A stretch of 60,946 nucleotides of DNA, taken from contig KZ538586.1 in assembly GCA_000934665.2 (NCBI GenBank), positions 1 to 60,946 of the forward strand, written 5' to 3'. Source of the DNA: Catajapyx aquilonaris. Its lineage: Eukaryota. The notes beneath the pieces were generated by a model. It did no database searches. It was not told the DNA's origin and saw only the letters and a list, made by a program, of their open reading frames with translations. How positions within the stretch are numbered: the stretch's first letter is position 1; each line of letters starts with the position of its first letter. A program made the position numbers and the translations under genes. Shown in pieces: positions 1 through 60,946 of the stretch.

Positions 1-50
1 GTTTTTGCGCGTCCCCCCCCCCCCCGTTTTTCTGCACTTCCCTGAGATTT

Positions 51-86
51 AGGGGGGGCAGCTGCCCCCCCCTGGCTACGCCCATG
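51..86. mobile_element. Right-end fragment of a GGCGTAGCCAGGGGG-type non-autonomous element, cut by the window start
   Basis: GGGGGGCAGCTGCCCCCC hairpin followed by CCTGGCTACGCCCATG; partner end not in window. Confidence 0.4.
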
Positions 87-296
87 TGACGTTATCACAT
101 TATAAAGATAAGTCCCATTAAACAAAGAGTGAATTATATCATGTCCTGGGCCGTTTAGTCCAGAAGGCGTTGTGGCTGCTTTCAAAACAATCATTTCGCG
201 TTCTGGCTGTTTTGGCCATATCGCGAAATGGTTGGTTTTTTTTCGATCACTGGAGTTTGAGCCTAACATACGTAACACACCGAATGTGTGTGAAAA

Positions 297-480
297 GGGT
301 ACGGTGGTCGTGTGGCTCATGCTACCGGCCAGCCCAGCAGGGGGTCCGGGGTTCAAACCCCGTCCCCGTCACTTGTGCTTGGTCGGGTCTTTTTCCTCTT
401 TTCACCCGACCTGTCCAATCAGGCCTGTAGTCTCTTCTCTGCCAAAGGCCAGGAGAAAAGGCAGGTCCTAAGAGGATCCG
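297..480 (+). mobile_element. tRNA-derived SINE, degenerate
   Basis: A-box-like TGGTCGTGTGG (305-315) and B-box GGTTCAAACCC (350-360) at tRNA spacing, then non-tRNA body; 3' boundary approximate. Confidence 0.6.
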
Positions 481-569
481 AAATGAATCATTACTTACAA
501 AGCCCTCTATTGTGAACACCCCTTCGCCCGTGGATAGTGCGTCTCTATGAAATAAGGGCTTATTATGTA

Positions 570-731
570 CAGTGTTGGTCATAAATCGAGGTATACTGCC
601 AGCGACATTTTCCGAAGCGGCAGAAGAAGGAATCTTGCTCGCCCGGCTTGTAGTATGCTTATCTTCGATTCCTTCTTCTCCCGCTTCGGAAAATGTCGTT
701 AGCAATATGCCTCGATTTATGACCAACATTG
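570..731. mobile_element. 162-bp palindromic Tc1/mariner-type MITE (family M1, copy 1)
   Basis: TA|CAGTGTTGGTCATAAATCGAG ... CTCGATTTATGACCAACATTG|TA; arms pair for ~65 bp; same-length relative at 24353-24514. Confidence 0.9.
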
Positions 732-1712
732 TACATGTACTGAATGAAAGCAAAAATAAAAAGGCCCGTGCAACAGCTAGAGGTCCGCACTTCCTAAAAT
801 AAATTCTACTGTAAATCCCGGTACAAATTATACACACCGAATGTTTTCATTGCTATCGAATCCGATTCAGGTGGGGAAAATATTTTGAAACCAATAATAC
901 TGTACCGTATATTGACTTTGCAGTACGACCTTTTAAAAACGCAAGAAGGATTTAGGGCAAACAATAACAAGAGCCTGTGCCTGGCGTGGGCTGACAAAAG
1001 GGCAGGTAAAATGACTCATCCATGGGAATGAGCATGCAAGCACATGAAGTGAACCTACTGTCTCCTGTTGCATCGGATGAGGCGGCTGCTTTCTTTCTGC
1101 ACTCTTCTGACTACTAAGCTCCTGATTATCGACCGTCATCTTCAGTTTCTAAGGAGTCGCTGCTATGAGTTCGTTATCCAAGCTGACTCCAGATTTCCTT
1201 CCAGTGCGACACCATTCTACCCCCACTTTCATGCACAAACTAGTAATTATTATTGATGTATGCGCTATGACTATGTTTCGGACTGTCAGCTCCCGCCGTT
1301 TGTTGTTGCCAACAGCTGGGTTGCAGCTATACCTCGGTACTTTTCCAGCACGAATGAGGGTGAAATGAAACACGCGATTGCCTCTCCAAATCCATTTGGC
1401 GCGTTGAATTATTTCATCCGAGGGGGTCTACTAGTGAAAAGAAAGGCTATTGTTAGAAATGCATTGATGAATAATTTTTGAAGGGCAATATGAGAGTAAA
1501 TGATCTGAACTGAGGTAGCCTGTGAGGTATCTCCCTACGGTACCTGTCGAGGCATACTAATCAGTAATTTTTGAAATGTGACAGAGTCGATTTTGCATCA
1601 TGGAAATTGCGTTGCAGAACTAGTTCAGTGGTGTGGTGGAGGAACGTGCCATGCCGAGGGTTTTCAAGCTAAACGGAACTTTTTCGATTTATGAAAGGTC
1701 AACTCTATAATA

Positions 1713-2149
1713 CAGGGTGTAACTGAACTCAGTGCACAGACGTATATGACTGCCTTCCTAGGCACCCGAGGATCGATTTAGGTAGAGGAGTCATTATGTC
1801 TGGGCCGCCGCATTACCGAGATAATTGCCCCTAAACATGTAGTAAAAAATATCCTGTCGGTTAGGCCACCCATCGAACTCTCCCCCAGTCACAAGGAGCG
1901 ATTAGGCAAAAACGTTGTGTTGTGGTTTGTAATTTCAATTTGTTCTGAATGTCGCTGCTAATTTTGAAGAGCACTGGCACTTTCACTGCTATTTACAAAT
2001 CCCTCTTTAGCCAAATCGCTAACTATCAGGTGGGTCGATTATCTCGGTAATGCGGCGGCCCAGACATAATGACACTCTACCTAAATCGATCCTCTGGTGC
2101 CTAGGAAGGCAGTCATATACGTCTGTGCACTGAGTTCAGTTACACCCTG
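1713..2149. mobile_element. 437-bp Tc1/mariner-type MITE with ~115-bp TIRs
   Basis: TA|CAGGGTGTAACTGAACTCAGTGCACAGACG ... CGTCTGTGCACTGAGTTCAGTTACACCCTG|TA; near-perfect arms. Confidence 0.92.
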
Positions 2150-3795
2150 TATAGAAGGAAGACTCAAAATATAACCTTGATTCCCAACCTTTACGCAATG
2201 CCTGGCTTACATATTATGCATGAAAAATTAATGAATAACATTTTGACAAACAGTGTGCATATGACATTAAATACCCTTCTCCCGAATCACTGACTCAATA
2301 CAAATCAGTGATTGCCTCATCAGATTTTTTAAAAACCAACTGAAATGCACTACCAACCTCACATACGGTGATAAGGTGAATGTGAGAAAATATATCAGAA
2401 AATTGAAGTGGTGACTGACATTTTTAGAAGTGCAACTGGCAGGGTTGCCAACATGACTGTTAATGAGATTGATATTATTCGTCTAAGGTCCATCAAGCAT
2501 CTTGCCTCTTCTGGCCTCTCGAGGTGCGTTTACATCAGGGGGAAGACGTGGTTGAGATAAAGGCTAACTGCTATCGAGAAGCGAAACCGCATGTATACAC
2601 CACGAACTCTCTTCGGACGAGTTGCCCCGGGCGAGCTCCCTACTTTGCCTCAAAAACGCAGACGAAGTTCGTCGACTTGTTGGCACCCTTGCCACGGTGG
2701 ACATGATAATCTACCGGGAATTTAATAAATCGGCGATTAATAAACGCTCCATATGAAAAACACTCTATACCAGGAATAGTTCACTCCTTGCCTGGCCGTA
2801 AGCAACATGTAAACTGGTTCTCTGAGATAGGCAGGCATACTGAATAGTTACCTGGAACACATATACTTATGGATGGTGACAGACCCAGGCCTCTCCTCCG
2901 TATAGTGTCAGGCATTCTTCCAAAGTGTTTTGAGCGGGAGGAGCGAGAAAGAGCGCACTTATTAGCCCATACATGGAATCACAGACACTAAAAATAGCTA
3001 TTTTGAATATATGCCAACATTTATAGGAGACGAAATTTAACCTTTTCAGCCCCAAGGATCTAGAATCTAGGCGATGAGAAATCGACCACGCAGTATTGCC
3101 ATAGCATTTTAGAGTTAACTTACATGTAGTTACATCGCATATACGCAGTGAGGACTCAAAATGTATCCTTAATGCTTATCCATGTCAATCATACCTCGTC
3201 AACCTCTATAATGCTTGTCCACACGCAATGCCGGCTTGTTTTGGAAATCGTGCATAATTTGTCGACTCGCATTAGGCAGCCCACGGTCCAACCCCATGTC
3301 CATAAATGCTTCCGCCTCTGCATATAATCCTGCGATCGTCATACGTTAGCTGGGGATATTGTCATTTAGAAATTGTTCCAAACTTTTTTATTTGAACAAA
3401 ATTTATTTAAATTATAAGGGTGAATTTTCCGCAGATAATATAAATGTAAAAAAACCTTGAGAGTAAATTTTGTAACTTCAATATATTTTAGATCATTATG
3501 TTATGCACGTAATAATTATTGTTGCCTTACTAATCTTGACTGGAACCACCTCCACAGTATTTTTCGACACCGGACAAATTAACCACTTCACTCCACAATT
3601 TTTAAGATCTTTAATTATTAAGTTGCAATATTAACTGTTTGTCTTAATATTTTTGACTGATCCCAACAGTAAATTAAGCACTGAATATAAGCTCTAGTGT
3701 TACATTACACGGGGTAATCAAAGAATACCAAAGGAAAGGGAATTCAGTGAATGATTGTTGTATAATCACTGGACGTTCTGCTCTATGATGTTAAT

Positions 3796-3834
<39 letters not shown>

Positions 3835-3955
3835 CGACATTTCCCTATGAGGGGTAGTCAGCGATGAAGGGAGACGCAAGCTAACCCAACATATGAACTA
3901 ATAAAACTCATGAGAATAAACCTAAAAACAACCCGTCATACCCCCCACCCCTGCC
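3796..3955 (-). mobile_element. 5'-truncated non-LTR retroposon 3' end with (GTT)n tail
   Basis: (AAC)n at 3796-3834; 10-bp direct repeat TGATGTTAAT at 3786-3795 and 3956-3965. Confidence 0.7.
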
Positions 3956-4003
3956 TGATGTTAATGATACTAAGATATATTTATTGATATAAGGTAGACC
4001 GGG

Positions 4004-4053
4004 GCCCCACTAAGAGGGCTCCTCCCTAAAATGGGGTGCATAAAATAAAAAAA

Positions 4054-4116
<63 letters not shown>

Positions 4117-4117
4117 A
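4004..4117 (+). mobile_element. Very short retroposed 3' end with (TAAA)n tail, inserted at the left TIR of the adjacent MITE
   Basis: 15-bp direct repeat ATAAGGTAGACCGGG at 3989-4003 and 4118-4132 around ~45 bp unique sequence plus a (TAAA)n run. Confidence 0.75.
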
Positions 4118-4121
4118 ATAA

Positions 4122-4832
4122 GGTAGACCGGGCAAGTGGAAACCTGTTAATTTCTCGCTTATAGTATGTTATTTATAAGCCTTCCATTATAGTTAAAAAA
4201 AAACATTGCACTCACAACCAAACTAACTCTTCTTACCCTCCCAAATTTTGAAAATGTTTGGATTTTCTAATTCTGCTTGACCTATAGTGTTGTGAAAACA
4301 TCACATCTGCTGCTAATTTTCACGCTAGCAGGTTCAAAATACAAAGCCAAAAGACCGAAATTCCGAAGCCACAACACCTGCATCCGATCGCGGGTGGTGG
4401 GTCGCCGGTCCCAGCTGGCCGTTCGCGGGTCGCGGATATCAGTGATTTGATAATGATTGATTAAACTTGGTTCATATATTGCTACACAAAATCGATTTCG
4501 AAGCGCGTGAGGTCATATCCTACTTGCTCGCGCCACCCTAGAGCGCGCTACAGTCGCGGCGACCGGGGACCTGCGACCCGCGACCGGCTGCTAGGTGTTG
4601 TGGCTTCGGGTTCTCGCATTTAGCTTGTATTTTGACGTGGAAATTAGCGGCGGAGGTGATGTTTGCACCACAAGTATCGGCGGAAACATGAGCTACTTTT
4701 GCAGTCAGTGGCTGCACCAGAGTCGTATACATTGTTTCCCAACAATTGGCTCTCAGGATATTATTTCCAGTATGATTTTTCACCCGGTGCGGTGTTCCAA
4801 TTACCACAGATTTTCACTTACCCCGGTTTACC
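4122..4832. mobile_element. Old, degenerate palindromic DNA-transposon derivative (superfamily uncertain)
   Basis: Left GGTAGACCGGGCAAGTGGAAACCTGT vs reverse complement of right end GGTAAACCGGGGTAAGTGAAAATCTGT; internal inverted match ~4295-4412 vs ~4565-4675. Confidence 0.7.
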
Positions 4833-4980
4833 TACTTAATTCAGATTTATGTTGTTGCTGCCAATAAATTACTGATTTCCAAAAGTAAGTGCATTTTGGG
4901 CATTAAACGCTTTTAAAATATTCCCCAAAATCAACATGGTTATACACGATGACACAGTGACGTAGCCACCCCCACACCAC

Positions 4981-5085
4981 NNNNNNNNNNNNNNNNNNNN
5001 NNNNNNNNNNNNNNNNNNNNNNNNNNNNNNNNNNNNNNNNNNNNNNNNNNNNNNNNNNNNNNNNNNNNNNNNNNNNNNNNNNNNN
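4981..5085. other. Assembly gap (N run)
   Basis: 105 consecutive N. Confidence 1.
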
Positions 5086-6503
5086 CCCCGAGAAACCTAG
5101 GCTATTATCCAAAAGTCGACGAAAATTACTAATTTATGATTTTTGGAAAAATTGATGCCAATTTTATCATCTACACACCCATTGAAATCTCCCACATTGA
5201 CCTAAGCTCGTGTGACCTTGAACCCCCCAAAATTTACCTATACCCGTTTTGCTACCTCCGGAAAAATTTTGTCACGCGAGAGGGAGTGACCAAGGTGCGA
5301 AAGTATAATTATGCTTGGCTGCGAGAGTGCTCGGCATAGACGTACAAACTGTTGTGCCTTGATCTACAGGGTGTTTGGGCCGTTGGGTGTTTATGACCGT
5401 GTAGTTATGTTAATTTTTGGTCAAAAATTATTTTCACAATTTTTCTCCAGCCATCAGAAATGCGGTAATACTATATGATAGCTTGTAATGATGGGACAGA
5501 TGCTAACATCGGGGGAATAGCTTGCACTATCATGAAGAATTATTGTGACAATCAAAGTCAAGCATTCACCTCAACAAAACATTTACTGTATTCTTATTCT
5601 AATTATAGCAATAATTGCAATGATAATTCAGAAAGCAATTTTATATTTGTTATAACAATAACATTGTTATAACAAAATAATATGAAATTGTTTTCTGAAT
5701 CATGATATCTCAACTACTCCAGGGAATTGTTTCTGGTGCACTTTGGAAATCAATACTCGAAGATCGTAAAGTTACCTAAGAAATTTATTTATGTCATTTA
5801 TTAAATGCGTCAACTATTCGCGGTTCAAGCAAAACTGTTGATCAATATCAGGTTAGGCTCGCAAACAAGCTAACACCTGTTGTTAACAAGTGCGCTTGAG
5901 ACTTGGGATTTGGCGGATTTCCACAATCTCGTACACATTCACACAATCTCTCAGACAATTATTTGTTGATGTCATAAGCAATGTTTACGCACATGTGTAT
6001 AGGCTACTCTAGCATCTCTAACATATGAGCTCAACCTGTAGGTCATGTGGTGAAGACTGCGAGATGTGTGTACATATTATAACAGTGTCTTTCTGGTATT
6101 TACAAATGCCCCGACTACGACAAAATTAATATTATGATACCCGTTTCGATTCTCGTCAATATTTTATACCCGTTCACCGTACATACACGCCCATGCACCT
6201 ACGCACATCCACGCACACCACGAATATCTGTAGATTTGAGTGCTGCCACTTTGAGTCCACTCCGACGTCTGAATCGCCATTGAATTTCCCCGCCAAAACG
6301 AGCTTAATTTGAGACACTACCACCAAAGCCCTGCATGCCATCCACGTGGGTAAGTTTCACAGTTGTTCCCAGCTGTTGGCAACCATGGTCGGCCATTGTA
6401 GGACGACAGCCAAAAAAAGAATTTGGAAATGCCTGACTGGCAGTCTGAAACAACTGAGTCCTGCCGCTCTCTCCAGGACTTTGCTGGCAGTATTGAGAAG
6501 GGC

Positions 6504-6566
6504 CCCCCTTCCCTCCCTCCCTCCCTCCCTCCCTCTCTCCCTCCCTCACTCCCTCCCTCCGCCCCC
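6504..6566. repeat. (CCCT)n low-complexity tract
   Basis: Imperfect CCTC/CCCT tandem run. Confidence 0.8.
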
Positions 6567-7309
6567 TGAATCCTTTCGAACGCCCAATCTGCCCACCCCC
6601 GCCTAAACACGCGCCATCTCTACGTGGGTCCACGATACGCAGCGCTGTTGCCACGTTGCAAATGGCGGTTTTTGGGGGAAGGGATGGTGTGCGAATTGAT
6701 TGCACCACTTCCCCTACTCCCCCGCACACTCCCTCCGCGCAGGTACATTCGACTGCAAGTGCAAGAATGCTCTTCCGTCGCATTTTTAGTTTGTACCCCA
6801 GCCCCCTACAATCCATGCTCTTATCTTTCCACTGATAGTCTGGACCTGATGTCAGCGACTCCTTCTGAGTGGATGGTGTACGAGGGTGCCAGTACGATCC
6901 AGAAATTTCACATACTTATGCGTTGAATGCAAAGGTAAAATTTAAACATCCTGTGAAAAATGACACTTGTGGCACCCCAGATGTTCCCAACGTCTTGAAT
7001 TGGGAGACCTGCGATCGATCCCAGTACGGTCTCTCCCTAGTGCGGTGGTTTAAATTACTGCGGAAAGCGGAGTTGAAGATGCGGAATGAAAACCATTCTG
7101 CCAGAATACATTTTTCCCTTGTCACTTATTAATGAAAAGTGCCTTGCGTGGTCTGTGAGGTTTCAACCCTCATTTATTGTAGTATTTGGAGGAAAACAGT
7201 TCATTTCGGTTCATTTGCTACTTTCATAGCAATTCTGTTCCATAATTCTTTATGGGCCTGTAGATTTTCACATGTGCTGATGTTAAACTATTCAGTAGAG
7301 TAGACCTAT

Positions 7310-7830
7310 GCATTTACAGTTAACTTTGAGAATAATATGGTATCAAAATTATAAGCATAATGAAGATAGGATAATCTCAAGATGATCCTTCGCGGCCATG
7401 TGAAATAAACCCAATCATCCTACATTAATATGGTGCTTCCCTATAACTGCTTCTCATTGTACTGTATAACGTGTATAGACAAGCCAAATTCAGAGTAATG
7501 CATTGCATTGCCAAGAATCAAGCGACTTCCTTAGTAGTCCTTTTATTTTGCTTGGATAGTAGATGCCATCAAAACACTTTACACAACGTTGAGTTATTAG
7601 TTTTAATGGCCTCTATTGATGCACTCGTACATAACTACTGCTCTCACAAATTATGTTTCATAAGAAACTGTCCGCATACATTTTGCCATATTTCTTGCTG
7701 CCTCATCAGTCCTCCTGTAACTAAAAGGTTACTAATTATTATTATAGCCGATCCAGATTTCAAAGTCTGGCACATGCCTGTTTGCATAACATTGTGGAGA
7801 TCAACATAAATTGTAGCATGATAATGAGAT
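7310..7830 (-). pseudogene. Heavily decayed IS630/Tc1-like DDE transposase fossil
   Basis: Minus-strand peptides SRLILGNAMHYSE (~7489-7527) and IILRLSYLHYAYNFD (~7342-7386) resemble SVIVMDNASYHS and VLRLPPYHCxxNPIE in the correct order; many stops and frameshifts. Confidence 0.35.
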
Positions 7831-9498
7831 TCCGAGTAATATCAAAATGGAAATAATTTTATAGCAAGAGAAACATTTGTCATCCTCATCTAATCGACAC
7901 TGTCCTGTTCCCACTGCTACCAAAAGAGTCTATATTAAATCAAGTCGGCAAGATATCAATCGTGCCGGGCCTTTTCACTCACTTTACAGGGTCTGTGAAA
8001 CGTGTCTGGAGCAGTGTCAGCCTATACAACTGTGAGCAGCCAGAGAATAGTATTGACGTCTCAGGTCTTTAACTGTAGTGTCATTTTTTACCATCGTGAC
8101 GTCACAATATTATTTTCTGGCTGCAGCATGAACGGTAATAGTATACTATTGGAAGCATCAGGTACAAAAATGCCTCATAAACGATGACGTGGTGGCGTAA
8201 CTAAGGGCTAGTGACGTTTTATATTACACGTACAGGTCTGTATCGCCAGCACAATGGGCAGTTCGAACCTTTTTTGATCTCGGTTGCGAGACCAAAATAC
8301 TCTGCATAATTGCCGGATGGGAGGAATCATTAAAGCTTGCGGCTGCGATCAAGTTTTGGTGACTTCCCAAGTGAATGATTGAAAATATTCTCGGCCACGG
8401 GTTTATGCGATGACATGTGCATATCAGAAAACACCATACACAGTGGTTCATATACGTGGCCATCAGCAGCCCTCAATTGTCGCCGCAAGCCTTAATAATA
8501 TGTCCAGCAGCCAAAATGGACGTGGAACATTTTTGTCACAAGGGGAACATCCCTACCCTGTATGCATTATTCGAATCAAAACTGACTTCACAGACACCCC
8601 CGCCCCGTCGTCTAACCATCCCGACCAATATTGCCGCTAACGACTAAATTAAAACAAACTCAGTTGGAGATCTTGAACTCAACAAGGAGTATACTATTTC
8701 ATCATCGTTCAAAATATTTTCCGAAATATTGTGCAATGCATTACATGATTGAAACAACATTACACAATGATTTTGTTAAAATGACTTATTGTTACTCATT
8801 ATACAATGAACTATGTGAGCAGTAGACTACTTTAATCACACACCATATGACGCTGAATACTAGTAGGCATAAGCAGTAAATGACACATCACCTACTCTGA
8901 CCTACACTGTTGCCACTTCAGCTACGTACCGGTATTGATTTTCAATAACACCAGACATTTTAAGCGTTAAAAACGATTAAATCACAAGCGATGCAGGGAA
9001 TGGTCGACAACCAATTCGTATAAATTTTATATCACATGCGGTCATTGTCGTCATTTTCAGTTCTTGCGAACGCAAATTACTTGGAATCATTTATAAAACA
9101 TAGAGGAGTCATTTTTCATGAAACAAACACACATCATTGCCTTATTTTATTCATATCAGCATATTGAATAATTGTGGATCGTCTATGTGTAAATCGTCAT
9201 AAGAGACATAAGAAAATAATAAACAGTCTTTCCTGATAGTGATATCAGCCAAACTTCTCGTTCGATTTGCAAAATAAAATAACATAATTATTCGGGTAAA
9301 TGTCTAACAGGTGAATGGGCCAGGGAACATAATTATATTGGAACCTTTTATATTAGTAATTATTAAGGCAAGGCTTAATCTTATTTTGTGCGTATGACGC
9401 TTTGCGCCAACGAAGTTGAAACCTGTCTAGGAATTTACTTTCATGCTGTTTTTCCATGTTACGGCGTTGTTTTGCAGTTCTCAATTTTGTATCCTTGA

Positions 9499-9634
9499 GG
9501 GCCGGTTTCACCGAGCTCAGTATATGATAAAACCTGATAAAACCACGGTTCTTTAGCAAAAACCCTATCTATTTGTATGGATTTTCCTAAAGAAACCTGG
9601 TTTTATCATATACCAAGCTCGGTGAAACCGGCCC
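9499..9634. mobile_element. PIF/Harbinger-like (Tourist-type) MITE
   Basis: TIR GGGCCGGTTTCACCGAGCT / AGCTCGGTGAAACCGGCCC; 3-bp flanks TGA/TTA. Confidence 0.8.
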
Positions 9635-9694
9635 TTAGAAATGAAATGTTCAAATCTGGAAAACGTCATCAAAAATCTGGTGAAACTGGTATGT

Positions 9695-9697
9695 TAT

Positions 9698-9775
<78 letters not shown>

Positions 9776-10052
9776 TATTATTATTATTATAATAGTAGTA
9801 GTAGTGGATACCCCGTGATAGGCCTCCTTATGCCTTTTAGGGAATCATCTTTTCTTTAAACAGTATTTATTTATTTCCTGTCCTGTGTGGATTTTGATTG
9901 CGGGAAGAAACGGGAGAACCCCGAAAACACCCACGCGAACACGGAGAGAACACATCGAAACTCTATCCACGTAAGTATCCTGTCCCATCCGGGGATCGAA
10001 CTCGGGACCTCAGAGGTGGAAGGCTGTGGCGATAACCACTACACCACCGCCC
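9695..10052 (-). mobile_element. tRNA-headed SINE with V-domain-like core and (ATT)n tail
   Basis: Minus strand: A box TGGTGTAGTGG, B box AGTTCGATCCC; core GTTCTCTCCGTGTTCGCGTGGGTGTTTTCGGGGTTCTCCCGTTTCTTCCCGC (9900-9965); microsatellite tail 9695-9805; imperfect TSD TGAAACTGGTATGT (9681-9694) / TGAAACCAGTATAT (10054-10067). Confidence 0.85.
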
Positions 10053-10625
10053 ATGAAACCAGTATATAACAGAACCTGTATACTGAGGAAACTTGTCAAT
10101 GACTGAAATTGTCATTTTGTGTTAAGGGTGGATTTTCTACGTATTTCTGTGCTCCACAATTTAAGAACGTGTTTTGCAAGGAACACTTTCGTGGAAAGGA
10201 TTTACACACGTAATGAGGTGTAGCGTCATAAAAGATCCAATTGAATTACTAACCAGGATTTTTCAGGTAGAATATATCAATCTTATATTATACATAATGT
10301 ACTGTAACAGTAATAAAATATTATTTTCATGTCAAGTATGGTTGGTGTAAAGGAATAGAGGGTGTGTTGTGTCCACGCCTGCGCAGAACGCTGTCCAGAC
10401 CCTGTCGCACCATTTACGCACGTGCAGAGACGATTTGAGATGCTACTGCTTGCAAGTGTAATGATGACATTTATGTTCGCTCATGCGCAGACGGCTATTT
10501 TGTACGCATGGCATACGCAGTGCAACCGATCCCCTTTTAGGTATCTCAAGCAGCTAATACCTCGTACATTTTTCACTTATGACGGTTTGCACAGACTCTC
10601 TACAGTTTACTCCAAGACCTGGGAG

Positions 10626-10868
10626 CAGGGCTTCCCAATTTTTTTCGTTGCCGATCCCAGAAAATAGTTTCGTAAAATTCTCGACCCCAGCTTTCAATTC
10701 AAACCTACTCAGTGGTAGTCAATGACAATCATCGATAATAATGTAACATCTTCTCGTTTAAGGGCGTATTTTTCCAGAGATAATTATAATCATTTTGTAA
10801 AAATAATTTGTCACTCTCCCCCGCGACCCCAAATATTATGTTCGCGACCCATAATTTGGGAAGCACTG
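10626..10868. mobile_element. hAT (Charlie/Buster-like) MITE, degenerate
   Basis: CAGGGCTTCCCAA ... TTGGGAAGCACTG ends and repeated CGACCC subterminal motifs; 8-bp TSD not preserved. Confidence 0.7.
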
Positions 10869-12451
10869 ACCTATATATAGAGTAATAATATATACCATAT
10901 TTCGATAGCCAATGACAACGCGTTTATATAGGTAGTACCTTCATTGGGCCTTTTCTCGAGCACATTTATCCATATTCACTTGCCACTGGAAAACCATTCG
11001 AGTTAATGTGGAGAGGACACAATTTTTCCCCTCGTTTATAGACTACATAAAGAGGATTCCGTACGTCATGGACTCACATTTTAGCCTTAAAGCAATATTT
11101 CCTTCGGTGAACGCTGATCCAAAAAGTTCCCCAGATATCATTTCTGCCGTTCAGGGCGGAAAGAGGCAGACAAAATTTCCTGGATTTTAAACTGCGTTTT
11201 TTCTTTTCCTTTCGGAGCGAAGAAGTGATGGAGTTAAAAGTGCATGGCGTAGTTTTTTCTTCTCTCGCAACATTCTCGCCTGGTAGCAATCATTCTTTTC
11301 TTGCTTTTTGTGTGACCGACATTGTTCTGAAATAGTTTACAACACGCCTCCAGGTCATTTTAACATTTTATTGATTTTCTTAAAATTTGCTTTTCATCAC
11401 TTACGCAATAAAGGGCAATTGAAACTAGACATACAAAAGTTTAGCACATATTTCATTATTGTTAATTGTTTTAGTAACCAATTATTTCATAACCACGAAA
11501 CACTGTCCGTTATGAGTTGACAGGAACTGAGGCAAGTTTCCCGGGCAGAGGTTGTCAGCAACTTCCGGATTTGCTTCAAGTATAGCCTCCTACATATTAA
11601 TTTTACTGGGCAGCACGCGTATTGTACTGTGTGACGGAATATAATTTTTATTATGCTACCATTTTAATTATAACAAATTTCTTGAAGGGCACAACGCCAG
11701 TTTATCAACTGTGGCAGAAGGGAAATGCAGGATACACGCAATGGTAATGCCATCTAAAATCATTGCCGTCGCATACAGTAACTACCTGTGAGGTAGCTAT
11801 GCCTCCCAGTCAAAAATGATGTAGAATTAAATATGTTGGTCTTAGAATAAGTTCAGGAATCGCCATATTTGAAGCAAATGCTAGACTTCCCTCCCTGTAT
11901 CCATATAGGCAGACATACTGTACACTGTATATTTCCCTCTTTGTACTGTTCTATTTTACTATACCGATAGGCTGGAACTATGGTCTAATTATAACTGCAC
12001 CTACAAGAGTGGAAGACAAGTGTTCCATATGAATGGAAGTTTCCTGTTCGGAAGCACTAGTTTTAAACGAGTTAAAGGTGATTTCAAATATTCCGAAAAA
12101 TGAGGAACATCTGAGTTTGGCTTCCGTGACTTTGATTCTTTGAGAGTGGTAATCAAATTAAACATTTAGAATGTGTACCTTAATTGTGTCTGATGAAGCT
12201 ACAGCTTGGCAAGTTCATTATCAGTCAATATACAGTGTATTTATTCCGGACGTGATTCAATTTCAATGGCATCACTTTCATGGCCATCACAATCCATATG
12301 GAACCATTCACAATAATTATCAGGCAGAGGGGTTTTTGTTCTTGCACACAAAAGGGTCTCTTGCAGCCCAGAAATTTTCGAAAAATCAATCCTTCCAGTA
12401 TATAAGCGTAATTTGGAGGCCATTCTTTTGGCAAGCTTCCAGGTCATTATA

Positions 12452-12851
12452 CAGGGCGATTCTCTCGAATGAAAACCCAAACATTCCTCAAAAACTTTTT
12501 TACTATGGTATGGTTCCCGGTGAAAATTGACATGTACTTACCTTGTATCATGCCAAACAAGGTCTGACTAAAGAATATACCAAAAGTGATCCAGGAATTT
12601 TTTAATGCGAGTCTGCATCTTTACCGAAGACTCCTCCCGACTGGCGATGGCGGCGGGCTGGAGATTGAGCCATCCCCGCCGCCAGTCGGGAGGAGTCTTC
12701 GGTAAAGATGCAGACTCGCATTAAAAAATTCCTGGATCACTTTTGGTATATTCTTTAGTCAGACCTTGTTTGGCATGATACAAGGTAAGTACATGTCAAT
12801 TTTCATCGGGAACCGTACCATAGTTAAAAGTTATTGGGGAATGTTTGGGTT
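12452..12851. mobile_element. Palindromic Tc1/mariner-type MITE lacking its right terminus
   Basis: TA|CAGGGCG start; arms ~12474-12646 and ~12680-12851 are near-perfect inverted copies; mirror of the first ~22 bp is absent. Confidence 0.85.
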
Positions 12852-13000
12852 GCGAACAACATTCAGGCCACAACTGAGCAAGGTTCCACACATTGATGAC
12901 TGATACTGTAGAATGGGAATAAGTTGTTCTGCACCTGCTGGGAGACGTATCTACTTTGAAGTTCCACTGTGCTGGATATTGACCCTATCTCTGTAAATTT

Positions 13001-13225
13001 CTTTGAGTGGTTTTCAGCCCCATTTGAGTGATTTTTCACTCAACCTTCACCTTAAAATTGGAAGCAATTAATTTGAGTCGTTTACTTGAGCACTTTTATG
13101 TCGCTCAAAATGTGAGCATTACCTGAATCAGTTTGAGCACTATGTGACTCCATTTGAGTATAAATTCTTCTCAATTTGAGTATTCTCAAGACCTCAAATT
13201 TGAGTGACTTACCTTCACTCGAATT
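13001..13225. repeat. Cluster of TTTGAG/CTCAA motifs, probable MITE interior
   Basis: About a dozen TTTGAG or CTCAA hits in both orientations in ~220 bp; ends not resolved. Confidence 0.4.
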
Positions 13226-13574
13226 TTGTGCGATCCTACCCCTGACCTTTTTCCTACAATACTAAAAATTGTTGCAGTATCACTACGAAAGGTTCATTAA
13301 GATAAACATGTTATTTTCTCCATCATAGCGCTTATAATAATTGTTTAACTCGAAAATGGGCCACGTTCATCAAAAAGCATAATTTATAATACGAGCAATC
13401 GTAGCAATACTGCAGCAGTCTTGCCATATATACAGTATACATATGGAACTCATTTCTAGTCAGACTGCCGATTAAGTAGGTGCCATTAATCCTTATCGTC
13501 GGGTATTCTATCGCAAATCAGGATAATGGTTCTCACAAAATATAGAGAGCGGACGCCATTGCCCAAAATCTTTC

Positions 13575-13640
13575 GCCTACCCCCAAAATATTGTGTTCGC
13601 GTACCCCCAGGGGTATGCATACCCCAGTTTGAAAACCACT
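13575..13640. mobile_element. hAT MITE right-end fragment
   Basis: GTACCCCCAGGGGTATGCATACCCCAGTTTGAAAACCACTG, a typical Charlie-like end; left end not found. Confidence 0.55.
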
Positions 13641-13864
13641 GATTCTACACAGTCGTTATAGAAATATTGTAGTTAATCTTATTGTAGCAATTTTGCACGG
13701 GAGTTAACTTACCGCTTTCCTTTTAGATGCTCATAACTTTAACCTAAATGGCTGATGAGTACACTGATGTAACCAGTCACGTCATCGATATTTTTTCTGG
13801 GTACCGTAGTGCAAAATACCGTACATTTTGAATGTGCAAAGGAAAGCATTTTATAAGTCATTAA

Positions 13865-14614
13865 TAGAGTCCGGATTTTCAGGCACGCAAAAACACCGAA
13901 ATAGGCTCGAAAAACCCCTCAAATAGGTACAAAAAACCTCAAATATAGGCACGAAATTTTTACTTTTTCGGGAGTATAAAGGGTAATGTTACAGAAAATA
14001 AAAAAGCTAGAATAATTATTTTATAGCCTTAAAGTATAAATATACGGACACAAACCATAGCAAAAACCGAATAACAACGATAAACTGACAGGAAATCACA
14101 AAACTTGGGCAAAAGACACAGTGCAAGAAAGTATCACTTGCTCTGGACTCTACCGTTTATACAGTCTGTTTCCACTTGCACAATATGTTGCCAATTTTTT
14201 TACTAAGATTTCCTATGTTTGGAACAATCAGAGGAAATTTTTTTAAAATATTTGGAATACACGTCACAGAAACATGATTCGTAGTATTACTTCTCAACGA
14301 CTTTGGTCCTTTCAGAAGTACAATACATACTCCACCAAAAAAAAAAAAGAAACATGCCTCTGAAGAAATAGGCCCAAAGAGTCCCGAAATTGCTTCTGAA
14401 GGTACAAAAACTATCCCAAGAAAGGCAAAATAGGCATGAAAAATCGCAAAAATCCACAATAATAGTTCCCAAAACCACGAAATAGGACATTTTAGGCACT
14501 ATACACCCTATACATTTTCCGCATCCTGCACTTACGAAACGGATAGATCTCTTCACAAAACCATCGCAAGTGTTAAGGAACTAAATAGGCAATTGCCTAA
14601 AAATTCGGACTCTA
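13865..14614. mobile_element. 750-bp non-autonomous element with 8-bp TSD (hAT-like, TAGAG...CTCTA ends; family H1, copy 1)
   Basis: TIR TAGAGTCCGGATTTT / AAAATTCGGACTCTA; perfect TSD GTCATTAA (13857-13864, 14615-14622); many AAATAGG motifs. Confidence 0.9.
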
Positions 14615-15649
14615 GTCATTAATAAACTTCAAACTATCCCCATCGCATTGCAAGTGCATTCATCAACGGCATAGTTAATTTCTCCAAAAGATAATGTTTG
14701 CATCTCCTGATTTAGCGACCATATTTTTAGGCCGAATACCAAACACTTATCTGGTTTATGAAAGGATAAAGTTATAGCGTACAAAATGTATCGAGTACTA
14801 GTCCCACATGAGAAGACCAAACAAGAATCTGATAGGCGATAATCGCTCTTCCTTTAAAGGGAAGTCTGGGAATGGCCAGAACTGCAGGTAATTATTGACG
14901 CTGGGGAACCCATTCCTCGTTAAATGAAGGTAAAAAATTTAAACTCTCCCTACGGCAAACTTGCAGGTGAATTATTCACTGGACGAGTTTCAGCGCCACC
15001 GATAAGAATGTGAGCTCAGTTACGTTACACACGGCATACGACATGAAATGACCTTTTCACTTATTGCTTTGAGTGGTCACATAATCTTGTAGTATTAATT
15101 TTTAACTTGGCCTTTCCGAGTCAGATAAAGAGAATTGTTACTATACCTGATACTAACAGAAATGCAGCCTCAGTTTTGAGATATGGTATACTGTATGGGT
15201 CTTAGACACATTTTTGATAGAAATGCATTGCAATCTCTGATTATTACCTCCAAGATTGTTAGTGAACCAAGGCATTGCGGGACAAAAATTCATGTATGTA
15301 AAGAAAACAAGGATTTACATTACGGATGAAAAGGGACGTCGTCGGGGTGGTCACCTTGCCTCAATTTCTTTCTATACTGTATAGCGATGGAGTTTCAAGC
15401 ACGGTAGATACAAAGCACGGTATGATACAAAGATAGTGTGATGAAGCGGGGCAATCCGTGAACTACTCTTATTTTGATAATGAATACTATTGAGGTTCAT
15501 TGGTGGAAAAGTATTGGATTGTTAAACATGCTAAACATCATTTACATATTATTAAGTCGATGAAGCATTATTTTATATCGCTTCATTTTTCATGGCACTC
15601 GTACATTCATGACATACGGTCCTTCAGTTCACTTACGCTGTGAGAGACT

Positions 15650-16001
15650 TAATTTTAATTGTGTTAGTGCACCGCCTATTTGATGGGCATATGGCACGGT
15701 ACCTTTATTTGCTTTTTTTAAATGGTGTACACTGTACAAGCATGGTCCTTTTCCGTAATGCCCGGGTACCGCGAGCGAGGGAGGATTTTCTGGGAGGGGA
15801 AATATGCAGCTGCAGGTGCGAGTGCAATGTCGTTTTGTGCAGTCCCCTGGGTGTGGTTAGTCTCAAGGAATCCCACCCGATACGAAGCCAGAGAGCGAAA
15901 CACCGCACGAGATGAGAAAGGGAAGGCCTGGATTTTGGATCGAACCCGGGACATTTCTATCCGTGGGAGCGAGCGTTACCGCTGCGCCACTCCACCTCCC
16001 C
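15650..16001 (-). mobile_element. tRNA-derived SINE, tRNA-Arg(ACG)-like head (family S1)
   Basis: Minus strand GTGGCGCAGCGGTAACGC...ACGGAT...GGGTTCGATCC; body similar to 33967-34306; tail boundary approximate. Confidence 0.85.
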
Positions 16002-16236
16002 ATTGTGATAGACTATAATCAAAGGCAGAGCATGTCTACCTTTTTCCTCCAGCACACCGGAACAAGTCCATATAATGGCCCCGCCTGTTTTCCCGGAAGA
16101 GCTAAACTTATTTTGATAAAAGGCCCATTCACCACCGATTTTTCCTATTTTGGAGACTTCCAGTTCTACCCAAATTAATCAAGCTTGGCGGGAGTTATGA
16201 GGGCTTTTGTCTTTTTGGGTGCGTGACGACTAAAAA

Positions 16237-16298
16237 TGAAGGGTTCTCTGCAATAACCAGGTAAGCGCACTTACCTGGTTATTGCAGAGAACCCTTCA
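16237..16298. repeat. Perfect hairpin, 29-bp arms and 4-nt loop
   Basis: TGAAGGGTTCTCTGCAATAACCAGGTAAG-CGCA-CTTACCTGGTTATTGCAGAGAACCCTTCA. Confidence 0.95.
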
Positions 16299-16374
16299 AA
16301 TACAGCAGTCTGTTACTGACGCCAAATTGTAAATATTACAAAAAAATGTTAAGGAAACAAGTCCCGGGGCCTGA

Positions 16375-16485
16375 AATCCTAACCGTGGTTTTCTGTGGTT
16401 TCCCACGGTCCCTCCAGGAGAATTCCGGAATTGCTTCCTAAATAATTAGGCCACAGCCGCTTCCTTCCGTCCCAATCCTATCCCA
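16375..16485 (+). mobile_element. Headless SINE body fragment (family S2)
   Basis: GTGGTTTTCTGTGGTTTCCCACGGTCCCTCCAGG...TAGGCCACAGCCGCTTCCTT matches the reverse complement of the SINE body at ~22410-22500. Confidence 0.7.
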
Positions 16486-16651
16486 AACAGCAAAGTAAAA
16501 ATGAAAGCAAGGAGTTCCAGTCAAAACAAAATTGGGATGAACTCCCCCCCCCCCTAAAGACCCGCCGGCTGATAACATGGTATAAATTATAGAATTATTA
16601 TTATAAATTGTTAAGGAAACCTTAGTTTATTAATGTTAATGTATTTAAATA

Positions 16652-17424
16652 CGAGGTCGGTTTGAAAAGGTTTTCCTCCTATAGGCGATTATTTCGATAA
16701 TATGCAACATAATCGCATAAGCTATATGTCTGGTGAAAGCTTGGAATGTCCTCTGCCAGGGAGTTTCATTACCTTCACATTAAGTCACCATCCCCATCCA
16801 TACGCATGCGCCAACATCAGACCAGTTGTTGCATCACGTCGGAGAAGAAATTATACGTCTTCTCTCGGCATCGCGGCACCAGCAATGCTCATCTGCTTGC
16901 ATCTCTGCATCACTGGTGTAATAGTGTCCATGCAGGCTCTTTCATCTTCGTAAAAATGACAAATCACAAGGTGAGAGATCCGGGCTGTATGGCAATCCTA
17001 CACTATGACAATGCTTGTCCATGCACGAGTCGACAAACGCAGGATGCATTGCAACATCCCAGACGACATACAGCCCGAATCTCTCAGCTTGCGACTTTTC
17101 CTTTTCACTAACCTAAGTTGAAAGAACCCTGAATGGACACTATTAAACCAGTGTTGCGGAGATGCAAGCAGATGTGCATCTCTGGTGGCGGGAGAAGACG
17201 CCTGATTCCTTCTCCGTCAGGATACAACAACATACTGGTCCGATGTTGACACATATGCGTATGGATGAGGATGGTGACTAATGGAAAAGTAACAAAACCC
17301 CCTGGTAGAGGACATTCCAAGTTTCCACCAGACATAATTATGCATATGTATAGTAGTTTGTGCGATTATTTTGCATATTAGCGAAATTATCGCCTAGGAG
17401 GCAAAAATTTTCAAACTGCCCTCG
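16652..17424. mobile_element. mariner-derived MITE whose two arms are both the transposase 3' end
   Basis: TA|CGAGG..GTTTGAAAA ... TTTTCAAACTGCCCTCG|TA; PYSPDLSPCD on minus (~16961-16992) and TYSPNLSACDF on plus (~17066-17098); ILHYDNACPCTSRQTQDAL in the spacer. Confidence 0.88.
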
Positions 17425-17502
17425 TATTAACACTTTACTCGAAAAGTCGAGAATAACATGCGTACGGAATTGCTCTGGCGTAGTTTTTTTTTTCAGAAAC
17501 TA

Positions 17503-17632
17503 CAGTAAAACAGGGAGGCTTCCTTATAGAGTTCTGTGCTTTAAAATATCCAAACTTCTCTAACTCGAATATTTTATAACTCGAAGTTTTTTTTACGGTC
17601 CCATGGAGATTCAACTTATAGAAGTTTTACTG
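17503..17632. mobile_element. pogo/Tigger-like MITE remnant
   Basis: TA|CAGTAAAAC ... GTTTTACTG with repeated TAACTCGAA motifs. Confidence 0.5.
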
Positions 17633-17916
17633 GTAGGTGTATATCGATTGTAATTTTTATATACAGTATATACCGGTACCGTATCATTAGTCTCAAACAC
17701 ATTCAAAATGCACCCATGGCAATCATATGTAATAACGAGATATAAAATGTCAGAATGCGTATAGGTCAAAGTTTGTGACTTTTAAGCCGTATAGGCTACG
17801 TTAGCATCATAATCACTATTCATACACATGCACGTCAACTTATTAGCACAAGAGTTTCAGGATCGAGCCAATTGCAGTTTGTTTTTAATAAAGGGCGAAG
17901 TGTAGCAACTTTCGAC

Positions 17917-17917
<1 letters not shown>

Positions 17918-18000
<83 letters not shown>

Positions 18001-18303
18001 TTTACCCCATTATATTTTGGAGGGTGGCACACCACCTTCAGTTTTCTGATTGGTTTAACTTCAATCTCCGGTGCAAGGAATCAAGGACATAGGGTAATGA
18101 TAGGGATTTTTGGGGGGAGGGAACATGGGTGCAAGTGCAATGTCTGAAAAGGGTTCATGTGCAGTCCCCCAGGAGGTTAGATTGCCAGACACCTCCCAAG
18201 TGCAGGTCAGAGACCCTCCAGACCTGCTCCCAGGCGGGGATCGAACCTGGGAACTTTGACTCAGAAAGCCGTGAAGTTTCCATCTGGGCCACAACACCTC
18301 CCC
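17918..18303 (-). mobile_element. tRNA-derived SINE with (ATT)n tail; body related to S1, head different
   Basis: Minus-strand A-box-like TGGCCCAGATGG and B box GGTTCGATCCC; (AAT)n at 17918-17997; shares GTGCAAGTGCAATGTC and GTGCAGTCCCC blocks with 15650-16001. Confidence 0.8.
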
Positions 18304-18309
18304 GTAGTT

Positions 18310-18359
<50 letters not shown>
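18304..18359. repeat. (AGT)n microsatellite
   Basis: Tandem GTA run. Confidence 0.95.
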
Positions 18360-19115
18360 CTTGTTAATAAAGGAGGCTTCCTGCACTACTTGACTGAGGG
18401 AGATTATGTTATAGGTCTGCATTGTACCAACCTTGCGGGGAATTTGAGCAATATTACTCAAATGGTAGGCACATAGCCGGGAATGAAAAGCCTTGCCTGA
18501 ACTTTCCTCCACTCCTCCCCCACCCACTTTGCCGGCCACATTTCCCTGCTCCCGACGAAGTGAAGAAAAGTTGTGACCACTTTCTGCTAAACTTAGGTGC
18601 TTTTGTGTGTCCACGATGTGTCGGGCCAAGCTTTATTGTTCTGAAAGTTTGCCATCATCAGGACGTTTTCTCAACTTTGCCAAAATTACCTACTGTTCCA
18701 AAAAAAAGTTGGAATTATGAATCACGAGTTCCTAGTCCTTTGTTATTCCTTATGCATCATTAAATATTATGAATATGAGGCTATTCACGATGCTAAATCG
18801 CAATTTATTTTGTTGAATTTTTATGTGGATAGTATAACATGGAAAGAAAATATAATATGACATAAGAAAAAATATACAGACAATGTCGTTTTCACTCCAA
18901 TCAGGTAGGAAGTTGAATTGACTTCAATTTACTATAAAGGTAGGCTACAGTATTACAGGCTAATTAGCAAGCAACGCATCAGCGCTGTTATTATTGAATT
19001 TCACCTTGTTGGTGAACCCGTGATTGTTCCGGGCACTCAAAAGTCTGTGGCGGCTTGCGCAGGTGGCAGCCGCCAGCAGGAGATGGCAGCACCTTACCTT
19101 ACTGAGGGTTGTGAG

Positions 19116-19452
19116 CATGGTTGTAGAAGACTCAGGTTAGGTCACTCCCCACCCACCCCCTGCCGAGGGATTTTGCAGTGGGTGCTGACCTGAGACCGCC
19201 ACGAGACATTTCCCAGAGCATTTATGTGGCGACCCTACCGGACTAAGGCTGAACTTTATAGGTACGAAAGGGGAGGGCTTGGGGGGCCCAACATGGCCGC
19301 CGGCGGCCATGTTGGGCCCCCCAATGTAGCCCTCCCCTTTCGTACCTATAAATGCTCTGGGAAATGTCTCGTGGCGGTCTCAGGTGAGCACCCACTGCAA
19401 AACCCCTCGGCAGGTGATAAGCCCAGAAGATAGGGGTAGTGTCCGTGGGCTG
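19116..19452 (-). mobile_element. Palindromic element with asymmetric ends and 8-bp TSD (family Z, copy A)
   Basis: TSD GTTGTGAG (19108-19115, 19453-19460); internal foldback centred on CATGGCCGCCGGCGGCCATG; one arm has a deletion at an ATAAA microhomology. Confidence 0.9.
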
Positions 19453-19870
19453 GTTGTGAGGATGAGGTGGGAGGCAGGGAGGAGGCGCGAGGAGATGGAG
19501 AGGGGCCAGGGTAGAGGCAGGGCCTGGTAGAGGGTGGTGGTGTTTTTGAGTAGTCTCCCTCCTGTGCACTCGGCTGGGGGGACTTTGGGCCCCATGGGTA
19601 TACGTGAGTTGATGTGTATGACTGTGTACTGAGCGTTTGTGATTAAATACAGTTTATACAGGAACTGTGTCTCCTTTGTTGGGTGAGTGGAACAAGGGAT
19701 CTGGGGCTAGGCCTAGTGAGTGTCTGGGTCTGGTCCCATGTGTCGTGCCCTCTTTAGCCGAGCGGGCACGTCACAAGTCGTTGTTCGAGGAGTGAGAAGA
19801 ATTCCAGATTCATCAATAGCTTTGTTGAGCTCGATAGGGAAGATTCCATCTAAATTATTACAGCTTGCAT

Positions 19871-19991
<121 letters not shown>

Positions 19992-20153
19992 GTTATGAAA
20001 ATTACACACTCAGAAAAACGTAATAAAGTAAACCATTACATTTTGATTAATGCATCAAGTTTCGGTAATATTACTAACATTTTTGAGAAAATCATGAATA
20101 ATTATGAAGAGATCTAAATCCGGATCTACCCACCACCACCACCACTTCCCCCC

Positions 20154-20163
20154 NNNNNNNNNN
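20154..20163. other. Short N gap inside a poly-C run
   Basis: 10 N. Confidence 1.
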
Positions 20164-20532
20164 NCCCCCCCCCCCACTCACGTCCGTAGAGAGCCGGCAA
20201 CGTCGCAAGGTTGGGGATAAATCGTCCCCCGTGCACAGTTCCTTCGATGTCAATTACCTCCCACCGGTCATAGGCTGTGACTCTGATCTCTTGGCCAGTT
20301 GAAGCATTTTGTGATATTTTTCGAATCCTGGAGTAAAGTGTTTCTATTTTTAAATTGGTTGGGATCCTACTGTACCATTCTCCTGCAAATGTTTTAGAAG
20401 TAGGCCTATACTGTTTGTTACCTATTTCATCAACTGTTTTGGCAATTTTTGGCCCCCTTTCTTTCATTCCACCCCTTGTCCCCTCTCTTTGGGAGTAACA
20501 CCCAAAACTAATTGTAATATGTTACAAATATA

Positions 20533-21909
20533 TTAGGTGCAGTCAATAAATAACGAGCTGTATTTATTGTGGAAAAACCGAGGGAAAAACTATGGGACAT
20601 GGAATAACGCCGATTGGCAGGGATACCCTTCAAACCTTAAATAAAATGATGTGCATGTGCGGCTAGAGGGAGTAGGCGTCGCATCACGTGATCAAAAGGG
20701 AAGCGACCCACCGAAAGCGCCATCCAAGCGCAATCCCTACATGAGAGAATGCCATGATAATTCCCGATCCCATACAGCAAATTTCATCAAAGATCTTGTT
20801 CGCAAAATGAAGTGGAGGTCCTCTGCCATCCCCCCACTACAGTACCCACATGTACCCCTGTGACTCTCACATTTTTGGTAAACTGAAGAAAGCTTTGCGC
20901 GGAGGCGGATTCCATAATTGGACGGTGTTATGCTACAAGGAACCAACCAACAGAAGTATGAATGTCCAGAAAGTAGAGTTAAGTTTAACGTGTCTTTTAA
21001 AAAGGGGGATTAAAATATTCATAAAGGCCTCAGTGTAGAACTTAAATGAAGGTGTTTGAGAAATATCAGACCATTCTAGTAGGTAACGGTAAACCCCCGA
21101 AATCAGGATTGGTTCTCTTTTGCTTAATGCGGAAACCCCTTTATGAAGGTTGATTTTCATTTGTTTAATGGAACATGTTTGTCTGGAAGGCATATTACTT
21201 ACCCTGTCAATAGTATTGTAAACACCATACAGTATTCCATAATATCCTGCATTGACGTACAGTATGTTTCTACGATTATGTTCATGTAGGTCAAACGGTC
21301 TACGATCTGCAAAAAGGAACCAAGCCCATACTACCGGTATTTTGAATGTGTTTTGGTTCCTTCTTGAAGTACGCGTTATAGTCAACCACAGCGGTATGGA
21401 TTGGTTCGTGCCCCTCTAGAGGGCAGCACCATGCAGGGCAGGCTTGGTTCTTTATTGCAGGACACGTGTGAAGCTGGTAGCTGGTCAGCAATGCACAACA
21501 TGGAAATTTTGAAAAAAATAGGGTTGGTTCCTTGTTGCATAACACGGTCCAATTATGGACGATGAAGTGGAGGAGGGGTTGCGGATATGGTTCCAGGAAC
21601 AACCCGAAGACTTCTATCAGCAGGCCATTGTAGGCCTCATGTCTCAGTGGGATAAGTGTCTAAATCATCACGGGCAATACTTTTGAAAAAAGTTAAATGT
21701 TACATTGATTATTTTTTATTGACTGGACGGCTCTTTCAGAGGGTCGCTTCCTTTTCGATCACATGATGCGACACCTCCTCCCTCTAGCCGAACATGCGCA
21801 TGCGCATCATTTTCATAGGTGTGAAGGTTATCCCTGCCAACCAGCGTTATGGCATGTCCCATAGTTTTTTCACAATAACTACGGCTCGTTATTTATTGAC
21901 TGCCCTTAA
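20533..21909 (+). mobile_element. Non-autonomous mariner with ~190-bp long TIRs and a C-terminal transposase relic, interrupted by a nested element
   Basis: TA|TTAGGTGCAGTCAATAAATAACGAGC ... GCTCGTTATTTATTGACTGCCCTTAA|TA; peptides HDNSRSHTANFIKDLVRKMKW, PCDSHIFGKLKKALRG and DDEVEEGLRIWFQEQPEDFYQQAIVGLMSQWDKCLNHHGQYF*. Confidence 0.9.
20917..21553. mobile_element. Nested TIR element (superfamily uncertain)
   Basis: ATTGGACGGTGTTATGCTACAAGGAACCAACC ... GGTTGGTTCCTTGTTGCATAACACGGTCCAAT with TA on both sides; internal GGAACCAA motifs. Confidence 0.85.
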
Positions 21910-21987
21910 TACATCATTCGGGTGATCTGAAAGAGTTCTGTCGAACTTTCGAAAAACGACGCATCGGCAGAGGCGGTAAGGTCACCC

Positions 21988-22127
21988 CAGCCCCCGGACA
22001 CTCATACTACCTTCTCATTTTATCGCCTGCCGAGGCATTTTGCAGCGGGTGCTCATCTGAGCGGCAGCTGCAAAACGCACCGGCAGGGGGTGGGTGGGAG
22101 TGACCAGACCTCACTTATATGACCGTG
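21988..22127 (+). mobile_element. Family Z, copy B (140-bp internally deleted form)
   Basis: CAGCCCCCGGACACTC ... GGGAGTGACCAGACC...TATGACCGTG; flanks GGTCACCC / GTCCACCC (6/8). Confidence 0.85.
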
Positions 22128-22342
22128 GTCCACCCTCTTCGTTAGTTTCCTGCAAACTCGACCTGACCTCTATGTGCAGATGAGTTGTCTTTCTAAAGTA
22201 CCATATGGCAGAGTATTCCTTAGAACTTTGGAAAGTTCAAATGGGGTAGCAACTCTTATTTGGGAAGCATTCCAGGACTGGGGCATTATTACTTACATCA
22301 TCTGTGTTGGGAATGAATCTACCTCTCTGTTAACGTATCCAG

Positions 22343-22606
22343 TTTGTTTTAGTTGGGGAAGCCCAGGCAACTAAGGCCATGAGGCTCAGGGGAGGGATGG
22401 GGCCAAGGATAGGGAAGAAAGGAATCGGCTGTGGCCTATTATATGGACGCTACCCCGGAATTATCCTGGGGGGACCGTGGAAAACCACAGAAAATCACGT
22501 AAACGTAACGGTCCAAGCAACGGTCAGAATCGCCGGCACCGGTATCGAACCCAGGACCTCCCGATTAGCAGTCGGACGCCTTAACCACTACACCAACCTG
22601 CATCGG
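22343..22606 (-). mobile_element. Full-length tRNA-derived SINE (family S2)
   Basis: Minus-strand A box TGGTGTAGTGG, B box GGTTCGATACC; TSD TGTTAACGTATCCAG (22328-22342) / TGTTATCGTATCCAG (22607-22621). Confidence 0.9.
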
Positions 22607-23199
22607 TGTTATCGTATCCAGATGCAACAGGAGGAAGATTGTGAGAGAAATATATTCGTCCATTATCTATACCCATCTACCCTGCTGTTGAATAAGGTTA
22701 CCAATAAATTCAATATTTCCCTACAAAAGATCGAAAGAAAACCGCCTTTCCAGCAAAAAAATAACAAAATGCATTCTTTCTCACTTATAAAAATGCCACA
22801 CTGGATATTTTAAAAGTAGATACTGACAAAACCAATCAACCAATAAGGCCTATATTTGATGAAATAGCTTCTAAGAGTAAAAGTAGACTAATGTAGACTA
22901 ATGTTCTGTATTTTGATAAACCATTAACTTACTTGGGTTGCCTTCCTTTCAAGAAAAGCTTCTAGTTCCCAACAAAACTTGTTTTGTGAGCCTACACAAT
23001 TTACAATAAATATATAATTATGACGCCACTTTCACACAGAATTGGCATATTTTGGGGCAGAAAATACACATGGAGAATTGTGGTAAATGAGAAGTAATTT
23101 TCACCCGGTACTCTGAATGGCAGTCTTTATATCTCCAATGATGTGAAATAATCCTAATGATTGTGTCTCATAATCCTTTCCAGCTCTATAGTATATACG

Positions 23200-23450
23200 A
23201 TGTTCGTCATTGGACGTAACTGCATCGCCCTCCAAATTGTCTCAACTCTCCCGTCAAGAAAGCTGGCTATAAATTCCTCATAGCAGAAGGAATCACATGA
23301 CTGCATTATTCTCCGGAGGGTCCAGGATCGACAAAGTTCATTGCCTATATAAAATTGCCAAATGTAGAGTAGGCTGACGTGAGGAGGTCTAGCCCGGCTG
23401 ATATTATGTCGGCCATGCCATTTGAATTGAAGCTTTATGAGGATCCCTTG
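23200..23450 (-). pseudogene. Very decayed Tc1/mariner-superfamily transposase C-terminal fossil
   Basis: ORF 23154-23513 contains KWHGRHNISRARPPHVSLLYIWQFY and LRRIMQSCD, weakly like RWIGRGGPIxWPARSPDLTPLDFFLWG...LRxRIxxAC. Confidence 0.3.
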
Positions 23451-24352
23451 TACTTGACTGAACTGTACTGTACAGTACAATCCTGTTTCGGCAGTGTGTG
23501 GAACGGATCCCAAGGTCGAGACTTTCCGCTCGATTCATTCGCATGGCTCTCATTTTTCTCTTAGTCCATGTAACAAGGGGGCAATTAGTTGCAGCAGCTG
23601 CTAAGGGGGCGTGTCTACCAGAAATTTATGACGTCATTTCAGGCTATTACGAAGCGCTAAAAAAGTAATGCGGCAAGACTGGAATATTGCAAGGTTCGGA
23701 ATCCAATAGGACTTTTTATGAGGAACATAATATTGACGGTTTGCGTGTCATCCATCATACAGCATTTATTGAGGAGAGCGAGCGAATATGGTGCTAGCCA
23801 GGGCTCAAATGATCGGATGTTTGGCAATAACAAGAGCATGTTGGTAATCACGTCCATCTGAGATCACATCCATTAAGTCGCCTCCACTATAGCCCAGATC
23901 ACATTACGCAATCTAATACTATACTCTGGTGAGAGCTACAGTCCTACAGAACGTTCAGCCTTCGATGTAATCACTTTCCGTGACCGATGAAATCTACGAT
24001 GTCGTTAGATAATTACCGAAAAATACTATCTCGAGCTATCTTGTTACTACTCATGTGACTCGTGTTATTCAATAGGCCAGTTTGAACAGGTATATGGGAT
24101 CTTCTGGGCCATTTGCCTTTGTAGGCCTATAGTTTAACTTGCATATGTTTCTCACATAATTATGATGATGATGATGATGATGATGATAATCATCTTAGCC
24201 CTATATTAATAAAAATAGCTGACATTACGAGGCTTCACTGATATTTGAAAGAAAAATACAAACATTTTAATGTGCAAACGCAACTAACATTATTTTGTAA
24301 AGCGGTAACATTTTATTTCACTTGAACTCATGTATGTGCAAGTGTGCTTATA

Positions 24353-24514
24353 CAGTGTTGGACATTAATCGAGTCATACTTCTAGCGACAATTTCCGAAG
24401 CGGCAGAAGAACTAATCGAAGCAATGGATAGTGCAAGCCGTGCGAGCAAGATTCGTTCTTCTGCCGCTTCGGAAAATGTCGCTAGCAGTATGACTCGATT
24501 AATGTCCAACACTG
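24353..24514. mobile_element. Family M1 MITE, copy 2 (162 bp)
   Basis: TA|CAGTGTTGGACATTAATCGAG ... CTCGATTAATGTCCAACACTG|TA. Confidence 0.9.
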
Positions 24515-25046
24515 TACCATATATTATTCTGAACCGTCTCCGCCACATATTGTTGCCGAGACGCTTCCGATTGGCCCGTGTTCTATGCATGCGCAATGGG
24601 TTGTAGGCAGCGCCTCTGGTGGGTTAGAGGAAGAACTGTCAATTCGTTCGTTGTTGGCCAGAGGGTTCACTTCTCTCTCTCCCCATCTTCACACCCAGAC
24701 CCCCTACTCCCTTCCCTACCATCACATCCGCGCCCCTCTCCGCCCCCTCCATCCACCCTCTCCCCTCCTGTTCCACCCCCTCCTCCCCCGCGCGCACCCC
24801 CCGTTCTAAACATTCTAATCAACAACAAAACAATAGAACAGCGGCAGGTGTCAAAGAGAGGGCAAACGTTCCAAACACTCTGTACTCATTGTGCGAGTGC
24901 GATCACATAGCGCGTTCCAACCATTCCATCCCAGGGCACATAGCAAAACAGAATAGACCAGACAGTGCAGGTCTCTGTCCGGATTCGGGTCGCGGATGGT
25001 TGTTAGATCCATGGGCGTCACCACTGGGTAAGTCTGAAGTGATATA

Positions 25047-25254
25047 CAGGGTGGTCCAACATCAAGTGTCGTTTTATAACGGCTATTAATAGAAACGCTT
25101 TACGATTGACGTAGCAGCGACGTGTAAAATTGCCCACTTCGATAGCGCCGAAGATGCGCCGAAGTGGGACATTTTACGCGTCGCTGCTACGTCATCGCAA
25201 AATGACTGCTATTAATCGCCGTTATAAAACGACACTTGATGTTGGGCCACCCTG
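25047..25254. mobile_element. 208-bp palindromic Tc1/mariner-type MITE
   Basis: TA|CAGGGTGGTCCAACATCAAGTGTCGTTTTATAACGGC ... GCCGTTATAAAACGACACTTGATGTTGGGCCACCCTG|TA. Confidence 0.92.
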
Positions 25255-25518
25255 TATATTAACAATATGGCATCCACCGCAGCCGCAGGCCTAGATAAAA
25301 GCGAGCGAAACGAGTGGCTTTCTGGGCCTGCGCCCTAGAAAAATGCCACCGTAGCGAGGGTTTTTCTACTCGCAGTAGGTATTTAAAATGGAATCTGTTA
25401 TTAATTACGTATAAGGCTTTTGTTTACTGACAAACTCGCCCCTAACCTTTTCTCAAGGGCAGTTATACGTCTAGGCCGCCCCTTTCAAGATGATGGGAAG
25501 AAGTCAGCGAGACGTATA

Positions 25519-25701
25519 CTGGCCGAGCCCTTCTCGCTTGCCTTCTCGAGTTGAACTCGAGGATGCGAGGCTGCGTGACGTCACAATGACGTATGCTGGG
25601 TGTTGCTTGGCCTTGCCTGCTTGCCCAAATGCCCAGCATACGTCATTTTGACGTCACGCTGCCTCGCATCCTCGAGTTCAACTCGCGAAGGGCTCGGCCA
25701 G
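25519..25701. mobile_element. Palindromic element flanked by TATA (superfamily uncertain)
   Basis: TATA|CTGGCCGAGCCCTT ... AAGGGCTCGGCCAG|TATA; arms pair almost to the centre. Confidence 0.85.
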
Positions 25702-26138
25702 TATACTTCTCCGATCTCGTATCGCATGTATTAAAAGCTCCTCCAGCTAAAATGTAGGTTCAATTATTAATTCTCCTCAAACATTCATTATCAGAGACCT
25801 GACTATTGTTCTGTGAAGTTGTCATCCTCTACATCAAAAAACTATTCCCCTACGTGTCTCGCTTACAGATGGAAGGAAAGGAAGTGATAATAATTCTAAC
25901 GAGAATTGGCACAGTACCTCTACTTGAATTCACTTCCATAAAACACACTTTTCACACTTTTAAACGGTAAATTGTCACTTTGACCGCACGATCATGCTGT
26001 TGATCACAGTGTCATTGAAAAAATAATAATCTCCATAGTGTATGCTAATAGGATTTCCCTATTATTTTAAGACTGGTGCCATTTTGTAGTTGTAGTGTAA
26101 ATGTATTTAAATCTGTAAATCGACCAATTGGACTAAAG

Positions 26139-26530
26139 CAGTGGTTCCCAACCTGGGGGGCGTGAGAGGATTTCAGGGGGGGCGTGAGGCCATGAGAAAT
26201 ACGTAAAATAATGTAACATGTTTCCGCTTGCACTGCTGGAAATATGAAGGGACCGACTTTTCTCCTTGCTAGTATCCGATGTGCCTGCAGTGTAGGAAGA
26301 TTCCACTGTACTTTGTCAGCTACATTCATCTAAACTTTGTGACCTTGAACCCAAAAAATTTCCGCCTGAGGCGGGCTTCTTGGCCCTTCTGTTGTTGCCC
26401 CTATTCCTCGGTTATAAAATTTTCTTTCAAGAAACTCTTGCTGAAATTTATTGGGGGGGAGGGGCGTGAGGGTTTTGTGAAAACGAAAAGGGGGGCGTCA
26501 TCGTCATGACGAAAAGGTTGGGAACCACTG
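26139..26530. mobile_element. hAT (Buster/Charlie-like) MITE
   Basis: TIR CAGTGGTTCCCAACCT / AGGTTGGGAACCACTG; perfect 8-bp TSD GACTAAAG with central TA. Confidence 0.95.
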
Positions 26531-28109
26531 GACTAAAGTGTGACTAAAGGGATCCATAATGGTTTTTCTTGCCTCACTGTTGTTATAACTTGGCGAGAGA
26601 ACTCCTCAGCAAAATACAATAAAACTTAATTATACCGTCCCCATTTCGGGGAGACAACACATGATCCTATTGTACACCACACTTTACACCATCACGAGGA
26701 AAAAGATGAAGACCACTGATCACGGAACCTCACACTACATCGATGGACGAACTATCTGAATTTGTATCATACGGATTTGTAATTATCGTCCCTACGCTTG
26801 TATACTTAAACCTATACGTACCACATGTACCGTAGATGGTTATAGATGATGGAACTTAACCAATTATCCAAACCAATTAATCTTAAAATTGGATAATTGG
26901 TAGGTTATAGGTGGTTATATTTAAAGCGCCATAAGTTCTCTCTACAGGGTACAGGGATGAGAAAGCGAGCTACCCCAGGCAATGATATTAACGCATAGCC
27001 TATCTGTCAAAAGCATTTTCCCTGCTATTGACTAATGGCATTGCAATAATAATCTGCATGCAGCGTGCTGTTGTATGCATTTTCGAAATATCGTTTATCA
27101 AAAGTGATCAACAAATGTCACAACTAGATTTACACAGTGCATTAAACACTCGTCAAATCTATAATATCGTCAATGTCCAGGATATTGCCCTTGTGTCCGT
27201 TCAATATACATACAACCTCTATACGTATGGCAATTGACATCCAACTTTAAAAAATGTCTATCATATTATTTTGTTGCAGTAACATTGATTTAATTAATAT
27301 TTTGTTCTAACCAACAATAATACTGTAGGATCTTATAATAACAAAGATATGCTGAAGTAACTGCCAGGGTGTTTTATAATATTAGATCCGGAAAAAACCT
27401 ACTAGGGTGACCTTCTGGGATCACTATGTCGAGGTGCAGTTTGGTCTCTTCAGCCTACCCTCTCAACCATGTTACGTACGTACTTCTACGAGAATGAACA
27501 TTTTTCCAATTATTTTCCTTCTATCAATTTTGTGACCACATTGACTACGACCAAATGGGTTTTGGGAAAGGTGTGAACGCTTGTTTTAGCTGCTCCAAAA
27601 TGTTGGGGCAATTCTGCATTACTGCCTATTTCACGGCTACTAGATTCCCTTCTTCCATGGCGTCAATGCTCATGTAAGCTCACTCAAGGAATATGATCTT
27701 TTACATAACTCTGAAATAGTCACTGAGATATCAAATGCGAAAGTAATACAACTCTTAATTATTACATTATTTGTAAGAGCTATATCTCAATGACTTTTTC
27801 ATACAAGGAAATTCCTCATCATATACCAAGAGCAAATTGCGCTTGCAAGTTAGCCTAGATTATTTGACTGGAAGGAGTTGTTATACTTACAGGGTGAGCA
27901 TGCGGCGACAATTAAAGGCTAGGCATTTCCCATGTAAATAACAGGGATTACACTGCTGGTTAGATGACCCTGATCCCACGGTAGTAGCCGGGGCCAGCAC
28001 GATATTTCTTATCATTCATGCGGTGGGGTCATCAAAAATTTGGCGATGTCGCACGTCGTACCACGACTCCTTCCATCCAAAAATGAAGCGGGTCAATATA
28101 CACAAGGTG

Positions 28110-28233
28110 CAAAGGGGTAAATCACTCGTCAAGTCCGTTTACGGTATAAGGCGCCAAGTCCGACAAGTCAGGGCCCAAGTCCGGTTGTTTACATGTCCGT
28201 TGTACGGTCAACTGCTGAGTGATTTACCCATCG
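28110..28233. mobile_element. 124-bp MITE with 8-bp TSD (P- or hAT-like)
   Basis: TSD ACAAGGTG (28102-28109, 28234-28241); inverted repeat GGGTAAATCACTC / GAGTGATTTACCC; internal CAAGTCCG repeats. Confidence 0.65.
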
Positions 28234-28303
28234 ACAAGGTGCATCTTACAATTGGAGTATTTCGCCTCCGGCATACTTGCCTGCCCAAAAGAAATCGAAA
28301 ATG

Positions 28304-28714
28304 TAGGAATGATAAATGCCGAGGGACCAATCGTTGACGAGGTAGACGACCAGGCACATTGGCCTACCTTATATAGACACAGGCGGCAACCGGAAACACA
28401 CACGACGGACGCCTCTTTGTAGGGAGATTGACTCTGACATATGCAGTAGTTGCCTAGACAGGAAACAGAATATGAACTTGATTAATGGTTACTGCGAACA
28501 AGGTGGCCTAACAAATTTCCATCAGTAGCCTATTAATCAGCTCCTATCCTGATCCTCAGGCAACCACTGCAAGTACTGTACACGTATCCATTTGACCGTC
28601 GATTTTCATACAAAAAGCTGCCGTGTATGTTGCCGCACGTGTCTAGGGGCAAGCCATTATGTGTCTGGTCGTCTACGTCGTCAACGGTTGCTCCCTCCCC
28701 ATTTCTCACCCCTA
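28304..28714. mobile_element. Degenerate MITE with TAGG...CCTA ends (hAT-like)
   Basis: CGTTGACGAGGTAGACGACCAGGCAC mirrored by GTGTCTGGTCGTCTACGTCGTCAACG; TSD lost. Confidence 0.6.
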
Positions 28715-29434
28715 CATACGTATTTGACTTGTTTTCGGCCAACGAGTATACCCTGCCAGCCAGGCGACCTACCACTGTACAGTAGTAGAAACATCCTGCT
28801 GTGTGTTCTCTTGGAATAGGTTGAGTGATCATACCTTTCTCTCCATTGAGTAGAAGTTACTCACTACCTATTATGTATACGGTACATAATCGGTACCGTC
28901 ATAAATAAATGAAAGAGGGCACAAACAAGTGTGTTTTCTACGCAAAATCATGTAACTTAAGGTAGTTCTTGCGCTTGGAAACGGGGGGAAGGGGGAGGGG
29001 TGTTGAGCCTATGTTTATACATGGGGCGAGCTGGCCAATACCAACTTCTGCGATTGTAAGACATTTCTGCTAGTATTTCTCTGAAACAGAGTTTTGAGTA
29101 CGTGTTTCGCGTCGGATACGTTACATGAACATATATTTGGAGGATAATAATTCCCTCGTGCACTTTTGTCCCGGAGAAGAGCAGAAATATGGCTGTTCCA
29201 AATACCGGAAAAAGTGCGGGAAATCCGGCAACGTTGCACACGTTGGCAGCACTTATCAACAAAGTATCGATGTATCGATATTTCCCCCCAGCGATATATC
29301 GAGTACTAGATAGTTAGCCCAACTATCGATATTATATCTATATATTATATCGATATTATAATTATTAACTTGAGACCAATCTCCCATACACAATCATAAT
29401 ATTTATTGCCCCTTTTAACTCTGGCACATCTCTA

Positions 29435-29996
29435 CAGGGTGTAAATGAATTCAATCGACAAACTTCTAGGGGTGATAGAGGGGACCAAGACAAACATTTT
29501 TGACATAGGAAACCGTGTCCGGAAACGCCATCTAGAGGGAGTTCATAGACGAGGAACGGGTGCGCTCAGACGCGTCACGCGAGAGGCGCAAGTCAAGCAG
29601 ACTGTTTTGTTGATAGATGGCGCGCAGTTGTTGCCAGGTTATGGCGTATCGCGTCGCTGTAAGTAAACAACAACACGATACGCCATAACCTGACAACAAC
29701 AGAACCGCTGTTGACTATCCGTGCGTCTCCTAGGAGGCGGACTTTAGTTGCTAGATGGCTCTGCTGTTGCCAGGTTATGGCACATCGCATCGTTCGTAAC
29801 TATCCGAGCGCCATCTATCAACAAAACAATCCGCTCGCCTAGCACCTCTCGCGTGACGCGTCTGAGAGCACCCGTTCCTTGTCTATGAACCCCCTCTAGA
29901 TGGCGTTTCCGGACACGGTTTCCTATGTCAAAAATGTTTGTCTTGGTCCCCTCTATCACCCCTAGAAGTCTGTCGGTTGAATTCATTTACACCCTG
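29435..29996. mobile_element. 562-bp Tc1/mariner-type MITE with ~190-bp TIRs and an internal hairpin
   Basis: TA|CAGGGTGTAAATGAATTCAA ... TTGAATTCATTTACACCCTG|TA; extra inverted pair at ~29627-29700. Confidence 0.93.
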
Positions 29997-30987
29997 TATA
30001 TCGTAAAACGAGCCCTATATATTAATTTTATACTCTTAAAACGAGCTCAGCGCGATGCCTGGGACATTCAAAACTCGCTCCCCCTACTATATTGTTGTAG
30101 CTGCGTTGCCAAGTCATCGCTGGGCGCCGTGACTACCCCGCAGTTTTGAAGGGATTGTGGAAGAACGGGCCTGGTGACGTATTGGTTTCTTGTGACAAAA
30201 TAATTTGGTACGAATGTGGCTACACAGTGATTAGTTTTTTGTGATCGTGGCACCATTTTCACGGGATCTACGGGGGGAAATATCGGTTCCTGGATGCCGC
30301 TCTCCATAAGCCGCCATGTATAAGACCTCAAGTTCAGAGATGAATATCTCCGAACGTATTTAGTGGAAGTCCTTTATATTTTACAAGCTCATTAGTCACA
30401 TAACAGGGAACAACTGGTGTAATTATAAATTCTCTGCCACCATTTCGTCTTATGTTAGCTCAAGAACTACTTTAATATACCGAAAAAAATCAGCCATGCG
30501 TGACTACTAATACTGCAGTTATGACCTGAGCTGAATAATTCTTCGATCAATTTTTCAACAATAAGTGGTGTCAAAATATTTTGTGTGTGTTCTGAACAGT
30601 GTGAAAATGCCCTTAATGACCAGATTACAACCGGTGTGCAACGCAATTAGTTTGAGGCGTGGAGCAGAGGAGACCAGGAGCAATCAGGAACGGTCTCCCG
30701 ATTCTCCACATTCATCAAGGTAAACAAAAAATAAAGCGATTTTATGAGTGGCAGTAAACATCTGGCTAAATACACCAAGCGCACTTTAATCTGCATACAT
30801 TAAGTAGGACTTGGGAGTCTCTCGGCCTTCAGATGGGGCCGAATGATTTGGAGCTCTCTAAAACCGAGCCTTAATCCGCAGAACCCATGTTAGTGAATGC
30901 ATGAAATAAGCAATCGACGCCTCCCTATCCATCCAGCCAAACACCCCAGTAGCCCACTTCTGGAATCTTTGCTCATTTTGATGCTCA

Positions 30988-31176
30988 GGCGGATTCACAT
31001 ATCTACGAATTTGGAACTCGCGGAGAGAATATCGCACCTGAACAGTTCAAAGGCGTTCGGGTGGGTGCGATCTCCGTTTGTTTCGTTTATAAGAAGCAGC
31101 CACTAAAACAATTTCAAACTGTTCGGGTGCGATATTCACTCCGCGCGTCCCAAATTCGTCGATATGTGAATGCGCC
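30988..31176. mobile_element. PIF/Harbinger-like MITE
   Basis: GGCGGATTCACATATC ... GATATGTGAATGCGCC; flanks TCA/TTA; ~60-bp arms. Confidence 0.8.
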
Positions 31177-31782
31177 TTAAAGTTACTGCTAGTGGTCGAT
31201 AACTGTGGCCCCCCTCTTCCTTACCCCATCTCTCCCCGTTCCCATTCCGCTGGCAGCCCTAACCAGGATTTCAAAGCCTCGCCTACCTCTCACCATCTTC
31301 TAGTCTCCATCTCTGTATCTAACTATGCTGTGGTAGGCTACAGTACAGTATACACTTGTAGCTCGACTACATAGAAGATGTCTTATAATAATGCAGGTAA
31401 AGTTTTAGGGTCAACTCCTGTGAACGAGAGGATCCCTTTATGCAGAGATGCCATTTGGTCTCAGCGTCGTTCAGATTATAGCCTTCAACAAAAGGTACCA
31501 AAATATTCTGGCAGGATATGCGTCATTCCAAGAGACTTCGCCTCTTTAAATTTAAAATATAGGTGCTACTAAATTTAATGGTAATGAGATTTCACTAGGT
31601 GCATTAGGAAATCGACGAGGCAGGAAAAGTGCAGCAAAAGGATGGTTTACCGTACGTTTTATTTTATGCTAATCATAATAGCATAGAGACTGCCCGAATG
31701 GAACGGCCACATTAATAATTGATCCTCTGGTTCCCAGAAACCCACCCTACATTTGTCTGAATCATTGTGTATATATATCGTA

Positions 31783-31932
31783 CTATCGGGTTCAAATACT
31801 TTTGGCCACTTTATCCTGGTCTTGAAGCAACCCTTCACGCACGCACACACACATCAATCCTTAACGTGGGGTCTGTGCAAAGGGTTGCTTCAAGACCAGG
31901 ATAGAGTGGCCAAAAGTATTTGAACCCGATAG
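31783..31932. mobile_element. 150-bp TA-flanked MITE (family M2, copy 1)
   Basis: TA|CTATCGGGTTCAAATACTTTTGGCCAC ... GTGGCCAAAAGTATTTGAACCCGATAG|TA. Confidence 0.92.
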
Positions 31933-32805
31933 TACATAATTATTATGATACTTTAACCTTTGCTATTCTGTGCAGCCATTTCCCAGAGTAGTAGGTTTGC
32001 GATGTACGTATTTTCATGACCTTTTGAAGATTTTGGCAATTTATTATGACTGACCCTTTAGGTTTAGGAGGTTTTTATTTGCTATACAGTATTGCAATAT
32101 TTTCAAAACCCTATTCTGGGCACCGGAGCTCCGGAGCTACTTCAGCGACGGATATGCCCTTTCGAACAAGCAATTGACGTAAATGTTCACTGGGCGAGTC
32201 AACTTCCTAAAGTAAGGGGAGTAGGGGAAAAATTGATAACCCTCACTTCGCTTATATTAAAATATGCAATTAAGTATCGGAGTAGGAAAGAAACACTTTT
32301 CAAAACTACACCGTACATTCAGAGTCGATGAATCATGAAACCAGAGGGCAGCACTGCCCGGATGACAGCACACAGAACAGACGTAGCAGTGTATACGGCA
32401 TGGTACGGTTTCTCGTACTTTTGTCGTCAGAGTGGACTTCGAGCATGTGATTCCAATGAGTGTACAGTGTGATAAAAAGGCTTATCTCTCGGATTTACAC
32501 TCAACCATGTCATGCAGTAGGTCTATTAATCCTGAGAGAAAAAAGGAGCGGAATCAGAAATAATCTGGAAATATAGTACCTGTACCAATATTGAAAACAA
32601 AAGGTTTTTCAGTATTTCATACATACGAAAATATGGTCATTTTATATTAAGCCTAGTGGAGGTTGCTTATAATAACGTCAGTTGTTGAAAATATTGCAAC
32701 GTTCATCATACTTTATGTGATTGTGCTCTTTACTTGTAATACTCCGGATGTGAATAATGCACTTTTTAGCTGAAAAGGTTTGTGAATAGGTTAACTTTTT
32801 ATGTA

Positions 32806-32949
32806 CTATCGGTCTCAATTAGTTTCGGTCACTTTATCCTGGTCTTGAAGCAACCCTTCGCACAGGCCCCACTGTGTGAGGAGGTATGTGTGTGTGAAGG
32901 GTTGCTTCAAGACCAGCATAAAGTGGCCGAAACTAATTGAGTCCGATAA
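32806..32949. mobile_element. Family M2, copy 2 (spacer in opposite orientation)
   Basis: Shared core CACTTTATCCTGGTCTTGAAGCAACCCTTC and its inverted copy; TA flanks. Confidence 0.9.
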
Positions 32950-33651
32950 TACTTCTATATAGGACACCTCCCGTTATCTAAATGTACCTAATTATACCTA
33001 ATTATTATAGTGTTGATGGAGTAAATTAAGGACAAAATCCCAGTTATTATCTATAATATTGACAAAAAATACAAGCTTTTCTACTAAAATTTTTACTAGT
33101 CACAATTCGAGTAATTAAATATCAAAGATGCAAACGAAAATGAAATGCTAATTTGCTTAGAGATCTTTAAGTAAGTACTGTACATACTGTATTTAAAAAT
33201 TCTCCCCTGTAAGATATTCGGTAAGTTCATAATAATCACGCATGAGACATTTCTCATTTTCTTTACTTGATAAGTACTATGAACAACTGTTATGAAATAT
33301 TATTGCGCAGCCTTTGAGAAAGCCGTCTTGAGATATCTCCTTTCACATGGTCTCGTTTTCGCGTCGGCTGCATCTGACAGACAGGTCACAACGTTAGGCT
33401 CCATCGACTTTTTTGTAAAATGATTGCATCTTCAGCCTATATTTCCCTTTTTTCCACCAGATGAAGTACGCCATCATCTAAATCCCTCTCAGTTTTTTTC
33501 TTGCGCCAAATAAAATCTAAGTAGCCTACAGTAGGCACAAGCTAACCTCAGGAAAAAGAAGTCTTGTTGAGCAACGTCTTCCCACCTCTCTGCCGAGTTT
33601 TTTTTTGGTAATGATATTTAGAACATTTGGTGAAGAAATATCCCCCCCATA

Positions 33652-33817
33652 GCTGCGTTTACATGTGAGCGATTTGACAAGCGAAGTAACCAATATCGTT
33701 TGAGGTGAAAGTAACAATCGATTTTCGCCTCAAACAATACTGGTTACTTGGGTTACTCGGCGATGTTACCGCTCGGCGAAGACTTCGCTCGTCAAATCGC
33801 TCACATGTAAACGCGAC
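33652..33817. mobile_element. PIF/Harbinger-like MITE
   Basis: GCGTTTACATGTGAGCGATTTGAC / GTCAAATCGCTCACATGTAAACGC inverted ends; TSD unclear. Confidence 0.75.
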
Positions 33818-33966
33818 TTCAGCTTGGTCTTGGCCGTCGAGGTGTTCACCTCGAGGCTCTGAGCTCCTGCCTGCCCCACTCACTGAGGTCAGTGACCCAA
33901 CTGTTCCATTACTCCCGCCATCTTGTTTCGAATTTTAGCGTTCTTTTTCAGAACCATGGACATAAT

Positions 33967-34306
33967 AATAATTAATAATAATAATAATTGTTTGGGTAAT
34001 GCTTTCACCCTATCAGGGTTTATCACATGGACCTTTATTTGTTGTATACATTGGAGCCTTTATACGTATCGCCCGGGCCCACGGGCAGGATGACAGGAGG
34101 GGATGTGCAAGTGCAGTGCATCTGACGTGTGGCCATTTTTAGTGAGCTCCCCCGGGTGGTTTAGTCTGTAGGAAATACCACCCGAGACGAAGCCAGAGGT
34201 GACCGACCTCTGCACGAGATGAAGGGGGTGTCCCCGGGCTGGGATCGAACCCGGGACCTTAACATCCGTGGGCGCGCGCGTTACCGCGGCGCCACTCCGT
34301 CTCCCC
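33967..34306 (-). mobile_element. Full-length tRNA-Arg(ACG)-like SINE (family S1) with (ATT)n tail
   Basis: 19-bp TSD TCAGAACCATGGACATAAT (33948-33966, 34307-34325); A box TGGCGCCGCGG and B box GGTTCGATCCC on minus strand. Confidence 0.93.
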
Positions 34307-34659
34307 TCAGAACCATGGACATAATTATGCACATATCCCTACTCAGGTAGTTGCCATGGTGTTTATCCTTGGCTATTCGTCGGCCTCCCTGCCGCCCCCA
34401 CTCGCCCCTGAGCCCCAGCTATCAAGCAAAGCAATTTGAAATGTCCGCCAGATTTCCGAAGAGTTCTTATTTACAAGACTTGTAAACAAATGTTGTAAAT
34501 AAACCTTGTGCATTCTTAATTCCAACCCTATCGAACCTTAATTGGTGGCTAATTATGATTGACAGGACACAAGCCTACTCCCAAAACCCTGAAGTTAGCT
34601 TGCCCCTACTGTAAATACAGTGCTGGTATTACTCAGCCCCCCGCAACTAGCTCTTTTCT

Positions 34660-35138
34660 CGCTTAGCTGGTATATCAGTCCAACAAGAATTGTCGCAGCG
34701 GCAGCGCACGAACTACATTCTACGAGCACAGGTATACGAGAGAGTGTAGTTCGTGCGCTGCCGCTGGCGACAATTCTTGTTGGACACCAGGTACGCTAAC
34801 CCCGGATGTAGAGTCTGAAAACCCGAATGCAGAGCCCTGTATCAAGTCGCATTCTGGCGGACGACTCTGAACCGTTCAGAACCTACCTACATTGTCAACT
34901 TCCAATCAGCTCCCGTTTGCAGATGCAACCATCAGCCACCAATTGGAACGGTCTAAAAGGCATTCGCGTGGCTGATGTTTGGATCTGCGAACGGGAGCTG
35001 ATTGGAAATTGACAATGTAGGTAGGTTCTGAACGGTTCAGAGACACCCCCCCCCCCCCCCCCCCCCNTGCGATTTGATACATGGCTCTACATCCAGGTAT
35101 TCGGACTCTACATCCGGGGTTAGCGGACCAGCTAAGCG
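34660..35138. mobile_element. Two fused palindromic elements (~34663-34790 and ~34790-35133) sharing TAGCTGGT-type ends
   Basis: Hairpin 1 GTCCAACAAGAATTGTCGC.../...GCGACAATTCTTGTTGGAC; hairpin 2 CGCTAACCCCGGATGTAGAGTC.../...GACTCTACATCCGGGGTTAGCG; outer inverted repeat CGCTTAGCTGGT/ACCAGCTAAGCG. Confidence 0.8.
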
Positions 35139-35249
35139 CACGGCCTACCCCGTATGGCCAGATAGGAAGTTGCGAGAGGCGTAAGACACACCACTATGAA
35201 TAATAGGCACCGGACAGCTCTCATAATGTAAATGTATATTCTCCAGATA

Positions 35250-37230
35250 GTCCAGGTGCTAAGGGACAAATTTGACCCAAACTTTGCATTTTGTGACAAA
35301 AGTATGAAACTCGGTACACTTGTCCTTTGGACACTTCTGATCATATCTGGACGTGGAGCCACGATGACCCACCCCGATGGTGGTCCATTTCGCAGGGTTT
35401 CCATAACTACCAGATGCAGCATCCTTTTAGGACCTTGTATTGGGTGACAAAAACATGAAACTCGCCACAATTGGTCTTTGGACACTTCTGAACATGTCTG
35501 GATGTGGGGCCATGATGACTGACCCCGCTGTGGGTCACTTTCAGGGTTGCCAGATCTAACGGACCAAACATACATCTCTGCAAGGATCATGTGAATTGGG
35601 AGCTTGCATTCGGTGATAAAAACGTGAAACGCGGTACGGTAGTTCTTCGAACACATCTCAACATTATTATGTGGACGTGGGGTCACGGTGGGTGACCCCT
35701 GGTGGCCTTGCCAGGGGTCACTATCGCGGAGTTGCCAAATCGAACATGTGTTGCACACCTTTACATGAATAAGGGCCTTGCATTCGGTGATAAAACACTG
35801 CTAAAACATGAAACTCGCCCCAATTGGTCTTCGGACACTACTGAACATGTCTGTAAGTGAGGTCACTATGGATGACCCCACTGGGGGTCACTCGCAGGGT
35901 TGCCAGATCTAATGGGCTCTCTAAGTAAACTATGTGAATAGGGAGCTTGCATTCGGTGACAAAGACGTGAAACTAGGTACAATATAGTTTTTTGCACACT
36001 TCCGAACATATCTGGACGTGGGGACACGATGACCCACCCCGAGGGAGGGCACTATCGCAGGGTTGCCATATCTAACAGAATGTGCAACATGTGTTTATTT
36101 TTGAATAATGAGCTTGCATTCGGTGACAAAGCCATAAAACTTGGTACGTTAGTTATTTGCACACTTCCGAACATATCTGGACGTGGAGCCACGATGACCC
36201 ACAGAATGCACGCTCATTATTTAAATATAAACGCATGTTGCACAGTCTGTCAGATATGGCAACGCCGCTATAGTGCCCTCCATCGGGGTGGGTCATCGTG
36301 GCTCCAAGTCCAGATATGTTCGGAAGTGTCCAAAGAACAATTCTACCACGTTTCACGTCTTTGTCACCAAATGCAAGCTCCCTATAAAAATATAAACGCA
36401 TGCTGCACAGTCTGTGAGATTTGGCAACACCATGATAGTGCCCTCCCCCGGGGTGGGTCATCTTGTCCCCACGTCCAGATATGTTCGGAAGTGGGCAAAG
36501 AACTATATTGTACCGAGTTTCACGTCTTTGTCACCGAATGCAATCTCCCTATTCACATAGTTTACTTAGAGAGCCCATTAGATCTGGCAACCCTGCGAGT
36601 GACCCCCAGTGGAGTCATCCATAGTGACCTCACTTACAGACATGTTCAGTAGTGTCCGAAGACCAATTGGGGCGAGTTTCATGTTTTAGCAGTGTTTTAT
36701 CACCGAATGCAAGGCCCTTATTCATGTAAAGGTGTGCAACACATGTTCGATTTGGCAACTCCGCGATAGTGACCCCTGGCAAGGCCACCAGGGGTCACCC
36801 ACCGTGACCCCACGTCCACATAATAATGTTGAGATGTGTTCGAAGAACTACCGTACCGCGTTTCACGTTTTTATCACCGAATGCAAGCTCCCAATTCACA
36901 TGATCCTTGCAGAGATGTATGTTTGGTCCGTTAGATCTGGCAACCCTGCAAGTGACCCACAGCGGGGTCAGTCATCATGGCCCCACATCCAGACATGTTC
37001 AGAAGTGTCCAAAGACCAATTGTGGCGAGTTTCATGTTTTTGTCACCCAATACAAGGTCCTAAAAGGATGCTGCATCTGGTAGTTATGGAAACCCTGCGA
37101 AATGGACCACCACCGGGGTGGGTCATCGTGGCTCCACGTCCAGATATGATCAGAAGTGTCCAAAGGACAAGTGTACCGAGTTTCATACTTTTGTCACAAA
37201 ATGCAGAGTTCAACCCCTTAGCACCCGGAC
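35250..37230. mobile_element. ~1.98-kb foldback element whose long TIRs are built of ~150-175-bp tandem subrepeats
   Basis: Ends TA|GTCCAGGTGCTAAGGG ... CCCTTAGCACCCGGAC|TA; subrepeat marker TGCATTCGGTGA(C/T)AAA recurs at ~35286, 35436, 35605, 35779, 35948, 36115 and is mirrored in the right arm; centre ~36205. Confidence 0.92.
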
Positions 37231-38894
37231 TAAGACAAGTATAACACGTCTGCTCTCCCAGACAGCACCTACTCCTCTCCACTACTCTCCTTCCAAACAC
37301 TCTCAAACATACATTGATCCCATAGTACCTGTTACGAAGACATAATCCTCCTGACAACAATAGACAGTATTGCCAACATGACTCGAACCACTACAATAAT
37401 GTAAACATCATCTCACAAGTACCCGCAAGTTTTGTGGAAAACTCTGATAAGTTATATTTATTTGTCGAATTGGCGAGCAGGCTGTACTATTGATTTTGTC
37501 GGAACACGCAAATCATGTTCGAAACTACCAGTCAACCTTGGAGTGCACTTATGCGAAGATTCAGTTTCTCTTTAGCGGCTCTAATTTCAAGATAAACCAG
37601 CAGCCTCGTGGTCCAGAGGTAGGGATTTGTGATTAACGGCAAGCGATGCGTATAATGAACGTGATTGAGAACTTTGTTTACATCTTACCACATCCAATAA
37701 AACAATCTGCGGAGTTTGGTGTGAGGTGGGGAGAGAAAGGGAGGGGAGCCAGGACATGAAAACTCCTCCACTCACTTTAATTACATGCGCAGGAACTTTA
37801 ATATTGCTCTAAAACGCATTACAGTTAATACTCAAAGGATACCGGGAATGATTCCATAATGTTCCGCCTACAAGTCGGATGCCGTGGTTGGTGAATATGA
37901 TGTGCAACTTGAGTAAAAAACCGTAACACTAAAAAACATACCAAGTATAGTGTGGACCTACAAAACTTTATTTACAAACCTACACCAAATGCAATAAAAT
38001 ATAGAGAAAATGCCAGTACCGTACCTCCCCTGACGTGGAATAAGATAGGAGAAAGATCAGATTTATTATTATACGCGATTATACGCGAAAGCAGATTTTA
38101 AAAATATGGGCCGCGTAACAGATAGTTGTGGCAACAGGCATGAAAATACACTGGAGATGGTCGCCTGACGCACGATCGAGCACGATCTCAGTCAGTTTCA
38201 TATAACCGGAATAAAAATGTTGCTGCATGTGGAAGTCTTCCAAGAAAAGTCGATTCTTATCCTTCAGATTGCACAGGATACCCTATACAAAGAAGGATAC
38301 CCATTTCCGTCCCTGGGTCTGTACTATGACCAGATTCCTCATTCTGCACGTCATAAAAGAGCCGGAGATTTTTTCTTGGTAGTACAGGCCTACTACTTGT
38401 ATCATACAAGCCCGACCGATACTACTCCTTTGTGTTGTTTGTTACTAACGTGTCACTGTGTTGTTCATTTCTTTCTAACCGTGAGGAACTACAGCAGCTC
38501 TGCATTGCTGTGATACGTAACATGTCCATTGCACAAGGGATGCTATCATTGACACATTTATGGTAATGCAGTGTAAGGCTTCCGCGGAAAAATTTAGACT
38601 GCTGAAAGAAAAACCTTTGCTGCGAAAGGAAATGGTGTGGGACCAAACTATAGGCAAGCAGTAGGCTACACTATGTGCAGAAAGAAGATTATTGCTGTCT
38701 TCGCTGCAATGTCCAGAAATTCTACTGAGCTCCCTTGAACACAGTTAGATCCCTTTTATATCCCAAAAAGCCTGGAAAGTTGCCGGTTGTACTTATGCAT
38801 GGTGCAAAATAAAATTCGTTTCCCTGCGAGCTATACCATTCACATATTAAGCCTAAGGATTGAAATGTGTCTTTATTGATATAGATGGCGTGAC

Positions 38895-38898
<4 letters not shown>

Positions 38899-38948
<50 letters not shown>
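38899..38948. repeat. (TTA)n microsatellite, possibly the tail of a minus-strand retroposon fragment
   Basis: Tandem TTA run. Confidence 0.9.
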
Positions 38949-38949
<1 letters not shown>

Positions 38950-39073
38950 AAGTCCTCTGAGCGGGCCCTTTAATGGATCTTCTTAAAACTTACGTAACTT
39001 TATTTACAACCTAAATGATGATGATGGTTTTTGGAGAGTGGGAGCGGAGCCCCACCGTAGAGCAAAGCAAGTA

Positions 39074-40052
39074 CCCGTATTACCTCACATAAAGCGGCAT
39101 GCCGGTGTAGCCGAGGTCGACAAGTTTTTAGGAATGCTTGATCTGGTGGCTATACCGGCATGCCGTTATAGGGCGAGATATGCCGGTATAAGGCGTGGTT
39201 TTCACGTAAGTCCTTTCCGAGCTTGACATTTGCCTGAAAATCTAAATTCACGTAAAGGCTATCGAAAAGGCTCATTTTCCGAATATGGTACCAGTACCCT
39301 ACCCAGGGTTCGGAAATTTAATCTACCTTCGCTTTGGGGGATGGTAGAAGAGTTCTAGACGATCATTTAAAGTATAGGATCATATGGGTCTCCGAAGCAT
39401 AGTTACCGAGATAATTAGCATTGAATAAAAAGTGCATTATACCGGCTTCTATGTTGCGGATACAGCCTATGACACTGTCTGCTACGCCTAATGGGATTGA
39501 GTTTTTAATTTAAATTGCATGATGACACCTTAAATTTAAATGAAAAAGGTAAAGTGGCATGGAGGGACGCATACCTACCAGGATATTTTATACTTTGTGT
39601 TTGAAGCACATTATTTCGGTAACTATGCTTCGGAGACGCACGATACCTCTACTTACAATGATCGTCTAGAACCCTTCTACCATCCCCCAAAGCGAAGGTA
39701 GCTTAAATTTCGGAACCCTGTATATTGTTTTCAATTGCATTGTATGGCAATAATCTCTATTTGAACAGTATGTTGGAGCAGGGGGTTCCCCTGTCAAAGC
39801 AGGCTGACGATGGGATTGGTCACACACTCTACATTTTTATATACACAGCAACAGTACTTGCCTGTACACTCGCCCATTTTCATTGTAACATTATTTTAGT
39901 GCGGTACCAGAAGCATTCCAAAAAATTTGGCAATGATCAAAATTACGGAATTCTACCTCGGTTATTGAGGCATGCCGCCCACCCCGGGTTATACCGGCAA
40001 GCTGGTCGACCTCGTTTTATACCGGCATGTCGCTTTATGTGAGGTAATACGG
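39074..40052. mobile_element. Tc2/pogo-like non-autonomous element hosting a nested MITE
   Basis: TA|(C)CCGTATTACCTCACATAAAGCGGCATGCCGGT ... ACCGGCATGTCGCTTTATGTGAGGTAATACGG|TA; repeated ATACCGGCA motifs. Confidence 0.88.
39304..39720. mobile_element. Nested Tc1/mariner-type MITE with ~110-bp TIRs
   Basis: CAGGGTTCGGAAATTTAATCTACCTTCGCTTTGGGGGATGGTAGAAG ... CTTCTACCATCCCCCAAAGCGAAGGTAGCTTAAATTTCGGAACCCTG|TA; left TA not intact. Confidence 0.88.
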
Positions 40053-43000
40053 TAATAAAAATAGACTTGCTATCAAGGGGGTAACCATTTCGGTACTCCG
40101 GTGTACACCTGCAATGATACTCCCAGGTACTCCTTGATACTCCTTGGTACTCCTAAACTCCCAAAAATCTTGGGATATACGGTCAGCAAATTTTCCAAGG
40201 TGAGCTCCACTTAAATACCATAACACCACCAAAATCTGGTTAGACACACGACCCCACTGATGGTTAATACACCAGTTGCCGAGCCATTTGGCACACGAAC
40301 TAACCAAAAGGAACTTGTTGCCTAGCGAAATGATGGAAGTGGGCCAAAGTTTGAGAGGCTCCTGTCATCCGATTTATTTACTGCCTTTTCTGCCTTACTG
40401 ACATGTCTCAGAGGAACAACAATTTTCAAGATTTGGCTTTGCAGTCCACCTAATTGCGCCATTTGACAAGGGCTGATTTAATAATTTGAAATTGTCGTTA
40501 TGTCAATTCTGTTCCGGTAATTATTCCATGTAGGCCTCCTTCTTTATCAGCAAGGGAAACAGGCGTTGATGTGAGCTGCATGTTAGACTAAAACACTTAT
40601 CTTCCGATTCGCGTGGTGAAATAGCTTCGTGAGAGATTTTGTGTGGGATTATGGGGGATGGAGAATTTTGACCTCTTTCATATTATAGTGGGAGGAACCT
40701 TTTGCGTGAATCAGTCCCCGGAACAGTCAGTTTCGGGGAACGGCGTGCAGTAGGCCTAGTTGTAGGCCACAGTCATATATCCAGCTACCCAGCCCAACTT
40801 CCAATCAATATCCGACTCTGCTGGGGTAGGGTAGGGTGGAGCAGGGCCAGGGCTTAGGGGGAGATGGAGGTGGAGCACCGTGGGGGGAGGGGGAGGGGGG
40901 ATCAGGATTGGGGATGCACGGGATACGGGCGGTACAGCCAGGGAGCCTCAGGAATTCATATCAGGGCCCAGTTTCGACCTCGACAGCTGCTCTGCTCTTT
41001 ACACCCACCTTTCCATGAATTCTTCTCCGAAAACCCAGATCTCGCAACATTTAGTTTCGTCCCCTCGTGTTCAAATACCGTGTCGTATTGTCGAGAAATT
41101 TAATATTTAGGGTATTGTATTACTGTCTCAACGGTTGGCTTTTTCGGACTAGCCGTTTAGCCCTTTAAATGCTTCAAGATTTTTTCCCAATAATAATTAA
41201 TCTACATAGCCACATGTTGGCATAGGGACTTTTAACTCAAAAACATCATGCCGATCATAAATTATGTAGTTCCGAGGAATCAGATTTTGTTAGCCTAAGT
41301 GGTGCACTTTTGCCGTCAAGTCCATTCTTTTGTCTTTCGGTCATTAGCCTACCTACAGTATATTATAGGATATCACATGACAAACATTTTCGGCTAGAGT
41401 AGGTTAACGCGACACCACAGACGGCCGGGGGGGGGGGGATTGGTGGTGGCTGGGGGCAGTGGCTGTGTCGCAAAACGGAGCAGGCAGGCTGAAGGATAGG
41501 CGTGTATCCGCTGAAGATATGTCTGTATCCGCAAGGAAGGAAGGTTAGGTTAGGTTGGTACAGCATACCCCTTCCCAAATAAATAAAAAAGCAATACTTG
41601 CATCCTTGCGTTTGCGACACAGCCACTGCCACCGTCCATTACTCACCCTCCAGTCTTTTGCAATGTCTCTCTTCCCTACTCCTTCCGCATTTTCTACAGG
41701 TGCCTAAACATGAAAAGGTCACCTTGGGTAATATATCGACCGTATTTAGAATGATCTAAGAACTTGTACTTGAACTGTTTGAGGAGGACTCAAGACGCAT
41801 CATAGTCTATACAAGAGCATTACTCAAAGTCTAGAACATTTCAAGTAGTTCACGGTTGAGCACTTGTACCATCTCAAGACATTAACCAAGTGACCTTCAC
41901 TTCGCCACCTCCAGGAAATATTTGGTAGTCTGGAGCCCGCAGGCAGTCACCAACAGGCGAAATAATGGGCTTGGTGATGAAATATAATGCTCTGCTATAC
42001 TGTATGGTCTTCAGATCTACATGTTCAATTGCATGTTTTTATTTTTTGGAGCAATTTTTCGTCATCTCTTTTCAATATGTCACTACAAAATAACTAACTT
42101 ATGCAGCTGCACGTGAAACACGCCTTGCCTTTTCCCCTCTTAAATACTTAACAACAACTATAATTATACTCCTGTAATGTACGTAGTAGAGGTTTGTTGA
42201 ATTAATGGCAGGCTTTGGAAAAAATTTCTCTTGTCCTGTCCGAAATATTTTCCTGGAGCGGTAATGAGAGAGGCAGCAGCCAAGGCGTAAAAGCCAGTTT
42301 CTTATTTTGTCGCATGTCTCACAAACTTAATGCCTGTCATGATTGTTCCGAAATAATGAGGTTGCGTGATTGTGAGGAAGGGCCTAGAAAAGCCATAAAA
42401 TTACTATATAACGAGGGCAGTTCGTGCGAACAACAATGCTACTTGCTTTTGTTGTCTCCTCTATACCTTTCTTCAAGTAAAGCTTTGTGTCAGAAAAAAC
42501 ATCTACTGTATAGTGTACAGTATGCAATTGCAAACTTGTCACAAGCCTTCAGTATATTAGTCTATTACTTTTTGCAATGCTCGCAGGCAGCTTATTGAGC
42601 TATATCCGCTCCTGAAAGGGCACTTTTCCAGCTTCAACTAAGCCAAAAGGCTGCCGTTTTTTCTCTACGTTGCAGCTATATCAACCGTTAGCTCTGCACC
42701 ATGTAGCAGAGGCTATATTATCTAATGAGCTGTAAATGAACATAATAAATAAGTTAATATGGAGTTTGAAAAATGAATATTAGTCAGGAAGTTGTTCGAG
42801 AACAGGACGGTGCGCATAAGATAGTGTGTATGATCTTATCGTCACATACAATTAGGTTGATTTAGAAGTTACATTTTTGAAAGTAATGTGACTTGAATCG
42901 AAGACCAACCATACCAAAATAATATACTGTAGTGCACTTAATAGCAGTTTCCATGTAGGACTATGACCGGTATTTTATCAACTTACTGACTTGGTTACGG

Positions 43001-46000
43001 AAGGGTGCCTGGCTTAATGAATTTAATGTCCGGAGGGACGGAAACTTGTGGTAATATATTCCACACGACACTGCAGGGAAACATATCAACGAAAGAGGAA
43101 CAAAGCTCGTCGGGGATTTAGTCAGGTATACCCGTGCGTAAAAAAAGATGTGGAAAAAGTGAAGATCGTTAATCCAACAAGGGGACGTCTGGTACAAAAT
43201 GTCAGAGGCGTGCTGCTGAAAGTAGATAGAGTCTGGGTGAAATGAATACCGGCACGTATATGCATGGCCGTGTTTTAAGGGCAGCCCGAGAAGAGTCAAT
43301 ATTTGAGCTGAAAAGTTAAAATTTAACTATTCATTTTGAGTGGGTATCAAGCTCGTCACACACATTTTGATCGAGAGGATGGTGAAACATTAGGTCCAGT
43401 GCATGCTTTTTTCAGCTAAAAGAAGAACGATCTCAATATGTCAATAAATTTTGACACCAAGATATAAAAGACGACATAAGATCGATGACCATCATATGAT
43501 GAGTTTGCAGGTAAATAAGTTACTGAGGAGACACTCTATATACATTACTTTCCTATCAAAGTACGTTTTCGGGACGTGATCTCGATTCTTTATCAACTTT
43601 TGTCAATTACATGGAGGTAGTCCAGTCAATACCGCTAACGGAATTAGTATCCACTGTCATCTTCAGGAGGTATGGAAAATCTAATAATTTACTTAGTCCT
43701 AATGATTCTTTACAAACAAAGATATTATGATATATGCCGGAACACACTGATGAAATAGGATATTAAATATGCAAAGCACTGGTGTCTACAATTAAATCGC
43801 TTTCTATTATTTTCTATTAATCTCCAACGTAATACTATGATGCAACAAAGACGTGCTTTCAATCCAAAGCCCCGCCACCCTTTCATTTATTATAACTAGC
43901 AAGAACATTATGCATGTTAATAATCAGACTGACTCAAAGTTCGATAAGAAAATGTCAGTAATAATACAGATCAGGCGTCAGTTACACAGCAAATTCAAGA
44001 GCCTCATTATTCGTAAGTGACTTATTGTAGGACTGTGACCTGAGCGGTAAGGTGCACACACAAACAGAAAAGCCAGTGAGTTCATATTCAAGACAGACAG
44101 TTTATTCAACGAAAGTATGTCACCAAAGACGGGAGGATAAGGAGAGCAAGGTAGGGGGAGGTAGAAGGGAGCGACCAGTCTCTGTCATATTGTCCAAGAT
44201 AATGGCCACGAGGCCTCCCAAGTGCGGGCTTAAATAGTGAGCAACGCAAAGGATGATGGGAGACAGTGTCGGGAAAAGTCACGTGACAGGGTACACACAA
44301 TACCAAAAAAAGTATGTTGAGTACAGTCTTGTTCGAAACGTGATCGGTCACAGGACCACTTTTGCGTTTAAAAATAAATTATATGATTGTAGTGCCTCTT
44401 ACAAATCGTGGCTATAATTATGCATCACTGTACAGAATGTCGTCTCCAAAATGTCGCGTCTTCTGCATGTTTTGGCCATAATGCATTTAATTGCATAACA
44501 AACGAAGTAGTTATCTACATTGCTGTTACAAGCCCTGAGTGTCTTAATTTACTCAACCGAGAGTGAACAACCAAGCTAATTAAAAGGATGGTAGGCTATT
44601 TCATTGATTAATAAAATGAATTTATTGTGATCTTTTTGTTGCCAGGTACTGTACATTGCACCTGCTGTGCTGAACGTCAAAACAGGCTTCAAAACAACAG
44701 GTATTAAAATGCTACACATTAATAGGCTTAGCAAACTTAGATATCACCGTCTGACACTGTTGTTAATACAGTAATATTAAATAAAAATACAGGCTTTCAA
44801 AAGAGCTTACAGTTCTATGACAATCAAATATTTTAAAGTTTTCTTGGGAAAATTTCACGGAAGTGATAGCATTTTACAATCATGTATTCCCATCGAGTGA
44901 CACTGCTGGTAATGCGTTTGGGGAGTGATTGTACGAGAGGAGTGAACTTTGCCTGAAATAAATACAACATTACTAAAGCTTAGGGGACCACGAAGCGCCA
45001 GTTTTGACACCAAATCAAATCCTCTAATATGCAAGTCTTACAATATATTAGGTAGTCATTTAGAAATGGCATGTTTATGCTAATCAGAAAACTTGCTCAA
45101 CGTGTCATTATAACGCCTCTCGAAGCCTGGGTTTTTCGACATACAATTTCGGCGGCTTTAAACGCCCATGTGCCTCGGTAATGTCCCCCATTAGATGGCC
45201 AAACATCCATTTACTTCGGAAATGGGGTAGTCCAAGCCGGCAATGCATTGTAATTTTGACACATGGACGATAAATTTTTCAAAAACAAATAAACAAACAG
45301 CCCATCACGACGTGACGTTTGCTAATATTAGGCCGCATTGAATCCTCTATCCACGCTGTGGATTGCAATAAATTGACGGTAAGGAATGACCCACAGGAAC
45401 AATAATTGTTATCGATCGTTCATAGCTCACATTTTTGCAGGCTTTAATATTAGCAGACAATATAATACTTTCATAAGTTAACAACTAAAAGTAACTATGG
45501 AAAAGTAATTGCTTAAAAATATAAAAATATCCTCCCCGCTCTTCCCACTCCCTCTGATGATGATGATGATGATGATATGAAACATCCACCCATCAAGCGA
45601 AGAACGAACGTACCGTATATACAGTATACGAGGTAGTTCTACGATATGAAGTGCAAAGCCGCGGTGGAACTTTTGCCTAGGATGTTCATCATTGTTCCAT
45701 TGAATGATTGAAAGGTACTGGAGTTGCAGGATCTCGTTTTTTGTGAAGACGTAGGCTATTGGATTGGCCAGTCCTGTCATGAGAAGAAAATGTCGGGCGA
45801 TATACGGTATACGGTTAAATTAACGATGAAAAAGCAATTATTACTAAAGTATCACTTATCAGTGATTTAAAAAAATTCTTAACCACGCAGTTTTAGTCGC
45901 CTGACAGCTGAACTCCTCCTAATTTTGCTTCCCGGAATTATCTTGATGAAAAAGTATCGCAGCACCTCTAATAACGTACTGACGCATTGAAATAACAGTA

Positions 46001-46034
46001 TAACACACTACAATAATGAAATCTGACCATATTG

Positions 46035-46160
46035 ACAGCGCCATGGCGAGACACACCGGCCACGTATAACATGCATCGCAGGGTTCGGAAGTGCTACCCT
46101 GCACTTCCGAACCCTGCGATGCATGTTATACGTGGCCGGTGTGTCTCGCCATGGCGCTGT
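46035..46160. repeat. Perfect inverted repeat, 60-bp arms and 6-nt loop
   Basis: 46035-46094 is the exact reverse complement of 46101-46160; loop TACCCT. Confidence 0.97.
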
Positions 46161-47271
46161 TCATGGTGGTCGCTTTCTATTATGTTGCTTCACCTTGTTT
46201 TGCATGGAGCCATTAAACATTACAATTTTGTCGAGAACATTCACCAACTATACAGATCACCAGAGTAACTCTCACATTTTCTTCGGGTAGAGCTATTATA
46301 ATTTTAGCACAACGTCCTACGTCATACTGACCTAGGTACCTTTTTCGAAAGCGAGGCACGTGTACGGCGTGCGGCTTATGATGTGCATCATATATTGATT
46401 TGCGCATAAGTTATATAGTTACATCCTGGTATCATACAAAAGAATTTTCTGGTGCCCATCAGAGTTGGGGGTTGCCGCCTGGGGTAGGGTCGCCCAACGG
46501 GGGGTCGGAAGGGTTGGGAGCGATGTGGAGGGTTGAATACAAAAATGTGCAACATAAAATAAATACATAAATAAGTACATTGTTGAGGTACGACATTTTG
46601 ATGAAACATTTTGTACCAATAGGCTACGTATCCTGATCACAGCATTTTATATCTCACTTCATTATAGAGACTGTGCTCAACCCTCTCTGTATGTGTCACA
46701 AGTCGCATAACGGCATAGGGTACATCTAGACTTGCCTTTAGCACAAACATTTATTTCAAGTGGAGAGTTAAAGCATAGTTACAGAGGCACGAGCAGCGTA
46801 ATAAGTAATTTTTAACTCTACATGTCTGCTTTCACGGCGCGGCGTTGACTGTCATTTTAATTGCATACCTTTTGCATTCCAGGTTGTCACACCAGAGGCA
46901 ATGTGATATGCCAACATATCGTCATTATTTTTATTTCTTGTTTAAAGAATATACAGTATAGTGCACATGTGCTATTTTCTAAAAGGAGCTATTGTCGTTG
47001 TTTTTCAGTCGATATTGAGACTGAACAATGAACTTCCCAACATTTTATGGCAAATACTTGAATAAAAAAGAAGGTTCTTATCGCACTGTGTTCATTATTT
47101 ACGCAGAAAGAATAAAAATCAGACTAAGCTAATCAGATTATTGTTTAAAATGTAATATTATTTAAGGCATGGTATTCATAATAATTAAAGTGTAGCCTAT
47201 ACTGACAATATCATTCCTTTTCTCTACATGTCATGCGTAGGGATTATTTTAAATCATATTTTGTCACATTT

Positions 47272-47400
47272 TGACGTCAATAGGCTACGTCTTTAAAATC
47301 GGGATGCAGGAAAACTCGAGCGAACAGAAAAGCGTTACAGTTGACGTCATACTGACGTCATACACACCGTCACACTGACGTCACACACTCTGCCCCGCCC
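47272..47400. promoter_or_regulatory. Cluster of four TGACGTCA (CRE/ATF-type) palindromes plus a GC box; function unproven
   Basis: TGACGTCA at 47272, 47342, 47353 and 47376; CCCCGCCC at 47393-47400. Confidence 0.3.
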
Positions 47401-47474
47401 TCTACGGACGGGAATGTGAACTGCTATAGTGCCGCTTCTGGCCGCTGTTGGCACTTGGCAGGGAGCGTTCATAC

Positions 47475-47872
47475 CAGCCCCCGGACACTCATACTACCTT
47501 CTGCTGTTATCACCTGCCGACGCGTTTTGCAGAAGTTGCTCACTTGAGAGCGCCATGAGACATTTCAGTCTCCGGTCAAGTGGCGACCCTACCGGACTAG
47601 GCTGAACTTTATAGGTACAAAACTAACAAAAGGGAAGAGCTACATGCGGGCCCAAAATGGCCGCCGCGCCGGCGCCCATGTTGAGCCCACCAATGAAGCG
47701 CTTCCCTTTTGTTAGTTTTGTACCTACGAGTATAAAGTTCAGCCTAGTCCGGTAGGGTCGCTACTTGACCGGAGACTGAAATGTCTCATGTCGCTCTCAA
47801 GTGAGCAACTTCTGCAAAACACGTCGGCAGGGGGTGGGTGGGAGTGTCCAGACCTTATCTTCTATGGCCGTG
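47475..47872 (+). mobile_element. Family Z, copy C
   Basis: Perfect TSD GTTCATAC (47467-47474, 47873-47880); CAGCCC...TTCTATGGCCGTG ends; long internal foldback. Confidence 0.93.
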
Positions 47873-47943
47873 GTTCATACCCTCCCTACTGCTTCACTCA
47901 TGAGCCGCACGTTCCGAGACGCTGATGGAATATACCTCGGGTC

Positions 47944-48314
47944 CAGCCCCTGGACATTTACACTACATTCTGATGTTATCACCAGCCGGGGTGTTTTGCA
48001 GAAGGTGCTCACTTGAGAGCGCCATGAGACATTTCACTCTCCGGATAAGTGGCGACCCTACCGGACTAGGCTGAACTTTATATGTACAAAAGGGAAGCGC
48101 TACATTGGGGGACCCAACATGGGCGCCGGCGGTCATTTTGGGCCCGCATGTATCGCTTCCCTTTTGTACCTATAAAGTTCAGCCTAGTCCGGTATAGGGT
48201 CGCCACTTATCCGGAGAGGGAAATGTCTCATGGCGCTCTCAAGTGAGCACGTTCGGCAAAACGCCCCGGTAGGGGGTAGGTGGCAGTGTCCAGACCTTAC
48301 TTTCTATGACCATG
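47944..48314 (+). mobile_element. Family Z, copy D
   Basis: Perfect TSD CTCGGGTC (47936-47943, 48315-48322); CAGCCC...TTCTATGACCATG ends. Confidence 0.93.
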
Positions 48315-48452
48315 CTCGGGTCTACTTTTTCGTGCATGCCCCCCAATACTGATCAGGGTTTAAAGACTCATTCACGTCAAAACCTGCGGTTTGTGTCCCC
48401 GACACAACCTAATGTATTTTTATATAATATTATGTACGATAAGGCTAGCCTA

Positions 48453-48602
48453 CTATGGGGCTCAAATTGTTTTGGCCACTTTATCCTGGTCTTGAGGCAA
48501 CCCTTCACACACACACACACACACACCTGCTCACCGTGGAACCTGTGCGAAGGGTTGCTTCAAGACCAGGATAAAGTGGGCAAAAGAATTTGAGCCACAT
48601 AG
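48453..48602. mobile_element. Family M2, copy 3
   Basis: TA|CTATGGGGCTCAAATT ... AATTTGAGCCACATAG|TA with (CA)n in the spacer; its right TA abuts a further CAGGGTG end. Confidence 0.9.
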
Positions 48603-49280
48603 TACAGGGTGATCAAAAATATTTGTGCGACTAATATGGTAATTTGTTGGCAGTAGGGTGCTTATTTTAAACAGTTACTTTTGAATCGTAGTTACTTTCA
48701 ATTATTGCTATCAAAAGGTTGCGAGGAAAATAATTCTCTATAGTAGAAAAGTTACTTCATGCAATTAATAACAGCATATTCATATTGGTAATGATTTGCA
48801 TTTGCAGAACTAGCAATTAACAGATGCGTCAATGCAGCTAATGTAGAAACACGTAATGAAGATCCTGCACCATTCAATTACGTTGGTTTTATTCAATTTA
48901 ATATCATTCTGCTTCTTTGTGCTCTCAAAGACGTTCGTTAAAGTATCTTAATTGCTATATCAGTCCAACATCATCAAGCAAGAGTAATGCAAGGCAAATT
49001 CCGTGCACTAATCAGTACCCGTGTATACCCGCTTGTTGTCATGTAAATCAGGAAACTGGAAGCTGAAATTTTTTCCCTGACCTTATTCACACCAGCTTCT
49101 TTGGTTCCGTTTCAGGCACACAGGTCGTAGAATTTGATAACAAAACTAACAGCTACTTTAAAAAAACACGAACATTCAATAGGTTCGAATAATAAAGGTC
49201 CAATGGAGCAAAAGTCCAAGTCCAAAAAGGGTTTTTAAATCCTGGACTTGGGCTTTTGTTCCATTGGGCCATTCATTGTA

Positions 49281-50004
49281 CAGGGTGATCCGTTTGGGAA
49301 GGGATAATTTAAAATATGTATCACAATCAACATAGAAGCCATACCAAGTTGAAATTCTGCCAGTCTGGCGAGGTAAGATGGGAGATTCATGCACTGTACT
49401 CAGTGCGCCCGGATTGGCCATGCATCGTGACCAAAGGGGCTGGATGTGGCGTAACCAGTTGTATACGGACCTTTTTCTCTCTCTGAGGTCACAATACGAG
49501 CAGGACCATACTTTACCATTCTGAGATCTTATTGGTACCACAACTGGACAACAATGTCATTTTCCAGCAAGACTGGCCCCATCCCACTGGTCACTTGAAG
49601 TCAGGAAGGTTAACAGTGACACTTTCTATGACAATTGGTGTGGTCGTGGTGGCCCTATTCCTTGGCCTGCAAACTCTCTGGATCTCACTCCCCCCGATTT
49701 CTTTGTGTGTGGTTTGTGAAGACTTTCATCTACGGAAACGACCTCAATGCCTGGATGCCCTGGATGTGAAAATTTTTGCAGCAATCGCACAAATAACTCC
49801 GAAAATGTTACAAAACATGTGGCAGAAATTGGGCACCCTATATCAACTCTAACGAAGACGCAAAAAGGGTCATGTGGAGACCTAGACAAACTCCCACTCT
49901 GCCATTCATAACGGTAATCTCTGCCTAATTTGGATCAATATTCTGTATGCTACAACACATACCACAGCATTTTAAAATTATCCCTACCCAAACGGATCAC
50001 CCTG
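49281..50004 (+). mobile_element. Internally deleted Tc1/mariner-superfamily element with a transposase C-terminal relic
   Basis: TA|CAGGGTGATCCGTTTGGG ... CCCAAACGGATCACCCTG|TA; frameshifted peptides VIFQQDW, NWCGRGGPIPWPANSLDLTPPDFFVCG, KIFAAIAQITPKMLQNMWQ. Confidence 0.92.
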
Positions 50005-50188
50005 TATTGTCCATAGCGGTTTGAAATTTTCTTGCCCTAGTAAGCTGTTATTAATAAGTATTGTTTTGTTACTTGTAACAGTTGCTATTCGCAGCTATTA
50101 CACATACGTGTACAGTATCTATTACCAACTAATATTATGGTTTAAACTACAGAAGGGCGGCCTACAGGCTTTGAAGAATGGTTCCAGC

Positions 50189-50559
50189 CAGGATCTTAGA
50201 ATACTCAGGTCTGGTCACTCCCACTTATCGCGCTGCCAGGGCGTTTTGCATGAGGTGCTCACATGAGAGCCCCATGAGACATTTCACTGCTGGATTATGT
50301 GGCGACCCTACCGGACTAGGCTGAACTTTATAGGTACAAAAGGGAAGCTCTACATGTGAGCCCAACATGGTCGCCGGCGGCCATGTTGGGTCCCACAATG
50401 TAGCGCTTCCCTTTTGTACCTATAAAGTTCAGCCTAGTCCGGTAGGGTCGCCACATAATCCAGCAGTGAAATGTCTCATGGGGCTCTCAAGTGAGCACCT
50501 CATGCAAAACGCCCCGGCAGGCGATAAGATAAGACTGTAGGGGTAGTGTCCGTGGGCTG
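50189..50559 (-). mobile_element. Family Z, copy E
   Basis: TSD GTTCCAGC (50181-50188) / GTTCCAGG (50560-50567); ends CAGGATCTTAGAA ... AGTGTCCGTGGGCTG. Confidence 0.92.
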
Positions 50560-51631
50560 GTTCCAGGCATTATTTGCCTCAGGTGCAATGGGGTAGTCAA
50601 ATGGGGTCACTCGCCATGTCTGAAGACTAGAAATTCAGCGAAACTTACGGGATGAATGAATGTTTCCATGCATCAGGTAATTTTTTGATGACTGCTTGTT
50701 TAAGCCACTGTTCGAAAGTAGCAATTTGGAAATGAGCAGCTTAGTCCTTTAAAAATAATTGTAAATTATTGAGGCCATTTCAATTGGAACAGTGAAAATT
50801 TGATTAATCAGTGATATTAATTTGCAATAATAACGTGTTTAATATAATTTTATGGATTCTTTAATCAATGGAATTACAAAATATCGATACTGTTTACACG
50901 AGCCATACACAATAACATGTTAATTAACTATCTCCATCAATAGTAAAGCACACAGAAAGAAGACATAAATATAGATGACACTGTGCAACTGTAGCACAGG
51001 TGCCAAGAAATGCAACGAGGCCAGCATAAATCCTTTGTACTAAATGAAATGCCTAGGTTACAGTCGCATTGAAAAAGCAAGACTGTAAGCCCTTCTCCAC
51101 GCCATTGATATTATTATCCTACTTTTCTTCAGAGGATTAGACTTTACTACTTTTCACAGAAACATTGATATGTAAGACATTCGGAGATGTTTCAAATGCG
51201 CCATCGCCATTACATGGGAAATCGCTGCTTTGATGAAGGTTTCAAACACAAACACGCAAGGGATATTTATCAAGTTTATAGATCTGACAGGAAAGCTACA
51301 CTATTAAAAGCTCTTTCATACTCTCCGAAGCCATTTATAAAGTTATCTGATATGGATCTGATAAACGCCAACATGATTACAACCTACATTTGCAGTCAAG
51401 TGCAGTTTCCTGGTGTCTAGACAAGGGTGACAATGTATTTTTTCTTTAACGTTTACGTTCCTGGTGGCATGCAAGGAAGAAGAGGATACGTCTAGCAATA
51501 ACTTGAATATAATGAAGACTGATAAAATTTATTATCAGGAATAGTTAAATAACAAAATGTTATTTCTGTGATTCAATCAAAATGTCCAAACCATGTTTGG
51601 GTTGGTGGATTTAATCAAGTTACCGTCAATT

Positions 51632-51827
51632 AGGGTGAGATTGTGCCAGCGCATTTTTGGACAACAGTGCGCCATACCGCGAATTTCACTCGCCATTGCC
51701 AACTTTGACCATCTCTAAATGTAATAAAACTTACCTAAATTCGCTTGCTGCCAGTAGGACTCACTTGTTCAAAAAGGCGCTGGCGTACTATCTCATCCCA
51801 CCTAGCCACCTAGCACAATCTCACGCC
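51632..51827. mobile_element. Degenerate MITE flanked by AATT
   Basis: GTGAGATTGTGC / GCACAATCTCAC ends and inner GCCAGCGC/GCGCTGGC pair. Confidence 0.5.
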
Positions 51828-52548
51828 AATTATTGACTGTCTATTTCTTTAAAATACCCAGACACATCTTTGCACTAGTCTATAGTTGTTTCGCCGTACA
51901 AGTTTTGCATCAACCCGTATTGTTTCCTGGCTGTTTTAGCGCAGAGATACCACGAAAACACCGGGAACACTTAGTAGAAATTGTATTATTAGCGTCGTCT
52001 CTTATTGGACGTAACCTAGCATATAGGTTGCAAAGTTGCAGCCTTTTTAGCCTTCATTTCTTGCCTTGGTAGGTGGTCCTTTATACGACGTGTACGATTC
52101 AATTGCCTATACATGTTCGTTTGTCATAAAAAGCCTACGCCAATATATTTACTCCTTACTGATATAATCTTACACATCACCTCAAAGGCTTACCAAGGCT
52201 TGTTTAGGCCGATGAATCTACACTGTTCATATGACGGCAGTGAATCAGTGATACAGCAGTTTGTTGCACCTTTTAGGACATGTTATAATAATTTCCTCGA
52301 GTCAAAGTGCATTCACTAGACTAGAGCGATCTTAAGGATATACAGTGGCTAGCAATTAACATATACACATACTGCATTCATGAAGATAACCAGCTACTTT
52401 TCGCTTGTGCAGGAAATTGCTTCCCTGTTAATCGATGGGACAGGCCCTTCCACCTTCTATAGAAATATTTAAAATGGCTTACCCCTACAAGGAGAAATAG
52501 GGTGTGTGTTAACCCTCTCCGGCTCTCCCAATACAAAACAACTTTCAT

Positions 52549-52837
52549 TGGTTGGTTGGTTTGGAAGGGTTACCCAGCTTATATGGCTCTGTCTGAGTCG
52601 AGCCTTGGCAGCCGGGGGTAGGAGAGGAAGGCGTGGGATTGCAAGGTGGGGGAGAAGGGTGGGGGAGAGGAGGGCTGGACCAGGCTGGACTGCAATGCCG
52701 GGTCCAACCCAGGGACGGGGGTGGGATATTCTCCCAAGCACCCCGTCCGACCAAGAAATACGAGTTGGTCCGAGAGGACCACTCGATGGGCGCCTTGATC
52801 TTAGCCAGAGGCCGAGAAGCGTATGATGGAAATACAT
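52549..52837 (-). mobile_element. Retroposon with U2 snRNA-derived head (candidate SINEU-like SINE)
   Basis: 15-bp TSD CAAAACAACTTTCAT (52534-52548, 52838-52852); (AACC)n tail; U2-like head at 52672-52824; CT-rich linker and unrelated ~65-nt 3' region. Confidence 0.85.
52672..52824 (-). pseudogene. U2: Internally deleted, diverged U2 snRNA derivative
   Basis: Minus strand CGCTTCTCGGCCTCTGGCTAAGATCAAG (U2 stem I); GAGTGGTCCTCTCGGACCAACTC (IIb-like); ATTTCTTGG (Sm-like); GGACGGGGTG...CACCCCCGTCC (III); GGGTTGGACCCGGC-ATTGCAGTCCA-GCCTGGTCCAGCCC (IV); GTAGTA absent. Confidence 0.9.
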
Positions 52838-53102
52838 CAAAACAACTTTCATATCTCAACACCTCTGATTCTGTGTGGTAAAGTGCCAAACAGTTGCGGT
52901 ATTTTTGACAAAGAAAAACGTTCAATTGGGTACACTTTGTACGCGAGTAAAAATGTGCGTTTCTTTTCTTGCATACATACGTATCATACATATGTAATTA
53001 TTTTGGTTATTATCATAATATATTTCTCCTGTTGATAGAAATGTGATCAAAGTAAAATGTTAAGGACATATTTGGGCTCACGTAAATATGTTTTTGTTAT
53101 GG

Positions 53103-53247
53103 GCTGCCCGAGGTCAGAGAAAAGGTCTGGTGTATCTGAGAGAGTCGTGAGTGACTATAAACCGTGGATGCCCCCCCTTGGGAACCTTCCCTCCCCCCAA
53201 AACGAGCCGAACGGCTCGAGCACGGGGTAACAATTTAAAAAAAAAAA
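53103..53247 (+). mobile_element. 5'-truncated poly(A)-tailed retroposon
   Basis: 15-bp TSD ATGTTTTTGTTATGG (53088-53102, 53248-53262); 3' hairpin CGAGCCGAACGGCTCG; A-tail. Confidence 0.8.
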
Positions 53248-53799
53248 ATGTTTTTGTTATGGCCTGGCACTGTAACACTAGTATTGAAACCCAAAGTAGT
53301 GCGTGCGATACTTGGGCGTGACTGCGCTGTAGTTGCACAGTTACAAACACTATCAAACTTGCAATTACAACATTGTCTTCCCTCAGATAAACCACCTAAA
53401 TACGTCTAGTTAGATTTCAAAAAAATGAATGCATTATCTATGAATTTTAATATTTCCCTGAAAGGGGCGCGAAGTAATTTTTTACATCGCACCTATTATC
53501 TTTGTATCATCACAGATCCGGTTGCCCCGCAGTAGCAGTTAAAATAACAGCTACTTTATAATCGCTGTAATTTGAATAATTGTCCGAGGCAGTCATTGAC
53601 GTAACATTGTCGACGCGAGTGTGAAGAAGTGGTGTTACTGGTAGGTATATGTATCATGCGAATGAAAAATAAATAAAAAAGTTTTATCTGGGTTCTTTGC
53701 GAACGTCAAAAAATTACTCGATAGACATAAGGAGGTTAAGGCAGTGAGAAAGAAAGAGATGAAGATAAAAAAGACAACGAAAAAAAGGGGGGAAACGAA

Positions 53800-53868
53800 A
53801 CCACGGCAGGATTCGAACCCAGGATCCTGCGATCTAGAGGCGGAATGGCTATCTATTGGGCTAGCGAA
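53800..53868 (-). mobile_element. tRNA-like SINE head fragment
   Basis: Minus-strand TAGCCCAATAG (A-box-like) and GGTTCGAATCC (B box); no complete cloverleaf. Confidence 0.5.
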
Positions 53869-54420
53869 CCGTTCGCTGGGGTAGCTCCTTCCGAAGGGGT
53901 TTGTTATTTTATTTCGCCATGCGCCATGGATTCAATTGCTAATTACTCGTAGGGGCAAGGGGCAAGCGTGTAAATATTTTCAGTCCTTGAATATTAATTT
54001 TCACTGCTGCGTGTGGCTGAGAATAGGGGTGGGGCAAAGCCACAATGACGTTCGTTGGCCTGCGACGCCACAAGACGGACAGTAAATGTTGCGGATACGA
54101 AACCCACAATAGGCGCCCAGCTCCGCTTCCGCTCCGCATTAACTAAAAATATCCTGCTGGGAGACGAACCGTGCCTGGCGGGCCACAACAGAGGACAGTG
54201 TTGTTGTGGTAACATAAAGCCATACAGCGTCACCAAGACAAAGGGAAACTCCATCCCTCATGTTGCTGCGGTTCGCGTTGGTGTGAATGTTCCTACCCAC
54301 CGGCATGACAGCTGGGCAGAACACTCTGTACGTGTGGGGATGCCAATCATGGCATCTATCGCCAACCCTGTTGAGCAAGATAGCGAATAGCGAGTAGCAG
54401 TATAGCAATAACTACTGCTG

Positions 54421-54486
54421 AGTAGCGGATAACAGTAGCTCTTACGGAATATTGATAGTCCGTAATAGCTACTGTTATCCGCTACT
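54421..54486. repeat. 66-bp near-perfect hairpin
   Basis: AGTAGCGGATAACAGTAGCT...AGCTACTGTTATCCGCTACT with two internal mismatches, preceded by TAGC-rich repeats. Confidence 0.85.
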
Positions 54487-56630
54487 GCAACGGCGGGGGA
54501 TCGCGATTGGGGATGATACAAAGATCGGAATAGTGAGGTAGAAAAATAATGTTGCGAGCGGGGCGCACGACCACCAGACTGCCCGCGCGCCGCCATCTTC
54601 CATACATTCAGTTGCAGTCTTTGGTGGTGTCACCTGTTGGTGAATTCTCCCGCTAAAGAGGGTAGATTCCCGTGACCCCTCCATGCCTAAAGTGGAACTT
54701 CTAACTGCGATCACGCCCGCGCACAACGAACTTGAAATTTTGTATTGCCTGCAATACAACTATACAAGGGGTATGAGGAGGTTATGATGCACTCCTTTCT
54801 AGACGAATCTGCAGGCCCGATATGATAATTATTAACTTCTACGCAGTTGATAGGGCCATGGGATCTCACTCCTCAAGGACGGATTGTGATATTATTAGAC
54901 GCACAGCTTCGTTGGATGAGTTGACCACGTATAAGAAATATCAGTTGAAATCAGTATCGTTGGAGATGATGAGGACGCTCCCTCCTGTCGTCTCACTTTT
55001 AGGTTTGACATAGAGTCACACCGTGTGTTTCAGATTTCGGTTCGCACTTCTATCTGTGGAAATCCTGTTGACGCTCCTCTGTCAAGGTGATAATGCTGTA
55101 CCAGAGTTTACCCGACAAATTCTAGCCAGGCAGAACCATCTGAGACGTACATTATTTTCTCCATCTATTATCTATATATTTTCTTATAGCTAAAGAATCA
55201 TAGCTGCTGTGGCTTTTTCCACTCAAACTATTGAAAAAACCTCAGAGGGGCACTGATCAGTTTATAATTTGGATGCTGATCCTGAATTGGCTGGCAATTA
55301 GTAACAATCATTTCGCTATCATATACAATAGGCACATAATAATACGTAATTATATAATAATTTTTCGTGTGGTTATCCTTAATGCAATATCTGTCGCCTG
55401 TTGACGCAGTTATACAATGAGAGCTACGCGGAAGCCCTTATGTGTCATGCTTTGAGAATGAACTGCAGCGGCAGAACTTGCGCTTAACCTCCATTAGCTA
55501 TCTCCGGTGTAATACCCCCAATTTACAACTACGTTATACTATAAGCACTTTACATTTTTCCTCCGTAAACATTTGCAGGGACAAAATTATCTCGTGCACA
55601 GGAGTCTTAATTATCCTTGAATTGCTGGGAAAGACATCTGGGGAAAGAGCTCTTGATGAGCAGATGGGTGTGTCCTGTCCCCATGATCAATAGGTAGCGG
55701 AAATTACTGTTGGGGGAGAGCATGGTGGGGGAGAGGGCGGCCAGGCCTTTGCCTCTCGCCTACTATCCACAAATGGAACACTCAAAACCTCTTTCGACGA
55801 GAAGTTGGAATGGGGGAGGAGGAGGAGAGGGAGGAGAGGGGCGACCATCTCCGGGGATTTTCAATGGCAATAGTCAAATCCCAGATAACGTGTCACCTTA
55901 TAACGTGCTCTACAATCTAATGATTTTAACATTTCAACACTGGGCTCTAGTTCAAGCTACAAAAGCAGCTCGATTTGATTCGCTGATCAACCTTGCTTCC
56001 AAAATTACGGCTATAAATGCTGTAACAGACGAGAGTATTATTTTTTGGTAATGGTCATACTGAGGTCCTCTACCCATACAGTCGTGTGCTTTCACAGGTC
56101 CTCACACGTGAATATGTTGGATTGTTTCCTTTGCCTTTTCACGCCTTACAACATTTAGTGTGTCGGAAGGCGACAAAAAAGGTCAGCCCATAATGGATCC
56201 GATGCGACATCAATAGAGAGTAGTAACATGGCGAAGTTCCCGGAGGCATTATGCGAGAGTACTACTTGTCCTCTATACCATATAAATGCGGGACCATCTC
56301 TCAAGCTCTCATTTCGTTATGGAGCTTCAATTTTGGCAGGTAAGGATGTTATTTTCAAAGTTAGCTGTTACTGCTGGCCCAGTGTGCAGCTGAACTTACG
56401 TACACGCCACCCGTCGATTGTGGAGGAGAAAAGCCACAGTGCAGCTTTAGTGTGGATTCCCGACCTGTATAACACATACTCACCATCCCCACCTCGTCAG
56501 ATAATCTCTTCCACTCCTGCAATTCAGGACGGAATGATCTGACGAGGTCAGTCGACGAGGTGTCAGTTCATCCGCACACCTGGGCCAGATATAGTACTAC
56601 GTTTTCCTCTCCTAATCATGAATTACTTAA

Positions 56631-57530
56631 GAGCGCCGGATACCTACGAGTATATGCGATTTTTCAGAATCGCGGGGCAAGTTTGGCCGAGTCACTGGTG
56701 CAGCGTTCTTTTGCACTACCGATGCGGGCGTATCGCTGGAGGTACGGACCTGAAATTTTCACAGCATGGCGAGGAATGTCCAATGGAGCCCCCGACGGAG
56801 TTTCGATTCACTAGAATAATAATTGCGAGATCTACAAGGGGAGGAGTTTTTGAAAAACGGCTCACGACATCTTGGCTCCGGATTCGAATTTGGGAAATAT
56901 CTCGAAGGTGTGCGATGGCAAAAGTTGTCCTCTCTTACTCCTTCAAAGCCCGATTAATTTGGGCAATTGGTTTTTGCACATCAATTAAGAGGGTTTCACC
57001 ACCTCACCTCGTAAAATCGGAGGGAGTACTTCCGAAAATAGAACAGTTGGTTCCCTGTCCAGGTTGCCAGGGAACCGGTTCGGGCTAAATTATTTTACAA
57101 AGTGCGTGGGCAGAAGGGAACCAACTGTTCTATTTCGGAAGTACTCCTCCAATTTTTAGAAGTGAGGTGGTGAAACCCTTTTAATAGCTGTGCAAAAACC
57201 AATTGCCCAACTTAATCGGGCTTTGAAGGAGTAAGAGAGGACAACTTTTGCCATCGCACACCTTCGAGATATTTCCCAAATTCGAATCCGGAGCCAAGAT
57301 GTCCTGAGCCGTTTTTCAAAAGCTCCTCCCCTTGTAGATCTCGCAATTATTATTCTAGTGGATCGAAACTCCGTCGGGGGCTCCATTGGCCTTTCCTCGC
57401 CATGCTGTGAAAATTCCAGGTCCGTACCTCCAGCGATACGCCCGCATCGGCAGTGCAAAAGAACGCTGCACCAGTGACTCGGCCAAACTTGCCCCGCGAT
57501 TCTGAAAAATCGCGTAGGTATCCAGCGCCC
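56631..57530. mobile_element. 900-bp palindromic TTAA-flanked element (Kolobok-like; ~420-bp arms)
   Basis: TTAA|GAGCGCCGGATACCTACG ... CGTAGGTATCCAGCGCCC|TTAA; purine-start ends argue against piggyBac; ORFs 56618-57088(+) and 57156-57458(-) are mirror images. Confidence 0.88.
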
Positions 57531-57809
57531 TTAACAGAACAATATTGAAGTTATATGATATTCTTACCGGGCCGTTTCATATCTTATTCCCTTGTTACAC
57601 CTACGCATTTTAAAGCGAATCCAGCGTGACTGTAGCCAACAATCCCAGGTGCCTCTTCTCTAACAAATGTGTGAATATGACCATGCCATAAAATCGGGCA
57701 ACCCTTTAACCACCTCCTGCCCACCTTTCCAAAACCATGTCACAGTCTTCTGGTACAGAAATAAATAAAACGTGAATGGGTATGCAACATTTTGTGGCGA
57801 TTACTGCGC

Positions 57810-57995
57810 CATGTGACTTTGCACATTGCGCTATCATCAGATGATGGTGCCAATGGAGTGGGTGGCAAGGACATCTGGGATGACAGATGAGAAGCATTGC
57901 CTGACGATGCACCATCTTACAACAGGGTCAAAAAGCAACCTTCCATATTCAAACTCGACAGTGACAGCCTGAAAGATGACCCCTCTCCGGGCGGT
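57810..57995 (+). pseudogene. mariner transposase N-terminal (HTH) fossil
   Basis: HCAIIR*...GKDIWDD then EALPDDAPSYNRVKKQPSIFKLDSDSLKDDPSPG, resembling GDDAPSYSTVKKW...FKxGxxSLEDDPRSGRP. Confidence 0.7.
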
Positions 57996-58498
57996 AAAGG
58001 AAATTGGCGGTCAGGGAGGCGGTGCGTTGTTAACTTAGGTGTCGTGATACATGTATGGTCTTGAATTCTTCAAAATAATGCACCTGCCACCCGGGTTGAG
58101 TGCACATGCGTTGCTCCCTTTGGCGTACAGAGAAGCTCGGAGCAACAAGTGCATAAGTGCCAAGTCATTTTCGACGTAACGTGCTGTTTTTTCGATTCCA
58201 TGGTTCAATATTGGAGGCTACTTGATGACGAGTAAACTAATCCAGTTGAACTTACTCCACTGCAAGGTGCCCGAGGTAGTTTTAAAATAAATATCACCAT
58301 CTGCCCGCTTCATAAGACCCTGAAATATTCCACATCATTGGCAGTTTCCATGATTTGGATACCGTTATCACAAAGCTGTGATTTATTGGCCACTTGTACA
58401 GAAATTCAACTTTAACTTTATCTTTAATAATTACGCAGATATAATATTATACTGTTTCTTGCACATAAAAATTACAACTTGTATTATTTTATGCTTAA

Positions 58499-58822
58499 GG
58501 CCGCACGATACCTACGCGATTTTTCCGACTCGCGGGCCAAGTTAGGCCGAGTTGCGGGTGCAGCGTTCTCTTTGCACTGCCGCGCCGCGCCGCGCCGGTG
58601 CGGGCGTCTCGCTGGAGGTACGGACCTGAAATTTCCACGGCACGGCGAGGAAGGTCCAGTAGAGCCCCAGACCAAGTTTCGATCAATTCGGATGATTATT
58701 ATTGAGACGTCTATGAGGGGAGGGGTTTTTGAAAACGGCTCATGGCAGCTTGGCTCCGGATGCGAATTTGGGAAATATCTTTACGTTGTACGATGGCAAA
58801 AGTATTCCTCTCTTACTCCTCC
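58499..58822 (+). mobile_element. Single-arm, diverged relative of the Kolobok-like element at 56631
   Basis: TTAA|GGCCGCACGATACCTACGCGATTTTTC; shares CGCTGGAGGTACGGACCTGAAATTT, TTTTGAAAACGGCTC and CCTCTCTTACTCCT blocks. Confidence 0.8.
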
Positions 58823-58841
58823 AACACACAGCCATCATTAC

Positions 58842-59474
58842 TAGAGAACGGATTTCCAGGTTCTAAAAAACGCTAAAATAGGTAGGCATTTAGGCCCTGA
58901 AAACAGTCAAAATAGGCTCTTAAATGGGCACTATAAATCAGGCTGGTTCTAATTTATTTTAATTTCTACACAATGGAATTTTGCAGCACAGTAACAAACT
59001 AGCAGTTATTCCATATTTTCGGTGGTTAATCGCAGCTTTTCGGCGACAGTTCAGATCCTCCCTCACGGGGAGCCAATATGGCCGATAGAAAATCCGTCGG
59101 ACCGAATGTAGCAGCTTATTTGACGGCTATTAATAACAGTTATTTCGAGTCGCAATAACGGTTAACGGCATATTTCCCGGGATCTTACCCATCAACCCCT
59201 TCTTCTCTAGTCACAGGTTGAAGTGGGAGGGATTCCTTGAATGGAAAACCTGCAGAAATCTCGAAAATCTTACCGAACGGCGTGGAAAAGGTCGAAATAG
59301 GCACTAATAGGTGCTAATAGGCCATTTAGGTCCCAACACCCGAAATAGGCATTTTTAGGTTCTATAAAACTACGATTTTTGAGGTCCTTGTGTTATGAAA
59401 CGGATAGATATTTTGGTTCCGGTGTTCTGCCTACAAAAGAAAAAGTAGGTAAAAACCTAGAAATCCGTTCTCTA
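58842..59474. mobile_element. Family H1 relative (633 bp), 8-bp TSD
   Basis: TIR TAGAGAACGGATTTC / GAAATCCGTTCTCTA; perfect TSD ATCATTAC (58834-58841, 59475-59482); AAATAGG motifs and GAAACGGATAGAT shared with 13865-14614. Confidence 0.9.
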
Positions 59475-59544
59475 ATCATTACACATGGTCAGGAATACAG
59501 GGAAACTACTTTCGAAATCCAACGATAACCCGCCCGTAAAGTTG

Positions 59545-59750
59545 ACTTGTGATGATAGCATGAACCCGGAAAACCGGAAGTGGAAAGTCACCGGAAGTTG
59601 ACCATGAAACCTATTTAGGTCACGCTGAATCCGAATCTGAAAACCGTTTCTCGCTGTCTCCTGCGGTTTCGGCCCTGATACATGTCCACAGACAGACGGA
59701 CAGACGGAGCCGTTCTGTAACACATTTTTAGATGAGAAAAAGTCTAAATA
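59545..59750. mobile_element. Helitron/Helentron (DINE-1-like) fragment
   Basis: ACAGACAGACGGACAGACGGA microsatellite after GGTCACGCTGAATCCGAATCTG and ACCGGAAGT motifs; ends unresolved. Confidence 0.45.
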
Positions 59751-59767
59751 GTACCGTAGCCTACGTA

Positions 59768-60330
59768 CAGGGTGTGCGAGAAGTCACCGCATCCCTGCCG
59801 TATTTAATCGACACAGCCTATTTCTGTGGGGTTTTTCCGTAGATTGGCAACATAGCACCTTCATCTTTCACATTAGCAGGTCATTTATTCGCGGTGAAGA
59901 AAACCAGTCGCCTCGCCAGTAGCACTGGAATTGCAGACACAAGCCCTTACAGTGTCGGTTAGTGACAAGCGTTTGGGTGCATGAACTACAACACACCGGG
60001 TAAACAATGAGCGAAAGTGAATGCTGCTTTCCGAATACGATTTAAAAAGTCTCCACCAAGAAACGCAACAATGCTGGCTTGGTGGGAAACGTGCTTTTGG
60101 ACTATCCAGTGTGAAAGATATCGTACGTCGTAGGCCGCAAAGTGGACGTAAAGTCAAGACGACTTGAAACCCGTGTGCTATTGCCGATTCCCTTGAACAA
60201 TATCTACAGAATCAACTCGTAAACCAGCTGCTGAACTTCAAATTTCACGTTCAACAACGAGAGACCCCATGTTTGTGAATGAACTATCAGATACAGACAT
60301 GGAACGTCGCGTCGCGTCGCGCTTCATCCT
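59768..60330 (+). mobile_element. 5' part of a Tc1/mariner-superfamily element with decayed N-terminal transposase
   Basis: TA|CAGGGTG start; frameshifted peptides SVWVHELQHTG*TMS, NAAFRIRFKKSPP, RPQSGR, STRKPAAELQISRSTTRD, FVNELSDTDMERR; 3' boundary approximate. Confidence 0.8.
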
Positions 60331-60563
60331 GCCGTGTTGTATTATACGAATTCACAACTGAAAGATCCTGCGTAAAGGTTTTTCCCCGACGAATGTGCAG
60401 CATACCGCAGTTCACGTGCCAAAAATGTGAAGTGAATTATTTAAACAAGTGTTTCCCTCTTGTGACACTAGCATATCAGGTATGGTTGAATCGCATTATA
60501 AAGCGCTCTCGCTAGCTTTATTCAGTGTACCTTCTACCCACGGCCGAGGAATTTTTGTACTTA

Positions 60564-60946
60564 CGAGGGTCGTCCAATAAGTTCTGAGCCTGATGTTGAA
60601 AGACATGTTTGATGGTCAAAATTTTATTAAGACTCTTCGACGTAGTCACCTTGAACCAGGATGCATTTGTCCCACCGGTGCTCCAACCTCTGTATTCCGT
60701 GTAAAAAAAAATCTTCCTCGACCCCACCCAACCACTCATACATTGCACTTATCACCTCATTGTCACTGGAGAAGTGCATCCCACGGAGGTTTCAGGAGAA
60801 TAATGATGGAGCCAGGTCTCATCTTGTGTTACGTAACGAGCCAAAAAGGGTCCCGGTCCCACCGATACTCCTCCAATGGCGCCTGTGAATGTGTCACACG
60901 GATCCACTTCTGATCAGGCGTCAAGTCGCGGGTTACCCATCTGGCC
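60564..60946 (-). mobile_element. 3' end of an internally deleted mariner, running off the window
   Basis: TA|CGAGGGTCGTCCAATAAGT TIR; minus-strand ARWVTRDLTPDQK, YVTQDETWLHHYSPET joined to HFSSDNEVISAMYEWL...HGIQRLEHRWDKCILVQGDYVEES* (stop 60627-60629). Confidence 0.9.

Follow-up and report, generated by a model that had tools for sequence, protein, structure and literature searches.

A probable SINE-like repeat family with a rearranged U2 snRNA head and an (AACC)n-type tail in Catajapyx aquilonaris

Background

The closest described relatives of the element reported here are the SINEU families, which have heads derived from U1 or U2 snRNA and end in poly(A) tails. They were described from crocodilians, as the original prediction for our locus had noted, and in the parts of the source article drawn on here (Kojima 2015, PMC4494074) none is detected outside that group. 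In the same parts, SINEU are mobilised by Tx1-Mar LINEs and show a target preference for one Mariner family, Mariner-N4; the oligo-T tracts inside most of the families argue against transcription by Pol III, and their transcription is left unexplained. Three families bear on our locus: SINEU-1 numbers about 7,700 copies, its host genomes being about 2.5 Gb in size, most copies of SINEU-2 are 5'-truncated, and SINEU-3 consists of a U2 from which about 50 bp are deleted internally (the 5' 32 bp followed by a later 83 bp) and an unrelated 3' end (Kojima 2015, PMC4494074). Later papers that cite SINEU treat it as crocodilian in the passages retrieved, apart from two mentions: a sentence of background text places SINEU together with SINE28 under 'avian, crocodilian and mammalian genomes', and the portion retrieved of a Daphnia magna methylation preprint lists 'SINE_U' among its repeat classes, apparently as an automatic label. 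Our literature search, which covered the full text of articles as distinct from Repbase, Dfam and the supplements of genome papers, returned no description of a U1- or U2-headed SINE from outside crocodilians.

In the strict sense, a SINE is transcribed by Pol III from an internal promoter; the promoter of U2 is external and is used by Pol II. [quoted passage not shown] The eel pair UnaL2/UnaSINE1 is of this type, its stem-loop and short tandem repeats being recognised by the reverse transcriptase of the partner. Human U6/L1 and U2/Alu retrocopies are chimeric, a product of template switching by the LINE reverse transcriptase from a LINE or SINE end to an snRNA.

Here we analyse a unit with a U2-like head in a window of 60,946 nucleotides, that is, the whole stretch of DNA examined, from Catajapyx aquilonaris. 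We consider that it is probably one retroposed copy of a multi-copy, non-autonomous SINE-like family whose body comes from U2 snRNA.

Methods

Contig evidence was taken from four DNA runs (X1 to X4) of one sample and one study, from the same organism as the window, and these are treated as one data set; the sequenced sample is possibly identical to the source of the window assembly. Logan contigs were aligned to positions 52000-53400 at a likeness of at least 80%, and the runs contain 69-77% of the words of this region. The run search listed five runs, of which these four contain the region, and no RNA run containing it was among them. Details of individual contigs rest on the 32 listed of about 970 aligned pieces and the 24 listed of about 250 loose ends. 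In total, the contigs of each run amount to about 256 million letters, with a depth of about 16-35x, and point to a genome of about 250 Mb, a size that speaks against a crocodilian.

Structure of the element

The unit comprises 289 nt on the minus strand (52837..52549) and lies between two direct repeats of 15 nt that are 100% identical and, in the repeat search, have a spacing of 304. By our own arithmetic about 3 × 10-4 such pairs are expected by chance in 800 bp, and a chance origin of the repeats was rejected. We read them as a target site duplication (TSD), and the perfect TSD together with a contig depth that is biased towards the 3' end indicates retroposition. The parts of the unit are given in Table 1. 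Between the upstream TSD and the first nucleotide of U2 there are 13 extra nucleotides, which may be filler, a 5' extension or part of a longer imperfect TSD; the last of these is suggested by the fact that four of the 13 are the same as the four nucleotides that follow the downstream TSD.

Table 1. Parts of the U2-headed element, in element orientation, and summed contig depth in bins along it (runs X1/X2/X3/X4; multiples are of the single-copy flank depth)
Feature	Positions	Strand	Basis	Depth X1/X2/X3/X4	Times flank
TSD, copy upstream of the element	52838..52852	.	100% identical to 52534-52548		
Extra 13 nt between upstream TSD and U2 nt 1	52825..52837	-	read from sequence		
U2 nt 1-31, 5' end and stem-loop I	52794..52824	-	Rfam alignment, posterior probability mostly marked with an asterisk		
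Non-U2 segment, 33 nt, ~10-bp hairpin	52761..52793	-	model gaps or low posterior probability; MFE and centroid folds		
Sm-site-like stretch, T5 run of U2 model broken by C	52751..52760	-	Rfam alignment		
U2 stem-loops III and IV and 3' end	52665..52750	-	high posterior probability in Rfam alignment; fold		
C/T-rich spacer, 53 nt	52612..52664	-	sequence; no RNA family match		
3' segment, ~47 nt	52611..52565	-	read from sequence		
Nested hairpin of 3' segment	52574..52615	-	fold; deepest part of the element		
(AACC)n-type simple-repeat end, three and a half units	52549..52564	-	sequence		
TSD, downstream copy	52534..52548	.	identical to 52838-52852		
Bin, U2 5' end	52799-52845			298/424/446/171	11-19
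Bin	52752-52798			1157/2273/2761/937	48-101
Bin, stem-loop III	52705-52751			8324/10461/12239/5555	345-465
Bin, stem-loop IV	52658-52704			7487/7988/8848/5323	250-355
Bin, spacer	52611-52657			7310/4268/8196/3245	190-300
Bin, tail	52564-52610			14142/12595/15674/5233	335-590

The head matches the U2 family (RF00004) from 52823 to 52665 on the minus strand, over model positions 1-192, with 53.3 bits against a gathering score of 46 (E = 9.1 × 10-8, cmscan). U2 is the sole family to attain its gathering score in the entire window, where a search at E ≤ 1 returned 19 rows of which U2 alone reached its threshold. At E ≤ 10 on positions 52500-52990 there were four matches, the three non-U2 ones far under their own thresholds, and no RNA family matched the hairpin insert, the spacer or the tail. 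The original prediction, made from the sequence alone, had placed here a minus-strand unit of about 290 bp inside a perfect 15-bp TSD, with a CT-rich linker, a 3' segment and an (AACC)n tail, all of which we recover; the U2 identity it gave to the head holds under the covariance model, but the head is 159-160 nt long and not about 153.

In the Rfam alignment the head is near-perfect across its first ~31 nt (the 5' end and stem-loop I) and good again over the Sm site and stem-loops III and IV on to the 3' end of U2. The roughly 60 model positions that follow position 31 are filled by gaps or by letters of low probability; we take these to be the branch-point-recognition sequence and stem-loop II. 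The missing middle is replaced by 33 nt (52793..52761), which the MFE and centroid structures both show as a hairpin of about 10 bp. The fold of the entire head has -76.3 kcal/mol (z = -5.45), and none of 200 shuffles does as well. Because the branch-point and stem-loop II region is missing, the head is a U2 with its middle replaced and not a working U2.

A U2-derived master copy as founder of the family predicts that the majority of copies will be closer to U2 than the window copy, and the contigs bear on this prediction. The window copy has about 5 differences from the majority in 190 nt (52564-52751). At 52688, 52682 and 52679 the majority letters differ from those of the window in nearly all of the contig depth, and with these three letters the apical stem of stem-loop IV has 6 bp in place of 3, the form that it takes in the Rfam model, while the MFE of the head becomes -77.4 rather than -76.3 kcal/mol. 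Since the majority letters restore the stem-loop IV of the model, the family majority is a better U2, the U2 part was already present in the ancestor of the family, and the window copy is a decayed version of the majority. In the hairpin segment the family majority has substitutions and an indel relative to the window, judging from the contigs that are clipped at 52765.

Repetition of the element

The left flank (52000-52516) behaves as single-copy sequence: it is covered by one contig of 921 nt with zero differences, at depths of 24.1, 22.5, 35.4 and 15.6 in X1 to X4. Against this flank, the tail, the spacer and the 3' half of U2 stand at about 190-590 times the depth in all four runs, where summed contig depth is not a copy number, by the tool's own caution, and the evidence is one of depth and not of counted loci. 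Position 52581 is covered by at least 17-26 distinct contigs per run. Contigs that carry variants at 52632, 52648 and 52679 reach 19-64 nt in both directions and therefore bridge the joints between U2 and spacer and between spacer and tail, with summed depths of about 1160-5100. At the other end of the tail, 7-11 contigs per run leave the element at 52548, among the matches listed, and their continuations agree with one another at only 0.43-0.48; these unlike letters indicate different insertion sites.

Within the window the element is alone, as the original prediction had noted: blastn at word size 7 matched nothing but the element and chance stretches of up to 27 nt, and there is no further (AACC)n array of three or more units. 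Its proposal that this single visible copy belongs to a repeated family is supported by the depth, by the two bridged joints and by the unlike 3' flanks, and the one-off template-switch chimera that it had kept as an alternative does not fit joints covered by several high-depth contigs. Two stretches of the tail, of 24 nt (with one ambiguity letter) and 25 nt, had no exact match in metagenome contigs or in prokaryote-genome and viral contigs, collections that are mostly microbial, so that these zeros say little.

The 5' end and alternative explanations

The U2 5' end is seen at 11-19 times the flank depth, and by our own estimate about two thirds of the depth in that bin (52799-52845) comes from the neighbouring repeat that starts at 52838. 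The low depth implies that most copies are 5'-truncated, diverged or without the U2 5' end. The full head is present in a small minority of the alignable contigs, so full-length copies like that of the window are either few or more than 20% different.

An alternative that we regard as unlikely, though with a modest share of the probability, is that the abundant family is a shorter element starting near the Sm-like site or stem-loop III and made of the 3' half of U2, the spacer and the tail, and that the U2 5' end and the hairpin mark a minor subfamily formed by later 5' addition through a template switch. The successive fall in depth from 345-465 (52705-52751) to 48-101 (52752-52798) and 11-19 times the flank (52799-52845) would fit such a core. 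So would a contig that in three runs, among the matches listed, is common to the window to the right of 52761 and differs to the left of it, which hints at subfamilies. Recurrent 5' additions of U1 and U2 pieces have a precedent in the subfamilies of SINEU-1, as these are presented in the sections used of Kojima 2015 (PMC4494074). However, among the matches listed 3-6 contigs per run are clipped at 52765 in three of the four runs (X2 has no row), and over a further stretch of at most 30 nt they closely resemble the hairpin segment, from which they differ by an indel, the continuations agreeing at 0.98 in X1 and X3 and at 0.72 in X4. The majority sequence thus enters the replaced middle and does not end at the Sm-like site, and the drop in depth is in part a failure to align. 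Nor would a template switch onto real U2 snRNA yield a U2 that is internally rearranged.

In a further, very unlikely reading, an autonomous LINE has captured U2-like sequence in its 3' UTR, the repeat would be the end of this LINE, and the window copy would be a 5'-truncated copy of it. A 3' bias in depth is what 5'-truncated LINE copies would produce, and some crocodilian Tx1 LINEs carry U1 or U2 sequence, though at their 5' ends in the parts drawn on of the SINEU description (PMC4494074). Against such a LINE end stands a contig of X3, among the matches listed, that is like the window up to 52826 and then unlike it for 121 nt. Position 52826 is U2 nucleotide 1 within 3 nt, so this contig is a second copy with its 5' end at the start of U2, and for two copies to lose their likeness to each other at that point would be rare under random truncation. 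The 148 ORFs of the window also gave no Pfam match.

A one-off chimeric retrocopy, with a template switch of a LINE reverse transcriptase from the 3' end of a LINE or SINE onto U2 RNA, is highly improbable. A small RNA 5' of a LINE-type 3' end within a TSD is the arrangement of known chimeras, as cited in the part used of Kojima 2015 (PMC4494074), and the window holds a single copy. In their degree of repetition the 3' half of U2 and the spacer match about half of the tail, and contigs of high depth cross both joints; neither a unique chimera nor chimeras with independent joints can explain repeated parts with shared, bridged joints, and this alternative was rejected on these grounds. The internal rearrangement of the U2 part and the better stem-loop IV of the family majority also count against it.

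A functional variant U2 snRNA gene has next to no probability and was rejected, since the branch-point region is missing, with the model positions of stem-loop II, from a head that scores above the Rfam gathering threshold and retains stem-loops I, III and IV, and since the sequence is flanked by a TSD, runs into a spacer and a repeat tail and has decayed relative to the family majority.

Tail and mobilisation

We return to the reading of the unit as a retroposed copy of a multi-copy, U2-derived SINE-like family. Its last 67 nt contain the nested hairpin (52615..52574), then an unpaired stretch and then the AACC repeats, with an MFE of -18.4 kcal/mol (z = -2.28), a value that 5 of 200 shuffles equal or better. 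The length of the AACC repeat varies among copies, with insertions after 52561/52562 in 2-7 contigs per run among those listed. The hairpin is a candidate for the site that the reverse transcriptase of a partner LINE would recognise. A stem-loop with short repeats resembles the 3' signal of the stringent pairs, and from this resemblance we infer that a LINE with the same 3' end would be the mobiliser. A LINE sharing the tail was not found within the window. Pfam gave no match in 13 ORFs of at least 120 aa and 148 stop-to-stop ORFs of at least 75 aa, a scan that left out the 235 window ORFs of 55-74 aa, and no reverse-transcriptase or endonuclease ORF was seen among the 148.

A LINE reverse transcriptase with specificity for the 3' hairpin and the short repeats would take up the RNA of a master copy, in a 'stringent' LINE/SINE relationship with the U2-derived family. 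Target-primed reverse transcription into a nicked target would then leave the 15-bp TSD and often a 5' truncation. The founder of the family may itself have originated as a template-switch chimeric retrocopy.

For the transcription of the master copy, the oligo-T tracts of U2 are relevant. Both are broken in the window copy (UUUU in the loop of stem-loop I and UUUUU in the Sm site, by the Rfam alignment), and Pol III could therefore read through the window copy, unlike crocodilian SINEU. The 289-nt unit has no T run of four or more, as have 2965 of 5000 shuffles, so that this is not significant alone; it also has no A run of four or more. The best matches to Pol III promoter boxes are weak, with 3 mismatches in 11 for box A and 2 in 11 for box B. 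The fullest form of the hypothesis, an independently evolved U2-headed SINE in a small-genome organism far from crocodilians, which Pol III reads through from within or which carries a new internal promoter, and which is borne by a stringent LINE that recognises a hairpin and (AACC)n, is in our view rather improbable.

Sequence around the element

The element inserted into the margin of another, unclassified repeat, about 120 bp long (52838-52958), where its upstream TSD now lies; the depth of this repeat is about 600-1400, with at least 14-17 contigs per run covering 52867. Copies of the repeat continue to the left past 52838, in 4-8 contigs per run among those listed, into sequence unlike the element, and the last 5-9 letters of these continuations resemble 52525-52533. 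They can be read as paralogous sites without the insert and as such lend slight backing to the boundaries of the insertion.

A second short retroposon lies nearby on the plus strand (53088-53262). It has 145 nt (53103-53247) and a poly(A) end, is flanked by perfect 15-bp direct repeats (53088-53102 and 53248-53262), and has a depth of about 2900-6400 against 16-35 for the flank; among the matches listed, 1-2 contigs per run lack it and connect 53087 directly with 53247. Its likeness to the U2 element is at the level of chance (local score 17 against 15.9 +/- 2.1 for shuffles). In both insertions the 15-bp TSD starts with ATG and is preceded by AT in element orientation, and this common context, with n = 2, may point to the same endonuclease.

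Elsewhere in the window, two near-identical inverted copies of about 550-660 bp (35135-35800 on the minus strand and 36690-37241 on the plus strand) flank a 165-bp tandem repeat of 2.1 copies (36205-36552). The longest ORFs of the window lie in these copies; they are not protein-like and have no Pfam match, and the structure may be a foldback-type or long-TIR element. ARAGORN places a tRNA-Ser (anticodon gct) at 22530-22602 on the minus strand; in the scan of the window this tRNA stays under the Rfam gathering score. Hairpins form in three stretches of about 100 nt (31805-31910, 32828-32927 and 48475-48580), which match the same unrelated miRNA models on both strands, at 27.6-38 bits against thresholds of 57-79, and look like palindromic MITE-like repeats rather than miRNA genes. 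By the Pfam scan of 148 ORFs, the 61-kb window seems free of recognisable coding sequence, transposon proteins included.

Comparison with described systems

In its head, in its repetition as a family and in its mode of retroposition the element is like SINEU, by comparison with the published description rather than by consensus alignment. The points that follow are limited to the parts of that description used here. The nearest family is SINEU-3. Both are multi-copy, both have a head from a gene with an external Pol II promoter, and both consist of a U2 without its middle joined to an unrelated 3' end, our element keeping 31 nt and about 100 nt of U2. In SINEU-3, however, the U2 has a simple deletion, whereas here the gap is filled by a hairpin of 33 non-U2 nt, and a C/T spacer of 53 nt follows the head. 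Of the SINEU-3 insertions 90% are in one Mariner family, whereas the low agreement of the 3' flanks of our element (0.43-0.48) speaks against one preferred target. The SINEU tail is poly(A), in place of which we find a hairpin and (AACC)n, and SINEU families contain oligo-T, in contrast to the window copy with its lack of T runs of four or more.

SINEU-1 is similar in that a U2/U1-derived head stands on a shared, non-snRNA 3' half without a known LINE partner, with 5'-truncated copies and with subfamilies that differ at the 5' end; it differs in its poly(A) tail and in heads that arose by serial U1 and U2 additions. The human U6/L1 and U2/Alu chimeras, which are cited in the discussion of the same article (Kojima 2015, PMC4494074), share with our element an snRNA on the 5' side, a LINE or SINE 3' end, a TSD and the use of a LINE reverse transcriptase. 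They are independent single events with differing joints, whereas the joints here are shared and of high depth.

The 3' end of our element is like that of a different system, since in the eel UnaL2/UnaSINE1 pair a 3' stem-loop is likewise followed by a few short tandem repeats. That pair has a tRNA head with an internal Pol III promoter, in contrast to the U2-derived head found here.

Conclusions

The element is probably a copy of a multi-copy, snRNA-headed SINE-like family with a different type of tail, new with respect to published descriptions as distinct from Repbase and Dfam entries, and with a genome of about 250 Mb its origin is likely to have been independent of the crocodilian SINEU. 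If it represents a second independent family with another tail type, then the capture of U2 by LINE machinery would be recurrent, not peculiar to crocodilians, and independent of Tx1 or poly(A) elements. The family is fairly young, as the few differences between the window copy and the majority show, and this recommends it over the old crocodilian families for studying how a head with an external Pol II promoter continues to be transcribed. If the rather improbable reading with Pol III transcription and a stringent LINE were true, the question of how snRNA-headed SINEs are transcribed would become directly testable.

Follow-up and report, generated by a model that had tools for sequence, protein, structure and literature searches.

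What is a U2 small nuclear RNA sequence that has lost exactly the part with which U2 recognises the branch point, while its remaining stems still pair? Such a sequence lies on the minus strand of the 60,946-base stretch of DNA analysed here (the window). Its match to U2 (RF00004), at 52823..52665, is the sole Rfam match above the gathering cut-off in the window, with 53.3 bits against a cut-off of 46 (E 9.1e-08) and model positions 1-192 aligned by cmscan; besides it, the whole window contains at E <= 0.5 just sub-threshold miRNA-like hairpins. The match agrees with the extent of 52672-52824 given in a first-pass annotation, which took the divergence of the sequence, with pairing preserved, as a sign that the source RNA had been under selection. 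Here, we conclude that the feature is probably a U2 head belonging to a single inserted copy, no longer active, of a SINEU-type retroposon family whose architecture parallels that of SINEU-3.

The head retains U2 positions 1-31, i.e. the 5' end and stem-loop I through GAUCAAG (52794..52826, minus strand), as delimited by the Rfam match and the U2 alignment and by a contig from another locus that loses its likeness at 52826. Thereafter, the head has neither the GUAGUA branch-point recognition sequence nor stem IIa, and the same gap appears when the head is aligned with genuine U2 genes. In their place, both the Rfam match and the alignment leave a filler of 8 nt, GCGCCCAT (52786..52793, minus strand); the first-pass annotation had recognised this replacement and arrived at about 9 nt by counting the next C. 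After the gap, the head resumes at a IIb-like hairpin and runs on to the U2 3' end. This hairpin (25 nt, 52761..52785, minus strand) is seen in the fold, is homologous to IIb by alignment and has been lengthened by new outer pairs (CGAGT/ACTCG). Stem-loop III (52713..52748, minus strand), with the outer stem GGACGGGG/CCCCGTCC, and stem-loop IV (52672..52710, minus strand) follow, each supported by Rfam, fold and alignment. The loop IV motif is kept, as had been noted before, in the form ATTGCAGT at 52689-52696, where ATTGCA is invariant in an alignment of 15 rows; the tip of stem-loop III has diverged from every U2 gene of our panel. An RNA that has neither the branch-point recognition sequence nor stem IIa is unable to work as U2, and the earlier claim that the source RNA is splicing-inert is thereby borne out.

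The panel used for comparison comprises 25 metagenome loci and 1 genome-contig locus, collected by a pattern scan that required GACGG at stem III; this requirement biases the panel to one U2 type, and the panel cannot place the host. The U2 pattern scan of viral contigs returned nothing. Against Rfam, the 12 full-length genuine U2 genes of the panel score 137-191 bits, compared with 53 bits for the head. The head nevertheless folds well: its minimum free energy (MFE) is -76.3 kcal/mol versus -56.8 +/- 3.9 for shuffled sequences (z -5.0), and none of 200 dinucleotide-preserving shuffles was as good. The IIb-like hairpin and stem-loops III and IV are all present in both the MFE and the centroid fold of the head, so that these stems indeed still pair, as the first-pass annotation had stated.

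The Sm-like site proposed between IIb and III is a different matter. A site of the sequence ATTTCTTGG is present at 52751-52759 (minus strand) by sequence and alignment, but it is non-canonical, with a C inside the U run: the head has no run of five T, whereas five T stand at this place in 9 of the 12 full-length panel U2 genes. The C that breaks the T run thus counts against preserved Sm binding. One panel U2 gene (L002) likewise has a C-interrupted Sm site. Part of the site pairs with GAUCAAGG when the head is folded alone and is unpaired with it when the whole element is folded; because it is absent from the whole-element fold, this pairing was dropped.

To what larger unit does the head belong? 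An exact 15-nt direct repeat, CAAAACAACTTTCAT, stands at 52534-52548 and at 52838-52852, and the 289 bp between its two copies (52549-52837, minus strand) make up a retroposon unit. The repeat, a target site duplication (TSD), occurs twice in the window against 0.03 occurrences expected by chance, and no more often even with one mismatch allowed. On its 3' side, the TSD adjoins the tail of the unit; on the 5' side, where the TSD copy sits inside another repeat (52838-52958, repeat status taken from contigs of DNA runs of the organism), it is separated from the U2 5' end by 11 nt. In minus-strand order, the unit begins with these 11 extra nucleotides (52827..52837), which are specific to this copy; then come the U2 head (52826-52665), a spacer rich in C, a nested hairpin of 44 nt and, last, a (CCAA)n-like tail. 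Everything from 52549 to 52664 is without U2 homology in Rfam, which leaves a U2-unrelated 3' part of about 100 nt plus tail. Within it, the spacer (52617..52671, minus strand, with no U2 homology past 52665) varies in its number of units among copies, with 6-nt insertions at 52644 in other copies. The hairpin (52573..52616, minus strand) has nested stems of 7 bp and 5 bp when the whole element is folded, in the MFE as well as in the centroid structure, and coincides with the highest summed contig depth in the family; we propose it as a putative recognition site for the reverse transcriptase of a partner LINE. The tail (52549..52564, minus strand) varies in length among copies, through insertions at 52561/52562, and ends at a sharp repeat boundary at 52548, beyond which the flanks of other copies differ.

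TSD, tail and unit layout are the anatomy of a LINE-mobilised retroposon. More specifically, a U2-derived 5' region, a length below 500 bp with an unrelated 3' part, and TSDs together with a 3' tail are features that the unit shares with SINEU-type elements, in which the 5' region derives from U1 or U2. The window contains no second copy of the element, which makes it a dispersed repeat and not a local duplication. It also contains no other informative site with the (CCAA)3 tail motif and no partner LINE sharing the 3' end of the element, and no Pfam family was detected in its 91 stop-to-stop open reading frames of at least 90 aa (95 in total, of which the 4 overlapping the element were left out).

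Is this unit repeated elsewhere in the genome? We compared the region 52400-53000 with contigs from three DNA runs of the organism (X1, X2 and X3), which represent one sample, possibly the source of the assembly, and hence no independent support. While words in the unique left flank have depths of 22.5, 35.4 and 15.6 in X1, X2 and X3, the summed contig depth from 52547 to 52777 amounts to 2047-15218, 2736-16267 and 1066-6856, respectively, i.e. about 50-700 times the unique-flank depth; the Logan contigs are short, and such summed depth is not a copy number. Over the variant sites 52581, 52682 and 52688, 12 to 24 distinct contigs were counted per run. Loose ends before 52548 were found in 8, 10 and 7 contigs (X1, X2 and X3) with an agreement of just 0.43-0.48, so the flanks differ between copies. 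One X1 contig (record 3) originates from another copy, from which it spans the U2/body junction at 52623-52740 with more than 31 letters on each side, and differs from the window by 7 other letters and 14 gap positions. The main point at which other copies diverge from the window copy is 52765. There, six X2 contigs continue into a variant of the IIb-like hairpin and then into the same GGCGCC filler (agreement 0.98); as the filler is common to the commonest variant, the sequence at the deletion is a family trait. As in SINEU-3, the element retains the 5' end of U2 (positions 1-31) and has lost the branch-point/IIa region; its GGCGCC filler recurs in the commonest variant.

Towards the 5' end, the coverage is thinner. 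The 30-letter loose ends of the commonest variant stop before the stem I position upstream of the filler, and at 52778-52840, where stem I and the junction lie, the depth is 100-610, far less than in the remainder of the element, and may partly be due to genuine U2 genes. A contig of another locus ends its likeness to the window at 52826 and lacks the 11 nt at 52827-52837, as would be expected if copies generally began at U2 position 1; these 11 nt are accordingly specific to the window copy. We also considered that the unit could be the truncated tail of a longer LINE, which is unlikely because the likeness starts no more than 3 nt away from U2 position 1, and is likewise opposed by this other contig ending at the same place (52826). 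Among the short contigs of X1-X3, a second full-length copy was not seen directly; a further run (X5) contains an 83-nt part of the element in one contig. A 22-mer from stem-loop III was absent from viral and metagenome contig collections, and a 29-mer from the 3' hairpin from a genome-contig collection, all of them apparently without host DNA.

How does the window copy relate to the rest of the family? Between 52549 and 52765, substitutions with at least 5% of the depth against the window occur at five sites only (52581, 52648, 52679, 52682 and 52688). The letter of the window is the minority at each of them, and the copy is about 2% diverged from the dominant reading; with so few sites, the family is apparently young. 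Three of the five private sites fall in stem-loop IV. The change at 52688 alters the loop just after ATTGCAGT, the one at 52682 disrupts a C-G pair in the inner stem, where cmscan marks a non-standard pair, and the one at 52679 makes an A-U pair where other copies have a mismatch. At all three sites, the dominant letters are those commonest in the genuine U2 genes of the panel. The 10-bp stem IV described in the first-pass annotation therefore exists in this copy and is peculiar to it, since most copies differ at 52679, 52682 and 52688. One pair broken, one pair made and an altered loop are a pattern that fits neutral decay, and we think that the private changes look like the decay of this copy after its insertion. 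A lone U2 retropseudogene, on the other hand, does not account for a sequence that is highly repeated, with its junction bridged in another copy and its filler shared. The earlier argument against a neutrally decaying lone pseudogene thus holds insofar as the feature is the head of an amplified family, recognised by its TSD, its tail, its many copies and their differing flanks.

Does the preserved pairing reveal selection on the RNA? We counted pairs over stems III and IV in the alignment of 15 rows, made up of 14 genuine U2 genes and the head. Of all cells, 96.1% are paired, and in 11 of the 22 pairs both sides have changed; none of 500 shuffles reached this covariation, and slid controls gave 1-4 such pairs. 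Genuine U2 lineages thus covary in stems III and IV, and consequently the stems of the head could simply be those of the host's own U2. The 3' domain of the head is 63-71% identical to an insect-like U2 cluster of the panel, values that are somewhat too low since MAFFT placed the head one column off in outer stem IV. Members of this cluster are 80-98% identical among themselves, and for another panel U2 gene (L013) the identity to the cluster is 62-68%. The identity of the head is comparable to that of L013, and its divergence is therefore within the range of a different host lineage. Its stems are, we presume, unlike those of vertebrate U2. The inference from divergence with kept pairing to selection on the source RNA is accordingly not upheld, because genuine U2 stems III and IV covary anyway. 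Most simply, the paired stems and the loop IV motif were inherited from the host U2 and have been retained because the family is young.

By which polymerase could such an element be transcribed? The 289-nt element is without any run of at least four T, while all 12 full-length panel U2 genes have at least one, in loop I (8 of 12) or at the Sm site (9 of 12). Both places are interrupted in the element, by CCTCTGG in loop I and by ATTTCTTGG at the Sm site. In crocodilian SINEU, internal oligo-T was taken to exclude transcription by RNA polymerase III (Kojima 2015, Genome Biol Evol 7:1702, PMC4494074); the lack of oligo-T makes such transcription possible for the element, in contrast to those families. 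However, TTTT is absent also from 59% of mononucleotide shuffles of the element, and 4 of the 12 panel U2 genes naturally have no T4 run in loop I. The internal A and B boxes of a classical polymerase III SINE were not recognised, as box-like matches are at chance level: the window yields 110 B-box-like matches versus 113.8 expected, including one in stem IV (52699-52709) with 2 mismatches, and 249 A-box-like matches versus 233 expected, with none in the element among the matches listed. Upstream, the element is flanked by a TSD copy that is itself part of another repeat; no promoter of its own thus came along with the insertion.

These observations bear on two readings that assign a role to the head. 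It could have been kept and remodelled for RNA polymerase III, by removal of the U2 T-runs and the rise of box-like promoter elements, for which the interrupted T-runs and the difference from crocodilian SINEU would speak; given how often T4 runs are missing by chance or in genuine U2 genes, and given the chance level of box matches, we hold this to be very unlikely. The other reading, which is compatible with a SINE, is that selection acted on the source RNA as a structured molecule inert in splicing. Stability, a trimethylguanosine cap and nuclear re-import would then come from an Sm core and from a U2B''/SNF-type protein on loop IV, and the branch-point module would have been lost since a high-copy RNA carrying it would disturb splicing. 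Consistent with this, the head has lost precisely the branch-point/IIa module and has retained stem-loops III and IV together with the loop IV motif and an Sm-like site. The 3' domain (52665-52765) also has no variants with a share of at least 5% except the three changes of this copy, whereas the 5' part differs among subfamilies by several indels. Moreover, the deletion in crocodilian SINEU-3, which starts after about nt 32, removed the same region of U2 (PMC4494074); this could be a case of convergence. The sole hint of structural constraint is a pair of the IIb-like hairpin that may covary between subfamilies, being U-A in the window, U.G in the X3 variant and C-G in the commonest X2 variant; these readings come from 30-letter consensus strings of loose ends, of which the X3 one has an agreement of 0.72. 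All this has to be set against the covariation of genuine U2 lineages in the same stems, by which stems that are paired and different need no selection after the SINE arose, against the C within the Sm-like U run, against the private changes, which fail to preserve pairing, and against the youth of the family, which would retain structure without selection. On balance, selection of the source RNA seems unlikely to us, although it is possible that the head benefits the element through RNA stability or nuclear return mediated by Sm or U2B''-type proteins. We consider it quite improbable that the family is an independent, non-crocodilian SINEU lineage in which the head functions through an Sm core and a U2B''/SNF-type protein on stem-loop IV, using snRNP maturation and nuclear import to reach the LINE machinery, and in which the loss of the branch-point/IIa region after nt ~31 was convergently selected in two distant animal lineages, as a high-copy RNA still able to pair with branch sites would poison splicing.

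Two further readings do without an amplified family or without a retroposon. A one-off or recurrent chimeric retrocopy, formed by a template switch from a LINE or SINE 3' end to U2 as in mammalian U6-L1, would explain why the U2 part reaches its natural 3' end and borders immediately on sequence unrelated to it; U1, U2 and U6 all provide known examples of such chimeras (PMC4494074), and the summed depth of the 3' body is somewhat above that of the head, so the body might also exist headless. Independent events of this kind, however, would yield variable junctions and intact U2 heads, while we found high summed depth through head, junction and body, a junction bridged by the contig of another copy, and a filler shared by the commonest variant, which renders recurrent chimerism highly unlikely as an explanation of the locus. 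A functional variant U2-like snRNA gene could be suspected from the above-threshold Rfam match and the well-folding RNA. There is practically no chance of this, considering the loss of the branch-point recognition sequence and stem IIa, the low score relative to genuine genes, the position between TSDs inside another repeat with no upstream promoter of its own, and the private changes, by which stem IV loses a pair and its loop is altered. The U2 head of an inserted SINEU-type copy thus remains the reading that we prefer.

We speculate that such a family could have arisen and spread as follows. The founder RNA would have formed by a template switch to U2 snRNA during reverse transcription of body and tail, or by read-through of a U2 gene. 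A chimera of the mammalian snRNA-LINE type is a likely mode of origin of this founder. The internal deletion would have arisen once, in a master copy, and master copies could be transcribed from flanking or other promoters. A partner LINE reverse transcriptase would recognise the 3' hairpin together with the microsatellite tail, and target-primed reverse transcription would integrate the RNA, giving rise to the TSD and, in this copy, possibly to the 11 extra nucleotides at the 5' end.

Why does the locus matter? Among SINEs, those with snRNA heads form the class that is understood least; we know of no promoter for them and of no established use of the head. If our reading is correct, this would be a second family of the design 'U2 minus branch-point module', abundant and apparently young, in a host whose U2 type looks insect-like, and its different tail presumably implies a partner LINE different from that of crocodilian SINEU. 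It could thereby serve as an independent replicate for asking whether the deletion breakpoint is mechanistic or selected, and whether the head recruits snRNP proteins. For annotation, such copies exceed the Rfam threshold for U2 and would be miscounted as U2 genes.

Compared with genuine U2 (RF00004), the element shares the 5' end, stem-loop I, a IIb-like hairpin, stem-loops III and IV and the loop IV motif, and differs in lacking the branch-point sequence and IIa, in its non-canonical Sm site and in its score (53 versus 137-191 bits). Alu is a further case of a small structured RNA turned retroposon. Its source, 7SL, differs from the element in having an internal or nearby polymerase III promoter and an established protein partner, SRP9/14, by which retrotransposition is aided. 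The likeness of the element to the monomeric Alu lies in the internal deletion, the retention of terminal protein-binding domains and the change into a retroposon; the analogy with monomeric Alu (FAM/FLAM/FRAM) was drawn in Kojima 2015 (PMC4494074). Mammalian snRNA retropseudogenes and U6/U2-LINE chimeras resemble the element in that an snRNA is joined to retroposon 3' sequence, with TSDs and LINE machinery involved. They are independent events with variable junctions and few copies per junction, whereas the element was apparently amplified with a shared junction.

The closest parallels are found among SINEU, i.e. SINEs with U1 or U2 heads, which are reported from crocodilians only and whose mobilisation is attributed to Tx1-clade LINEs, with a shared target preference (PMC4494074). 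Our literature search found no curated U2-headed SINE outside crocodilians, Repbase and Dfam lying outside this search. A review-type statement names birds among the hosts of SINEU or SINE28, and an automatic label 'SINE_U' appears in a Daphnia preprint. With SINEU-1 and SINEU-2, the element has in common an snRNA head on an unrelated body, a division into subfamilies distinguished mostly by their 5' ends, and an extension beyond the 5' end in some copies; it differs in that short U1 or U2 fragments were added repeatedly in those families, while the element carries nearly the whole U2 with a single deletion. In SINEU-3, the 5' 32 bp of U2 are followed, after a deletion of about 50 bp, by 83 bp from its middle and then by some 40 bp unrelated to U2. 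As its copies have this deletion in common, SINEU-3 was regarded as a transposition unit; 90% of the copies sit in Mariner-N4_AMi, and the element ends in a poly(A) tail (PMC4494074). Like SINEU-3, the element of the window is an internally deleted U2 that keeps the 5' ~31-32 nt, is devoid of the branch-point region and continues into an unrelated 3' part, and both have TSDs (10-16 bp in SINEU-3, 15 here) and no recognisable internal promoter. Its U2 sequence, however, reaches the 3' end including stem-loop IV, where SINEU-3 contains only the middle 83 bp, and its unrelated part is about 100 nt long and contains a hairpin, compared with about 40 nt. The tail is (CCAA)n, whereas all described SINEU have poly(A). 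The window copy lies in a repeat (52838-52958), and the low agreement of 0.43-0.48 among the flanks of other copies gives no sign of a target preference such as that of SINEU-3 for Mariner-N4_AMi. Finally, the element differs from SINEU-3 in being free of internal oligo-T and in carrying stems like those of the insect-like U2 genes of our panel.

The retroposon copy with the U2-derived head was found to be inserted in a multi-copy repeat (window 52838-52958), for which the depth summed over public contigs of the DNA runs, a measure that is not a copy number, reached ~1000-1400 vs 22-35 in unique sequence. Directly before 52838, the sequence of other copies of this host repeat differs from that of the window, and these copies are thus usable as paralogous 'empty sites' for the insertion. 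On the left side of the insertion, the host-repeat match in the window extends only ~20 nt. Among copies of the U2-headed element itself, we observed differences of whole 6-nt units in the C-rich spacer, the part unrelated to U2 (GGTGGG/GGTAGG inserted at window 52644, + strand).

A second small retroposon of ~145 bp lies nearby on the plus strand (53084-53266), ends in an A12 run and is bordered on both sides by ATGTTTTTGTTATGG, a direct repeat that belongs to the 23-nt family D1 (identity 91%, spacing 160). Its sequence shows no relation to the U2-headed element.

Does the window also hold other kinds of repeat? ARAGORN made a single call, a tRNA-Ser(GCT)-like sequence at 22530-22602 on the minus strand, which was not passed by Rfam. 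Four perfect B-box motifs were found on the minus strand, one within this sequence and the others at 18237-18247, 34241-34251 and 53809-53819; all except the last have, among the matches listed, an A-box-like motif ~40 nt upstream. The tRNA-like sequence and the B-box sites are probably tRNA-derived SINE heads. The longest open frames in the window overlie a tandem repeat at 36205-36552 (165-bp unit, 2.1 copies, 85% matches), and no Pfam match was found for them. Three hairpin repeats (31805-31910, 32828-32927 and 48475-48580) matched several miRNA models on both strands, with scores far under the model cut-offs, and appear to be a family of palindromic, MITE-like repeats.

Outside the window, the metagenome contig L005, fetched by the U2 pattern scan, carries adjacent U5, U2 and 5S rRNA genes on one common strand (42-157, 231-418 and 527-624, respectively), and this arrangement is a linked small-RNA gene cluster of a eukaryote.
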